DNA from: a virus | Lineage: Duplodnaviria; Heunggongvirae; Uroviricota; Caudoviricetes | Strand: one strand, 5' to 3' | Length of the DNA stretch: 40,436 bases | Virus record (IMG/VR): IMGVR_UViG_2737471852_000004 | Shown: in pieces, positions 1-40,436 of the stretch | How the letters are laid out: every line of letters starts with the position of its first letter | Position numbering within the stretch: position 1 is the first letter of the stretch | Program-made: the position numbers and the translations under genes | The notes under the pieces: generated by a model | Seen by the model: only the letters and a program-made list of their open reading frames with translations | What the model was told of the DNA's origin: nothing | Databases searched by the model: none

Positions 1-1248
1 ATGGCACTGAATATTCCATTCAGAAATGCGTACTATCGTTTTGCATCCAGTTACTCATTTCTCTTTTTTATTTCCTGGTCGCTGTGGTGGTCGTTATACG
101 CTATTTGGCTGAAAGGACATCTAGGGTTGACAGGGACGGAATTAGGTACACTTTATTCGGTCAACCAGTTTACCAGCATTCTATTTATGATGTTCTACGG
201 CATCGTTCAGGATAAACTCGGTCTGAAGAAACCGCTCATCTGGTGTATGAGTTTCATCCTGGTCTTGACCGGACCGTTTATGATTTACGTTTATGAACCG
301 TTACTGCAAAGCAATTTTTCTGTAGGTCTAATTCTGGGGGCGCTCTTTTTTGGCCTGGGGTATCTGGCGGGATGCGGTTTGCTTGACAGCTTCACCGAAA
401 AAATGGCGCGAAATTTTCATTTCGAATATGGAACAGCGCGCGCCTGGGGATCTTTTGGCTATGCTATTGGCGCGTTCTTTGCCGGCATATTTTTTAGTAT
501 CAGTCCCCATATCAACTTCTGGTTGGTCTCGCTATTTGGCGCTGTATTTATGATGATCAACATGTGTTTTAAAGATAAGGATCACCAGTGCGTAGCGGCG
601 GATGCGGGAGGGGTAAAAAAAGAGGATTTTATCGCAGTTTTCAAGGATCGAAACTTCTGGGTTTTCGTCATATTTATTGTGGGGACGTGGTCTTTCTATA
701 ACATTTTTGATCAACAACTTTTTCCTGTCTTTTATGCAGGTTTATTCGAATCACACGATGTAGGAACGCGCCTGTATGGTTATCTCAACTCATTCCAGGT
801 GGTACTCGAAGCGCTATGCATGGCGATTATTCCTTTCTTTGTGAATCGGGTAGGGCCAAAAAATGCATTACTTATCGGTGTTGTGATTATGGCGTTGCGT
901 ATCCTTTCCTGCGCGCTGTTCGTTAACCCCTGGATTATTTCATTAGTGAAGCTGTTACATGCCATTGAGGTTCCACTTTGTGTCATATCCGTCTTCAAAT
1001 ACAGCGTGGCAAACTTTGATAAGCGCCTGTCGTCGACGATCTTTCTGATTGGTTTTCAAATTGCCAGTTCGCTTGGGATTGTGCTGCTTTCAACGCCGAC
1101 TGGGATACTCTTTGACCACGCAGGCTACCAGACAGTTTTCTTCGCAATTTCGGGTATTGTCTGCCTGATGTTGCTATTTGGCATTTTCTTCCTGAGTAAA
1201 AAACGCGAGCAAATAGTTATGGAAACGCCTGTACCTTCAGCAATATAG
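1..1248 (+). CDS. MFS sugar:H+ symporter, LacY / oligosaccharide:H+ symporter family (host flank)
   Basis: 415-aa hydrophobic ORF; motifs FEYGTARAWGSFGYA, YNIFDQQ, GPKNALL, FKYSVANFD align with E. coli LacY as recalled. Confidence 0.85.
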   Translation: MALNIPFRNAYYRFASSYSFLFFISWSLWWSLYAIWLKGHLGLTGTELGTLYSVNQFTSILFMMFYGIVQDKLGLKKPLIWCMSFILVLTGPFMIYVYEPLLQSNFSVGLILGALFFGLGYLAGCGLLDSFTEKMARNFHFEYGTARAWGSFGYAIGAFFAGIFFSISPHINFWLVSLFGAVFMMINMCFKDKDHQCVAADAGGVKKEDFIAVFKDRNFWVFVIFIVGTWSFYNIFDQQLFPVFYAGLFESHDVGTRLYGYLNSFQVVLEALCMAIIPFFVNRVGPKNALLIGVVIMALRILSCALFVNPWIISLVKLLHAIEVPLCVISVFKYSVANFDKRLSSTIFLIGFQIASSLGIVLLSTPTGILFDHAGYQTVFFAISGIVCLMLLFGIFFLSKKREQIVMETPVPSAI

Positions 1249-1256
1249 ACGTAAAC

Positions 1257-1300
1257 TTTTCCGGTTGTTGTCGATATCTCCCTATCCCTCAACCGGAAAA
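1257..1300 (+). terminator. Hairpin immediately after MFS stop: 11-bp perfect inverted repeat (TTTTCCGGTTG / CAACCGGAAAA), 22-nt loop
   Basis: Inverted repeat read directly; loop is long and the downstream tract is A/T-rich rather than a clean U-run. Confidence 0.35.
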
Positions 1301-1772
1301 TAATAATACTAAAGTGCTTAGCCCTGCTAATAATCACCTAATCCAAACGCCTCATTCATGTTCTGGTACAGTCGCTCAAATGTACTTCAGATGCGCGGTT
1401 CGCTGATTTCCAGGACATTGTCGTCATTCAGCGACCTGTCCCGTGTATCACGGTCCTGCGAATTCATCAAGGAATGCATTGCGGAGTGAAGTATCGAGTC
1501 ACGCCATATTTCGCTATCAGGATTCTGTGTGATGGTTACATCGCCCGGCCCAGGGCTGTTTAGTCATCAGCGCTTTCTGACAGTGCTGAGATTTCAACCT
1601 GTTGCAGTAAAAATGAGTAGATATAGGGCATGCTGCCAAACCCATCTTTTACGGAGTGAAGGTAGATTTCGTTTGAAGGGTATCTGGTGTCCCCTGCAGA
1701 CATCTACTTGAAGCGGCAGGGGATTGATTGGAATGGTATTTTTTAGATGTGAGAAATATTTTACCCGCTATT

Positions 1773-1973
1773 TTACCCATTGGCGCGGCTTAAGAGCTTA
1801 TTTTTGAATTCACAATGGTCACGATATAACCATCTTGCTCGCCCGTGGATAACTTTGGCTTTAGGCAGGTCTCCGGACTTAATCCGGTCGTAGATGAAGG
1901 TTTTACCGAAGCCAGTATCGGCCATGATGAATTTCAAATCAACCAGTGAATCAGGCTGTAGTTCGTGTTGCAT
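1773..1973 (-). CDS. xis: Excisionase / AlpA-family DNA-binding protein
   Basis: 66 aa; HTH pattern ...MADTGFGKTFIYDRIKSGDLPKAKVIHGRARWLYRDHCEFK matches AlpA/Xis family; RBS GGAG 6 nt upstream of ATG at 1973; terminal gene of leftward operon. Confidence 0.7.
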   Translation of the reverse strand: MQHELQPDSLVDLKFIMADTGFGKTFIYDRIKSGDLPKAKVIHGRARWLYRDHCEFKNKLLSRANG

Positions 1974-2015
1974 GAGTGCTATCTCCGAATAGGGAATCGA
2001 ACCTGCAAATCAGGT

Positions 2016-2038
2016 AAAAAAACCGCCATCAGGCGGCT
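2016..2038 (-). terminator. Intrinsic terminator on minus strand (stem CCGCC/GGCGG, loop TGAT, U7 tract)
   Basis: Minus-strand RNA reads AAGCCGCC-TGAT-GGCGG-TTTTTTT; sits 40 nt after the 3' end of the 2080-2379 gene. Confidence 0.6.
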
Positions 2039-2079
2039 TGGTGTTCTTTCAGTTCTTCAATTCGAATGTTGGTTACGTC

Positions 2080-2379
2080 TTATTCGATACGCACTCCTGG
2101 TATTTCGCCTTTTGATATTGCTAAGTCATAAATTTGCGCAGCACTATACCCATCTCGCATCCATGAATCTAAGGCGCGAACAGCCTCGCTACGCTTTTTA
2201 TCTTCTCTCTCATTTTTGATATCAACGAGGACATCAACGCAATTAAGGCAAATGTGGATTTTGTCCTTACATTCGATCATGGCTGCTTTACTATGATTTC
2301 CGCCACACAGTGAGCATAAATCTTCAGGGTCTGGCTGGTATTTCTGTAACGTTAGAGGGTTGAATGTTGAACAGGCCAT
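2080..2379 (-). CDS. Hypothetical Cys-rich (zinc-ribbon-like) protein
   Basis: ORF with CSLCGG...CLNC Cys pairs; start placed at third Met (2379), which has GGAG 6 nt upstream. Confidence 0.5.
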   Translation of the reverse strand: MACSTFNPLTLQKYQPDPEDLCSLCGGNHSKAAMIECKDKIHICLNCVDVLVDIKNEREDKKRSEAVRALDSWMRDGYSAAQIYDLAISKGEIPGVRIE

Positions 2380-2390
2380 AATCATCTCCA

Positions 2391-2415
2391 TAAAACAAAA
2401 CTCGCCGTAGCGAGT
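2391..2415 (-). terminator. Candidate intrinsic terminator on minus strand (stem ACTCGC/GCGAGT, loop TACG, U-rich tail)
   Basis: Minus-strand RNA reads ACTCGC-TACG-GCGAGT-TTTGTTTT between the ASCH-like gene and the Cys-rich gene. Confidence 0.45.
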
Positions 2416-2450
2416 TCAGATAAAAGAAATCCCCGCGAGTGCGAGGATTG

Positions 2451-2735
2451 TTATTCATTGCTGATATTCACCTTTATCGCGAACACCTTTACCGGTTTAT
2501 CACCGAAGTGCGGATGTGTGATTGTCTTGATTTCATATCCACCATACGGAACATCAATTCTGCGACTGGAATCGTCGCGCTTCGGATATCCCTTTGTGAT
2601 AATCAGGCGGTCATACTCCCGGAACATAATTCGCTTATTCCAGTAGTCATTACACAGGCGATACTCTTCCGTTTTCTCTCCGCGAATCATGGCATCGAAG
2701 TATTCACCTTTGACAGCAAGCTGTAGGTTAGCCAC
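2451..2735 (-). CDS. ASCH-like domain protein (hypothetical)
   Basis: N-terminus LAVKGEYFDAMIRGEKTEEYR resembles the start of ASCH/PUA-like domains; GTG start at 2735 has GGAGG 6 nt upstream and overlaps the upstream stop. Confidence 0.45.
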   Translation of the reverse strand: MANLQLAVKGEYFDAMIRGEKTEEYRLCNDYWNKRIMFREYDRLIITKGYPKRDDSSRRIDVPYGGYEIKTITHPHFGDKPVKVFAIKVNISNE

Positions 2736-3336
2736 GGTTAACCTCCAGTTGTGGTGCTGCCTCAATAGCAGCCCTGTAACCAGCAGCATGACCGCGAAAG
2801 TTAGCAATCTCTGATAGCCACGCTTTAATCATGGCCTGAGTTGGTTCCTTCGGCACCATAACCCAACCATCCTGAGTTACCGGAGAGTTGCCATCCAGCG
2901 CGTTCAACTTGTAAGCCTGGCTTACAGGTTCGGCACTATGAAGCATGGCAGCGCGGCAGGCGTTCCAGCCATCAACATAATCAAACGTATTGCTATCGTC
3001 TGGCTCGATTTCATCCGGCACTACCGGCTCTGGTTGGATAGTGACGTTGGCAAAGGCAGCACGCAAACCGGCCTTAATTTCCTCTACTTCATCAGCGCCT
3101 AGCGATGAATCTGACAATGCGTGATGGAATGCGTAAGCCATGTCGTCGTTTACTGCAACCGGTTCTGCTTCCAGCGATGCCAGTGCAATCCGTACCAGTT
3201 CCAGTTCCCGTTCAACCATCTCAAGAACAACTTTGCAGTCCTCACCTTCTTTGCTGGCACGTCCTTTCAAGTCTTCCAGATAACTAACGCTTTCGCGTGC
3301 ATGGGATATTAACTGTTCTTTGGTAATAGTGGTCAT
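2728..3336 (-). CDS. Hypothetical phage early protein (acidic, 202 aa)
   Basis: Long ORF, translationally coupled to neighbours; no recognisable motif. Confidence 0.55.
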   Translation of the reverse strand: MTTITKEQLISHARESVSYLEDLKGRASKEGEDCKVVLEMVERELELVRIALASLEAEPVAVNDDMAYAFHHALSDSSLGADEVEEIKAGLRAAFANVTIQPEPVVPDEIEPDDSNTFDYVDGWNACRAAMLHSAEPVSQAYKLNALDGNSPVTQDGWVMVPKEPTQAMIKAWLSEIANFRGHAAGYRAAIEAAPQLEVNRG

Positions 3337-3338
3337 AG

Positions 3339-3530
3339 CTATTTCACTTTAATCTCAACATTTCGCAGCTTTAGCTCTACTGGCAGGTCTGACTTTCCTG
3401 TTAATGCTAATGCGAGATTTTCAGGAGTAATGAGAGCAGTTATTGTTTTCCCCATTGCCAGACGAATAATCATTCGTATCTCGCGATCGTCACATGCTCC
3501 CGGTCGAACAATTGATATTTGTCCATTCAT
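3339..3530 (-). CDS. Hypothetical small protein (63 aa)
   Basis: ATG at 3530 has AGGAG 7 nt upstream, 1 nt after the Ead stop; the longer track ORF (to 3572) would overlap Ead by 41 nt. Confidence 0.4.
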   Translation of the reverse strand: MNGQISIVRPGACDDREIRMIIRLAMGKTITALITPENLALALTGKSDLPVELKLRNVEIKVK

Positions 3531-3531
3531 C

Positions 3532-4134
3532 TCACTCTCCTTTGATGCGAATGCCAGCGGCGCGGATTGCATCGATGACTTCAGAAACTTTGTATGCCAT
3601 TACCGTTTGGTAATCATCGTGAAAATCTGTTCGATGAAGCATGCTGCTACGTTCCGGGAGCAGTATTTCCCGATCCTCCAGTTCTGCTATGCGCTTCTCT
3701 GCGGATTCCAGCTTCTCGCGCATATCGTCAACGTACTCGACCAGAGAACCGCCAGCAGGAATTTCGCACTCCTCGACCAGTTGGAAGTAGATATCAGCTG
3801 CGGCCCGTGTGTTGCTATGCCTAGCGTCGCCCATCTCACCTTCACGAAGAGCATCGCGTTCGGCGGTAAGATTGGCTATTTTGCTGTCTTTGCCTTCAAG
3901 CTCAACGCGCAGCTTCCCTACCGTTAGCGCAATTTCCTCGTTCTCCTGGTCGCGGGATTTGATGTATTGCTGGTTTCTTTCCCGTTCATCCAGTAGTGCA
4001 AGCACAATGTGTGGCGTTATTAAGGACTCAAATTCGGCAACAGCTTGCTCACCTCGCTTGTAATTATTAATCCCACCTAAATCTTTCGCGTTCTGCGCCG
4101 CCTCACGCAGTGCCTGATAGTCAATCTTGCTCAT
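3532..4134 (-). CDS. Ead/Ea22-like family protein
   Basis: N-terminus MSKIDYQALREAAQNA... and coiled-coil middle are typical of Ead/Ea22-like proteins of P22-like and lambdoid prophages (recalled). Confidence 0.7.
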   Translation of the reverse strand: MSKIDYQALREAAQNAKDLGGINNYKRGEQAVAEFESLITPHIVLALLDERERNQQYIKSRDQENEEIALTVGKLRVELEGKDSKIANLTAERDALREGEMGDARHSNTRAAADIYFQLVEECEIPAGGSLVEYVDDMREKLESAEKRIAELEDREILLPERSSMLHRTDFHDDYQTVMAYKVSEVIDAIRAAGIRIKGE

Positions 4135-4135
4135 G

Positions 4136-4435
4136 TCACACCACCCTGAATCCGTTGCATTTACGTAAAAAATCGCAGATATAGCCCTTCATTTTTTCGT
4201 GCCAATCTCGATCATTCCCATTGCACCAACCATCAGGTGGAGTCCAGTTTTCTATCAGAGCAGCCATTTTCTTTGCTTTCGCCGGAGTAGCTGTTGCGGT
4301 ATCGCAGTAATGACGAGTGTCAACCAACGCATCCATACCATCGATATCAAGTACGCAAAACCATGTGTGATTCGGAATTCCTACAGGTGGTATTTGTTGC
4401 CCACGTCGACGTTTATCAATAAGATATACACTCAC
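4136..4435 (-). CDS. Hypothetical protein (99 aa, Cys/Trp-rich)
   Basis: GTG start at 4435 has AAGGAGG 6 nt upstream and overlaps the upstream stop (GTGA); stop is 1 nt before the Ead ATG. Confidence 0.5.
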
Positions 4436-4599
4436 TGCTTGCCTCCTTTGCGCCACATCGCATTCAGATATTTGTTTTGATTTACTGACGGAAAAGAATT
4501 TCTCTTAAGCAATTCCTCTCTCGATGGCATTGGCTTTACGCGTTGGCGAATAATCATTTCTGCTGGAAGAATGCCGGGATTGTATGCAAGTCCTCTCAT
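4432..4599 (-). CDS. Hypothetical small protein (55 aa)
   Basis: ATG at 4599 has GAGG 8 nt upstream; alternative ATG at 4617 overlaps the upstream stop. Confidence 0.35.
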
Positions 4600-4609
4600 G
4601 GTAAATTCC

Positions 4610-4903
4610 TCAGTCATTACTGATAGCGCCATAGCGTGAGCGGTAATTACGCAGGCGCGGGTCAATTTCAGGGAAGTGGGTATATGTGGCTTTGCGGAAT
4701 GGTCGGATTGATGTCTGGTAAATTCGCTCGCGTTCTTTTTTCTCTGCAAGCCAGATACAATGGCGAAATTCCTTTTCCTCTTTCGTTTCCTGCGGTAGCG
4801 ACATTATCAGGTCGTAGTTTTTTCTGAATTTATCCAGCACCTCCAATACGGAATTGCCGGAACAGCGGCGCGCGTCGTCCGCACCATACAGAGGCGCTGG
4901 CAT
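4610..4903 (-). CDS. Hypothetical protein (97 aa)
   Basis: ATG at 4903 has AAGGA 7 nt upstream. Confidence 0.5.
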
Positions 4904-4926
4904 AATGGAATCCTTATTTTGCTAAT

Positions 4927-5310
4927 TTAGAAGGGAATTGAATCGTCGTATTCAGGATGATTTTGATGATTGCTACTTTGTTGCTGTTGGCTGTTTCCTG
5001 AAGTTGCAAATCCAATCTTTGCATTCAGTAATTCAAGAGTGATTGATTGACCATTTTGCCCCTGATAAGCATCAACCCTGATGTTTTCTCCGGTAATTTC
5101 AACAATGCCTCCTTCAACCAGAACGCTACGGTAGTAATCCGCTTGCGCTCCCGGCTTGGCAAATACAACGGCGCTGTAGTTTGTCCATTCTTTCTTTTTT
5201 GTCTGGCGATCGTAATACTGAACGCCAGCACGGATGTTGAATCCGATATTTTCCCCGGCCTGAAACTCTCTTGCGGGCTTGTTTAGTCTTACAGTAATCG
5301 AATGTGCCAT
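4927..5310 (-). CDS. Compact SSB-like protein with acidic C-terminal tip (...PEYDDSIPF)
   Basis: C-terminus matches the bacterial SSB tail D-D-D-I-P-F; OB-fold-like core; ATG overlaps the Erf stop (TAATG). Confidence 0.55.
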   Translation of the reverse strand: MAHSITVRLNKPAREFQAGENIGFNIRAGVQYYDRQTKKKEWTNYSAVVFAKPGAQADYYRSVLVEGGIVEITGENIRVDAYQGQNGQSITLELLNAKIGFATSGNSQQQQSSNHQNHPEYDDSIPF

Positions 5311-5915
5311 TAAGCAGCAGCTCCTTCTAATTCGTCTCGTCTGATGTTGTAAACGTCCTGCGCTTTGTGCTGCTCAGGTGTGCCTTCGAGCATCTTCCAC
5401 GCTTTGGCGAACGCCTGTTTAAGCTCTTCTACGGTGTTTTTCTGCATTGCTGCGTCAGTGAATGCTTTTAGAACCTGTTCAGGTGTAGGTGATGGTTTTG
5501 ATTGCTTTGCTGCTGCGTTCTGCTGATGTTTATGCTCGTCTGTATCTGCATCTTTCGCATCATCTATGCCGAACAAACCATTGAGGCAATACTTGCGCGC
5601 ATAAGAGCTTGTAGCTCCAGTAACTTGTGCAGAATCCATTCCTTTCTTGCTTTCTTCCTCTCGTGCAAGAGCAGTTGCCGTATGACTGTTTTCGCCATCG
5701 GTAATAGTTGCCGTGGCTTTCACGTAATACCGATCACCAATCAACACAACTTCATCGCTGATTGATAAAAACAGGCCATTCAGTAACGGCTTAACGCCTT
5801 CAAGAATGTCTTCGCAGCTTCTGTATTTATATTTACCGAATGAGTTGTACTGATTCTTTGGCGCGTTCAGATTCTCCTGAATAGCTGCCAGTCTTGCGTA
5901 AAATTCTTTGCTCAT
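5310..5915 (-). CDS. erf: Erf-family single-strand annealing recombinase
   Basis: MSKEFYARLAAIQENLNAPKNQYNSFGKYKYRSCEDILEGVKPLL... is near-identical to phage P22 Erf as recalled; start at Met 5915, not the upstream track start. Confidence 0.9.
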   Translation of the reverse strand: MSKEFYARLAAIQENLNAPKNQYNSFGKYKYRSCEDILEGVKPLLNGLFLSISDEVVLIGDRYYVKATATITDGENSHTATALAREEESKKGMDSAQVTGATSSYARKYCLNGLFGIDDAKDADTDEHKHQQNAAAKQSKPSPTPEQVLKAFTDAAMQKNTVEELKQAFAKAWKMLEGTPEQHKAQDVYNIRRDELEGAAA

Positions 5916-5925
5916 ATGATTGTTC

Positions 5926-6096
5926 TCAGAATGGACACGGCCCAAGGAAATAACGCTGATTTAATACTTCGACTCTGGACAAGTTAAGGCATACCCGCAT
6001 TCCTTCGCGGTCACCATTATGGCGATACCAGAGAGCTTTCTGCGTGTACATGCGTCTCTGTAACTTGCTCTCCTTCACTGTGGTTGCAAGTGACAT
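5926..6096 (-). CDS. Small ORF (56 aa) in the position of P22 arf
   Basis: ATG at 6096 has AAGGAG 6 nt upstream; assignment by position only; a competing 52-aa ORF (6017-6175) overlaps in another frame. Confidence 0.3.
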   Translation of the reverse strand: MSLATTVKESKLQRRMYTQKALWYRHNGDREGMRVCLNLSRVEVLNQRYFLGPCPF

Positions 6097-6171
6097 GAAT
6101 ATCTCCTTCGTTACCGATTAATTCTTTCATCTGACGAATGAATTCTTCGTCTGACCAGTTATCTGTAAAAC

Positions 6172-6324
6172 TCATTTCCTGCGATACCACGGAAGGTTGA
6201 TAGCTGATTTCATCGCTTTATTTGCTTCAAGCCACATTTTTGAATCACCAATAAATCTGGCTATTACTGCTTTGTTTTGTGCAGCACGAAGCATCTGGTG
6301 ATTGATGGCTATTTCATTGCGCAT
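6172..6324 (-). CDS. Small ORF (50 aa), possible Kil-like host-division inhibitor
   Basis: ATG at 6324 has GAGGT 6 nt upstream; between cIII-like and erf as kil is in P22; motif ARFIGDSKMW is only tentatively Kil-like. Confidence 0.35.
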   Translation of the reverse strand: MRNEIAINHQMLRAAQNKAVIARFIGDSKMWLEANKAMKSAINLPWYRRK

Positions 6325-6440
6325 AATAAGACCTCAACTCTTTTCCATCCGTCACGTAATTTACGGGTGATTCGTTCAAGTAAAGATTCATTTAGTTGGA
6401 AGGCACCCATGCGAGCGCCTCCCGCGATTGCGTAAATCAT
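6309..6440 (-). CDS. cIII: CIII-like protein (FtsH inhibitor / lysogeny promoter)
   Basis: 43 aa MIYAIAGGARMGAFQLNESLLERITRKLRDGWKR...; the ESLLERITRKLRDGWKR core matches lambda CIII as recalled; AAGGA RBS. Confidence 0.65.
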   Translation of the reverse strand: MIYAIAGGARMGAFQLNESLLERITRKLRDGWKRVEVLLCAMK

Positions 6441-6464
6441 GGGTGGTTCCTTATGTTGGTTTTA

Positions 6465-7433
6465 TTAGTAGATTATTTTTGTTGCGAATACTTCGCCTTT
6501 TACGATGGCTGTTATGATATTTTTAGCAACATCTTCTGATGCGCCAACCTTGATAAGGTCAGCAAGTATTTTGTTATTTACTTCTTTTCGGTGAGCTTTA
6601 TCCTTTGCTCTACGCTCTTCTTCGTCCTTGATTCTTTTTTCTTCTGCTATTCTGGCTTGCTCTTTTGCTTCAGCCTCGCGCCGGATTCGTTCAGCCTCCT
6701 CCTGTGCTTTTCGGCGTTCTGCTTCAATTGCCGCCTGCTTTTCTCTTTCAGCTTGTTCTGCTGCCTCTTTTGCTTCGCGCTGTGCTCGTTGCTCGGCTTC
6801 AATGCGTTCACGCTCTGCACGTTCCGCTGCGGCCTTAGCTTCTGCTTCTCGCCTTGCTGCTGCTTCAATTTCGGCTTTTGCCTTTGCTTCGGCTTCAGCT
6901 CTGGCTTTCTCTTCAGCTTCTCTTTGTAAGCGTTCTTCATGCTCTCGCTTTTCCTTCTCCGCTTTGAGTCTTGCCTCTTCTCTTTGGCGGTCAAATTCGC
7001 GATCCATCAAAATCGCTATTTCATGGTCAGACTCAATTTGCTTTGCGAGAGCTTCAGCTGCTGCCTTAGCTTCTTCTTCGGCTTTAATCCGCGCCTGTTC
7101 TTCCTCATAATCAGTAAGAGGCTGGCGTGCCTTGGCTTTCAGCTCATCAAGGCGATCACGCACTGTCTTGCGGTTGGCATCAATTAGCTTTGGAATTTCC
7201 TTCAGTTCAGCAACAAGGTCTTTGCCAAGACCATCGAGATATGTTTTCGTCTGCGCAACTTTATACGCCAGAGAAGCGATCTCCTTTCTGCCCTTTGCCG
7301 TTGTGATATCAGGCACAAAGGACATAACTTCACGTTCAACCTTTTGGAGAATTTCTTCAATCTGGTCGGCAGACTGAAATACAGTCATTGCATTTGCTTT
7401 TTCAATAACAACTAAATCTGTTACTTCACTCAT
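6465..7433 (-). CDS. Hypothetical coiled-coil protein with about 180-aa E/A/K/R-rich low-complexity repeat
   Basis: Start at Met 7433 with GGAGG RBS (track ORF extends to 7487); N-terminal globular part, long AEAKA/EAERR repeat, short C-terminal domain. Confidence 0.6.
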   Translation of the reverse strand: MSEVTDLVVIEKANAMTVFQSADQIEEILQKVEREVMSFVPDITTAKGRKEIASLAYKVAQTKTYLDGLGKDLVAELKEIPKLIDANRKTVRDRLDELKAKARQPLTDYEEEQARIKAEEEAKAAAEALAKQIESDHEIAILMDREFDRQREEARLKAEKEKREHEERLQREAEEKARAEAEAKAKAEIEAAARREAEAKAAAERAERERIEAEQRAQREAKEAAEQAEREKQAAIEAERRKAQEEAERIRREAEAKEQARIAEEKRIKDEEERRAKDKAHRKEVNNKILADLIKVGASEDVAKNIITAIVKGEVFATKIIY

Positions 7434-7608
7434 ATATCCTCCATCAAAAAAATCGCCCTCACATCGGAGGGCAAAGAAGATTTCCAATAATCAGAACAAG
7501 TCGGCTCCTGTTTAGTTACGAGCGACATTGCTCCGTGTATTCACTCGTTGGAATGAATACACAGTGCAGTGTTTATTCTGTTGTTTATGCTAAAAATAAA
7601 GGCCACCA

Positions 7609-7860
7609 TCAGGCAGCCTTGTTGTAAATGTTGCAGGTATCAAGTAAGTAATTAGATGGAGCGCCATAAATTATGAATTCATCGTTTGTCGGGTCCATCT
7701 CCATCTCTTGGCCTATTGCCATTCTTGCGTCAGTGTCATCAGCGGCGAAGCATAAAACAGCCCACGCACCCATTGTTTTAAAAAGAACTGCAATTGGCTG
7801 TGGTTTTACTGAATTTGCGTTAGCGCGAAAATCACAAATCGCACTTTCATGAAACTCCAT
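7609..7860 (-). CDS. Hypothetical protein (83 aa)
   Basis: ATG at 7860 has GAGGTG 4 nt upstream. Confidence 0.5.
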   Translation of the reverse strand: MEFHESAICDFRANANSVKPQPIAVLFKTMGAWAVLCFAADDTDARMAIGQEMEMDPTNDEFIIYGAPSNYLLDTCNIYNKAA

Positions 7861-7914
7861 ATATCACCTCAAATAAGTGGTTTGCTGCGAAAGTAAATAC
7901 GCTTAAGTTACCTG

Positions 7915-8052
7915 TTATTTATCCCACCAAGTTCCGTATTTATCTATCCAGTTACACCAATCATCGACACTCCATTTTGTTGTGTCGCATTTTGGCAATT
8001 GGCATGAATATCTACCTTCTTTGTAAAGTCGGCGTTTGACTTTCTTGAGCAT
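7915..8052 (-). CDS. Hypothetical small Cys/Trp-rich protein (45 aa)
   Basis: Below the ORF-track cutoff; ATG at 8052 has GAGGT 4 nt upstream; translation MLKKVKRRLYKEGRYSCQLPKCDTTKWSVDDWCNWIDKYGTWWDK. Confidence 0.35.
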   Translation of the reverse strand: MLKKVKRRLYKEGRYSCQLPKCDTTKWSVDDWCNWIDKYGTWWDK

Positions 8053-8170
8053 GACTACCTCAATCGTAATAAGCTGGAATTGATTTTCCGCGTTGCTTCT
8101 GGCGGCCTGAGCAGGTCACACCCATTTCACTGCGTGGCTTGCTGTAATAAATTCGGTTAGTTCAGACAAT

Positions 8171-8190
8171 AAAAAACCCACCGAAGTGGG
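8171..8190 (-). terminator. Intrinsic terminator on minus strand (stem CCCAC/GTGGG, loop TTCG, U7 tract)
   Basis: Minus-strand RNA reads CCCAC-TTCG-GTGGG-TTTTTTT directly after the stop of the 8191-8529 gene. Confidence 0.6.
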
Positions 8191-8529
8191 CTATGACCAT
8201 TTTTTATTTGGATTTCGTTGGTGAGCGTGATTAACAACTCTGTGCATTACATCCTCATATTTTTCATCTTCAATTTTTTCGACATCGCGAGGAAATGGTG
8301 TTGCTAATGCTTTGTCAACTTTATCCATTGGGTCTTCATTAATCTTATATTCAGGACCGTCATCTATAGCATTAAATCCAGGTGTTACACCGTTTTTTAA
8401 TGCATATGCTATCCTCTTTTCCCATCTCGCTATTCTCCTCCTGTCTCGAGATGTAAGACCTCTATCAGATACTTTTCTGTTTTGTCCGCGGTCAGGATTA
8501 ACATAAATAGTCTTTTTCACCATAAGCAT
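8191..8529 (-). CDS. Hypothetical basic protein (about 112 aa)
   Basis: ORF directly downstream of the N-like gene; start uncertain (ATG 8529 or 8523, or TTG 8535). Confidence 0.5.
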   Translation of the reverse strand: MLMVKKTIYVNPDRGQNRKVSDRGLTSRDRRRIARWEKRIAYALKNGVTPGFNAIDDGPEYKINEDPMDKVDKALATPFPRDVEKIEDEKYEDVMHRVVNHAHQRNPNKKWS

Positions 8530-8531
8530 AC

Positions 8532-8837
8532 TCAATAAGCACCGTACGGTAGTTTACCGTACAATTTTATTTTTTGGACTGCATGTATTTTGTTTCCTAA
8601 TGGGTTTGAATCTTTGTAATAAATACTTCTATTTTTTCGAACGACTTCTTCTTTCTTCTTGCAGCAAAGGATTCCTAGTGATGCTGCTTTGTCTGCTTTG
8701 ACGCAACCAGAGAGCTTTAGCGCAATTTTTCGCGCCAGTGCTTCATTACTGCGTCGCTCGGCAATAAGTTCTGCTCTGCGAGCTTTGTAGCGGCTTTTTG
8801 CCGTACCTTTGGATTCTTTCCAGACAATGGTTACCAT
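8532..8837 (-). CDS. N: N-like transcription antiterminator (arginine-rich motif), P22 gene 24 type
   Basis: First gene downstream of PL; N-terminus MVTIVWKESKGTAKSRYKARRAELIAERR is an arginine-rich motif; AAGGAG RBS at Met 8837. Confidence 0.55.
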   Translation of the reverse strand: MVTIVWKESKGTAKSRYKARRAELIAERRSNEALARKIALKLSGCVKADKAASLGILCCKKKEEVVRKNRSIYYKDSNPLGNKIHAVQKIKLYGKLPYGAY

Positions 8838-8947
8838 GATGGTCTCCTTTAAGTGGCTTTGGCGCATGACGCGTCGAGGTGCTTATCTTCTCGATCGCTG
8901 TCTTGCAGCTGCAATTCGCGCCATCCCCAAAACCACTCAAGTTCTGG

Positions 8948-8987
8948 TCTCAACGGTTAGGTTGAGAGTCCGTCGATGTTAAAGAGC
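8948..8987 (-). promoter_or_regulatory. Candidate nutL: boxA-like GCTCTTTAACA followed by a 7-bp-stem hairpin (boxB-like)
   Basis: Minus-strand RNA has GGCTCTTTAACA then TCTCAAC-CTAACC-GTTGAGA between PL and the N-like start. Confidence 0.4.
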
Positions 8988-9029
8988 CTGCCAATCTGTT
9001 CCGTTTGGCTTCCAGCGTCCTGCTGATGA

Positions 9030-9062
9030 CTTAAATTTAAGACTTCTTAATTTATTGGTCAA
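9030..9062 (-). promoter_or_regulatory. PL promoter (-35 TTGACC, 16-bp spacer, -10 TTAAAT) with overlapping repressor operator
   Basis: Hexamers read on minus strand; operator ATTTAAGACTTCTTAATT (9035-9052) has TTAAG half-sites of the P22-c2 type. Confidence 0.5.
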
Positions 9063-9130
9063 GTGCATTTTTGAAGAAAACTTAATTTTATGGGCGTGAA
9101 TTTAGTTTGTCTTTGATTTTTAACGGGAAA

Positions 9131-9153
9131 TAAAAAAGGGGCGAAAGCCCCTT
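9131..9153 (-). terminator. Intrinsic terminator at the 3' end of c2 (stem AAGGGGC/GCCCCTT, loop TTTC, U-tract)
   Basis: Minus-strand RNA reads AAGGGGC-TTTC-GCCCCTT-TTTTATTT, overlapping the c2 stop codon. Confidence 0.5.
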
Positions 9154-9802
9154 AAGGAAGGTTTGCTAGCTTGGCATCAACGACAACGCCAATGATTTTA
9201 CAGTTCCCATTGATTTCAATCATTGGGTATTGTGGATTGAGTGGTTTCAGGAATTTTCTACCGGCATCAATAACTAACTTTTTGAATGTCGCCTCGTTTT
9301 CTCCTTCAAGTTTGGCGACTACCAGCTTTCCATTACGTGGTTCGACTTCTGGGTCGACGAGAATAATCATCCCCTCAGGAATACTCAGTCCTGCCGGGGC
9401 AGTCATTGAGTCGCCTTTAACGTCGAGCCAAAAAGAGTCTTCAGAACAATCTACCGTTGTGTCGTACCAGTTATCTATTGCACGCCTATGATATGGCTCT
9501 ACAGCTTCCATCCAACATCCTGCGCTTACCCAACTAATTAGAGGATACGAACCTCTTGGATCATGCCTGCTGTGATAGGCAATGTTTGAAAGACTATCCT
9601 CTCCTTTCAACAGGTAATCAGGGGAGCACTGCAAAGCCTTGGCTAAGGCCAATAGGTTTTCGCCATTGGGCTCAGTTTCAGATCGCTCCCATTGGGAAAT
9701 AGCAACATTAGACACGCCAACCATCTTGCCAAGGGCAGCCTGCCTAATCTTGAGTTCTTTTCTGCGAGCGCGAATACGCTCACCCATCAGTTGTGTATTC
9801 AT
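9152..9802 (-). CDS. c2: Prophage repressor, P22 C2 type (HTH plus LexA-like S24 autopeptidase domain)
   Basis: 216 aa, MNTQLMGERIRARRKELKIRQAALGKMVGVSNVAISQWERSE...; near-identical to P22 c2 repressor as recalled. Confidence 0.95.
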   Translation of the reverse strand: MNTQLMGERIRARRKELKIRQAALGKMVGVSNVAISQWERSETEPNGENLLALAKALQCSPDYLLKGEDSLSNIAYHSRHDPRGSYPLISWVSAGCWMEAVEPYHRRAIDNWYDTTVDCSEDSFWLDVKGDSMTAPAGLSIPEGMIILVDPEVEPRNGKLVVAKLEGENEATFKKLVIDAGRKFLKPLNPQYPMIEINGNCKIIGVVVDAKLANLP

Positions 9803-9804
9803 AG

Positions 9805-9870
9805 TTAAGACATCTTAAATAAACTTGACTTAAGATTCCTTTGGTGGATAATTTAAGTGTTCTTTAATTT
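9805..9870 (+). promoter_or_regulatory. OR/PR region: -35 TTGACT (9825-9830), -10 GATAAT (9847-9852), plus 2-3 TTAAG-N4-CTTAA operators
   Basis: Operator-like dyads TTAAGACATCTTAAA (9806-9820) and TTAAGTGTTCTTTAA (9853-9867); cro ATG at 9883 with GGAG RBS. Confidence 0.6.
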
Positions 9871-9882
9871 CGGAGCGAGTCT

Positions 9883-10068
9883 ATGTACAAAAAAGATGTT
9901 ATTGACCACTTCGGAACCCAGCGTGCTGTTGCTAAAGCACTAGGCATTAGCGATGCAGCAGTCTCTCAGTGGAAAGAAGTTATCCCAGAGAAAGACGCCT
10001 ATCGATTGGAAATCGTTACAGCTGGCGCCCTGAAGTATCAAGAAAGTGCTTACCGCCAAGCGGCATAA
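9883..10068 (+). CDS. cro: Cro repressor (P22-type)
   Basis: 61 aa MYKKDVIDHFGTQRAVAKALGISDAAVSQWKEVIPEKD...; near-identical to P22 Cro as recalled; divergent from c2. Confidence 0.95.
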   Translation: MYKKDVIDHFGTQRAVAKALGISDAAVSQWKEVIPEKDAYRLEIVTAGALKYQESAYRQAA

Positions 10069-10075
10069 GCAAATT

Positions 10076-10114
10076 GCTCTTTAACAGTTCTGGCCTTCAC
10101 CTCTAATCGGGTGA
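10076..10114 (+). promoter_or_regulatory. Candidate nutR: boxA-like GCTCTTTAACA plus hairpin TCACC-TCTAATCG-GGTGA
   Basis: Same boxA core as the nutL candidate, just downstream of the cro stop. Confidence 0.4.
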
Positions 10115-10182
10115 GCAAACATCAGCGGCAAATCCACTGGGTATGCCGCTATAACTCCATATCAATATAGGAAAATTAACAA

Positions 10183-10479
10183 ATGGCACAAGCAAGCTAC
10201 AGCAAGCCAACACAGCGAGAAATTGATCGCGCTGAAACTGATTTACTCATCAACCTGTCAACGCTTACCCAGCGCGGTCTGGCAAAGATGATTGGCTGTC
10301 ATGAATCGAAGATAAGCAGAACGGACTGGAGATTTATTGCTTCGGTCTTGTGTGCTTTCGGAATGGCATCAGACATCAGTCCGATTAGCAGGGCTTTTAA
10401 GTATGCGCTTGATGAAATCACAAAGAAAAAATCCCCGGCTGCCACCGAGGATTTTAAGCAAATTGATATGCAATTCTGA
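10183..10479 (+). CDS. cII: CII-like transcriptional activator (P22 c1 equivalent)
   Basis: C-terminus ...KKKSPAATEDFKQIDMQF parallels lambda CII ...KKRPAATERSEQIQMEF; HTH region; located after cro. Confidence 0.8.
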   Translation: MAQASYSKPTQREIDRAETDLLINLSTLTQRGLAKMIGCHESKISRTDWRFIASVLCAFGMASDISPISRAFKYALDEITKKKSPAATEDFKQIDMQF

Positions 10480-10511
10480 GGGAATTACTGGATCAATCCA
10501 CAGGAGTAATT

Positions 10512-10673
10512 ATGACAAAACGTCGTAAGAAATACCAGGAAAAAGAAGAGATTCGACACCCTGATTCACCTGAGGGATTAGTGGTAGCCGCAGCAAATAA
10601 CAGGGCGTTCGCAGAGCGCCTTGTTGGTGTTTACAGACTAGCCAAAGCAGGAGTGAAACATGGGCGTCGTTAA
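10512..10673 (+). CDS. Small basic ORF (53 aa) between cII and O
   Basis: AGGAG RBS 5 nt upstream of ATG; overlaps the O start by 14 nt; no homology recognised. Confidence 0.3.
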   Translation: MTKRRKKYQEKEEIRHPDSPEGLVVAAANNRAFAERLVGVYRLAKAGVKHGRR

Positions 10674-11481
10674 GTTAGCTGATTACAGGCCTCAACTGGA
10701 GGTCGTGGAGCATCGCGTGGCAGATACCGAAGATGGCTTCATGCGCGTTGCTAACGAGATTACCGACAGTCTGCTGATGGCTGATTTAACCGTCCGGCAG
10801 CTGAAGGTGATGCTCGCTATCATGCGCAAGACATACGGATTCAATAAGCCGATGGATCGACTCACAAACACGCAGATAGCAGCCATGACAGGTATTCATC
10901 ACACTCATGTTTGCGCTGCCAAGCGCCAGCTTATTGAGCGTAAATTCCTCATTGCTGATGGCGTGAAAATCGGAGTGAACAAGGTGGTTTCTCAGTGGAT
11001 TAGCCAGGACAGCTTAACATTAGCTAAAACAGCTAATAAAACATTAGCCAAGTCGGCTAATGGGTATAAGCCAAGTCAGCTAAACACAAAAGACAATATA
11101 CAAAAGACAATAAATACAAATACCCCCTTACCCCCTAACGGGGGTGGCGATGGGCAGGTTAAACCTGAACGTCGCAAGGCAGAACGAATCGACTACGAAT
11201 CCTTCCTGAACGCCTACAACACCGAAGTCGGTGACAGACTTCCACATGCTGTTGCGGTCAACGAGAAACGCAAACGCCGCCTGAAGAAAATCATCCCGCA
11301 ACTGAAAACGCCAAACGTGGACGGTTTCAGAGCGTATGTCAGGGCGTTTGTGCATCAGGCCAAGCCGTTTTACTTCGGAGACAACGACACGGGCTGGACG
11401 GCAGATTTTGATTACCTGCTGAGGGAAGACTCGTTAACGGGAGTTCGGGAAGGGAAGTTTGCAGACAGGGGGATTGCATGA
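10660..11481 (+). CDS. O: Replication initiator O-like protein (P22 gene 18 type)
   Basis: N-terminal domain ...[38 protein letters not shown] parallels lambda O; iteron array inside the gene. Confidence 0.85.
11001..11125 (+). repeat. Candidate origin of replication: four about 16-bp iterons with internal dyad symmetry, then an A-rich tract
   Basis: TAGCCAGGACAGCTTA (11001), TAGCTAAAACAGCTAA (11021), TAGCCAAGTCGGCTAA (11045), AAGCCAAGTCAGCTAA (11067), then ACAAAAGACAATA x2; inside the O linker region as in ori-lambda. Confidence 0.55.
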
Positions 11482-12854
11482 GACAGGATATCGAAGCGAG
11501 CGTTATCGGTGGACTGCTGATTGGTGGATTAACACCAACCGCCAGCGACGTTCTGGCAACGCTGGAGCCGGAAGCGTTTTCAATTCCGCTCTACCGGAAA
11601 GCCTTCGAGGTTATTCGCAAGCAGGCGAGAAACAGAAACCTAATCGATGCGCTGATGGTTGCCGAGGCGTGCGGAGAGGAGCATTTCACGTCAATCCTGA
11701 TGACCAGCAAAAACTGCCCGAGTGCCGCAAACCTGAAGGGATATGCCGGAATGGTCGCGGATAACTATCACCGCCGTCTGGTGCTGGAAATCATGGATGA
11801 AATGCGTGAACCAATCCAAAGCGGAACCATCGACGCATCGAGTCAGGCGATGGATGAACTTGTAAAGCGTCTTTCAGCCATCAGAAAGCCCCGTGACGAG
11901 GTTAAACCTGTACGGTTAGGGGAAATCATTACTGACTACACTGACACGCTTGACAGGCGTCTGAGGAACGGAGAAGAGTCAGATACCCTGAAGACCGGAA
12001 TCGAAGAACTTGATGCCATCACCGGAGGGATGAACGCGGAAGACCTGGTGATAATCGCTGCTCGTCCTGGTATGGGGAAAACCGAACTGGCGCTGAAGAT
12101 TGCCGAAGGCGTTGCAAGCCGCGTTATTCCTGGTTCTGACGTCCGGCGCGGGGTATTGATTTTCTCAATGGAAATGAGCGCATTGCAGATTGCAGAGCGA
12201 AGCATTGCCAACGCCGGGAGGATGTCGGTTAGCGTACTGCGAAATCCTGCATCGATGGATGACGAAGGCTGGGCGCGTGTTGCTAACGGCATAAGTCAGC
12301 TTGCAGATTTGGATGTATGGGTAGTCGATGCCTCGCGGTTATCGGTCGAAGAAATACGCTCAATCGCAGAACGGCACAAACAGGAAAATCCAAACCTGTC
12401 ACTAATCATGGTGGATTATCTTGGCCTGATTGAGAAGCCGAAAGCAGATCGCAACGACCTCGCAATTGCTCACATCTCCGGAAGCCTGAAGGCGATGGCG
12501 AAAGACCTGAAAACGCCTGTTATCTCCCTGAGTCAGCTTTCGCGCGATGTTGAGAAGCGACCAAACAAACGCCCGACAAACGCAGATTTGCGTGATTCAG
12601 GAAGCATTGAACAGGACGCAGACTCAATCATCATGCTCTATCGGGAAGCGGTATATGACGAGAACAGTAGCGCCGCGCCATTTGCTGAAATCATCGTGAC
12701 GAAAAACCGTTTTGGCTCGCTTGGTACGGTTTACCAGCGGTTCTGCAACGGACACTTTGTTGCATGTGACCAGGATGAAGCCAGACAGATTTGCACAGCA
12801 TCAAATGCACCTGCTGCACGTGGCAGACGATATGCACAAGGGGCTGACGTATGA
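11478..12854 (+). CDS. Replicative DNA helicase, DnaB family (P22 gene 12 type)
   Basis: 458 aa; Walker [10 protein letters not shown], DnaB-like motifs; ATG overlaps O stop (ATGA). Confidence 0.9.
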
Positions 12855-12927
12855 CCATCTACATCACTGAGCTAATAACAGGCCTGCTGGTAATCGCAGG
12901 CCTTTTTATTTGGGGGAGAGGGAAGTC

Positions 12928-13368
12928 ATGAAAAAGCTAACCTTTGAAATTCGATCTCCAGCACATCAGCAAAACGCTATTCACGCAGTACAGCAAATCC
13001 TTCCAGACCCAACCAAGCCAATCGTAGTAACCATTCAGGAACGCAACCGCAGCTTAGACCAAAACAGAAAGCTATGGGCCTGCTTAGGTGACGTCTCGCG
13101 TCAGGTTGAATGGCATGGTCGCTGGCTGGATGCAGAAAGCTGGAAGTGTGTGTTTACCGCAGCCTTAAAGCAGCAGGACGTTGTTCCTAACCTTGCCGGG
13201 AATGGCTTTGTGGTAATAGGCCAGTCAACCAGCAGGATGCGGGTAGGCGAATTTGCGGAGCTATTAGAGCTTATACAGGCATTCGGTACAGAACGTGGCG
13301 TTAAGTGGTCAGACGAAGCGAGACTGGCTCTGGAGTGGAAAGCGAGATGGGGAGATCGGGCTGCATGA
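12928..13368 (+). CDS. ninB: NinB-like recombination protein
   Basis: MKKLTFEIRSPAHQQNAIHAVQQILPD... matches lambda NinB as recalled; GGGAGAGGGAAG RBS. Confidence 0.8.
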   Translation: MKKLTFEIRSPAHQQNAIHAVQQILPDPTKPIVVTIQERNRSLDQNRKLWACLGDVSRQVEWHGRWLDAESWKCVFTAALKQQDVVPNLAGNGFVVIGQSTSRMRVGEFAELLELIQAFGTERGVKWSDEARLALEWKARWGDRAA

Positions 13369-13892
13369 CTATCAAATCAAATACGCCAGCACACGACAAG
13401 GACTGCTGGCAAACGCCGCTTTGGCTTTTTGATGCACTGGATATTGAGTTTGGATTCTGGCTGGATTCGGCAGCGAGCGACAAAAATGCTCTGTGTGCTC
13501 ACTGGCTAACTGAGGCCGACGACGCGCTCAATTCTGAGTGGGTAAGCCACGGTGCAATCTGGAATAACCCACCGTACAGCAATATCAGGCCGTGGGTGGA
13601 AAAAGCCGCTGAGCAGTGCATACAACAGCGACAGACGGTAGTTATGCTTGTGCCAGAGGATATGTCAGTCGGATGGTTCAGCAAGGCTCTGGAGAGTGTC
13701 GACGAAGTTCGCATTATCACTGATGGACGGATTAATTTTATCGAACCATCGACAGGGCTGGAGAAGAAGGGAAACAGCAAAGGTTCCATGCTGCTGATTT
13801 GGCGACCGTTCATCAGTCCTCGACGGATGTTTACTACCGTATCCAAAGCGGCATTGATGGCGATCGGGCAGGGCGTCAGGAGGGCGGCATGA
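13365..13892 (+). CDS. Phage DNA N6-adenine methyltransferase (Dam-like, NPPY motif)
   Basis: Catalytic IWNNPPYSN motif; ATG overlaps ninB stop; no cognate restriction endonuclease gene seen nearby. Confidence 0.75.
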
Positions 13893-14065
13893 GACGACAG
13901 CGACGAAGCATCACCGACATCATCTGCGAAAACTGCAAATACCTTCCAACGAAACGCTCCAGAAATAAACGCAAGCCAATCCCAAAAGAATCTGACGTAA
14001 AAACCTTCAATTACACGGCTCACCTGTGGGATATCCGGTGGCTAAGACATCGTGCGAGGAAATGA
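13889..14065 (+). CDS. ninE: NinE-like protein
   Basis: 58 aa [30 protein letters not shown]...; position and sequence fit lambda NinE as recalled; ATGA overlap with upstream stop. Confidence 0.6.
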
Positions 14066-14421
14066 CAATGGATTATTCACAGTTAAGTGATTTTGAAATT
14101 AACAAGCGAGTGGCAATTTGCTGTGGATTTGCTCCCGAAGATTGCGAAATCGCAAAGTTGGGAACATCAATCGTTGGTGTTGAGTGGGATGACGAAACTG
14201 GTTATGCAATAAAAACGGTTGATTACTGTAAAAGCCCATCAGACGCAGAGCCGATTATCGTAGAGAACAGAATTGGCATTATTCCAGCGCCAGAAAATGG
14301 ATTATGGAAGGCAGCGCATAGAAAAGTTGGCAGTGATAGTACCCCATATCATATGACTCAAGATGAAAACCCACTCCGCGCTGCCATGATTGTCTTTCTC
14401 ATGATGCAGAGAATCCAATAA
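14062..14421 (+). CDS. Nin-region hypothetical protein (NinX-like)
   Basis: ORF translationally coupled between NinE and NinF; start at 14062 or 14068. Confidence 0.45.
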
Positions 14422-14597
14422 TGCTTAGCCCATCCCAATCCATTCAATACCAGAAAGAAAGCGTCGAGCGAGCTTTAACGTGCGCTAACTGCGGTCAGAA
14501 GCTGCATGTGCTGGAAGTTCACGTGTGTGAGCACTGCTGCGCAGAGCTGATGAGCGATCCGAATAGCTCAATGTACGAGGAAGAAGACGATGAGTGA
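14421..14597 (+). CDS. ninF: NinF-like small Cys-rich protein
   Basis: 58 aa with CANCGQ...CEHCC Cys motifs; TAATG coupling; below the ORF-track cutoff. Confidence 0.5.
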   Translation: MLSPSQSIQYQKESVERALTCANCGQKLHVLEVHVCEHCCAELMSDPNSSMYEEEDDE

Positions 14598-14859
14598 TTT
14601 CTCTGAGCTTATTTCCTTCAAAAAAGACAGAGAAGAAATGCGGACTGAATCTGTCTATTACGTTCAACACCGGAATAAACGCTCTGTGCTTGATCAGGAG
14701 CTGGTTATTACCGGAGACCTGGCATTCAGAACATATAAGGCCAGCATGGAAATGAAGGATTTCCCTAAATGTGGTTCTGAAAGAGAAGCCGCGTTAAAGC
14801 TGGCAGAGTGGATGCAGAGAATGGCTGCTGCAATTGAGAATTACTGGAGCGAACCATAA
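14590..14859 (+). CDS. Nin-region hypothetical protein (89 aa)
   Basis: ORF overlaps NinF stop and precedes NinG. Confidence 0.5.
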
Positions 14860-15470
14860 TGGCTAAACCAGCGCGAAGACGATGTAAAAACGATGAATGC
14901 CGGGAATGGTTTCACCCTGCATTCGCTAATCAGTGGTGGTGCTCTCCAGAGTGTGGAACCAAGATAGCACTCGAACGACGAAGCAAAGAACGCGAAAAAG
15001 CGGAAAAAGCAGCAGAGAAGAAACGACGACGAGAGGAGCAGAAACAGAAAGATAAACTTAAGATTCGAAAACTCGCCTTAAAGCCCCGCAGTTACTGGAT
15101 TAAACAAGCCCAACAAGCCGTAAACGCCTTCATCAGAGAAAGAGACCGCGACTTACCATGTATCTCGTGCGGAACGCTCACGTCTGCTCAGTGGGATGCC
15201 GGACATTACCGGACAACTGCTGCGGCACCTCAACTCCGATTTGATGAACGCAATATTCACAAGCAATGCGTGGTGTGCAACCAGCACAAAAGCGGAAATC
15301 TCGTTCCGTATCGCGTCGAACTGATTAATCGCATCGGGCAGGAAGCAGTAGACGAAATCGAATCAAACCATAACCGCCATCGCTGGACTGTCGAAGAGTG
15401 CAGGGCCATCAAGGCGGAGTATCAGCAGAAACTCAAAGACCTGCGAAATAGCAGAAGTGAGGCCGCATGA
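14859..15470 (+). CDS. ninG: NinG/Rap-like recombination endonuclease
   Basis: 203 aa with N-terminal Cys cluster [10 protein letters not shown]...CSPECG and basic coiled region; matches lambda NinG as recalled. Confidence 0.8.
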
Positions 15471-15673
15471 CGTTCTCAGTAAAAACCATTCCAGACATGC
15501 TCGTTGAAGCATACGGAAACCAGACAGAAGTAGCACGCAGACTGAAATGTAGTCGCGGTACGGTCAGAAAATACGTTGATGATAAAGACGGGAAAATGCA
15601 CGCCATCGTCAACGACGTTCTCATGGTTCATCGCGGATGGAGTGAAAGAGATGCGCTATTACGAAAAAATTGA
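15467..15673 (+). CDS. ninH: NinH-like protein
   Basis: 68 aa [37 protein letters not shown]... (HTH-like); matches lambda NinH as recalled. Confidence 0.7.
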
Positions 15674-16316
15674 TGGCAGCAAATACCGAAATATTTGGGT
15701 AGTTGGCGATCTGCACGGATGCTACACGAACCTGATGAAAAAACTGGAGACGATAGGATTCGACACCAAAAAAGACCTGCTTATCTCGGTTGGCGATTTG
15801 GTCGATCGCGGTACAGAGAATGTCGAATGCCTGGAATTAATCACATTCCCCTGGTTCAGAGCTGTACGTGGAAACCATGAGCAAATGATGATTGATGGCT
15901 TATCAGAGCGTGGAAACGTCAATCACTGGCTGCTTAATGGCGGTGGCTGGTTCTTTAATCTCGATTACGACAAAGAAATTCTGGCTAAAGCTCTTGCCCA
16001 TAAAGCAGATGAACTTCCGTTAATCATCGAACTGGTGAGCAAAGATAAAAAATATGTTATCTGCCACGCCGATTATCCTTGTGACGAATACGAGTTTGGA
16101 AAGCCAGTTGATCATCAGCAGGTAATCTGGAACCGCGAACGAATCAGCAACTCACAAGACGGGATCGTGAAAGAAATCAAAGGCGCGGACACGTTCATCT
16201 TTGGTCATACGCCAGCAGTGAAACCACTCAAATTTGCCAACCAGATGTATATCGATACTGGGGCAGTGTTCTGCGGAAATCTCACATTGATTCAGGTACA
16301 GGGAGAAGGCGCATGA
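15651..16316 (+). CDS. Ser/Thr protein phosphatase (lambda PPase / NinI type)
   Basis: 221 aa from [24 protein letters not shown]...; metallophosphatase motifs GDLHG, GDLVDRG, GNHE. Confidence 0.9.
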
Positions 16317-16936
16317 GACTCGAAAGCGTGGCTAAATTTCATTCGCCAAAAAGCCCGATGATGAGTGACTCACCACGGGCCACGGCTTCTGACTCTCTTT
16401 CCGGTACTGATGTGATGGCTGCTATGGGGATGGCGCAATCACAAGCCGGATTCGGAATGGCTGCATTCTGTGGTAAGCACGAACTCAGCCAGAACGACAA
16501 ACAAAAGGCTATCAACTATCTGATGCAATTTGCACACAAGGTATCGGGGAAATACCGTGGCGTTGCAAAGCTTGAAGGAAATACTAAGGCAAAGGTACTG
16601 CAAGTGCTCGCAACATTCGCTTATGCTGATTATTGCCGTAGTGCCGCGACGCCGGGCGCAAGATGCAGAGATTGCCACGGTACAGGTCGGGCGGTTGATA
16701 TTGCCAAAACAGAGCAGTGGGGGAGAGTTGTTGAGAAAGAATGCGGAAGATGCAAAGGTGTCGGCTATTCAAGAATGCCAGCAAGCGCCGCATATCGCGC
16801 TGTGACGATGCTAATCCCAAACCTTACCCAACCCACCTGGTCACGCACTGTTAAGCCGCTGTATGACGCTCTGGTGGTGCAATGCCACAAGGAAGAGTCA
16901 ATCGCAGACAACATTTTGAACGCGGTCACACGTTAG
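16313..16936 (+). CDS. Q: Late-gene antiterminator Q (lambda type)
   Basis: 207 aa [34 protein letters not shown]...; essentially lambda Q as recalled. Confidence 0.9.
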
Positions 16937-16978
16937 CAGCATGATTGCCACGGATGGCAACATATTAACGGCATAATA

Positions 16979-17007
16979 TTGACTTTTTGAATAAAGTTGG
17001 GTAAATT
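16979..17007 (+). promoter_or_regulatory. Late promoter PR' (-35 TTGACT, 17-bp spacer, -10 TAAATT) with presumed qut site
   Basis: Hexamers read directly 43 nt after the Q stop; arrangement as in lambda PR'. Confidence 0.55.
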
Positions 17008-17042
17008 TGACTCAACGATGGATAAATGCACTCGTTAAATAA

Positions 17043-17072
17043 AGCCCTGAGTTAATAGCTCGGGGCTTTTTG
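17043..17072 (+). terminator. Intrinsic terminator about 35 nt downstream of PR' (9-bp stem with one G-U pair, loop TTAATA, U5)
   Basis: AGCCCTGAG-TTAATA-CTCGGGGCT-TTTTT read on plus strand. Confidence 0.55.
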
Positions 17073-17215
17073 CGTTTTAATCACGACCTTTCTGAAAGCA
17101 CATCAAACCAAATACCAGACAGACAAAAATAATCACCTTATCCGCTGTGGCTACGGTGCGGTGTGTTTTGCATAAAAGAAAACCAGCGCAATGGCTGGCT
17201 TCGTGAAAGCGGGTG

Positions 17216-17250
17216 GCAAGAGGTTGCGCTAACAACCTCCTGCCGTTTTT
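17216..17250 (+). terminator. Second intrinsic terminator upstream of S (10-bp stem with one mismatch, loop GCGCTAACA, U5)
   Basis: GCAAGAGGTT-GCGCTAACA-AACCTCCTGC-CGTTTTT read on plus strand. Confidence 0.55.
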
Positions 17251-17369
17251 CCCGTGCATATCGGTCACGAACAAATCTGATTACTAAACACAGTAGCCTG
17301 GATTTGTTCTATCAGTAACCGACCATATTCCTAATTAAATAGAGCAAATCCCCTTATTGGGGGGAAGAC

Positions 17370-17693
17370 ATGAAGATGCCAGAAAAACATGACCTGTTGG
17401 CCGCCATTCTCGCGGCAAAGGAACAAGGCATCGGGGCAATCCTTGCGTTTGCAATGGCGTACCTTCGCGGCAGATATAATGGCGGTGCGTTTACAAAAAC
17501 AGTAATCGACGCAACGATGTGCGCCATTATCGCCTGGTTCATTCGTGACCTTCTCGACTTCGCCGGACTAAGTAGCAATCTCGCTTATATAACGAGCGTG
17601 TTCATCGGCTACATCGGTACTGACTCGATTGGTTCGCTTATCAAACGCTTCGCTGCTAAAAAAGCCGGAGTAGAAGATGGTGGAAATCAATAA
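17370..17693 (+). CDS. S: Holin S (lambda class I holin, dual-start motif MKMPEK)
   Basis: 107 aa; essentially lambda S as recalled. Confidence 0.95.
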
Positions 17694-18153
17694 TCAACGT
17701 AAGGCGTTCCTCGATATGCTGGCGTGGTCGGAGGGAACTGATAACGAACGTCAAAAAACCAGAAATCATGGTTATGACGTCATTGTAGGCGGAGAGCTAT
17801 TCACTGATTACTCCGATCACCCTCGCAAACTTGTCACGCTAAACCCAAAACTCAAATCAACAGCCGCCGGGCGTTACCAGCTTCTTTCCCGTTGGTGGGA
17901 TGCCTATCGTAAGCAGCTTGGCCTGAAAGACTTCTCTCCGAAAAGCCAGGACGCTGTGGCACTGCAACAGATTAAAGAACGTGGCGCTTTACCGATGATT
18001 GATCGCGGTGATATTCGTCAGGCAATTGACCGTTGCAGCAATATCTGGGCTTCACTTCCGGGCGCTGGTTATGGTCAGTTCGAGCATAAGGCTGACAGCC
18101 TGATTGCAAAATTCAAAGAAGCGGGCGGAACGGTCAGAGAGATTGAGGTATGA
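17677..18153 (+). CDS. R: Endolysin R (lambda-type lytic transglycosylase)
   Basis: 158 aa [23 protein letters not shown]...; essentially lambda R as recalled. Confidence 0.95.
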
Positions 18154-18587
18154 GCAGAGTCACCGCGATTATTTCCGCTCTGGTTATCTGCATCATCGTC
18201 TGCCTGTTATGGGCTGTTAATCATTACCGTGATAACGCCATCGCCTACAAAGAGCAGCGCGACAAAGCCGCATCCATCATCGCTGACATGCAGAAGCGTC
18301 AACGTGACGTAGCAGAACTCGATGCCAGATATACAAAGGAGCTTGCTGATGCTAACGCGACTATCGAAAGTCTCCGTGCTGATGTTTCTGCTGGTCGTAA
18401 GCGCCTGCAAGTCGCCGCCACCTGTGCAAAGTCAACGACCGGAGCCAGCAGCATGGGCGATGGAGAAAGCCCAAGACTTACAGCAGATGCTGAACTCAAT
18501 TATTACCGTCTCCGAAGTGGAATCGACAGGATAACCGCGCAGGTTAACTACCTGCAGGAATACATCAGGACGCAATGCCTGAAATAA
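18150..18587 (+). CDS. Rz: Rz i-spanin
   Basis: 145 aa; N-terminal TM segment then coiled-coil periplasmic domain; N-terminal 40 aa match lambda Rz. Confidence 0.85.
18349..18534 (+). CDS. Rz1: Rz1 o-spanin lipoprotein, embedded in the +1 frame of Rz
   Basis: AAGGAG RBS 7 nt before ATG 18349; lipobox LLVVSAC, Pro-rich mature region. Confidence 0.7.
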
Positions 18588-18619
18588 TTTTTTTGCAAAT
18601 CACAAAGTCCATTTAATGA

Positions 18620-18641
18620 GCCTCGCGATGCGGGGCTTTTT
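18620..18641 (+). terminator. Intrinsic terminator after the lysis cassette (stem GCCTCGC/GCGGGGC, U5)
   Basis: Hairpin plus TTTTT read directly 33 nt after the Rz stop. Confidence 0.5.
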
Positions 18642-18648
18642 GCAATAA

Positions 18649-18673
18649 ATGCGTACCGCAACGCATGTTTTTT
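18649..18673 (+). terminator. Second tandem intrinsic terminator (stem ATGCGT/ACGCAT, loop ACCGCA, U6)
   Basis: Perfect 6-bp stem followed by GTTTTTT. Confidence 0.5.
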
Positions 18674-18788
18674 ACACCGAACCTGCCCCTTTGGAATGGG
18701 CCTTTGAGGATACCAGTTAGTGCTGGCGAGCCTCGGTGGGCTGGTTTCCTATGCGGCAAAGGTTCATTTCAAATGGTAGGTAAACGTT

Positions 18789-19310
18789 ATGAATATCGTG
18801 CCACTTAATTACAAAGGTGAAATTGTCAGTTTCAACACTGATGGTTGGATCAACGTCACAGGTGTTGCTGAGAGATTTGGGAAACGCATTGATAACTGGA
18901 TGCGTTTGGCAGAAACGCTTGAATACGTTCGTGCTTTAGACGAAGCGTTGACCGGGAAAGAATCTCAAATTTTACATCCCTCACAATCGAGGTATGTAAA
19001 AACCAGCAAGGCACGAAAGGACAGGGGTGGTGGTACGTGGCTACACCCAAAACTTTCAGTTGCATTTGCCCGTTGGTGTGATGCTCGTTTTGCTGTGTGG
19101 TGCGACCTGCACATTGATAGTCTGCTTCGCGGTGAACTGACTGAGCAGCAGAAATATGAGCAAGCATGTCGCATTCGCGATGACCGGAAATCAAAAGCCA
19201 GCAATGGGGCAAGAGAGATGGCTCGCTGGCGATGGGATAAGCCGGTTATTGAAGCAAATGTTGAGTACTGGCGCGAGCAACTGCAGTTGACTCTCGATAT
19301 CGCGTGCTGA
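18789..19310 (+). CDS. KilA-N domain protein
   Basis: N-terminal GWINVTGVAERFGKRIDNWMRL...LHPKLSVAFARWCDARFAVWC fits the KilA-N DNA-binding domain. Confidence 0.7.
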   Translation: MNIVPLNYKGEIVSFNTDGWINVTGVAERFGKRIDNWMRLAETLEYVRALDEALTGKESQILHPSQSRYVKTSKARKDRGGGTWLHPKLSVAFARWCDARFAVWCDLHIDSLLRGELTEQQKYEQACRIRDDRKSKASNGAREMARWRWDKPVIEANVEYWREQLQLTLDIAC

Positions 19311-19667
19311 TGGCAAACGCAAAACTGCGTTATCGGAAAAATCAAAGCATTACGAGAACTGAGCAACGGCTATCCATTACAAAGCCCATCTAAGGGTGGG
19401 CTTGATAATGAAACCGGAATTTATTCTTGGCAACCAGTTACGGCAGTACCACGAAACAACCCAAGCCAGTAAGTGGGGAAATAACACTGGCAGCCACTGA
19501 AAGATGAACCTCCTGCCTTATGGCAAAAAAGATTCTTTGTGGTGGCGGACTAATGGAAAGACATCGGTTATTGCAGAGGCCATTCAATGAGTGGTCTCGA
19601 CAATGGCTTATACCCTACACGGGATAACTTAACTGATATCCCTTTTAACGGATAAACGGAGCCAATA

Positions 19668-20165
19668 ATGGCAGAGCTCACAGACAAACAAGAGCTGTTT
19701 TCCCATCCGGATGATGTGTATGTCGGAGAGTGTGTGATTTATACCGGCTACATAAATAAGCGAGGGTATGGGCAGAAGCACATTTCACGAAAGCCGCACT
19801 ACGCACATCGAATCGCATACTGCGAAGCTAACGGAATTTCGCTAGATAGCATCAAGGACCTGGTTGTTAGGCATAAATGCGATAATCCATCATGCGTGAA
19901 TCCTGACCATCTGATTATAGGTACTGTCGCTGACAATAATCGTGACAGGTCAAGGCGAGGCAGAAACTCATACCCTGACCGTTCAGGTGAAAAGAACGGA
20001 ATGGCGAAATTAAAAGAGTGCGATGTCATCTGCATTCGCCGCGAGTATGTGCGCGGGAGTGTAGGTAATGGGCTTAGGTATTTAGCAAAGAGATATGGCG
20101 TATCCACTACCATGATTGCTGACATCGTTAATCATAGAAATTGGAGCAATGTTTCGGAGGTGTGA
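19668..20165 (+). CDS. HNH endonuclease (terminase-associated)
   Basis: HNH motifs HRIAY...RHKCDNPSCVNPDHL...N; immediately upstream of and overlapping the small terminase gene. Confidence 0.8.
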   Translation: MAELTDKQELFSHPDDVYVGECVIYTGYINKRGYGQKHISRKPHYAHRIAYCEANGISLDSIKDLVVRHKCDNPSCVNPDHLIIGTVADNNRDRSRRGRNSYPDRSGEKNGMAKLKECDVICIRREYVRGSVGNGLRYLAKRYGVSTTMIADIVNHRNWSNVSEV

Positions 20166-20721
20166 TTTGAAACAGCTCACACCTAAGCAGGAACTGTTCT
20201 GCAGGGAATATTTAAAAGATTTAAACGCCACTCAGGCAGCTATCAGGGCGGGTTACAGCGAGAAAACTGCTCGCGCCACTGGTAGCGAGAACCTGTCAAA
20301 ACCTGACATAGCAGATCGCATTGCTGAGCTAAAGGCTGAACGCAATGAAGAGGTAGGTATAGACGCTGCCTATGTATTGCGACGGCTGACTGAAATCGAT
20401 CAGATGGACGTGCTGGATATCCTGCTTGCCAATGGCGAACTGAAGCCGATTAAAGACTGGCCTAAGGTGTGGCGTACAACGCTATCAGGAATGGATGTCG
20501 TCGAGATGGCATCAGCAGATAGTGCTGCTCTCCTGAAGAAAATCAAATGGCCTGATAAGGTTAAAAACCTTGAGTTGCTCGGGCGTCATGTTTCTGTTCA
20601 GGCGTTTAAAGACAATGTCAAAAATGAAGTGACTGGTGCTGACGGAGGACCAGTCAGAACAGAAATTACCAACTTAACGCCGGAGCAGGCTGCAGAAGCG
20701 TATAAAAAAATGATGGGCTAA
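20149..20721 (+). CDS. Terminase small subunit
   Basis: N-terminus ...[34 protein letters not shown] is typical of TerS; start ambiguous (ATG 20149 or TTG 20166 with GGAGGT RBS). Confidence 0.7.
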
Positions 20722-20723
20722 GT

Positions 20724-22346
20724 ATGCCGTTACCATTTCCCTTCGATTTTAAACATCCTGATTACCAGATGGTTTTTGAATGGCGGATGGAACGCCTACA
20801 GCGCATTCGCCAGAATCCTGAAATATTGCCTGCACTAAAACAGTTTTACCGAACCAATCCGGCTCAGTTCATCATCGACTGGGGCATGACAACGGACCCG
20901 CGTAATATTGATTATGGCCTGCCGGTGACCATTCCGTTTTTACTCTTCCCTAAGCAGGAGGAGTGGATCCACTGGATTATGGAACGCTGGGGCAATCGGG
21001 AGAATGGTATTACCGAAAAATCCCGTGAAATGGGGCTCAGTTGGACCGCGATCGGACTGGCCTGCTCGCTTTGTCTCTTCAACAAAGAAATGGTTATCGG
21101 TTTCGGCTCCCGTAAAGAGGAATACGTCGACAGCACCGGTGACCCGAAAGCATTGTTCTGGAAGGCACGCAAGTTCGTGGAAACGCTACCTGTAGAGTTT
21201 CGCGGTTCGTGGAGCGAGAAGAAGCACGCGCCATATATGCGTGTTGAGTTTCCCGATACTGGCGCGGTCATCAAAGGCGAGGCTGGCGATAATATTGGCC
21301 GTGGTGACCGTACCACGCTTTATCTGGTTGATGAGGCTGCATTCCTTCAGCGTCCTCTGCTGATTGATGCGGCGTTGTCACAAACGACGCGTTGCCGTAT
21401 TGACCTGAGTTCAGTTAACGGCATGGCGAACCCGTTCGCTCAGAAGCGTCATGGCGGGAAGATACCGGTATTCACATTCCACTGGCGGGATGATCCTCGC
21501 AAGGATGAAGAGTGGTATCGCAGGGAATGCGAGAAAATCGATAATCCGGTGGTGGTGGCACAGGAACTTGATCTGAACTACAGCGCATCAGCGGAAGGCG
21601 TCCTGATCCCATCCGACTGGGTACAGGCTGCTGTCGACGCGCATATCAAGCTGGGCATCCAGCCAACAGGCAAGCGACTGGGCGCGATGGACGTCGCCGA
21701 CGAAGGCCGGGACAAAAACGCCTTTTCGACCCGTCACGGCTTCCTCCTGGAGAACGTGCGGGAATGGTCCGGTGTGGGCAGCGACATTTATCAGTCCGTC
21801 GAGAAGGTTTTCGGCTTTTGCGAACAGGACAACCTCGAAGAGTTTCGCTTTGACGAGGACGGGCTGGGCGCTGGCGTTCGCGGCGATGCACGCGCTATCA
21901 ACGAACTGCGTAACGCTGCGCGCCGACCGTCAATACTCGCCACACCGTTTCGAGGTAGTGGCGCGGTATTTGATCCGGACGACGAAGCGGTGCGCGGTGA
22001 CAACGGACAGGCCGCCCGCCTGAACAAGGACTTCTTCGCTAACGCCAAAGCCCAGAGCTGGTGGCGGTTACGTAAACTTTTTCAGAATACCTGGCGCGCC
22101 GTGGTTGAAGGTATGGATTACAACCCGGACGAAATCATCTCAATCAGCAGTAGCATGGCACTCAAAGATAAACTCATCATCGAGCTTTCGCAGCCGACCT
22201 ATTCCATTAATGGTGTGGGAAAAATCGTTATTGATAAACAGCCTGATGGAACCCGGTCGCCAAACCTTGCCGACTCGGTGATGATCAGCTACGCGCCAAT
22301 GAATTCAGCCCTGAACATCTGGGAGCTGCTAGGGAGACAGGCCTGA
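20724..22346 (+). CDS. Terminase large subunit
   Basis: 540 aa between TerS and portal; Walker-B-like LYLVDEAAF; Walker A not obvious by eye. Confidence 0.8.
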
Positions 22347-23812
22347 TGGCACGAAACAAACAAGCCACGCGGCGAACGGCACAGGCCACCGCTGATGGCT
22401 ATGAGAACTTTGTTGCCCGCGTGGGGATGCAGACACCTAACCAGCACTCAGCATCCACCTACCGGGCTAATTTCACCAGTCGTAACCGCATGCTGGTGGA
22501 ATGGTCCTATCGTTCGTCCTGGATTATCGGCGAAGCGGTCGATGCTATCCCGGATGATATGACCCGCAAAGGCATTCGCATCACTTCGGAAATTGATGCA
22601 AAAGATCGTGGCATTCTCGAATCACAACTGGATGAGTTGCAAATCTGGGATGCGCTGAACGACGTGCTGAAATGGTCTCGCCTCTACGGCGGCGCGGTCG
22701 GCTTCATCATGATCGAGGGGCAGGCACCAATGACCCCGCTGCGGCTCGAAACCATTGGAGAAGGCAAGTTTAAGGGCATTCTCCCGCTCGACCGCTGGAT
22801 GATTAACCCGGTCCTGACCCGCCGCATTAAAGAGATGGGGCCAGATCTCGGCAAACCTGAGTTTTACGACGTGGTGACCACTGCAACGGGCATCCCGGCC
22901 TGGCGCATCCATCACAGCCGCCTGATTCGCTTCGACGGGGTGACGCTGCCATTCCAGCAGAAGATGACCGAAAACGAATGGGGAATGTCGGTTGTAGAGC
23001 GTATCTGGGATCGGCTTACTGCGTTCGACAGCGCCACTGTCGGCGCGGCGCAGCTGGTCTACAAAGCGCATTTGCGTACCTACAGCGTGGAGAAGCTACG
23101 CGAGCTTATCGCACTTGGTGGTCCTGCGTATGAAGCGCTGCTGAAGAACATCGACCTGATCCGCCAGTTCCAGAGCAATGAAGGCATGACGCTCATGGAC
23201 TCGCGGGATAAGTTCGAAACCCACCAGTACAGCTTCAGCGGTCTGGATGACATTCTTTCGCAGTTCGCTGAGCAGATCAGCGGTGCCGTTGGTATCCCGC
23301 TGGTGCGACTGTTCGGTCAATCCCCGAAAGGCTTCTCTACTGGTGACGCAGACCTCGCCAACTATTACGACCGGGTGAGCTCATTGCAGGAACGCCGCTT
23401 ACGGATGCCGATGCGTCGGATACTGGACATCATGCATCGTTCGGAGCTTGGCAAGCCGCTGCCGGACGATTTCACGTTTGAGTTTAACCCGCTATGGCAA
23501 ATGTCTGACGTTGACCGCTCAACGGTGGCCGTAAACACCACCACCGCGATCAGTACGGCGCTGGGTGATGGTCTGATGACACTGAAAGCCGCTATGACCG
23601 ATTTGCGCGAAAATTCTGACGTAACCGGCATCGGGGCATCCATTACCGACGAGGACATAGAGAATGCCGAAGACGAAGCGCCGCCAGGCATCGGCGAACT
23701 TGGCGACAAACCGCCAGAGTCTCCAGGCGGAGATCCGATATCGAACGAGCCTACGGCAGATAGCGCGGGCGGTCGGGGATATCGTAAATGGTCGCTACGA
23801 TGGTTCAAATGA
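22346..23812 (+). CDS. Portal protein (Mu gp29 / DUF935-like)
   Basis: 488 aa directly after TerL and before a Mu F-like gene; acidic C-terminus. Confidence 0.75.
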   Translation: MARNKQATRRTAQATADGYENFVARVGMQTPNQHSASTYRANFTSRNRMLVEWSYRSSWIIGEAVDAIPDDMTRKGIRITSEIDAKDRGILESQLDELQIWDALNDVLKWSRLYGGAVGFIMIEGQAPMTPLRLETIGEGKFKGILPLDRWMINPVLTRRIKEMGPDLGKPEFYDVVTTATGIPAWRIHHSRLIRFDGVTLPFQQKMTENEWGMSVVERIWDRLTAFDSATVGAAQLVYKAHLRTYSVEKLRELIALGGPAYEALLKNIDLIRQFQSNEGMTLMDSRDKFETHQYSFSGLDDILSQFAEQISGAVGIPLVRLFGQSPKGFSTGDADLANYYDRVSSLQERRLRMPMRRILDIMHRSELGKPLPDDFTFEFNPLWQMSDVDRSTVAVNTTTAISTALGDGLMTLKAAMTDLRENSDVTGIGASITDEDIENAEDEAPPGIGELGDKPPESPGGDPISNEPTADSAGGRGYRKWSLRWFK

Positions 23813-24437
23813 CAGTGTCACCGAAATAATGGATGCGCTGGAGCGCTACAGCGAAATCATCACCCCCTGGGCGACGAAGGTTGCTGAGAACTTTACCGCC
23901 GACATTGCGCGCCAGAATGAAAAGCAGTGGCGTCAGCACAGCAGGAACATCAGCGCAGAGCTGCGCAACATGGTCGACCGCGCCCCGGTAGGCCAGGTGA
24001 TGAAATCCATCGTCGCCGAGCAAATTAAGTACATCAAGTCACTGCCTCTTGAGGCCGCCGATCGGGTGTATGACATTCAGAACAAGGCCATCGAGGCCGT
24101 TGTGTCTGGTGGCCGCGCTGAGCCATTCGCGAAAGAGATAGCTGCGTCCGGTGACGTGTCACGCTCACGAGCGAACCTTATCGCCCGTACTGAACTTGGA
24201 CGTGCAACCGGCGCGCTGGATCAGGCGCGTGCGCTGTCAATCGGCTCGAATGGTTATATCTGGCGTACAGCCGAAGATGGCGACGTCCGGCATTCTCATC
24301 GGGAGATGGAAGGTAAGTTTGTCGAATGGGGCAAACCTCCAACGCTTGATGGCATGACCGGTCACGCTGGCGAGCTCCCGAATTGTCGCTGTTATAAAGA
24401 AATCGTTTTTCCCAACCCTCATTCTTATCTCGCCTGA
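23664..24437 (+). CDS. Head morphogenesis protein (phage Mu F-like / SPP1 gp7 family)
   Basis: C-terminal motif MEGKFVEWGKPPTLDGMTGHAGELPNCRCY typical of Mu F-like proteins; start uncertain, ATG 23664 overlaps the portal 3' end by 149 nt. Confidence 0.7.
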   Translation: MPKTKRRQASANLATNRQSLQAEIRYRTSLRQIARAVGDIVNGRYDGSNDSVTEIMDALERYSEIITPWATKVAENFTADIARQNEKQWRQHSRNISAELRNMVDRAPVGQVMKSIVAEQIKYIKSLPLEAADRVYDIQNKAIEAVVSGGRAEPFAKEIAASGDVSRSRANLIARTELGRATGALDQARALSIGSNGYIWRTAEDGDVRHSHREMEGKFVEWGKPPTLDGMTGHAGELPNCRCYKEIVFPNPHSYLA

Positions 24438-24451
24438 ATCGCAGGTAAACC

Positions 24452-25672
24452 ATGAAATATTTTTTCAATACCCGGCTGGGGGAAACCCGCTATCAGCTGG
24501 CTGATGGCTCGCTGCTGTGCAAAGACGTGCCGATAGGTCGAACGGGTAAGCAGCTCTACGGCGCTGCCGATCTGCCAAACCTCAAACCCGACAAGCTCGG
24601 TGAGATAGTCGTAACGCGTTCTCCTGAGCAGGTATTCCATCCGGCCACGCTCGCCTCATTCGAAGGGATGAGCATCACGATCCTGCATCCTGAAGATGAA
24701 AACGGGAATGTGCGGCTGGTAAATCCCGAGAACTGGAAAGAGCTTGCTGTCGGGCACCTCCAGAATGTCCGGCGCGGGACGGGTGAGCAGTCTGATTTGA
24801 TGCTGGCTGACCTTATCGTCAAAGACGAAAACGCCATTCAGCTTATCGAAGATGGCCTGCGTGAAGTGTCGTGCGGTTATGACGCGGAGTACGAGCAGAC
24901 CGAGCCAGGTAAAGCCGAGCAGGTCGATATTACCGGAAACCATGTGGCTCTTGTCCCCAAAGGCAGAGCCGGAAATCGTTGTGCAATTGGAGACAGAGAC
25001 ACAATGGCAAATCAAAAGAAAAACTGGTGGAACCGCATGCGTGCAGCCATCAAGACAGGAGATGCCGACACCATGAACGAACTGGTGGAGTCGGCTCCCG
25101 CATCGGTTACAGGAGATGAGGGGGATTTGCCGCAGGGCGTTAATCTCAACATCAACCTGTCCCCGCAGCAACCACTACCGGACAAAGCACCAGAGATGGG
25201 TGGAGGTCCAACCGGCGACAGTGATGATGACCTCAAAACATTACTGAAAGCCCTGCTGGCTAAGCTGGAAGGAAATGCGACGGGCGATAACGATAATAAG
25301 CCTGACGATAATCCGACCGGTGATGGCGAGGATGATGAAGAGGAAACCACGATTACTGGTGACTCAGCCTGGCGTGCCGAAGTTATCGTTCCGGGTATCG
25401 ATCTGAGCCGTAAGATGAAACCGACCGCGTTCAAACGCGAGGTTCTGGCTTCCGCAGATAAAACGCTGGTTCGCCAGATAGTCGGTGATGCGGATATCCG
25501 CAAATTACCGAAACAATCGGTCAACATGGCGTTTAATGCCGTGTCTGAGATTGCCAAAGGGCGAAACACCCGCGCCACCACCGGCGATGCACAGCGCCCA
25601 AACATGGGCATGACCAGCATCGCTTCCCTGAACAAACAAAACGCCGAATTCTGGTCTAACCGCAAAGGATAA
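24452..25672 (+). CDS. Putative capsid scaffold / maturation protein with D/E-rich low-complexity region
   Basis: 406 aa between F-like and capsid genes; acidic segment GDSDDDLKTLLKALLAKLEGNATGDNDNKPDDNPTGDGEDDEEE. Confidence 0.5.
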   Translation: MKYFFNTRLGETRYQLADGSLLCKDVPIGRTGKQLYGAADLPNLKPDKLGEIVVTRSPEQVFHPATLASFEGMSITILHPEDENGNVRLVNPENWKELAVGHLQNVRRGTGEQSDLMLADLIVKDENAIQLIEDGLREVSCGYDAEYEQTEPGKAEQVDITGNHVALVPKGRAGNRCAIGDRDTMANQKKNWWNRMRAAIKTGDADTMNELVESAPASVTGDEGDLPQGVNLNINLSPQQPLPDKAPEMGGGPTGDSDDDLKTLLKALLAKLEGNATGDNDNKPDDNPTGDGEDDEEETTITGDSAWRAEVIVPGIDLSRKMKPTAFKREVLASADKTLVRQIVGDADIRKLPKQSVNMAFNAVSEIAKGRNTRATTGDAQRPNMGMTSIASLNKQNAEFWSNRKG

Positions 25673-25676
25673 TCCA

Positions 25677-26180
25677 ATGACTGCATATCTGTACCGGATG
25701 CCTGTTGGCATTGCCGGGGCTATCTCTCGCCCGCAGGACTTAACCGTCGAACCGGTGGTCCTTAAATCCGATAACGCCTTTGCTGCCTATGGGCTGGCTG
25801 GTAAATACGATGCTGACGGTTTTTTCGTGCCGCTGGCAGATGGTGATACCGCAGACAAGGTGAAGGGGATCTATGTGCGCCCTTATCCGACCACGTCGCA
25901 GCCGGACATGGTTCGCCAGGTGGGGAGTGGCAAGAACTTCCCGGGCGACGCAATGAAGCGTGGCTACGTGACCGTTAATCTCGGTTCTGATTTTGATGCC
26001 AGCACCATCAAAAAAGGCGACCCGGTATACGTTGTCGTCTCCACTGATGCATCCATCAAAGTGCCGCTGGGTGGATTCATGGCCACGTCAGTCAGTGACA
26101 AAAACGTGGTGCTGACCAACGCTGAATTCACAGGTGCCGGTGATGCTAACGGCAATGCAGAAATTTCCTGGAAGATTTAA
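25677..26180 (+). CDS. Putative capsid accessory / decoration protein
   Basis: 167-aa ORF directly upstream of the major capsid gene; assignment by position only. Confidence 0.4.
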   Translation: MTAYLYRMPVGIAGAISRPQDLTVEPVVLKSDNAFAAYGLAGKYDADGFFVPLADGDTADKVKGIYVRPYPTTSQPDMVRQVGSGKNFPGDAMKRGYVTVNLGSDFDASTIKKGDPVYVVVSTDASIKVPLGGFMATSVSDKNVVLTNAEFTGAGDANGNAEISWKI

Positions 26181-26191
26181 GGAACAGACGA

Positions 26192-27133
26192 ATGATTACT
26201 TTTGATCAGGCAACCGTTGACAGCTCTGGTGCCTTTCTCATCGGGGAGCTGGAACGACTAGACCAGACGCTGAACCTGCCACTGGTGGGGTACACCTGGA
26301 CCCGCGATATCCAACTGCGTGAAGATGTCTCCATCGCAGATGACATTTCCAGCTGGACGAATACCAGCTTCGCCGCTGCGGGTACTGGCGCAAATCCGAA
26401 TGGCAAAAACTGGGTAGGCAAAGACTCAACCGCTATTGCTGGCGTGAACGTGGATATCGGCAAATCCGGTAACCCGCTGAACCTGTGGGGGATGGAACTT
26501 GGCTGGACGGTCATAGAATTGCAGGCTGCTCAGCAGGTCGGACGCCCGATCGATACGCAGAAGTATGACGGGATGCAACTGAAATGGCAGATGGATAACG
26601 ATGAACAGGTATATGTTGGCGATTCAGCATTAAACCTGAAAGGCCTTGTTACCCTGGACGGCGTGCCTGTCAACAACGCTGCCAAAACGTGGGCAACCTC
26701 AACACCGGACGAAATCCGCGCAAGCATTAACCAGGTGCTGTCTGATGCGTGGGCCGCTTCCGGTTACTCTGTGGTTCCGAGTGATTTGCTGATCCCACCT
26801 GAGCAGTTTGCTCTGTTGTCCAGCATCATCGTTTCATCTGCGGGTAACCAGTCCCTGTTGACGTACCTTCAGACCAACACCATCAGCTATCACCAGAACG
26901 GTGTTCCGCTGAATATCCGCGCGGTTAAATGGCTGAAAGGCCGTGGTGTGGGGAAAAAGGATCGCATGGTTGCGTACACCAACGATAAAAAATACGTCCG
27001 CTACCCGCTGGTTCCGCTTCAGAGCGTGCCGGTGCAGTATCGCGGTCTGTATCAGATCGTCACTTACTACGGCAAGCTGGGTGCGGTTGAGCCAGTGTAC
27101 AAAGAAACCATTTCGTACGTTGATGGCATTTAA
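26192..27133 (+). CDS. Putative major capsid protein
   Basis: 313 aa; position after scaffold; followed by a strong hairpin. Confidence 0.6.
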   Translation: MITFDQATVDSSGAFLIGELERLDQTLNLPLVGYTWTRDIQLREDVSIADDISSWTNTSFAAAGTGANPNGKNWVGKDSTAIAGVNVDIGKSGNPLNLWGMELGWTVIELQAAQQVGRPIDTQKYDGMQLKWQMDNDEQVYVGDSALNLKGLVTLDGVPVNNAAKTWATSTPDEIRASINQVLSDAWAASGYSVVPSDLLIPPEQFALLSSIIVSSAGNQSLLTYLQTNTISYHQNGVPLNIRAVKWLKGRGVGKKDRMVAYTNDKKYVRYPLVPLQSVPVQYRGLYQIVTYYGKLGAVEPVYKETISYVDGI

Positions 27134-27140
27134 CAGCCAC

Positions 27141-27162
27141 ATGGCCCCCTGGCGGGGGCCAT
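27141..27162 (+). promoter_or_regulatory. Stable GC hairpin after the capsid gene (9-bp perfect stem ATGGCCCCC/GGGGGCCAT, loop TGGC), no U-tract
   Basis: Read directly; possible mRNA-stabilising or attenuating structure. Confidence 0.4.
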
Positions 27163-27175
27163 TAAGGATGACCCG

Positions 27176-27397
27176 ATGGCAAAAAATAATGCAGTAATAC
27201 ACGTACATACCCCGTTTGTGCTCACGCTTCCCGACGGTTCACGGCGCGAGTTTGTTAAAGGCCGTCATGCTGTGGAGGAAGAAGTTGCCACGCACTGGTT
27301 CACTCGTGCGCACGCGGAAGTATCCGTTGGCAAAGCCACAGACGCGCGTAACGAGGTAAAAAATGCCAAAGAATCAAAGTCTGCCAGCGGTAAGTGA
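27176..27397 (+). CDS. Hypothetical virion-module protein (73 aa)
   Basis: ORF with AAGGA RBS; overlaps the next gene by 35 nt. Confidence 0.4.
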
Positions 27398-27770
27398 TTT
27401 TCGCCGCGACTTCCCGCAGTTTGCTGACCCTGCCAAATATCCCGAAGCGCAAATCCAGTTTCGTCTGAATCTGGCCGATGAACTGCTGAGCGAAAACGTC
27501 ACCGGAAAAAAGTTGTTTCCGTACTTTGCCGAGTTGTTCGTGGCTCACTACATGACGCTATGGGCGGCAGATAGTCGGGCAATGCTGGTTGGTGGCCCGG
27601 GCGGTTCAACCAATGGTGTTCAATCCTCCAAGTCCGTTGACAAGGTAAGCGTCAGCTATGACACCAGCGCGACGCTAAACCCTGATGCAGGTTTCTGGAA
27701 TAACACCCGATATGGCGCTGAATTTTATCAGTTGATCACGATGTTTGGTGCAGGCGGTCGCCAGCTATGA
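27363..27770 (+). CDS. Putative head-tail connector / head completion protein
   Basis: 135 aa; GAGGT RBS; between capsid and sheath genes. Confidence 0.45.
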
Positions 27771-28321
27771 GCTTCAAAAGCGGTGTAACAACGAGGGTGG
27801 ATAACGCTCAGGCCATTCTGGATGCGCTCAGGTCGCTAACCAAAAAGGATGTGCTGGTCGGCATCCCTTCGGAAGACAGCGAGCGTGAAGATGTTCCGTT
27901 TGGTAATGCCGGGATCGGCTATGTCAACGAATACGGCTCACCAGCGCAAAACATCCCCCCACGCCCGCACCTGACCCCCGGCGTTAAATCGGTAGAGGGA
28001 CAGACAGTGCCGCAGCTCAAAACAGCGGCGCAGGCTGCGCTTGATGGTAATGCGTCGGGTGCGGAAAGAGCGCTCAACCGTGCCGGAACGCTGGCCGCTA
28101 ATGGCGTCAGGCGTTACATGACTATTACCGGCTTTACGCCGCTTGCTGACAGCACTGTTGAAGCCCGCGCACGTCGAGGGCGCAAAGGGGCGAAAGCTGA
28201 GCTTGCCCGACGCGCTGCTGGCGAGTCACCCGGAACCGATCTGGTGAAACCGCTAATTGACACCGGACAGTACCGCAGAGCTATTACCCATGTAGTGAGG
28301 GATAAAGATGCCGACTCTTGA
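27767..28321 (+). CDS. Putative head-tail joining protein
   Basis: 184 aa; translationally coupled; assignment by position. Confidence 0.4.
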
Positions 28322-28697
28322 TGTAACAGACGTGCTTTTTGACCCCGATTTTTGCGACTTCAACCTGTGGGTAACGCGTCGCGTGCAAACGGTGGACGAT
28401 GACGGGATCGGCAGTGACAGCGAAGTTAAAACGCAGTTTGCCGGAGTTGTTACCGTTGACCGCTCCCTGGAGAACCGCCGTATACAGTCCGGGCAAGTTA
28501 TCAGTGGCGCGATTCTTATCGTGACAACTGAGCGACTGACGCAGGGACAGACTGGCCGTGATGCAGATATCGTGACGTATCAGGGCCGTGATTATCGTGT
28601 GACTTTCGTCGACCCGTATACAGCTTATGGGTCCGGATTCGTTCAGGCGCATTGTGAGTTGCTGCCGTTTGATGGGGGAATTCCGGTTGAGCAATAA
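28308..28697 (+). CDS. Putative head-tail joining / tail completion protein
   Basis: 129 aa; GAGGG RBS; assignment by position. Confidence 0.4.
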   Translation: MPTLDVTDVLFDPDFCDFNLWVTRRVQTVDDDGIGSDSEVKTQFAGVVTVDRSLENRRIQSGQVISGAILIVTTERLTQGQTGRDADIVTYQGRDYRVTFVDPYTAYGSGFVQAHCELLPFDGGIPVEQ

Positions 28698-29235
28698 CAC
28701 CAGCACAGAGCGCGGATGGTTAATACCAACCAGTGGCGATCCGGATTATGACGAAGCGCTCGACAGGCTGTTAAGCCAGTGGATGCGTAACGTTTCCGGT
28801 CTGTCTGCCGGGATGGTTCGTCCGCGCTGGCAGAAAGAGCAGCCGCCACTGCTACCGGCTGAAACGAACTGGTGTGCGTTTGGGGTTATCGGATGGTCAG
28901 GTGATGACAGTCCGGCATTCACCAGACAGACCGATGATGGCTCTCAGCTCTGGCGGCATGAAACGATTGAGTGTATGGCTTCGTTTTATGGTCCGGCTGG
29001 GATGGTGTATGCGTCCCGGTTTCGTGACGGTATATCTGTACCGCAGAACAACGCAGCACTGAATGCGCTGGGGCTGTCTCTTGGCGATTACACAGGTCTG
29101 ACTCCCTTCCCTGAACTTATTAATCAGCAATGGGTCCGCCGCTACGATATGACGGTGCGTCTGCGCCGGAAGGTTGTGCGCGAGTACGGTATTAAATCGC
29201 TGGTGGAAGCACCAGCCATCTTTTTCGGAGATTAA
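28672..29235 (+). CDS. Putative tail completion protein
   Basis: About 187 aa; start uncertain; immediately upstream of the sheath gene. Confidence 0.4.
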   Translation: MGEFRLSNNTSTERGWLIPTSGDPDYDEALDRLLSQWMRNVSGLSAGMVRPRWQKEQPPLLPAETNWCAFGVIGWSGDDSPAFTRQTDDGSQLWRHETIECMASFYGPAGMVYASRFRDGISVPQNNAALNALGLSLGDYTGLTPFPELINQQWVRRYDMTVRLRRKVVREYGIKSLVEAPAIFFGD

Positions 29236-29238
29236 GCT

Positions 29239-30384
29239 ATGGCACAGGGCTTGCCTGTATCAAACGTTGTTAATGTTGATGTGATCATGTCGCCGCGTGC
29301 AGCATCAGGGCGAAATTTTGGTGCATTACTCATTCTCGGCCCGTCCACAATCATTCCGGTAAGTGAGCGCATTCGCCGTTATTCTGCCGCGGAAGATATT
29401 GGAAAAGATTTTGGCGTGGAATCACCAGAATATAAAGCTGCGCAGGTGTTTTTCTCACAATCACCGAAACCTCAGGAGGTTTTTGTTGGTCGTTGGGTGA
29501 AAACGAAGGGAGACAGCGAACAGGCCACGCCTGAGACGCTGGAGCAGGCTGTGAATGCCATGCTTGATTATACTTCATGGTATGGGCTGGGGATTGCAGA
29601 CGATGCAGATATTCCGGATGCAGACTGGCTGAAAGTGGCTGCGGAGATCGAATCCTCTTCTGTAAGCCGTATTCTGGCGATTACGACAAGCGATGAGAAA
29701 TGCCTGCAGACTGCATCCAGCGATGATTTGGCATCAAAACTGAAAACCGCCGGATATTCACGCAGTTTTATTCAATATTCATCGGGTAATAAATACGCTG
29801 CGTTATCTGCATTTGGCCGGGCATTCACGGTTAATTTCAATGGCAGTAATACCGCGATTACGCTCAAGTTTAAGCAGGAGCCGGGTGTCGGGTATGAAAC
29901 ACTGACAGTCAGCCAGGCATCGGCACTTGATGCAAAAAACTGCAATGTGTTCGTGTACTACCAGAATGATACAGCTATCCTCCAGCAGGGAGTGATGGCT
30001 AACGGCGATTTCTTTGATGAACGCCACGGCCTGGACTGGTTACAGAATTATGTGCAGACCAACCTCTATAACCTGCTTTATACCAGCACCACGAAAGTAC
30101 CCCAGACTGAAGCCGGTATTACCCGACTGTTATCAAGTGTTGAAAAATCACTGGATCAGGCCGTTCAGAATGGACTGATTGCTCCGGGCGTATGGAACGG
30201 GGGCGACCTTGGTCAGTTGTCATCAGGTGACACACTGCCCAAAGGTTATTACGTATACGCTCAGCCGCTGGATGAACAGGCTCAATCAGAACGTGAAGCC
30301 CGTAAGGCTCCGGTGATTCAGGCTGCAATAAAACTTGCAGGCGCGGTTCATTACGCTGACGTACAGATTAACGTTGTTCGCTAA
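29239..30384 (+). CDS. Putative contractile tail sheath protein
   Basis: 381 aa followed by a 146-aa tube-sized gene, chaperone and tape measure (canonical myovirus order). Confidence 0.6.
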
Positions 30385-30394
30385 GGGGAAGTGA

Positions 30395-30835
30395 ATGTCT
30401 ACCTATTCTTTTATGGATGTCACTGCGACGCTGACCGGGCCGACCGGTTCGATTGACCTCGGGTACGGTTCTGCAAGTTCTGAAGAGGGGATTGTGGTTG
30501 CGATGGGCGGTCCTAAAAACACCATGACCATCGGTGCTGATGGTGAAGTGATGCACAGCCTCCATGCAGATAAAAGCGGGACGATTACCGTTAACCTTCT
30601 GAAGACATCACAGACAAATAAAAAATTGTCGCTGGCGTATAACGCACAGAGCCAGTCTTCTGCCACATGGGGGAATAACGTTATTGTGATCCGAAACAAG
30701 GTCAGCGGCGACATCATCACGGCACGTAGTGTTGCGTTCCAGAAACAACCGGATAATGCCAACGCTAAAACCGGTAATACGATGCCGTGGGTGTTTGACT
30801 GCGGCAAGATTGACCAGGTTCTCGGGGAGTTTTAA
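30395..30835 (+). CDS. Putative tail tube protein
   Basis: 146 aa, between sheath and chaperone genes. Confidence 0.55.
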   Translation: MSTYSFMDVTATLTGPTGSIDLGYGSASSEEGIVVAMGGPKNTMTIGADGEVMHSLHADKSGTITVNLLKTSQTNKKLSLAYNAQSQSSATWGNNVIVIRNKVSGDIITARSVAFQKQPDNANAKTGNTMPWVFDCGKIDQVLGEF

Positions 30836-30838
30836 TAC

Positions 30839-31291
30839 ATGGAATTCGAAATCAAAGGCATGAAATATCGCGTGGCAAAACTCAGCGTTTTTGACCAGCT
30901 GAAAGTGACCCGCAAACTTCTGCCGGTACTGGCGGGAATGATGTCAGATTTCGGGAGCATTCGCTCATGTTTGCCTGCTGACGGCAAAATCGACACCGTG
31001 AAATTCGAGCAGTTAAAACCGGTGTTTGAAACCATGCTCCCGCGTATCGCTGAGGAACTGTCTTCCCTGACTGAAGAAGATACCAACGCGATTATTCATC
31101 CTTGCCTGGCCGTAGTGTCACGTAAGCACATGGACGGATGGACGCCGGTATTCAACAGCGGTCAGCTGATGTTCGATGATATCGACCTGCTAACCATGCT
31201 GCAGTTGGTGGCGCGGGTGGTCGCCGATTCACTGGGAAATTTTTTGCCTACACCCCTTACCAGCACGACACAGAGCCTGCAACAGGGCTGA
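30839..31291 (+). CDS. Tail assembly chaperone (short form)
   Basis: 150 aa directly upstream of the tape measure gene; contains a slippery heptamer near its 3' end. Confidence 0.6.
   Translation: MEFEIKGMKYRVAKLSVFDQLKVTRKLLPVLAGMMSDFGSIRSCLPADGKIDTVKFEQLKPVFETMLPRIAEELSSLTEEDTNAIIHPCLAVVSRKHMDGWTPVFNSGQLMFDDIDLLTMLQLVARVVADSLGNFLPTPLTSTTQSLQQG
31240..31246 (+). other. Candidate -1 programmed frameshift site T_TTT_TTG; the -1 frame stays open to 31479, giving an extended chaperone of about 213 aa
   Basis: Zero-frame codons AAT TTT TTG; the -1 frame from 31240 has no stop until TGA at 31477-31479, overlapping the tape measure start. Confidence 0.5.
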
Positions 31292-31468
31292 CGTTTAACA
31301 GCCTGCCGGACGGGCTGTCCTACCTTCTCAATCCGGTTGACGCCGGGTTAATTCCCTATACAGCACTTAAAGATGGCTCTGTCGATTTGTATGACATTGC
31401 TCTCTTGAATGACCATCTGGCGGTAAAAGCGGATAACCAGCGGCGCATTGAGAAATGGAGAGAGGATA

Positions 31469-33457
31469 ATGAACGCTGAAACTATTAAAGATTTCCTCGT
31501 CTCGCTTGGCTTCAGTGTGGATGAGGCAGGCGCGAAAAAGTTCGGTTCTGTCCTCGCCGGTACAACTGCAAATGTCATCAAAATGGGGGTGGCCGTTGAA
31601 GGAGCTGCACTGTCTGTGGTGGCCTTTACGGCTAAGATTGCCTCCGGCCTGGATAATCTTTACTGGGCGTCACAGCGCACCGGCGCGACAGTCCAGGGAA
31701 TTCAGTCTATTGGCTATGCGGTTTCGCAGGTTGGCGGCAGCGTGGACGCTGCGCGATCTTCTCTGGAAAGCCTCTCCCGGTTTATTCGTAACAATCCCGG
31801 TGCAGAAGGTTTTCTGAATCGCCTGGGCGTACAGACCCGTGATGCCAGCGGTAACATGCGTGACATGGCCGCTATTTTTACAGGTGTAGGCCAGAAGCTC
31901 AGCGGCATGCCGTATTACCGGGCTAACCAGTATGCGCAGATGCTGGGCATTGACGAAAATACCCTTATGGCGATGCGCCGGGGTGTGGGTGGCTTCTCCG
32001 GGCAGTACAGCGCAATGGCGAAAGCTATCGGCTTCAATGCTGACGAGGCGGCCAGAAGCTCCAACAAATTTATGACCTCCCTGCGTGAGTTTGGCGCGAT
32101 GGCAGGCATGGCCCGTGACAAAATCGGCTCTAATCTTGCGGGTGGGCTTGCGGGTTCGCTGGACACTCTGCGCCGCCATATCCTGGACAACTTCCCGCGT
32201 ATCGAGCAGACCCTGACGAAAGCCATAAAAGGCATTCTGGCGCTCGGGGATATTATCGGGCGGTTGTTCTTCAGACTGATTGAGGGGACATCAGGCCTTA
32301 TCACCTGGTGGCAATCGCTGGATAAGCAAACGCGGGAGCTCATCTCGCTGTTTGGCGCGCTGACGATTGCGCTGCGCATTCTGAACAGTACGTTCTGGAT
32401 GTCGCCGATTGGCCTCATTACCGCGTTGGCGGCGGGGATTGCCCTTCTGTGGGAGGACTATCAGACCTGGAAGGAAGGCGGCGACAGCCTGATTGACTGG
32501 GGTAAGTGGAAGCCGGAGGTCGATGCCGCGCTGAAGATGGTTCGTGACCTGAAAGGGTCTGTTAATGAACTGGCGAAAGCGCTGGCGAAACTGCTCAATA
32601 TTGACCCCAAATCATGGTCCCTGAAGTGGGATTTCAGCAACTTCATCGACCAGATGGGCGAATTCAGCAAAATGCTGAACATGATCGCCGACCTGCTCAA
32701 CGCTATCAAAGATGGCCGCTGGGCTGATGCCGTCAGCATCAGCAAACAGATACTTAATCAGGGCAGCGAAAATCCGTCAGCGATGCCGATGGTTACAGAC
32801 AGCGCTAACAGTACTGCCGACTGGATTAAAGAGCACTGGGGATTCGATCCTCGCAGCGTGGGCCGGACGGTACGCGGCTGGTTTGGTGATGATGAGCCGG
32901 AACAATATGCACAGGCTACGAAACGAGGAGAACGGAATAACAATCCGGGAAACCTTAATTTTGCTGGTCAGGCAGGGGCTTCTCTTGAACGCCCGGGCGG
33001 GCGATTTGCCAGATTTGAAACTGCTTTTGATGGATTACGGGCTCTTGCTCGTCAGTTAATGTTGTACGCCGGACGTGGAATAAACAGCGTGGAGAAAATT
33101 ATCTCTACCTGGGCACCTGCGTCTGATAATAACAACACAACTGCGTATATCAGGGCTGTATCGCAACGACTGGGAGTGGATCCCCGGGCTACCCTGAATA
33201 TGAGCGATCCGCAAACCATGTCAGCATTGATGAGCAGTATTATCCAGCATGAAAATGGAAGAAATATCTATTCTCGAGAGCTGATTAATAAGGCTGCCGT
33301 GGCAGGAATTAGTGGCAAAGTGACAGAGGTTAACCAGCAAAATACTTACCACATTTACGGTGGCGGAGATCCGCACGCTGTCGGTAATGAGGTTGCACGT
33401 CGGCAACAGTCTGCAAATGCTCAGGTCATGCGAAGTAATCAGGTGAGGGTGGGTTAG
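31469..33457 (+). CDS. Tail tape measure protein
   Basis: 662 aa, largely helical/low complexity, directly after the chaperone; ATG 31469 with GAGAGAGGA RBS. Confidence 0.75.
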   Translation: MNAETIKDFLVSLGFSVDEAGAKKFGSVLAGTTANVIKMGVAVEGAALSVVAFTAKIASGLDNLYWASQRTGATVQGIQSIGYAVSQVGGSVDAARSSLESLSRFIRNNPGAEGFLNRLGVQTRDASGNMRDMAAIFTGVGQKLSGMPYYRANQYAQMLGIDENTLMAMRRGVGGFSGQYSAMAKAIGFNADEAARSSNKFMTSLREFGAMAGMARDKIGSNLAGGLAGSLDTLRRHILDNFPRIEQTLTKAIKGILALGDIIGRLFFRLIEGTSGLITWWQSLDKQTRELISLFGALTIALRILNSTFWMSPIGLITALAAGIALLWEDYQTWKEGGDSLIDWGKWKPEVDAALKMVRDLKGSVNELAKALAKLLNIDPKSWSLKWDFSNFIDQMGEFSKMLNMIADLLNAIKDGRWADAVSISKQILNQGSENPSAMPMVTDSANSTADWIKEHWGFDPRSVGRTVRGWFGDDEPEQYAQATKRGERNNNPGNLNFAGQAGASLERPGGRFARFETAFDGLRALARQLMLYAGRGINSVEKIISTWAPASDNNNTTAYIRAVSQRLGVDPRATLNMSDPQTMSALMSSIIQHENGRNIYSRELINKAAVAGISGKVTEVNQQNTYHIYGGGDPHAVGNEVARRQQSANAQVMRSNQVRVG

Positions 33458-34044
33458 TGGATATTCTCTCTACACTTTTTCATCAGCAGAGCAGAAAAAT
33501 AGGAATGATTGTTCCCAGTGTTGTTATTTCAGAGAAGCATACAGATATGCTTGAAATAACAGAGCATCCGGTAGAGGTCGGGGCCGCTGTCGCTGATCAT
33601 GCCTATAAAAAACCGTCAGAAGTGGTGATGGAGGTTGGTTTCGCCGGTGGCGGCGCATTGCTGGATTTTGCCAGTAATCTGACGGCTACCAGCCTGCTCG
33701 GCCTGAGTCCTCAGCAGACGTATCAGGAGCTACTGGATCTGCAGGAAAGCCGTATCCCCTTCGATGTGGTAACCGGTAAACGACTGTACAGCAACATGTT
33801 GATCCGGGCGCTGGAAGTGACGACGGACAAGACAACCGAAAACGTCCTGTCCGCCGTCCTCACCCTGAGGGAGGTCCTTATCTCCCGGACGCAGCAGATT
33901 ACCGTCGCGGATAAAACCAACATGAAGGAAGGGGCCAGCACGTCGGCGGTACAGAATAGCGGCAACAAAACCACAAAGCCTCCAGATACTTCACTGCTGA
34001 AAAGCATCACGGGTAACGTGGCGTCATTACTGGGAGGCGGCTAA
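33457..34044 (+). CDS. Putative tail/baseplate protein
   Basis: 195 aa after tape measure; GTG start overlapping the TMP stop. Confidence 0.4.
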   Translation: MDILSTLFHQQSRKIGMIVPSVVISEKHTDMLEITEHPVEVGAAVADHAYKKPSEVVMEVGFAGGGALLDFASNLTATSLLGLSPQQTYQELLDLQESRIPFDVVTGKRLYSNMLIRALEVTTDKTTENVLSAVLTLREVLISRTQQITVADKTNMKEGASTSAVQNSGNKTTKPPDTSLLKSITGNVASLLGGG

Positions 34045-34346
34045 TGACAATTCAGGAAATTCCGCTGACAGCGGACAACCAGCAGTTCAGCATCGTCCTG
34101 GGTGGTGTCACTTGGCAGATTAGCATCATATGGCGCGATCCTTACTGGATTATGGACCTGCAGAACGACAGAGGAGAGCCGGTAATCTCCGGTATTCCTC
34201 TCGTCACTGGCGCTGATCTGCTGGCGCAGTACGCCTGTATGGGACTTGGTTTTAAGCTGTTGGTAGTCTGCGATGACAACACACAGGATTATCCCACGAA
34301 AACTGACCTGGGCGGGCGCAGTCATTTACTGGTATCAACGGAGTAA
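34044..34346 (+). CDS. Putative tail/baseplate protein (100 aa)
   Basis: TAATG-coupled ORF. Confidence 0.4.
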   Translation: MTIQEIPLTADNQQFSIVLGGVTWQISIIWRDPYWIMDLQNDRGEPVISGIPLVTGADLLAQYACMGLGFKLLVVCDDNTQDYPTKTDLGGRSHLLVSTE

Positions 34347-34348
34347 GC

Positions 34349-35413
34349 ATGTCACAGAACTGGATGAGACATTTCGAGCTGCAGCTTGTGGACGGGAACG
34401 GTAAGGGAATTGAGCTAAGTGATTTCAAAGTCACCTTTACGATTGACTGGTTCAACATCAGCAGCGCGTCCCGGGTAGGGACTATCAAAATTTATAACCT
34501 CTCGGCAGATACTGTGAACCGAATCACCGGGAAGGAATTTTCAAAAGTGCGGCTGATTGCCGGTTACGACAGTATCGCGCCGGAGGTGGCGGCAAGCGAC
34601 GTCGGGACCGTGCGCGAAGTCGACGCGGCAGATGTGGGCCAGAGTGATGGCCGCAACTACGGGCTGATTTTCAGCGGAGAAATTCGCTACTCGGTCACAG
34701 GAAAAGACAGCCCTATTGATTCCTATGTCCTGATTCAGGCAGCAGATACGGATCTGGCATTTGTCACCAGTATAACCTCACAGACGCTGGCTGCCGGTTA
34801 CACGGTCGCTGATGTAAACCGTGCGCTGATGAAAGACTTCGAAGCCAAAGGCGCGACCGAAGGCCTGACGCCTGAAATGCCTGCTACTGTATTCCCCCGG
34901 GGGCGGGTGCTCTTTGGCATGACGCGGCATCTTATGGATAACGTAGCCGGGCAATGTGGCGCAACATGGCAATTCGTGGACGGTCAACGCCAGATGGTGG
35001 CGAATAACGAATATGTTCATGAAGCGATTGTGCTCAACAGCGCCACCGGGCTTATCGGCATGCCGCAGCAGACTATCGGCAACGGCGTAAACGTCCGCGC
35101 GCTTATTAATCCGAACATCCGGGTTAATGGGCTCATTCAACTGGATCAGGCTTCCGTATATCGCACCGCGTTGTCGAACAACGATATTGCGATGGCTGGT
35201 GGGCAGATCACCGACCAGAACACGGACGGAAATATCACGCTAAGCGGCACCACAGCACAACCTGCCAGCATCGCAACGGATGGCGTTTATATTGTGCGCG
35301 GGATTATGTACACTGGCGATACAAGGGGCCAGGCGTGGTACATGGATATGATGTGCGAAGCGCGTGGCGCGGCGGATCTTGTTTCCTCATCAGCGAGGGA
35401 AAGAGGGCTTTAA
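34349..35413 (+). CDS. Putative baseplate hub protein
   Basis: 354 aa in the baseplate cluster upstream of the spike gene. Confidence 0.45.
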   Translation: MSQNWMRHFELQLVDGNGKGIELSDFKVTFTIDWFNISSASRVGTIKIYNLSADTVNRITGKEFSKVRLIAGYDSIAPEVAASDVGTVREVDAADVGQSDGRNYGLIFSGEIRYSVTGKDSPIDSYVLIQAADTDLAFVTSITSQTLAAGYTVADVNRALMKDFEAKGATEGLTPEMPATVFPRGRVLFGMTRHLMDNVAGQCGATWQFVDGQRQMVANNEYVHEAIVLNSATGLIGMPQQTIGNGVNVRALINPNIRVNGLIQLDQASVYRTALSNNDIAMAGGQITDQNTDGNITLSGTTAQPASIATDGVYIVRGIMYTGDTRGQAWYMDMMCEARGAADLVSSSARERGL

Positions 35414-35745
35414 TGAAACGGTTATGTTTGGCGTTAGTTATGATGGTTACTGCTCCGGCGATGGCTGCAATTCAGTGCGGCAACTACACGATGACCGGTG
35501 ACGGAATGACTGTTATTAACGGTGAAACTGTCACATCACAGAAGATAAAATTTCTGGGAAAAGATGGTGACTATTCAAACATAAAAATGGACATGGGCCT
35601 GATGCCTTCCCGTGATGGTAACAATTACGGCTTTGAGTTTGTGAAACGTAACGGAAAAGCTTTCCTGAATGTCCAACTGCTGCAGAACAGCATGGATGCG
35701 CCGAAAATCATCGGTTCCTTTCCATGCAAAAAGATTGTTGATTAA
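35413..35745 (+). CDS. Small secreted protein with cleavable signal peptide (moron candidate)
   Basis: MKRLCLALVMMVTAPAMA-AIQC...: positive n-region, hydrophobic core, AXA cleavage site; ATG overlaps upstream stop; unexpected inside a baseplate cluster. Confidence 0.55.
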   Translation: MKRLCLALVMMVTAPAMAAIQCGNYTMTGDGMTVINGETVTSQKIKFLGKDGDYSNIKMDMGLMPSRDGNNYGFEFVKRNGKAFLNVQLLQNSMDAPKIIGSFPCKKIVD

Positions 35746-35762
35746 TCACTCGTAATTATAAT
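35735..35762 (+). promoter_or_regulatory. Candidate sigma70 promoter for the small membrane protein gene (-35 TTGTTG, 16-bp spacer, -10 TATAAT)
   Basis: Perfect TATAAT at 35757-35762 in an AT-rich intergenic stretch. Confidence 0.4.
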
Positions 35763-35798
35763 GTGATACTTCTACTTTCACGATAAGGAATTTGTCGC

Positions 35799-36038
35799 AT
35801 GTTCGGATTTGATAAATTAATAACTCCAAAAATCATCAACGTTCTGTATGGCATCACAATGTTACTTCTGGTTGTTGCCGCCATTATAACGTTTGTTAAT
35901 GGGAAGGCTGCTGGCGCTTTAGTGCTTTTGTTATGTGCTGTATTTTGCCGAATATTCTTTGAGTGCATCATGGTTTCATTTAAAAACAATGAGTATCTTC
36001 GCCGAATAGCTGAAGCGTTAGAAGCAAACAAGCAGTAA
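35799..36038 (+). CDS. Small two-TM membrane protein (79 aa; moron candidate)
   Basis: Two hydrophobic helices (ILYGITMLLLVVAAIITFV and ALVLLLCAVFCRIFFECIMV); own promoter and terminator; AT-rich relative to neighbours. Confidence 0.5.
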   Translation: MFGFDKLITPKIINVLYGITMLLLVVAAIITFVNGKAAGALVLLLCAVFCRIFFECIMVSFKNNEYLRRIAEALEANKQ

Positions 36039-36054
36039 TGAAACTTCAATAATG

Positions 36055-36080
36055 AACCCGCCACCCGGCGGGTTTTTTGC
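36055..36080 (+). terminator. Intrinsic terminator after the membrane-protein gene (stem ACCCGCC/GGCGGGT, loop ACCC, U6)
   Basis: Perfect 7-bp GC stem then TTTTTT. Confidence 0.65.
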
Positions 36081-36097
36081 TTTCTGGAGCCTACTAA

Positions 36098-36853
36098 ATG
36101 GCAGTATCTGACCAGACCCGCAGCGGCGACCTTGCTGAAACATTCAAATCTGAACGGGAAACAACAAAGAACCAGATCCGTGTCGCCTTGCCTGGCATTG
36201 TTCAGTCATTCGATCCCGACGCGGTGACGGCGGTTGTGCAGCCAGCTATCCGTTCGGTTGAAAAGGATAACGACGGCAAGCGCATTACCAAAAATTACCC
36301 ATTGCTGGTGGATGTGCCAGTGGTATTCCCGAGCGGCGGAGGATGCACGCTAACGTTCCCAGTTAAAGCCGGTGATGAATGTTTGGTGATTTTTGCCGAT
36401 CGTTGTATTGATTTCTGGTGGCAGAGCGGCGGAATACAGGAACCGGTCGATGACAGAATGCATGATTTATCGGATGCGTTTTGTATCGTCGGTCCGCAGT
36501 CTCAGGCGCAGAAAATCAGCGGAATCAGCACCAGCGCCGCGCAACTGCGTACTGATGATGGCGCTGCGTTTGTGGAAGTGGCCGCAGGCCATAACATCAC
36601 GGTTAAAACCCCCGGCGCGCTGACGGCGACAGCAGAAGGAGGAACCACGATCACATCACCCACCATCACGCTAAACGGCAACGTGACAATAAACGGGAAT
36701 CTCTCTCAGGGGATGGGCGAAAGCGGCGGCACCGCGACGATGCTTGGCCCTGTCACGGTGACTAACGATGTAAAAGCTGGTGGTAAGAGCCTGATAACGC
36801 ACACGCACGGCGGAGTACAGACCGGCGGCGGTAACACAGGAGCGCCTAACTGA
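36098..36853 (+). CDS. Baseplate central spike protein (gp138 / gpV-like)
   Basis: N-terminal gp138-like domain (IRVALPGIVQSF..., ECLVIFADRCIDFWW) and C-terminal beta-helix with THTHGG. Confidence 0.7.
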   Translation: MAVSDQTRSGDLAETFKSERETTKNQIRVALPGIVQSFDPDAVTAVVQPAIRSVEKDNDGKRITKNYPLLVDVPVVFPSGGGCTLTFPVKAGDECLVIFADRCIDFWWQSGGIQEPVDDRMHDLSDAFCIVGPQSQAQKISGISTSAAQLRTDDGAAFVEVAAGHNITVKTPGALTATAEGGTTITSPTITLNGNVTINGNLSQGMGESGGTATMLGPVTVTNDVKAGGKSLITHTHGGVQTGGGNTGAPN

Positions 36854-37206
36854 TGCGATACAGACGTGAAGACGCCGATGGCGATTACACCTTTGGCAGC
36901 GGTGATGACACCTGGCTGATTAACTCACCGGAGGCCGTGGCGCAGGCGGTAAAAACGCGATTCGAATTGTGGTATGGGCAATGGTTTCTCGACACCACCG
37001 AGGGGACTCCGTGGATCCAGTCCGTACTCGGTAAGCAGAAGCCGGAAACCTACAACCTGGCGATCCGTAAGCGCATCCTCGAAACGCGGGGCGTTAAATC
37101 AATCCTCTCTTTCAATACGACGGTGGATACCACGACCCGACGTGTCATGTTTTCCGCTGAAATCGACACTCTTTATGGAATAACGACTGTTACATCGGAG
37201 GCGTAA
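36853..37206 (+). CDS. Baseplate wedge protein (gpW/gp25-like)
   Basis: 117 aa between spike and J-like genes; assignment mainly by position. Confidence 0.5.
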   Translation: MRYRREDADGDYTFGSGDDTWLINSPEAVAQAVKTRFELWYGQWFLDTTEGTPWIQSVLGKQKPETYNLAIRKRILETRGVKSILSFNTTVDTTTRRVMFSAEIDTLYGITTVTSEA

Positions 37207-38405
37207 TGGCTCTGAACCTTGATTCTCTCGGTTTATCTGCAAAGGTAACCGCGGAGGGGATCAGTGCGCCTGATTATCAGACGATACTCAGCACCCTGAT
37301 TAGCTATTTTCAGCAGATTTATGGCAGTGATGCCTACCTCGAACCGGACAGCAAAGACGGCCAGATGGTGGCTCTGATGGCGCTGGCGATTCATGATGCC
37401 AATAATATGGCGATAACTGTCTACAACTGTTTTTCACCGGCAACCGGCTATGGGGCTGCACTGACCAGTAACGTGAAAATAAATGGTATTTCACGTAAAG
37501 GCGCGACGAATTCTACGGTTGATTTGCTTCTTACAGGAACTGCCGGAACAACCATCATTAATGGCAGCGTGAAAGACAGTAATAATGTGATATGGCGTTT
37601 GCCTGCTTCAGTGGTGGTCGGCGTGGATGGTACAGTGATGGTGACCGCAAAATGTTCCGTCAGTGGTGCAGTGGCGGCGCTGGCTGGAACTATCACTGAA
37701 ATTAATACGCCAACCCGTGGCTGGGTTTCGGTAACCAATCCTGCTGCAGCTACTGTAGGCACTCCAGCAGAAACTGATGCGGAGTTACGTATCCGCCAGT
37801 CGCAAAGTGTTGCGTTGCCATCAATAACCCCATTTGAAGCACTGGATGGTGCTGTTTCTAATGTTACCGGTGTAACCCGCCACAAACTCTATGAAAACGA
37901 TACTGGTTCGGAGGACGGTAACGGGTTACCGCCACACTCTGTTGCTGTAATTGTGGATGGCGGTGATGTAACGGATATTGCTCAGGCTATCAGAGGAAAT
38001 AAAGGCCAGGGGACAGCCACTCACGGTACAACATCCGTTACGGTTCCGGATAAATACGGCAATCCCCATGTAATCAAATTCTCGCGTTCCAGTGATGTGC
38101 CTGTTTATGCCCGGATTAAATTAAAAGTTTTTACGGGTTATACCTCACAGATAGGGCAGCAGATCCAGCAGGCTATTTCCGACTATATCAATAGTCTGAT
38201 GATTGGTGATTCGGTCCTTTTAAGTCGCATTTACTCACCGGCGAATCTTGGCGTGGTGAGTAGCGGGAATGCACGCTATTACGATATTCAGGAACTGACG
38301 ATTGGGAAATCCCCGGGGGCTTTGTCGTCATCAAACATTGATATCAGATACAACGAATCTGCGTCCTGTACCCCGGAAAATATCGTTATAACGGTGGAGT
38401 CATGA
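37206..38405 (+). CDS. Baseplate J-like protein
   Basis: 399 aa; position and size fit the gpJ/gp47 baseplate family. Confidence 0.6.
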   Translation: MALNLDSLGLSAKVTAEGISAPDYQTILSTLISYFQQIYGSDAYLEPDSKDGQMVALMALAIHDANNMAITVYNCFSPATGYGAALTSNVKINGISRKGATNSTVDLLLTGTAGTTIINGSVKDSNNVIWRLPASVVVGVDGTVMVTAKCSVSGAVAALAGTITEINTPTRGWVSVTNPAAATVGTPAETDAELRIRQSQSVALPSITPFEALDGAVSNVTGVTRHKLYENDTGSEDGNGLPPHSVAVIVDGGDVTDIAQAIRGNKGQGTATHGTTSVTVPDKYGNPHVIKFSRSSDVPVYARIKLKVFTGYTSQIGQQIQQAISDYINSLMIGDSVLLSRIYSPANLGVVSSGNARYYDIQELTIGKSPGALSSSNIDIRYNESASCTPENIVITVES

Positions 38406-39082
38406 GCAAATACACCGAACTAATCACGAACTACCACGCCACCAAACCTAAATTTCTTGCGCATGTTGATCTGATGACCCGGCCACTTATTGATGTTGCG
38501 GCTGCCACCAGAGGGCTGATTACTGCATTTGATATTGACTCTGCGGTTGGTGTGCAACTTGACATTCTTGGATTGTGGATCGGACGTAGCCGTGTTGTCA
38601 GCCAGCCTATCTCAGGTGTCTATTTCAGCTGGGATACCGACGGGCTTGGATATGATCAGGGGGTATGGCAGGGACCATACGATCCTGATTCAGGATACAT
38701 GTATCTCAGCGATGAAACTTATCGTGTCATTCTTAAAGCGAAGATTGCGATTAATAACTGGGATGGACGGAATGATTCGCTTCCGGCAATTCTTGACGCG
38801 GCGACAGCAGGATCCGGACTGCGAATGCAGATAGTCGATAACCAGGACATGACGATATCGGTCTGGGTCTTTCCTGATACTGATATTTCAGATGTATCGC
38901 GTGAGTTAATTGCGGCAATTAAACAGGGGTATCTCACAGTAAAAGCCGCCGGGGTATGGGCGGGTGGCATTGAAACACCTTCGGTGGAAACCCCATCGGA
39001 AGGCTCAAAATTTTTTGGTTTTGATATGGATAACGAATTCATCAGTGGTTTTGATGTAGGAGCATGGGGAGTATTACTCTGA
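38402..39082 (+). CDS. Putative baseplate / tail-fiber attachment protein
   Basis: 226 aa; between J-like and fiber genes. Confidence 0.45.
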   Translation: MSKYTELITNYHATKPKFLAHVDLMTRPLIDVAAATRGLITAFDIDSAVGVQLDILGLWIGRSRVVSQPISGVYFSWDTDGLGYDQGVWQGPYDPDSGYMYLSDETYRVILKAKIAINNWDGRNDSLPAILDAATAGSGLRMQIVDNQDMTISVWVFPDTDISDVSRELIAAIKQGYLTVKAAGVWAGGIETPSVETPSEGSKFFGFDMDNEFISGFDVGAWGVLL

Positions 39083-40230
39083 TGGCGAAAAATGACTTTA
39101 AAGCGTTTGCAACGGATCGAAATGCCAATGTTATATCGCAGGAGGAATGGGAAGCGTTGCCCGCGCTTTTATCCGGATTTACAGCAGGGAAAGCCTCTAG
39201 TGCGCAAGTCAATAAGGTTATTCGGCAGGCCAGCTTTATTGCTGCAGCTCTGGCCCAGTTTGTAAGTGATAAAACGCAACGGGATGTGCTTGATAATGGT
39301 GATCTGCCCGGTTTTGTTGAATTGCTGGGATCGGGGTTTGCTGTTGAATACCTGAGCCGCAAGAATCCGTTTGGCGATATCAAATCGGATGGCACTGTGC
39401 AAACGGCTCTCGAAAACCTGGGAATGACAGACATTCTGAATGATAAACAGGATAAAAATGATAATCTGACATCATTGTCGAGCTTAACAGGAATACCGGA
39501 TGGGCTGGCATTTTTTACAGGTGCTGGAACAATGGATATGACAGCGCTGACTCAAAATGGTAGGGAAATTTTAAGTAAAAAAAACGTATCGGAAACTCTA
39601 CAATATTTAACACTTGGTGATGGAACAGGAAGGCTTTTGGGGGTTCAGGTATTTGGATCATCTGGGACTTATCACAAATCACCTGGTGTAACGAAAATTA
39701 TAGTGGAAGCCGTTGGCGGTGGTGGTGCCAGTGGCAATTTATCAGCAACAGCCTCAAATAACTGTGGTGTAAGTGCTGCCGGTTCCAACGGGGCATATGC
39801 TAAAGCATTTTTTTATCAGTCTATACCTGAATCCGTGCAAGTAACTATTGGAAGCGGTGGTGTAGCAGGAACAGGACCAGGAGGCTCTGGAGGTGACGGC
39901 GGGAATACAAGCTTTGGTGATTTGCTTGTATGCCCGGGAGGAAGGGGATCAACTCAAGTTCAGCAGGTACCTCCATTTTCAGGGGGAAGTGCAACAGAAG
40001 CACCAATTCCTACAGGGCAAGGGATTCTGTTCCATTCAGTTTCACGATCAAATTTATGTGGGGCACTTGGACTTGGTGATGATCAGGCGATTGGCGTTGA
40101 AAGTATAACCACTACTATGCTTGGGACATACGGTATTGGCGGGACAGGTAAATACAATAAGGCGTCATCAGGCCCAGCGACAGGAAATAATGGAAATCAG
40201 GGATATATTCTTGTGTGGGAGTATCAGTAA
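39082..40230 (+). CDS. Tail fiber protein with Gly-rich C-terminal region
   Basis: N-terminus MAKNDFKAFATDRNANVISQEEWEALPALLSGFTAGKASSAQVN typical of phage side tail fiber N-termini; Gly-rich distal half. Confidence 0.7.
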   Translation: MAKNDFKAFATDRNANVISQEEWEALPALLSGFTAGKASSAQVNKVIRQASFIAAALAQFVSDKTQRDVLDNGDLPGFVELLGSGFAVEYLSRKNPFGDIKSDGTVQTALENLGMTDILNDKQDKNDNLTSLSSLTGIPDGLAFFTGAGTMDMTALTQNGREILSKKNVSETLQYLTLGDGTGRLLGVQVFGSSGTYHKSPGVTKIIVEAVGGGGASGNLSATASNNCGVSAAGSNGAYAKAFFYQSIPESVQVTIGSGGVAGTGPGGSGGDGGNTSFGDLLVCPGGRGSTQVQQVPPFSGGSATEAPIPTGQGILFHSVSRSNLCGALGLGDDQAIGVESITTTMLGTYGIGGTGKYNKASSGPATGNNGNQGYILVWEYQ

Positions 40231-40436
40231 TGAGCGATATTTATGCAGTCGTACAAAATGGTGTCGTTACAAATCTTGTTGTATGGGATGGTAAGTCAGA
40301 GTTTAAGCCAGAAAAAGCGGATATAGTTAAATGTGTTGGAGATGTTGGTATTGGCTGGTTATATGATGGTGAAAAATTCATCAAGCCTTCCTTAAAACAA
40401 GACGACGTTATACTTACTGAGTGGAGAGCCAGTTAA
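40230..40436 (+). CDS. Small protein after tail fiber (possible tail fiber assembly/chaperone-like)
   Basis: 68 aa, TAATG-coupled to the fiber gene; window ends at its stop. Confidence 0.35.
   Translation: MSDIYAVVQNGVVTNLVVWDGKSEFKPEKADIVKCVGDVGIGWLYDGEKFIKPSLKQDDVILTEWRAS

Follow-up and report, generated by a model that had tools for sequence, protein, structure and literature searches.

Does the small gene between the tail tube and tape measure genes of this virus encode a single protein, or also a longer one that is reached by a change of reading frame? The gene lies in what we call the window, the whole stretch of 40,436 nt that was analysed. The initial annotation had read it as a tail assembly chaperone gene whose product is extended by a candidate programmed -1 frameshift near its 3′ end, in the G/GT-type arrangement of tailed phages. 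We took the criteria for a G/GT-type chaperone from Xu, Hendrix & Duda 2004. The features on which the argument draws are the following:

29239-30384: sheath gene, 5′ of the tube gene (DUF3383; phrog_205 'tail sheath')
30395..30835, + strand: tail tube protein gene of the KPP10_Orf10 / DUF3277 family, which bounds the cassette on its upstream side (Pfam PF11681, E=1.4e-59)
30839..31291, + strand: tail assembly chaperone gene, short 'G-like' form, with a zero-frame product of 150 aa (ORF and translation)
31180..31479, + strand: -1 reading frame of 99 open codons and a stop, with its predicted post-shift part at about 31240/31246-31476 (sequence)
31234..31246, + strand: candidate composite slippery run GGGAAATTTTTTG, three overlapping in-register heptamers (register check)
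31354..31470, + strand: DUF6889 domain read in the -1 frame, which forms the conserved core of the 'T-like' extension (Pfam PF21829)
31457..31471, + strand: Shine-Dalgarno-like GGAGAGAGGA and the tape measure ATG (31469), inside the last extension codons (sequence)
31469..33457, + strand: tape measure gene, which bounds the cassette downstream and whose 662-aa product carries a lytic transglycosylase-like region at its C-terminus (phrog_2276 'tail length tape measure protein', E=1.5e-282)

The identity of the chaperone gene was supported by two family matches. Its zero-frame product matched Phage_TAC_15 (PF21822) in Pfam with E=2.9e-32 and 112.3 bits, against a gathering threshold of 22, and phrog_1688 'tail assembly chaperone' in PHROG with E=2.5e-65. 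NCBIfam models gave no match for the chaperone or for the extension, and a profile search against PDB sequences returned nothing meaningful (best E=0.51). The tube, chaperone and tape measure genes follow each other in this order on one strand, which is the position that a G/GT pair occupies, and no promoter- or terminator-like sites were found between them. The homologues of the tape measure protein in RefSeq relatives are named 'lytic transglycosylase'.

The zero-frame codons towards the chaperone gene's 3′ end are CTG GGA AAT TTT TTG, with AAT at 31238-40, TTT at 31241-43 and TTG at 31244-46. The heptamer T_TTT_TTG that had been proposed as the slippery site was found exactly where it had been placed, at 31240-31246, in the X_XXY_YYZ register. 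It is not the sole candidate, since two further heptamers in the same register, G_GGA_AAT at 31234-40 and A_AAT_TTT at 31237-43, overlap it within GGGAAATTTTTTG and had been missed. In-register heptamers occur in the ORFs of the window with at least 100 aa at a rate of 0.0039 per codon (60 in 15,349 codons). About 0.14 would therefore be expected by chance in the 37 last codons of the chaperone gene that the -1 frame overlaps, and three were observed. The XXXYYYZZZZZZ 13-mer has a single occurrence in the window, both strands counted.

The slippery site was then compared among 82 diverged loci, made up of 80 GTDB loci and the phages Mulock and SEN34. T_TTT_TTN was present in register in 79 of them, A_AAT_TTT in 75 and G_GGA_AAT in 69. 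Where a locus keeps the Asn and Phe residues, it encodes them by AAT and TTT in 100% of cases, and never by AAC or TTC; where the Asn codon has been replaced (by GGT, AGT or GAT), its third base is still T, so that the slippery run is preserved and only the T run is left. Synonymous codon identity reaches its highest values at the site (0.68-0.76 vs 0.51 overall). The same arrangement was seen in all 80 close IMG/VR contigs, each with a run of six T. A run of seven T was found in the relatives L053, L066 and L069-71. A few loci break the pattern, through an indel in the extension (L038), a T5 run (L082) or an extension that runs on (L066); prophage decay or faulty assembly seems to account for them.

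All seven distant phages compared, at 25-40% identity, had an extension with DUF6889 that is read in the -1 frame. The slippery motif at the homologous spot varied among them and was C_CCT_TTT, G_GGT_TTT/T_TTT_TTC, T_TTT_TTT, A_AAT_TTT, or G_GGA_AAT alone. Acinetobacter phage A785.1 has A_AAT_TTT without the T6 run, and both Bordetella phage IFTN9 and the Salmonella locus L019 have G_GGA_AAT with no T run at all. By the class rules of Sharma et al. 2014, U_UUU_UUG and G_GGA_AAU do not belong to the motif classes that shift most efficiently in E. coli. Taken together, the distant relatives and these published E. coli rules indicate A_AAT_TTT at least as strongly as T_TTT_TTG as the site of the predicted slip.

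A search for elements that could stimulate frameshifting was negative on both sides of the run. For a downstream structure, the window fold gave z=-0.06, and RNAalifold on 45 diverged sequences gave about 0 kcal/mol with per-sequence z-scores averaging -0.11. Rfam gave zero matches across the whole window. RNAalifold also found no upstream structure on codons 110-150 or on codons 120-136, the latter being the 51 nt up to and including the run. No Shine-Dalgarno-like element was found 6-17 nt upstream of the motif; the closest stretch rich in G, GGGTGG, ends at a distance of about 20 nt on that side. The locus thus shows neither the conserved hairpin or pseudoknot nor the Shine-Dalgarno-like element of a dnaX-, IS911- or IS3-type stimulator. 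Synonymous conservation 5′ of codon 130 was only slightly raised (0.54-0.62 vs 0.51 overall). A 40-nt upstream block that had appeared strongly conserved in three sequences failed in 73 sequences and was dropped. Because no stimulatory RNA element is conserved, the slippery run alone is probably sufficient for the slip.

The slip could also occur during transcription, with RNA polymerase adding one U on the T6 run so that a U7 mRNA is translated into the same 213-aa protein (...GNFFAY...) that a ribosomal shift would give. Bacteria use this process for some genes (PMC5009743), the conserved core of the site is a homopolymer run, and several relatives have T7 there. In addition, one Logan contig with T7 in place of T6 encodes the exact predicted 213-aa fusion as an in-frame protein, P0001. 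We set P0001 aside as evidence of a natural fusion, since it may be a homopolymer error given the T6 run of every close contig, and used it solely to illustrate the fusion product. Efficient slippage by bacterial RNA polymerase is, however, described for runs of 9 A or T, whereas at T5C5 it is undetectable unless a special hairpin lies upstream (PMC5009743). The run of six T, seen here and in every close contig, falls short of that length of about 9, and RNAalifold detected no conserved structure in the codons leading up to it. Moreover, the arrangement is kept with T4 and, in the two lineages named above, with G_GGA_AAT alone, which are classical ribosomal heptamers and poor polymerase sites. 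Finally, relatives keep the run in one register with respect to the zero frame, and register matters to ribosomes and not to RNA polymerase. For these reasons we consider transcriptional slippage unlikely, and infer a ribosomal shift.

The -1 frame is bounded upstream by a stop at 31177-79 and ends at the TGA at 31477-31479. It had been described as open for about 78 codons after the slip, and 77 sense codons were counted from 31246. Its end had been placed at the tape measure start, and the stop indeed overlaps the ATG at 31469 by 11 nt, an overlap shared by 52 of 78 relatives. The predicted fusion product has 213 aa, comprising chaperone residues 1 to about 135 and the 77-aa extension. Openness of the frame was dropped as evidence because it does not discriminate: genes are dense in the window, and 29 of its 80 ORFs have an open -1 frame beyond their stop. 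Weight was therefore placed on homology and comparative evidence. Residues 59-97 of the -1 ORF matched DUF6889 (PF21829) with E=2.2e-20 and 72.6 bits, against a gathering threshold of 23.9, and residues 47-99 matched phrog_4364 with E=3.8e-23. Pfam also assigns DUF6889 to the -1 extensions of the Acinetobacter and Bordetella phage relatives.

In the alignment with homologous chaperone pairs, which had been suggested as a check, the extension stayed in the -1 frame in 79 of the 82 diverged loci, and in 78 it was intact for 60-65 codons beyond the zero-frame stop. The homology of the zero-frame chaperone stops at residue 134-135, which is the slip site, in every relative. Conservation of the -1 peptide starts at the slip site, with the consensus FFaRtPrqrd.... 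Diversity at the three codon positions gave the same boundary. Upstream of the site it was 0.31/0.20/0.56 in the zero frame; downstream it was 0.37/0.28/0.54 in the -1 frame within the overlap, which is a coding pattern, and 0.29/0.25/0.57 past the zero-frame stop. These results show that selection acts on the zero frame before the slip site and on the -1 frame after it, and that the -1 extension is a real coding sequence.

The DUF6889 region could instead be an independent small gene of 54 aa that initiates by itself at CTG 31315, as in RefSeq/PGAP annotation. RefSeq records give the 'DUF6889 family protein' a CDS of its own, public databases contain numerous stand-alone calls with lengths of 43-78 aa, and PHROG 4364 is a 54-residue profile built on such calls. 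These calls are nevertheless inconsistent in length across that whole range, and the CTG start is non-canonical, with a Leu codon that is not conserved and is Glu in most relatives. No canonical start precedes DUF6889 in the window; the first ATG, GTG or TTG of the -1 frame is the TTG at 31387-31389 (Leu70), inside the conserved domain, and the ORF list holds no ORF of at least 40 aa in the -1 frame of this region. Among the relatives, the first canonical start lies anywhere from -199 to +134 nt from the zero-frame stop and is missing in some loci. In addition, the -1 frame shows protein-level conservation and coding phase from a point within the chaperone gene, the slip site, that precedes the CTG by 70 nt, and an independent gene needs no fixed frame, yet the -1 relation is kept almost throughout the diverged loci and in distant phages. 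Independent initiation is thus very unlikely. The notion that a slippery-looking run lies by chance beside an accidentally open frame whose extension is not expressed can point to how common open -1 frames are in the window and to the in-register heptamers elsewhere in it, but it is effectively refuted by the match of the frame to a curated family (E=2e-20), by the coding substitution pattern with which the 82 diverged loci keep it and by its presence in phages of other bacterial orders.

We therefore return to the frameshift, for which the position of the gene, the relation of the frames, the missing start, the in-register site and the conservation agree with a G/GT-type arrangement, as the initial annotation had held. 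Judged from these sequence comparisons, a programmed -1 ribosomal frameshift very probably yields the short and long tail chaperones of this SEN34/Mulock-like temperate myovirus prophage (estimated probability, about 0.88). Most ribosomes would stay in the zero frame until the TGA at 31289 and release the 150-aa chaperone. A minority would move back by one nucleotide on GGGAAATTTTTTG (31234-31246) and translate the -1 frame as far as the TGA at 31477, giving a 213-aa fusion whose 77-aa extension ends in the DUF6889 domain. The missing stimulatory element leads us to infer a low efficiency of slipping. A literature search found no published data on the short and fused proteins of this lineage. 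If the system works like lambda G/GT and P2 E/E+E′, the N-terminal part common to both forms would let them coat the tape measure protein, the rarer extension would bring in the tail tube protein and initiate its polymerisation into a tube, and the virion would contain neither form. AlphaFold2 on P0001 with a 56-row alignment gave a mean pLDDT of 40 and a pTM of 0.24; this model is too poor for any functional claim on the extension from structure.

A more tentative idea concerns how the run might be used. GGGAAATTTTTTG could be a tandem redundant slippery cassette that gives each ribosome three successive chances for a -1 shift (G_GGA_AAU, A_AAU_UUU and U_UUU_UUG), which would sum to the needed chaperone ratio without RNA structure. 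Two fusion isoforms, ...GNFFAY... and ...GNFLAY..., would then be made, and lineages would keep different subsets of the sites. We regard this as possible, at clearly less than even odds. If it were true, the family would be a natural series for dissecting stimulator-free frameshifting. Three stacked heptamers with no stimulatory structure and with natural variants also make a handy system for asking which heptamer bacterial ribosomes use.

The practical value of these results lies in annotation. Across Enterobacterales, RefSeq calls the DUF6889 domain as a separate gene with the non-canonical CTG start, and public genomes wrongly present the extension as a separate small gene. The comparisons above indicate that DUF6889 and PHROG 4364 are the frameshift-dependent C-terminal domain of Phage_TAC_15 chaperones and no independent protein family. 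Older records give the DUF6889 domain the spurious name 'NTP pyrophosphohydrolase'. The biological gain is small, as the frameshift had been annotated beforehand in two relatives of this phage group.

Several known systems resemble the locus to different degrees. The paper on Pseudomonas phage Adele (PMC12846349) treats Pakpunavirus / Vandenendeviridae, which have a related KPP10-type tail module; the tube protein of our virus belongs to Pfam KPP10_Orf10. In those phages, the short chaperone gene has a conserved poly-T motif (GTTTTT) at its 3′ end, and no stop interrupts the -1 frame across a region that is frequently listed as a hypothetical gene of its own (PMC12846349). They differ in being a lytic family with another motif context, and the evidence for their proposed frameshift, to which ours is likened by module and motif, is computational too (PMC12846349).

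Phage P2 offers another parallel as a contractile-tailed E. coli phage, in which the tube and tape measure genes flank a small gene with a -1 shift close to its 3′ end. The P2 E/E+E′ frameshift was reportedly described by Christie et al. in 2002 and by Xu, Hendrix and Duda in 2004. According to a later account, the shift occurs at TTTTTTG with no downstream structure (PMC3091744). That slip sequence is identical to 31240-31246, and neither site has a downstream RNA structure. The proteins differ in size, with 150/213 aa here and 91/142 aa in P2, and the T run here sits inside a longer run with two more in-register heptamers. The P2 shift has been shown experimentally, whereas ours is known from sequence. 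Homology to P2 was judged through Pfam, where Phage_TAC_15 and DUF6889 were the only families recovered at E cut-offs of 0.01 (chaperone and fusion) and 10 (extension).

Lambda G and GT occupy the same gene position, form a short and a long protein with a common N-terminus, and have an extension without a start of its own. The G:GT ratio in lambda is 30:1. The system is said to have been worked out by Levin, Hendrix and Casjens in 1993 and by Xu et al. in 2004, 2013 and 2014. The lambda heptamer G_GGA_AAG is one base from the G_GGA_AAT found here, although the A-site codon here, AAU, is a weaker shifter in E. coli than AAG. Lambda differs in being a siphovirus, and the Pfam scan gave no homology to lambda proteins. 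Neither G nor GT is present in mature lambda virions, and in the lambda model both bind the tape measure protein while the extension binds the tube protein (PMC5009743).

True homologues of this chaperone are described in two phages with the same tail module. The chaperone homologue of Klebsiella phage Mulock (MN098327, CPT_Mulock_015) has 60% aa identity and an identical GGGAAATTTTTTG run; that of Burkholderia phage Magia (MT701587, CPT_Magia_016) has 27% aa identity and C_CCT_TTT at the homologous position. The Mulock paper makes no mention of a frameshift. In GenBank, both genes are entered in two pieces as a 'tape measure chaperone frameshift product', which are annotation calls only. The case described here is well supported and ordinary, and it adds a further example to the conserved frameshift of tail chaperones.

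The tail assembly chaperone gene is predicted to encode a 150-aa protein and, as the initial annotation had proposed, carries a slippery site towards its 3′ end. In the zero frame, the codons CTG GGA AAT TTT TTG (31232-31246) place T_TTT_TTG (31240-31246) in the canonical X_XXY_YYZ register. The -1 frame is open for 99 codons from the stop at 31177-31179 to a TGA at 31477-31479, and this TGA lies at the tape measure start as claimed, overlapping the gene by 11 nt because its ATG is at 31469. Two additional in-register heptamers had been overlooked: GGGAAATTTTTTG (31234-31246) contains G_GGA_AAT, A_AAT_TTT and T_TTT_TTG in overlapping order. The chance expectation was ~0.14 in-register heptamers for the 37-codon overlap, and the 13-mer pattern occurred only once in the window when both strands were counted. 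Because open -1 frames are common in this gene-dense window (29 of 80 ORFs were open past the stop), openness was left out of the evidence. The genes of the region are as follows.

Upstream of the chaperone: sheath gene (DUF3383, PHROG 205)
30395-30835, upstream of the chaperone: tube gene (KPP10_Orf10 / DUF3277)
30839-31291, + strand: chaperone gene (Pfam Phage_TAC_15, E=2.9e-32; PHROG 1688 'tail assembly chaperone', E=2.5e-65)
31469-33457, downstream of the chaperone: tape measure gene (PHROG 2276, E=1.5e-282)
Further downstream: Dit-like protein, Pam3_gp18-type plug and baseplate hub (Pfam/PHROG context)

No promoter- or terminator-like sites were found between the tube, chaperone and tape measure genes. 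The -1-frame translation matched Pfam DUF6889 (E=2.2e-20, frame residues 59-97) and PHROG 4364 (E=3.8e-23, frame residues 47-99). The earliest ATG, GTG or TTG of this frame past the upstream stop is TTG 31387-31389 (Leu70), inside the conserved domain, indicating that canonical independent initiation cannot yield DUF6889; no ORF of at least 40 aa was listed in the -1 frame there.

Alignment with homologous chaperones, a check suggested at the outset, covered 82 diverged loci: 80 from GTDB species-representative genomes (chaperone 38-92% aa identity) and the phages Mulock and SEN34. Relative to the chaperone, the extension homologue occupied the -1 frame in 79 of the 82, and it remained unbroken for 60-65 codons beyond the zero-frame stop in 78. 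In-register T_TTT_TTN, A_AAT_TTT and G_GGA_AAT were present at 79, 75 and 69 loci, respectively, and the complete triple motif with exactly six T's was found in 80/80 close IMG/VR contigs. Where the Asn codon was swapped for GGT, AGT or GAT, its third base was still T, so that the T run persists and the two upstream heptamers disappear. Codons at the slip site were frozen: among sequences retaining the amino acid, AAT was never AAC and TTT never TTC, and synonymous codon identity was maximal near codons 130-140 (0.68-0.76 vs 0.51 overall). The most direct evidence is the codon-position substitution pattern, according to which purifying selection changes frame at the slippery run, from zero to -1.

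Diversity at codon positions 1/2/3
Chaperone body, zero frame: 0.31 / 0.20 / 0.56
Overlap after the site, -1 frame: 0.37 / 0.28 / 0.54
Beyond the zero-frame stop, -1 frame: 0.29 / 0.25 / 0.57

Zero-frame homology ended at residue 134-135 in every relative, and the -1 peptide was conserved directly after the run (consensus FF-A-R-T-P-R/Y-Q-R-D). The terminal 14-15 residues of the short form (31247-31288) were conserved in no relative and appear unconstrained; since selection in the overlap acts on the -1 frame, the overlap seems to create this C-terminal tail incidentally. Three loci were exceptional: L038 has an indel within the extension, the -1 frame of L066 (Izhakiella) extends over 241 codons and may enter the tape measure gene, and L082 (Apirhabdus) has T5, which places the extension in the +1 frame. 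Prophage decay or homopolymer errors in assembly probably account for these cases. One 213-aa database protein, P0001, carries both domains in a single frame, and its contig has T7, not T6, at exactly the slip run. It illustrates the form of the fusion; it is a lone exception in a set of roughly 160 loci and may be a homopolymer error.

Chaperones 25-40% identical were found in seven phages, whose hosts are Burkholderia, Bordetella, Acinetobacter, Ralstonia, Providencia and Edwardsiella; all seven extensions lay in the -1 frame and shared the core motif LPGGEDWLLRPV...YESLxDGxLDLADIALMND, DUF6889 being confirmed in two. At the homologous position, Magia and BgManors32 have C_CCT_TTT, Ralstonia PY059YO380 G_GGT_TTT / T_TTT_TTC, Providencia PSTCR3 T_TTT_TTT and Acinetobacter A785.1 G_GGA_AAT plus A_AAT_TTT, with only a T_TTT tetramer in Edwardsiella ZHS and only G_GGA_AAT in Bordetella IFTN9. 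The slippery motif thus turns over while the frame relation is fixed, which matches the prediction of a programmed frameshift.

RefSeq/PGAP treats DUF6889 as a gene of its own: the sampled E. coli genomes have a separate CDS of 54 aa, 'DUF6889 family protein', that starts at a non-canonical CTG at 31315 (window 31315-31479, equivalent to 2421-2585 of locus L001, NZ_CM168005.1), and stand-alone calls in a large protein database run from 43 to 78 aa, some under the name 'NTP pyrophosphohydrolase'. However, the CTG is not conserved, most relatives having Glu there, canonical starts for this frame are scattered or missing among relatives, and the -1 coding signal begins ~70 nt upstream of the CTG, within the chaperone gene. 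We therefore consider the separate CDS a systematic misannotation. The pyrophosphohydrolase name, attached to homologues of the 40-aa DUF6889 extension in many NCBI records (proteins P0122, P0124, P0125, P0127, P0129 and others; Klebsiella phage records H8-H10), appears spurious and propagated because Pfam scans gave it no support. Production of the fusion by transcriptional slippage on the T run is unlikely: in bacteria this process is described as efficient at runs of nine and is not detected at T5C5 unless a special hairpin is present (PMC5009743), whereas the run here is only T6, its register is conserved, and relatives get by with T4 or without a T run. The family match, together with the comparative data, excludes a chance slippery run beside an open frame.

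Each of the three heptamers is a candidate slip site. T_TTT_TTG, the choice of the initial annotation, is the best conserved in the close family, and TTTTTTG is the reported shift site of P2 E/E+E′, likewise without downstream structure (PMC3091744). A_AAT_TTT is favoured by the 'NNT TTT' present in 6/7 distant relatives, in which a UUU A-site codon would allow cognate re-pairing after the slip; Sharma et al. 2014 (PMC4066793) described such re-pairing as the main rule in bacteria, placed H_HH.U_UU.Y in the most efficient group of E. coli motifs, and classed UUG and AAU as 'heterogeneous', weaker A-site codons. G_GGA_AAT differs by one base from G_GGA_AAG of lambda and is the sole heptamer remaining in Bordetella phage IFTN9 (L166) and a Salmonella enterica s1 locus (L019), where the T run was lost (GGGAAATATTTTG in L019 and GGGAAATACTTTC in L166) and the -1 extension stayed intact. 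The occurrence of this state in two independent lineages suggests that G_GGA_AAT can function by itself. The predicted fusion is 213 aa whichever heptamer is used, with the junction ...GNFFAY... for G_GGA_AAT or A_AAT_TTT and ...GNFLAY... for T_TTT_TTG, the products being one residue apart.

The 90 nt after the site folded no better than shuffles (z=-0.06), RNAalifold gave ~0 kcal/mol for conserved structure in upstream and downstream windows (45 sequences, <85% identity), and Rfam had no match. As no stimulators were found, frameshift efficiency would be low. The slippery run is seemingly the sole signal, as in lambda and P2.

The prophage is related to vB_EcoM-606R2 and similar Escherichia phages (95% nt), to Yersinia phage YP3 (84%), to the Brunovirus SEN34 of Salmonella (75%) and to Klebsiella phage Mulock (69%), and the element was found in 341/5,426 complete E. 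coli genomes. A LacY-family sugar symporter at 1-1248 (Pfam LacY_symp, E=2.6e-193) represents host chromosome, which places one prophage boundary within the first few kilobases of the window. Two small genes lie within the baseplate module, flanked by the hub gene (34349-35413) and a spike-like gene (36098-36853, GpV apex motif):

35410-35745: 110-aa protein with a signal-peptide-like N-terminus (MKRLCLALVMMVTAPAMA), without Pfam match
35799-36038: 79-aa DUF4282 membrane protein

This pair looks like a moron-type insertion. The Enterobacterial-type tail module also appeared in records of Bacteroidota/Firmicutes hosts (Chryseobacterium sp. 18061, L016; Bacillus sp. AFS073361, L083, a 395-bp contig; Elizabethkingia phage EKP1, H20/H68, 68% nt) with chaperones 53-80% aa identical; these attributions look like contamination or misattribution, not true host range. 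In GenBank, the tape measure genes of Mulock (CPT_Mulock_016, L002 2536-4265) and Edwardsiella phage ZHS_23 (L167 1378-1787) are mislabelled as 'tape measure chaperone' and 'portal protein', respectively.

GenBank homologues in Mulock and Magia already carry the label 'tape measure chaperone frameshift product', and a 2025 paper (PMC12846349) made a computational case that KPP10-like Pseudomonas phages have this device too; our literature search found no experimental demonstration of the frameshift in this lineage. The useful outputs here are the stack of three in-register heptamers and the reassignment of DUF6889 / PHROG 4364 as a frameshift-dependent C-terminal domain of Phage_TAC_15 chaperones. 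Modelling the fusion with AlphaFold2 gave no usable structure (mean pLDDT 40), and PDB and NCBIfam searches were empty. Because lambda G and GT are both absent from mature virions (PMC5009743), induced-cell lysate, not virions, is the right material for mass spectrometry. Pfam scans detected no homology to lambda or P2 proteins. The G/GT-type arrangement proposed initially held for every sequence-testable feature set out by Xu, Hendrix and Duda (2004), and by analogy the element is a predicted tail chaperone frameshift that would work like lambda G/GT and P2 E/E+E′.
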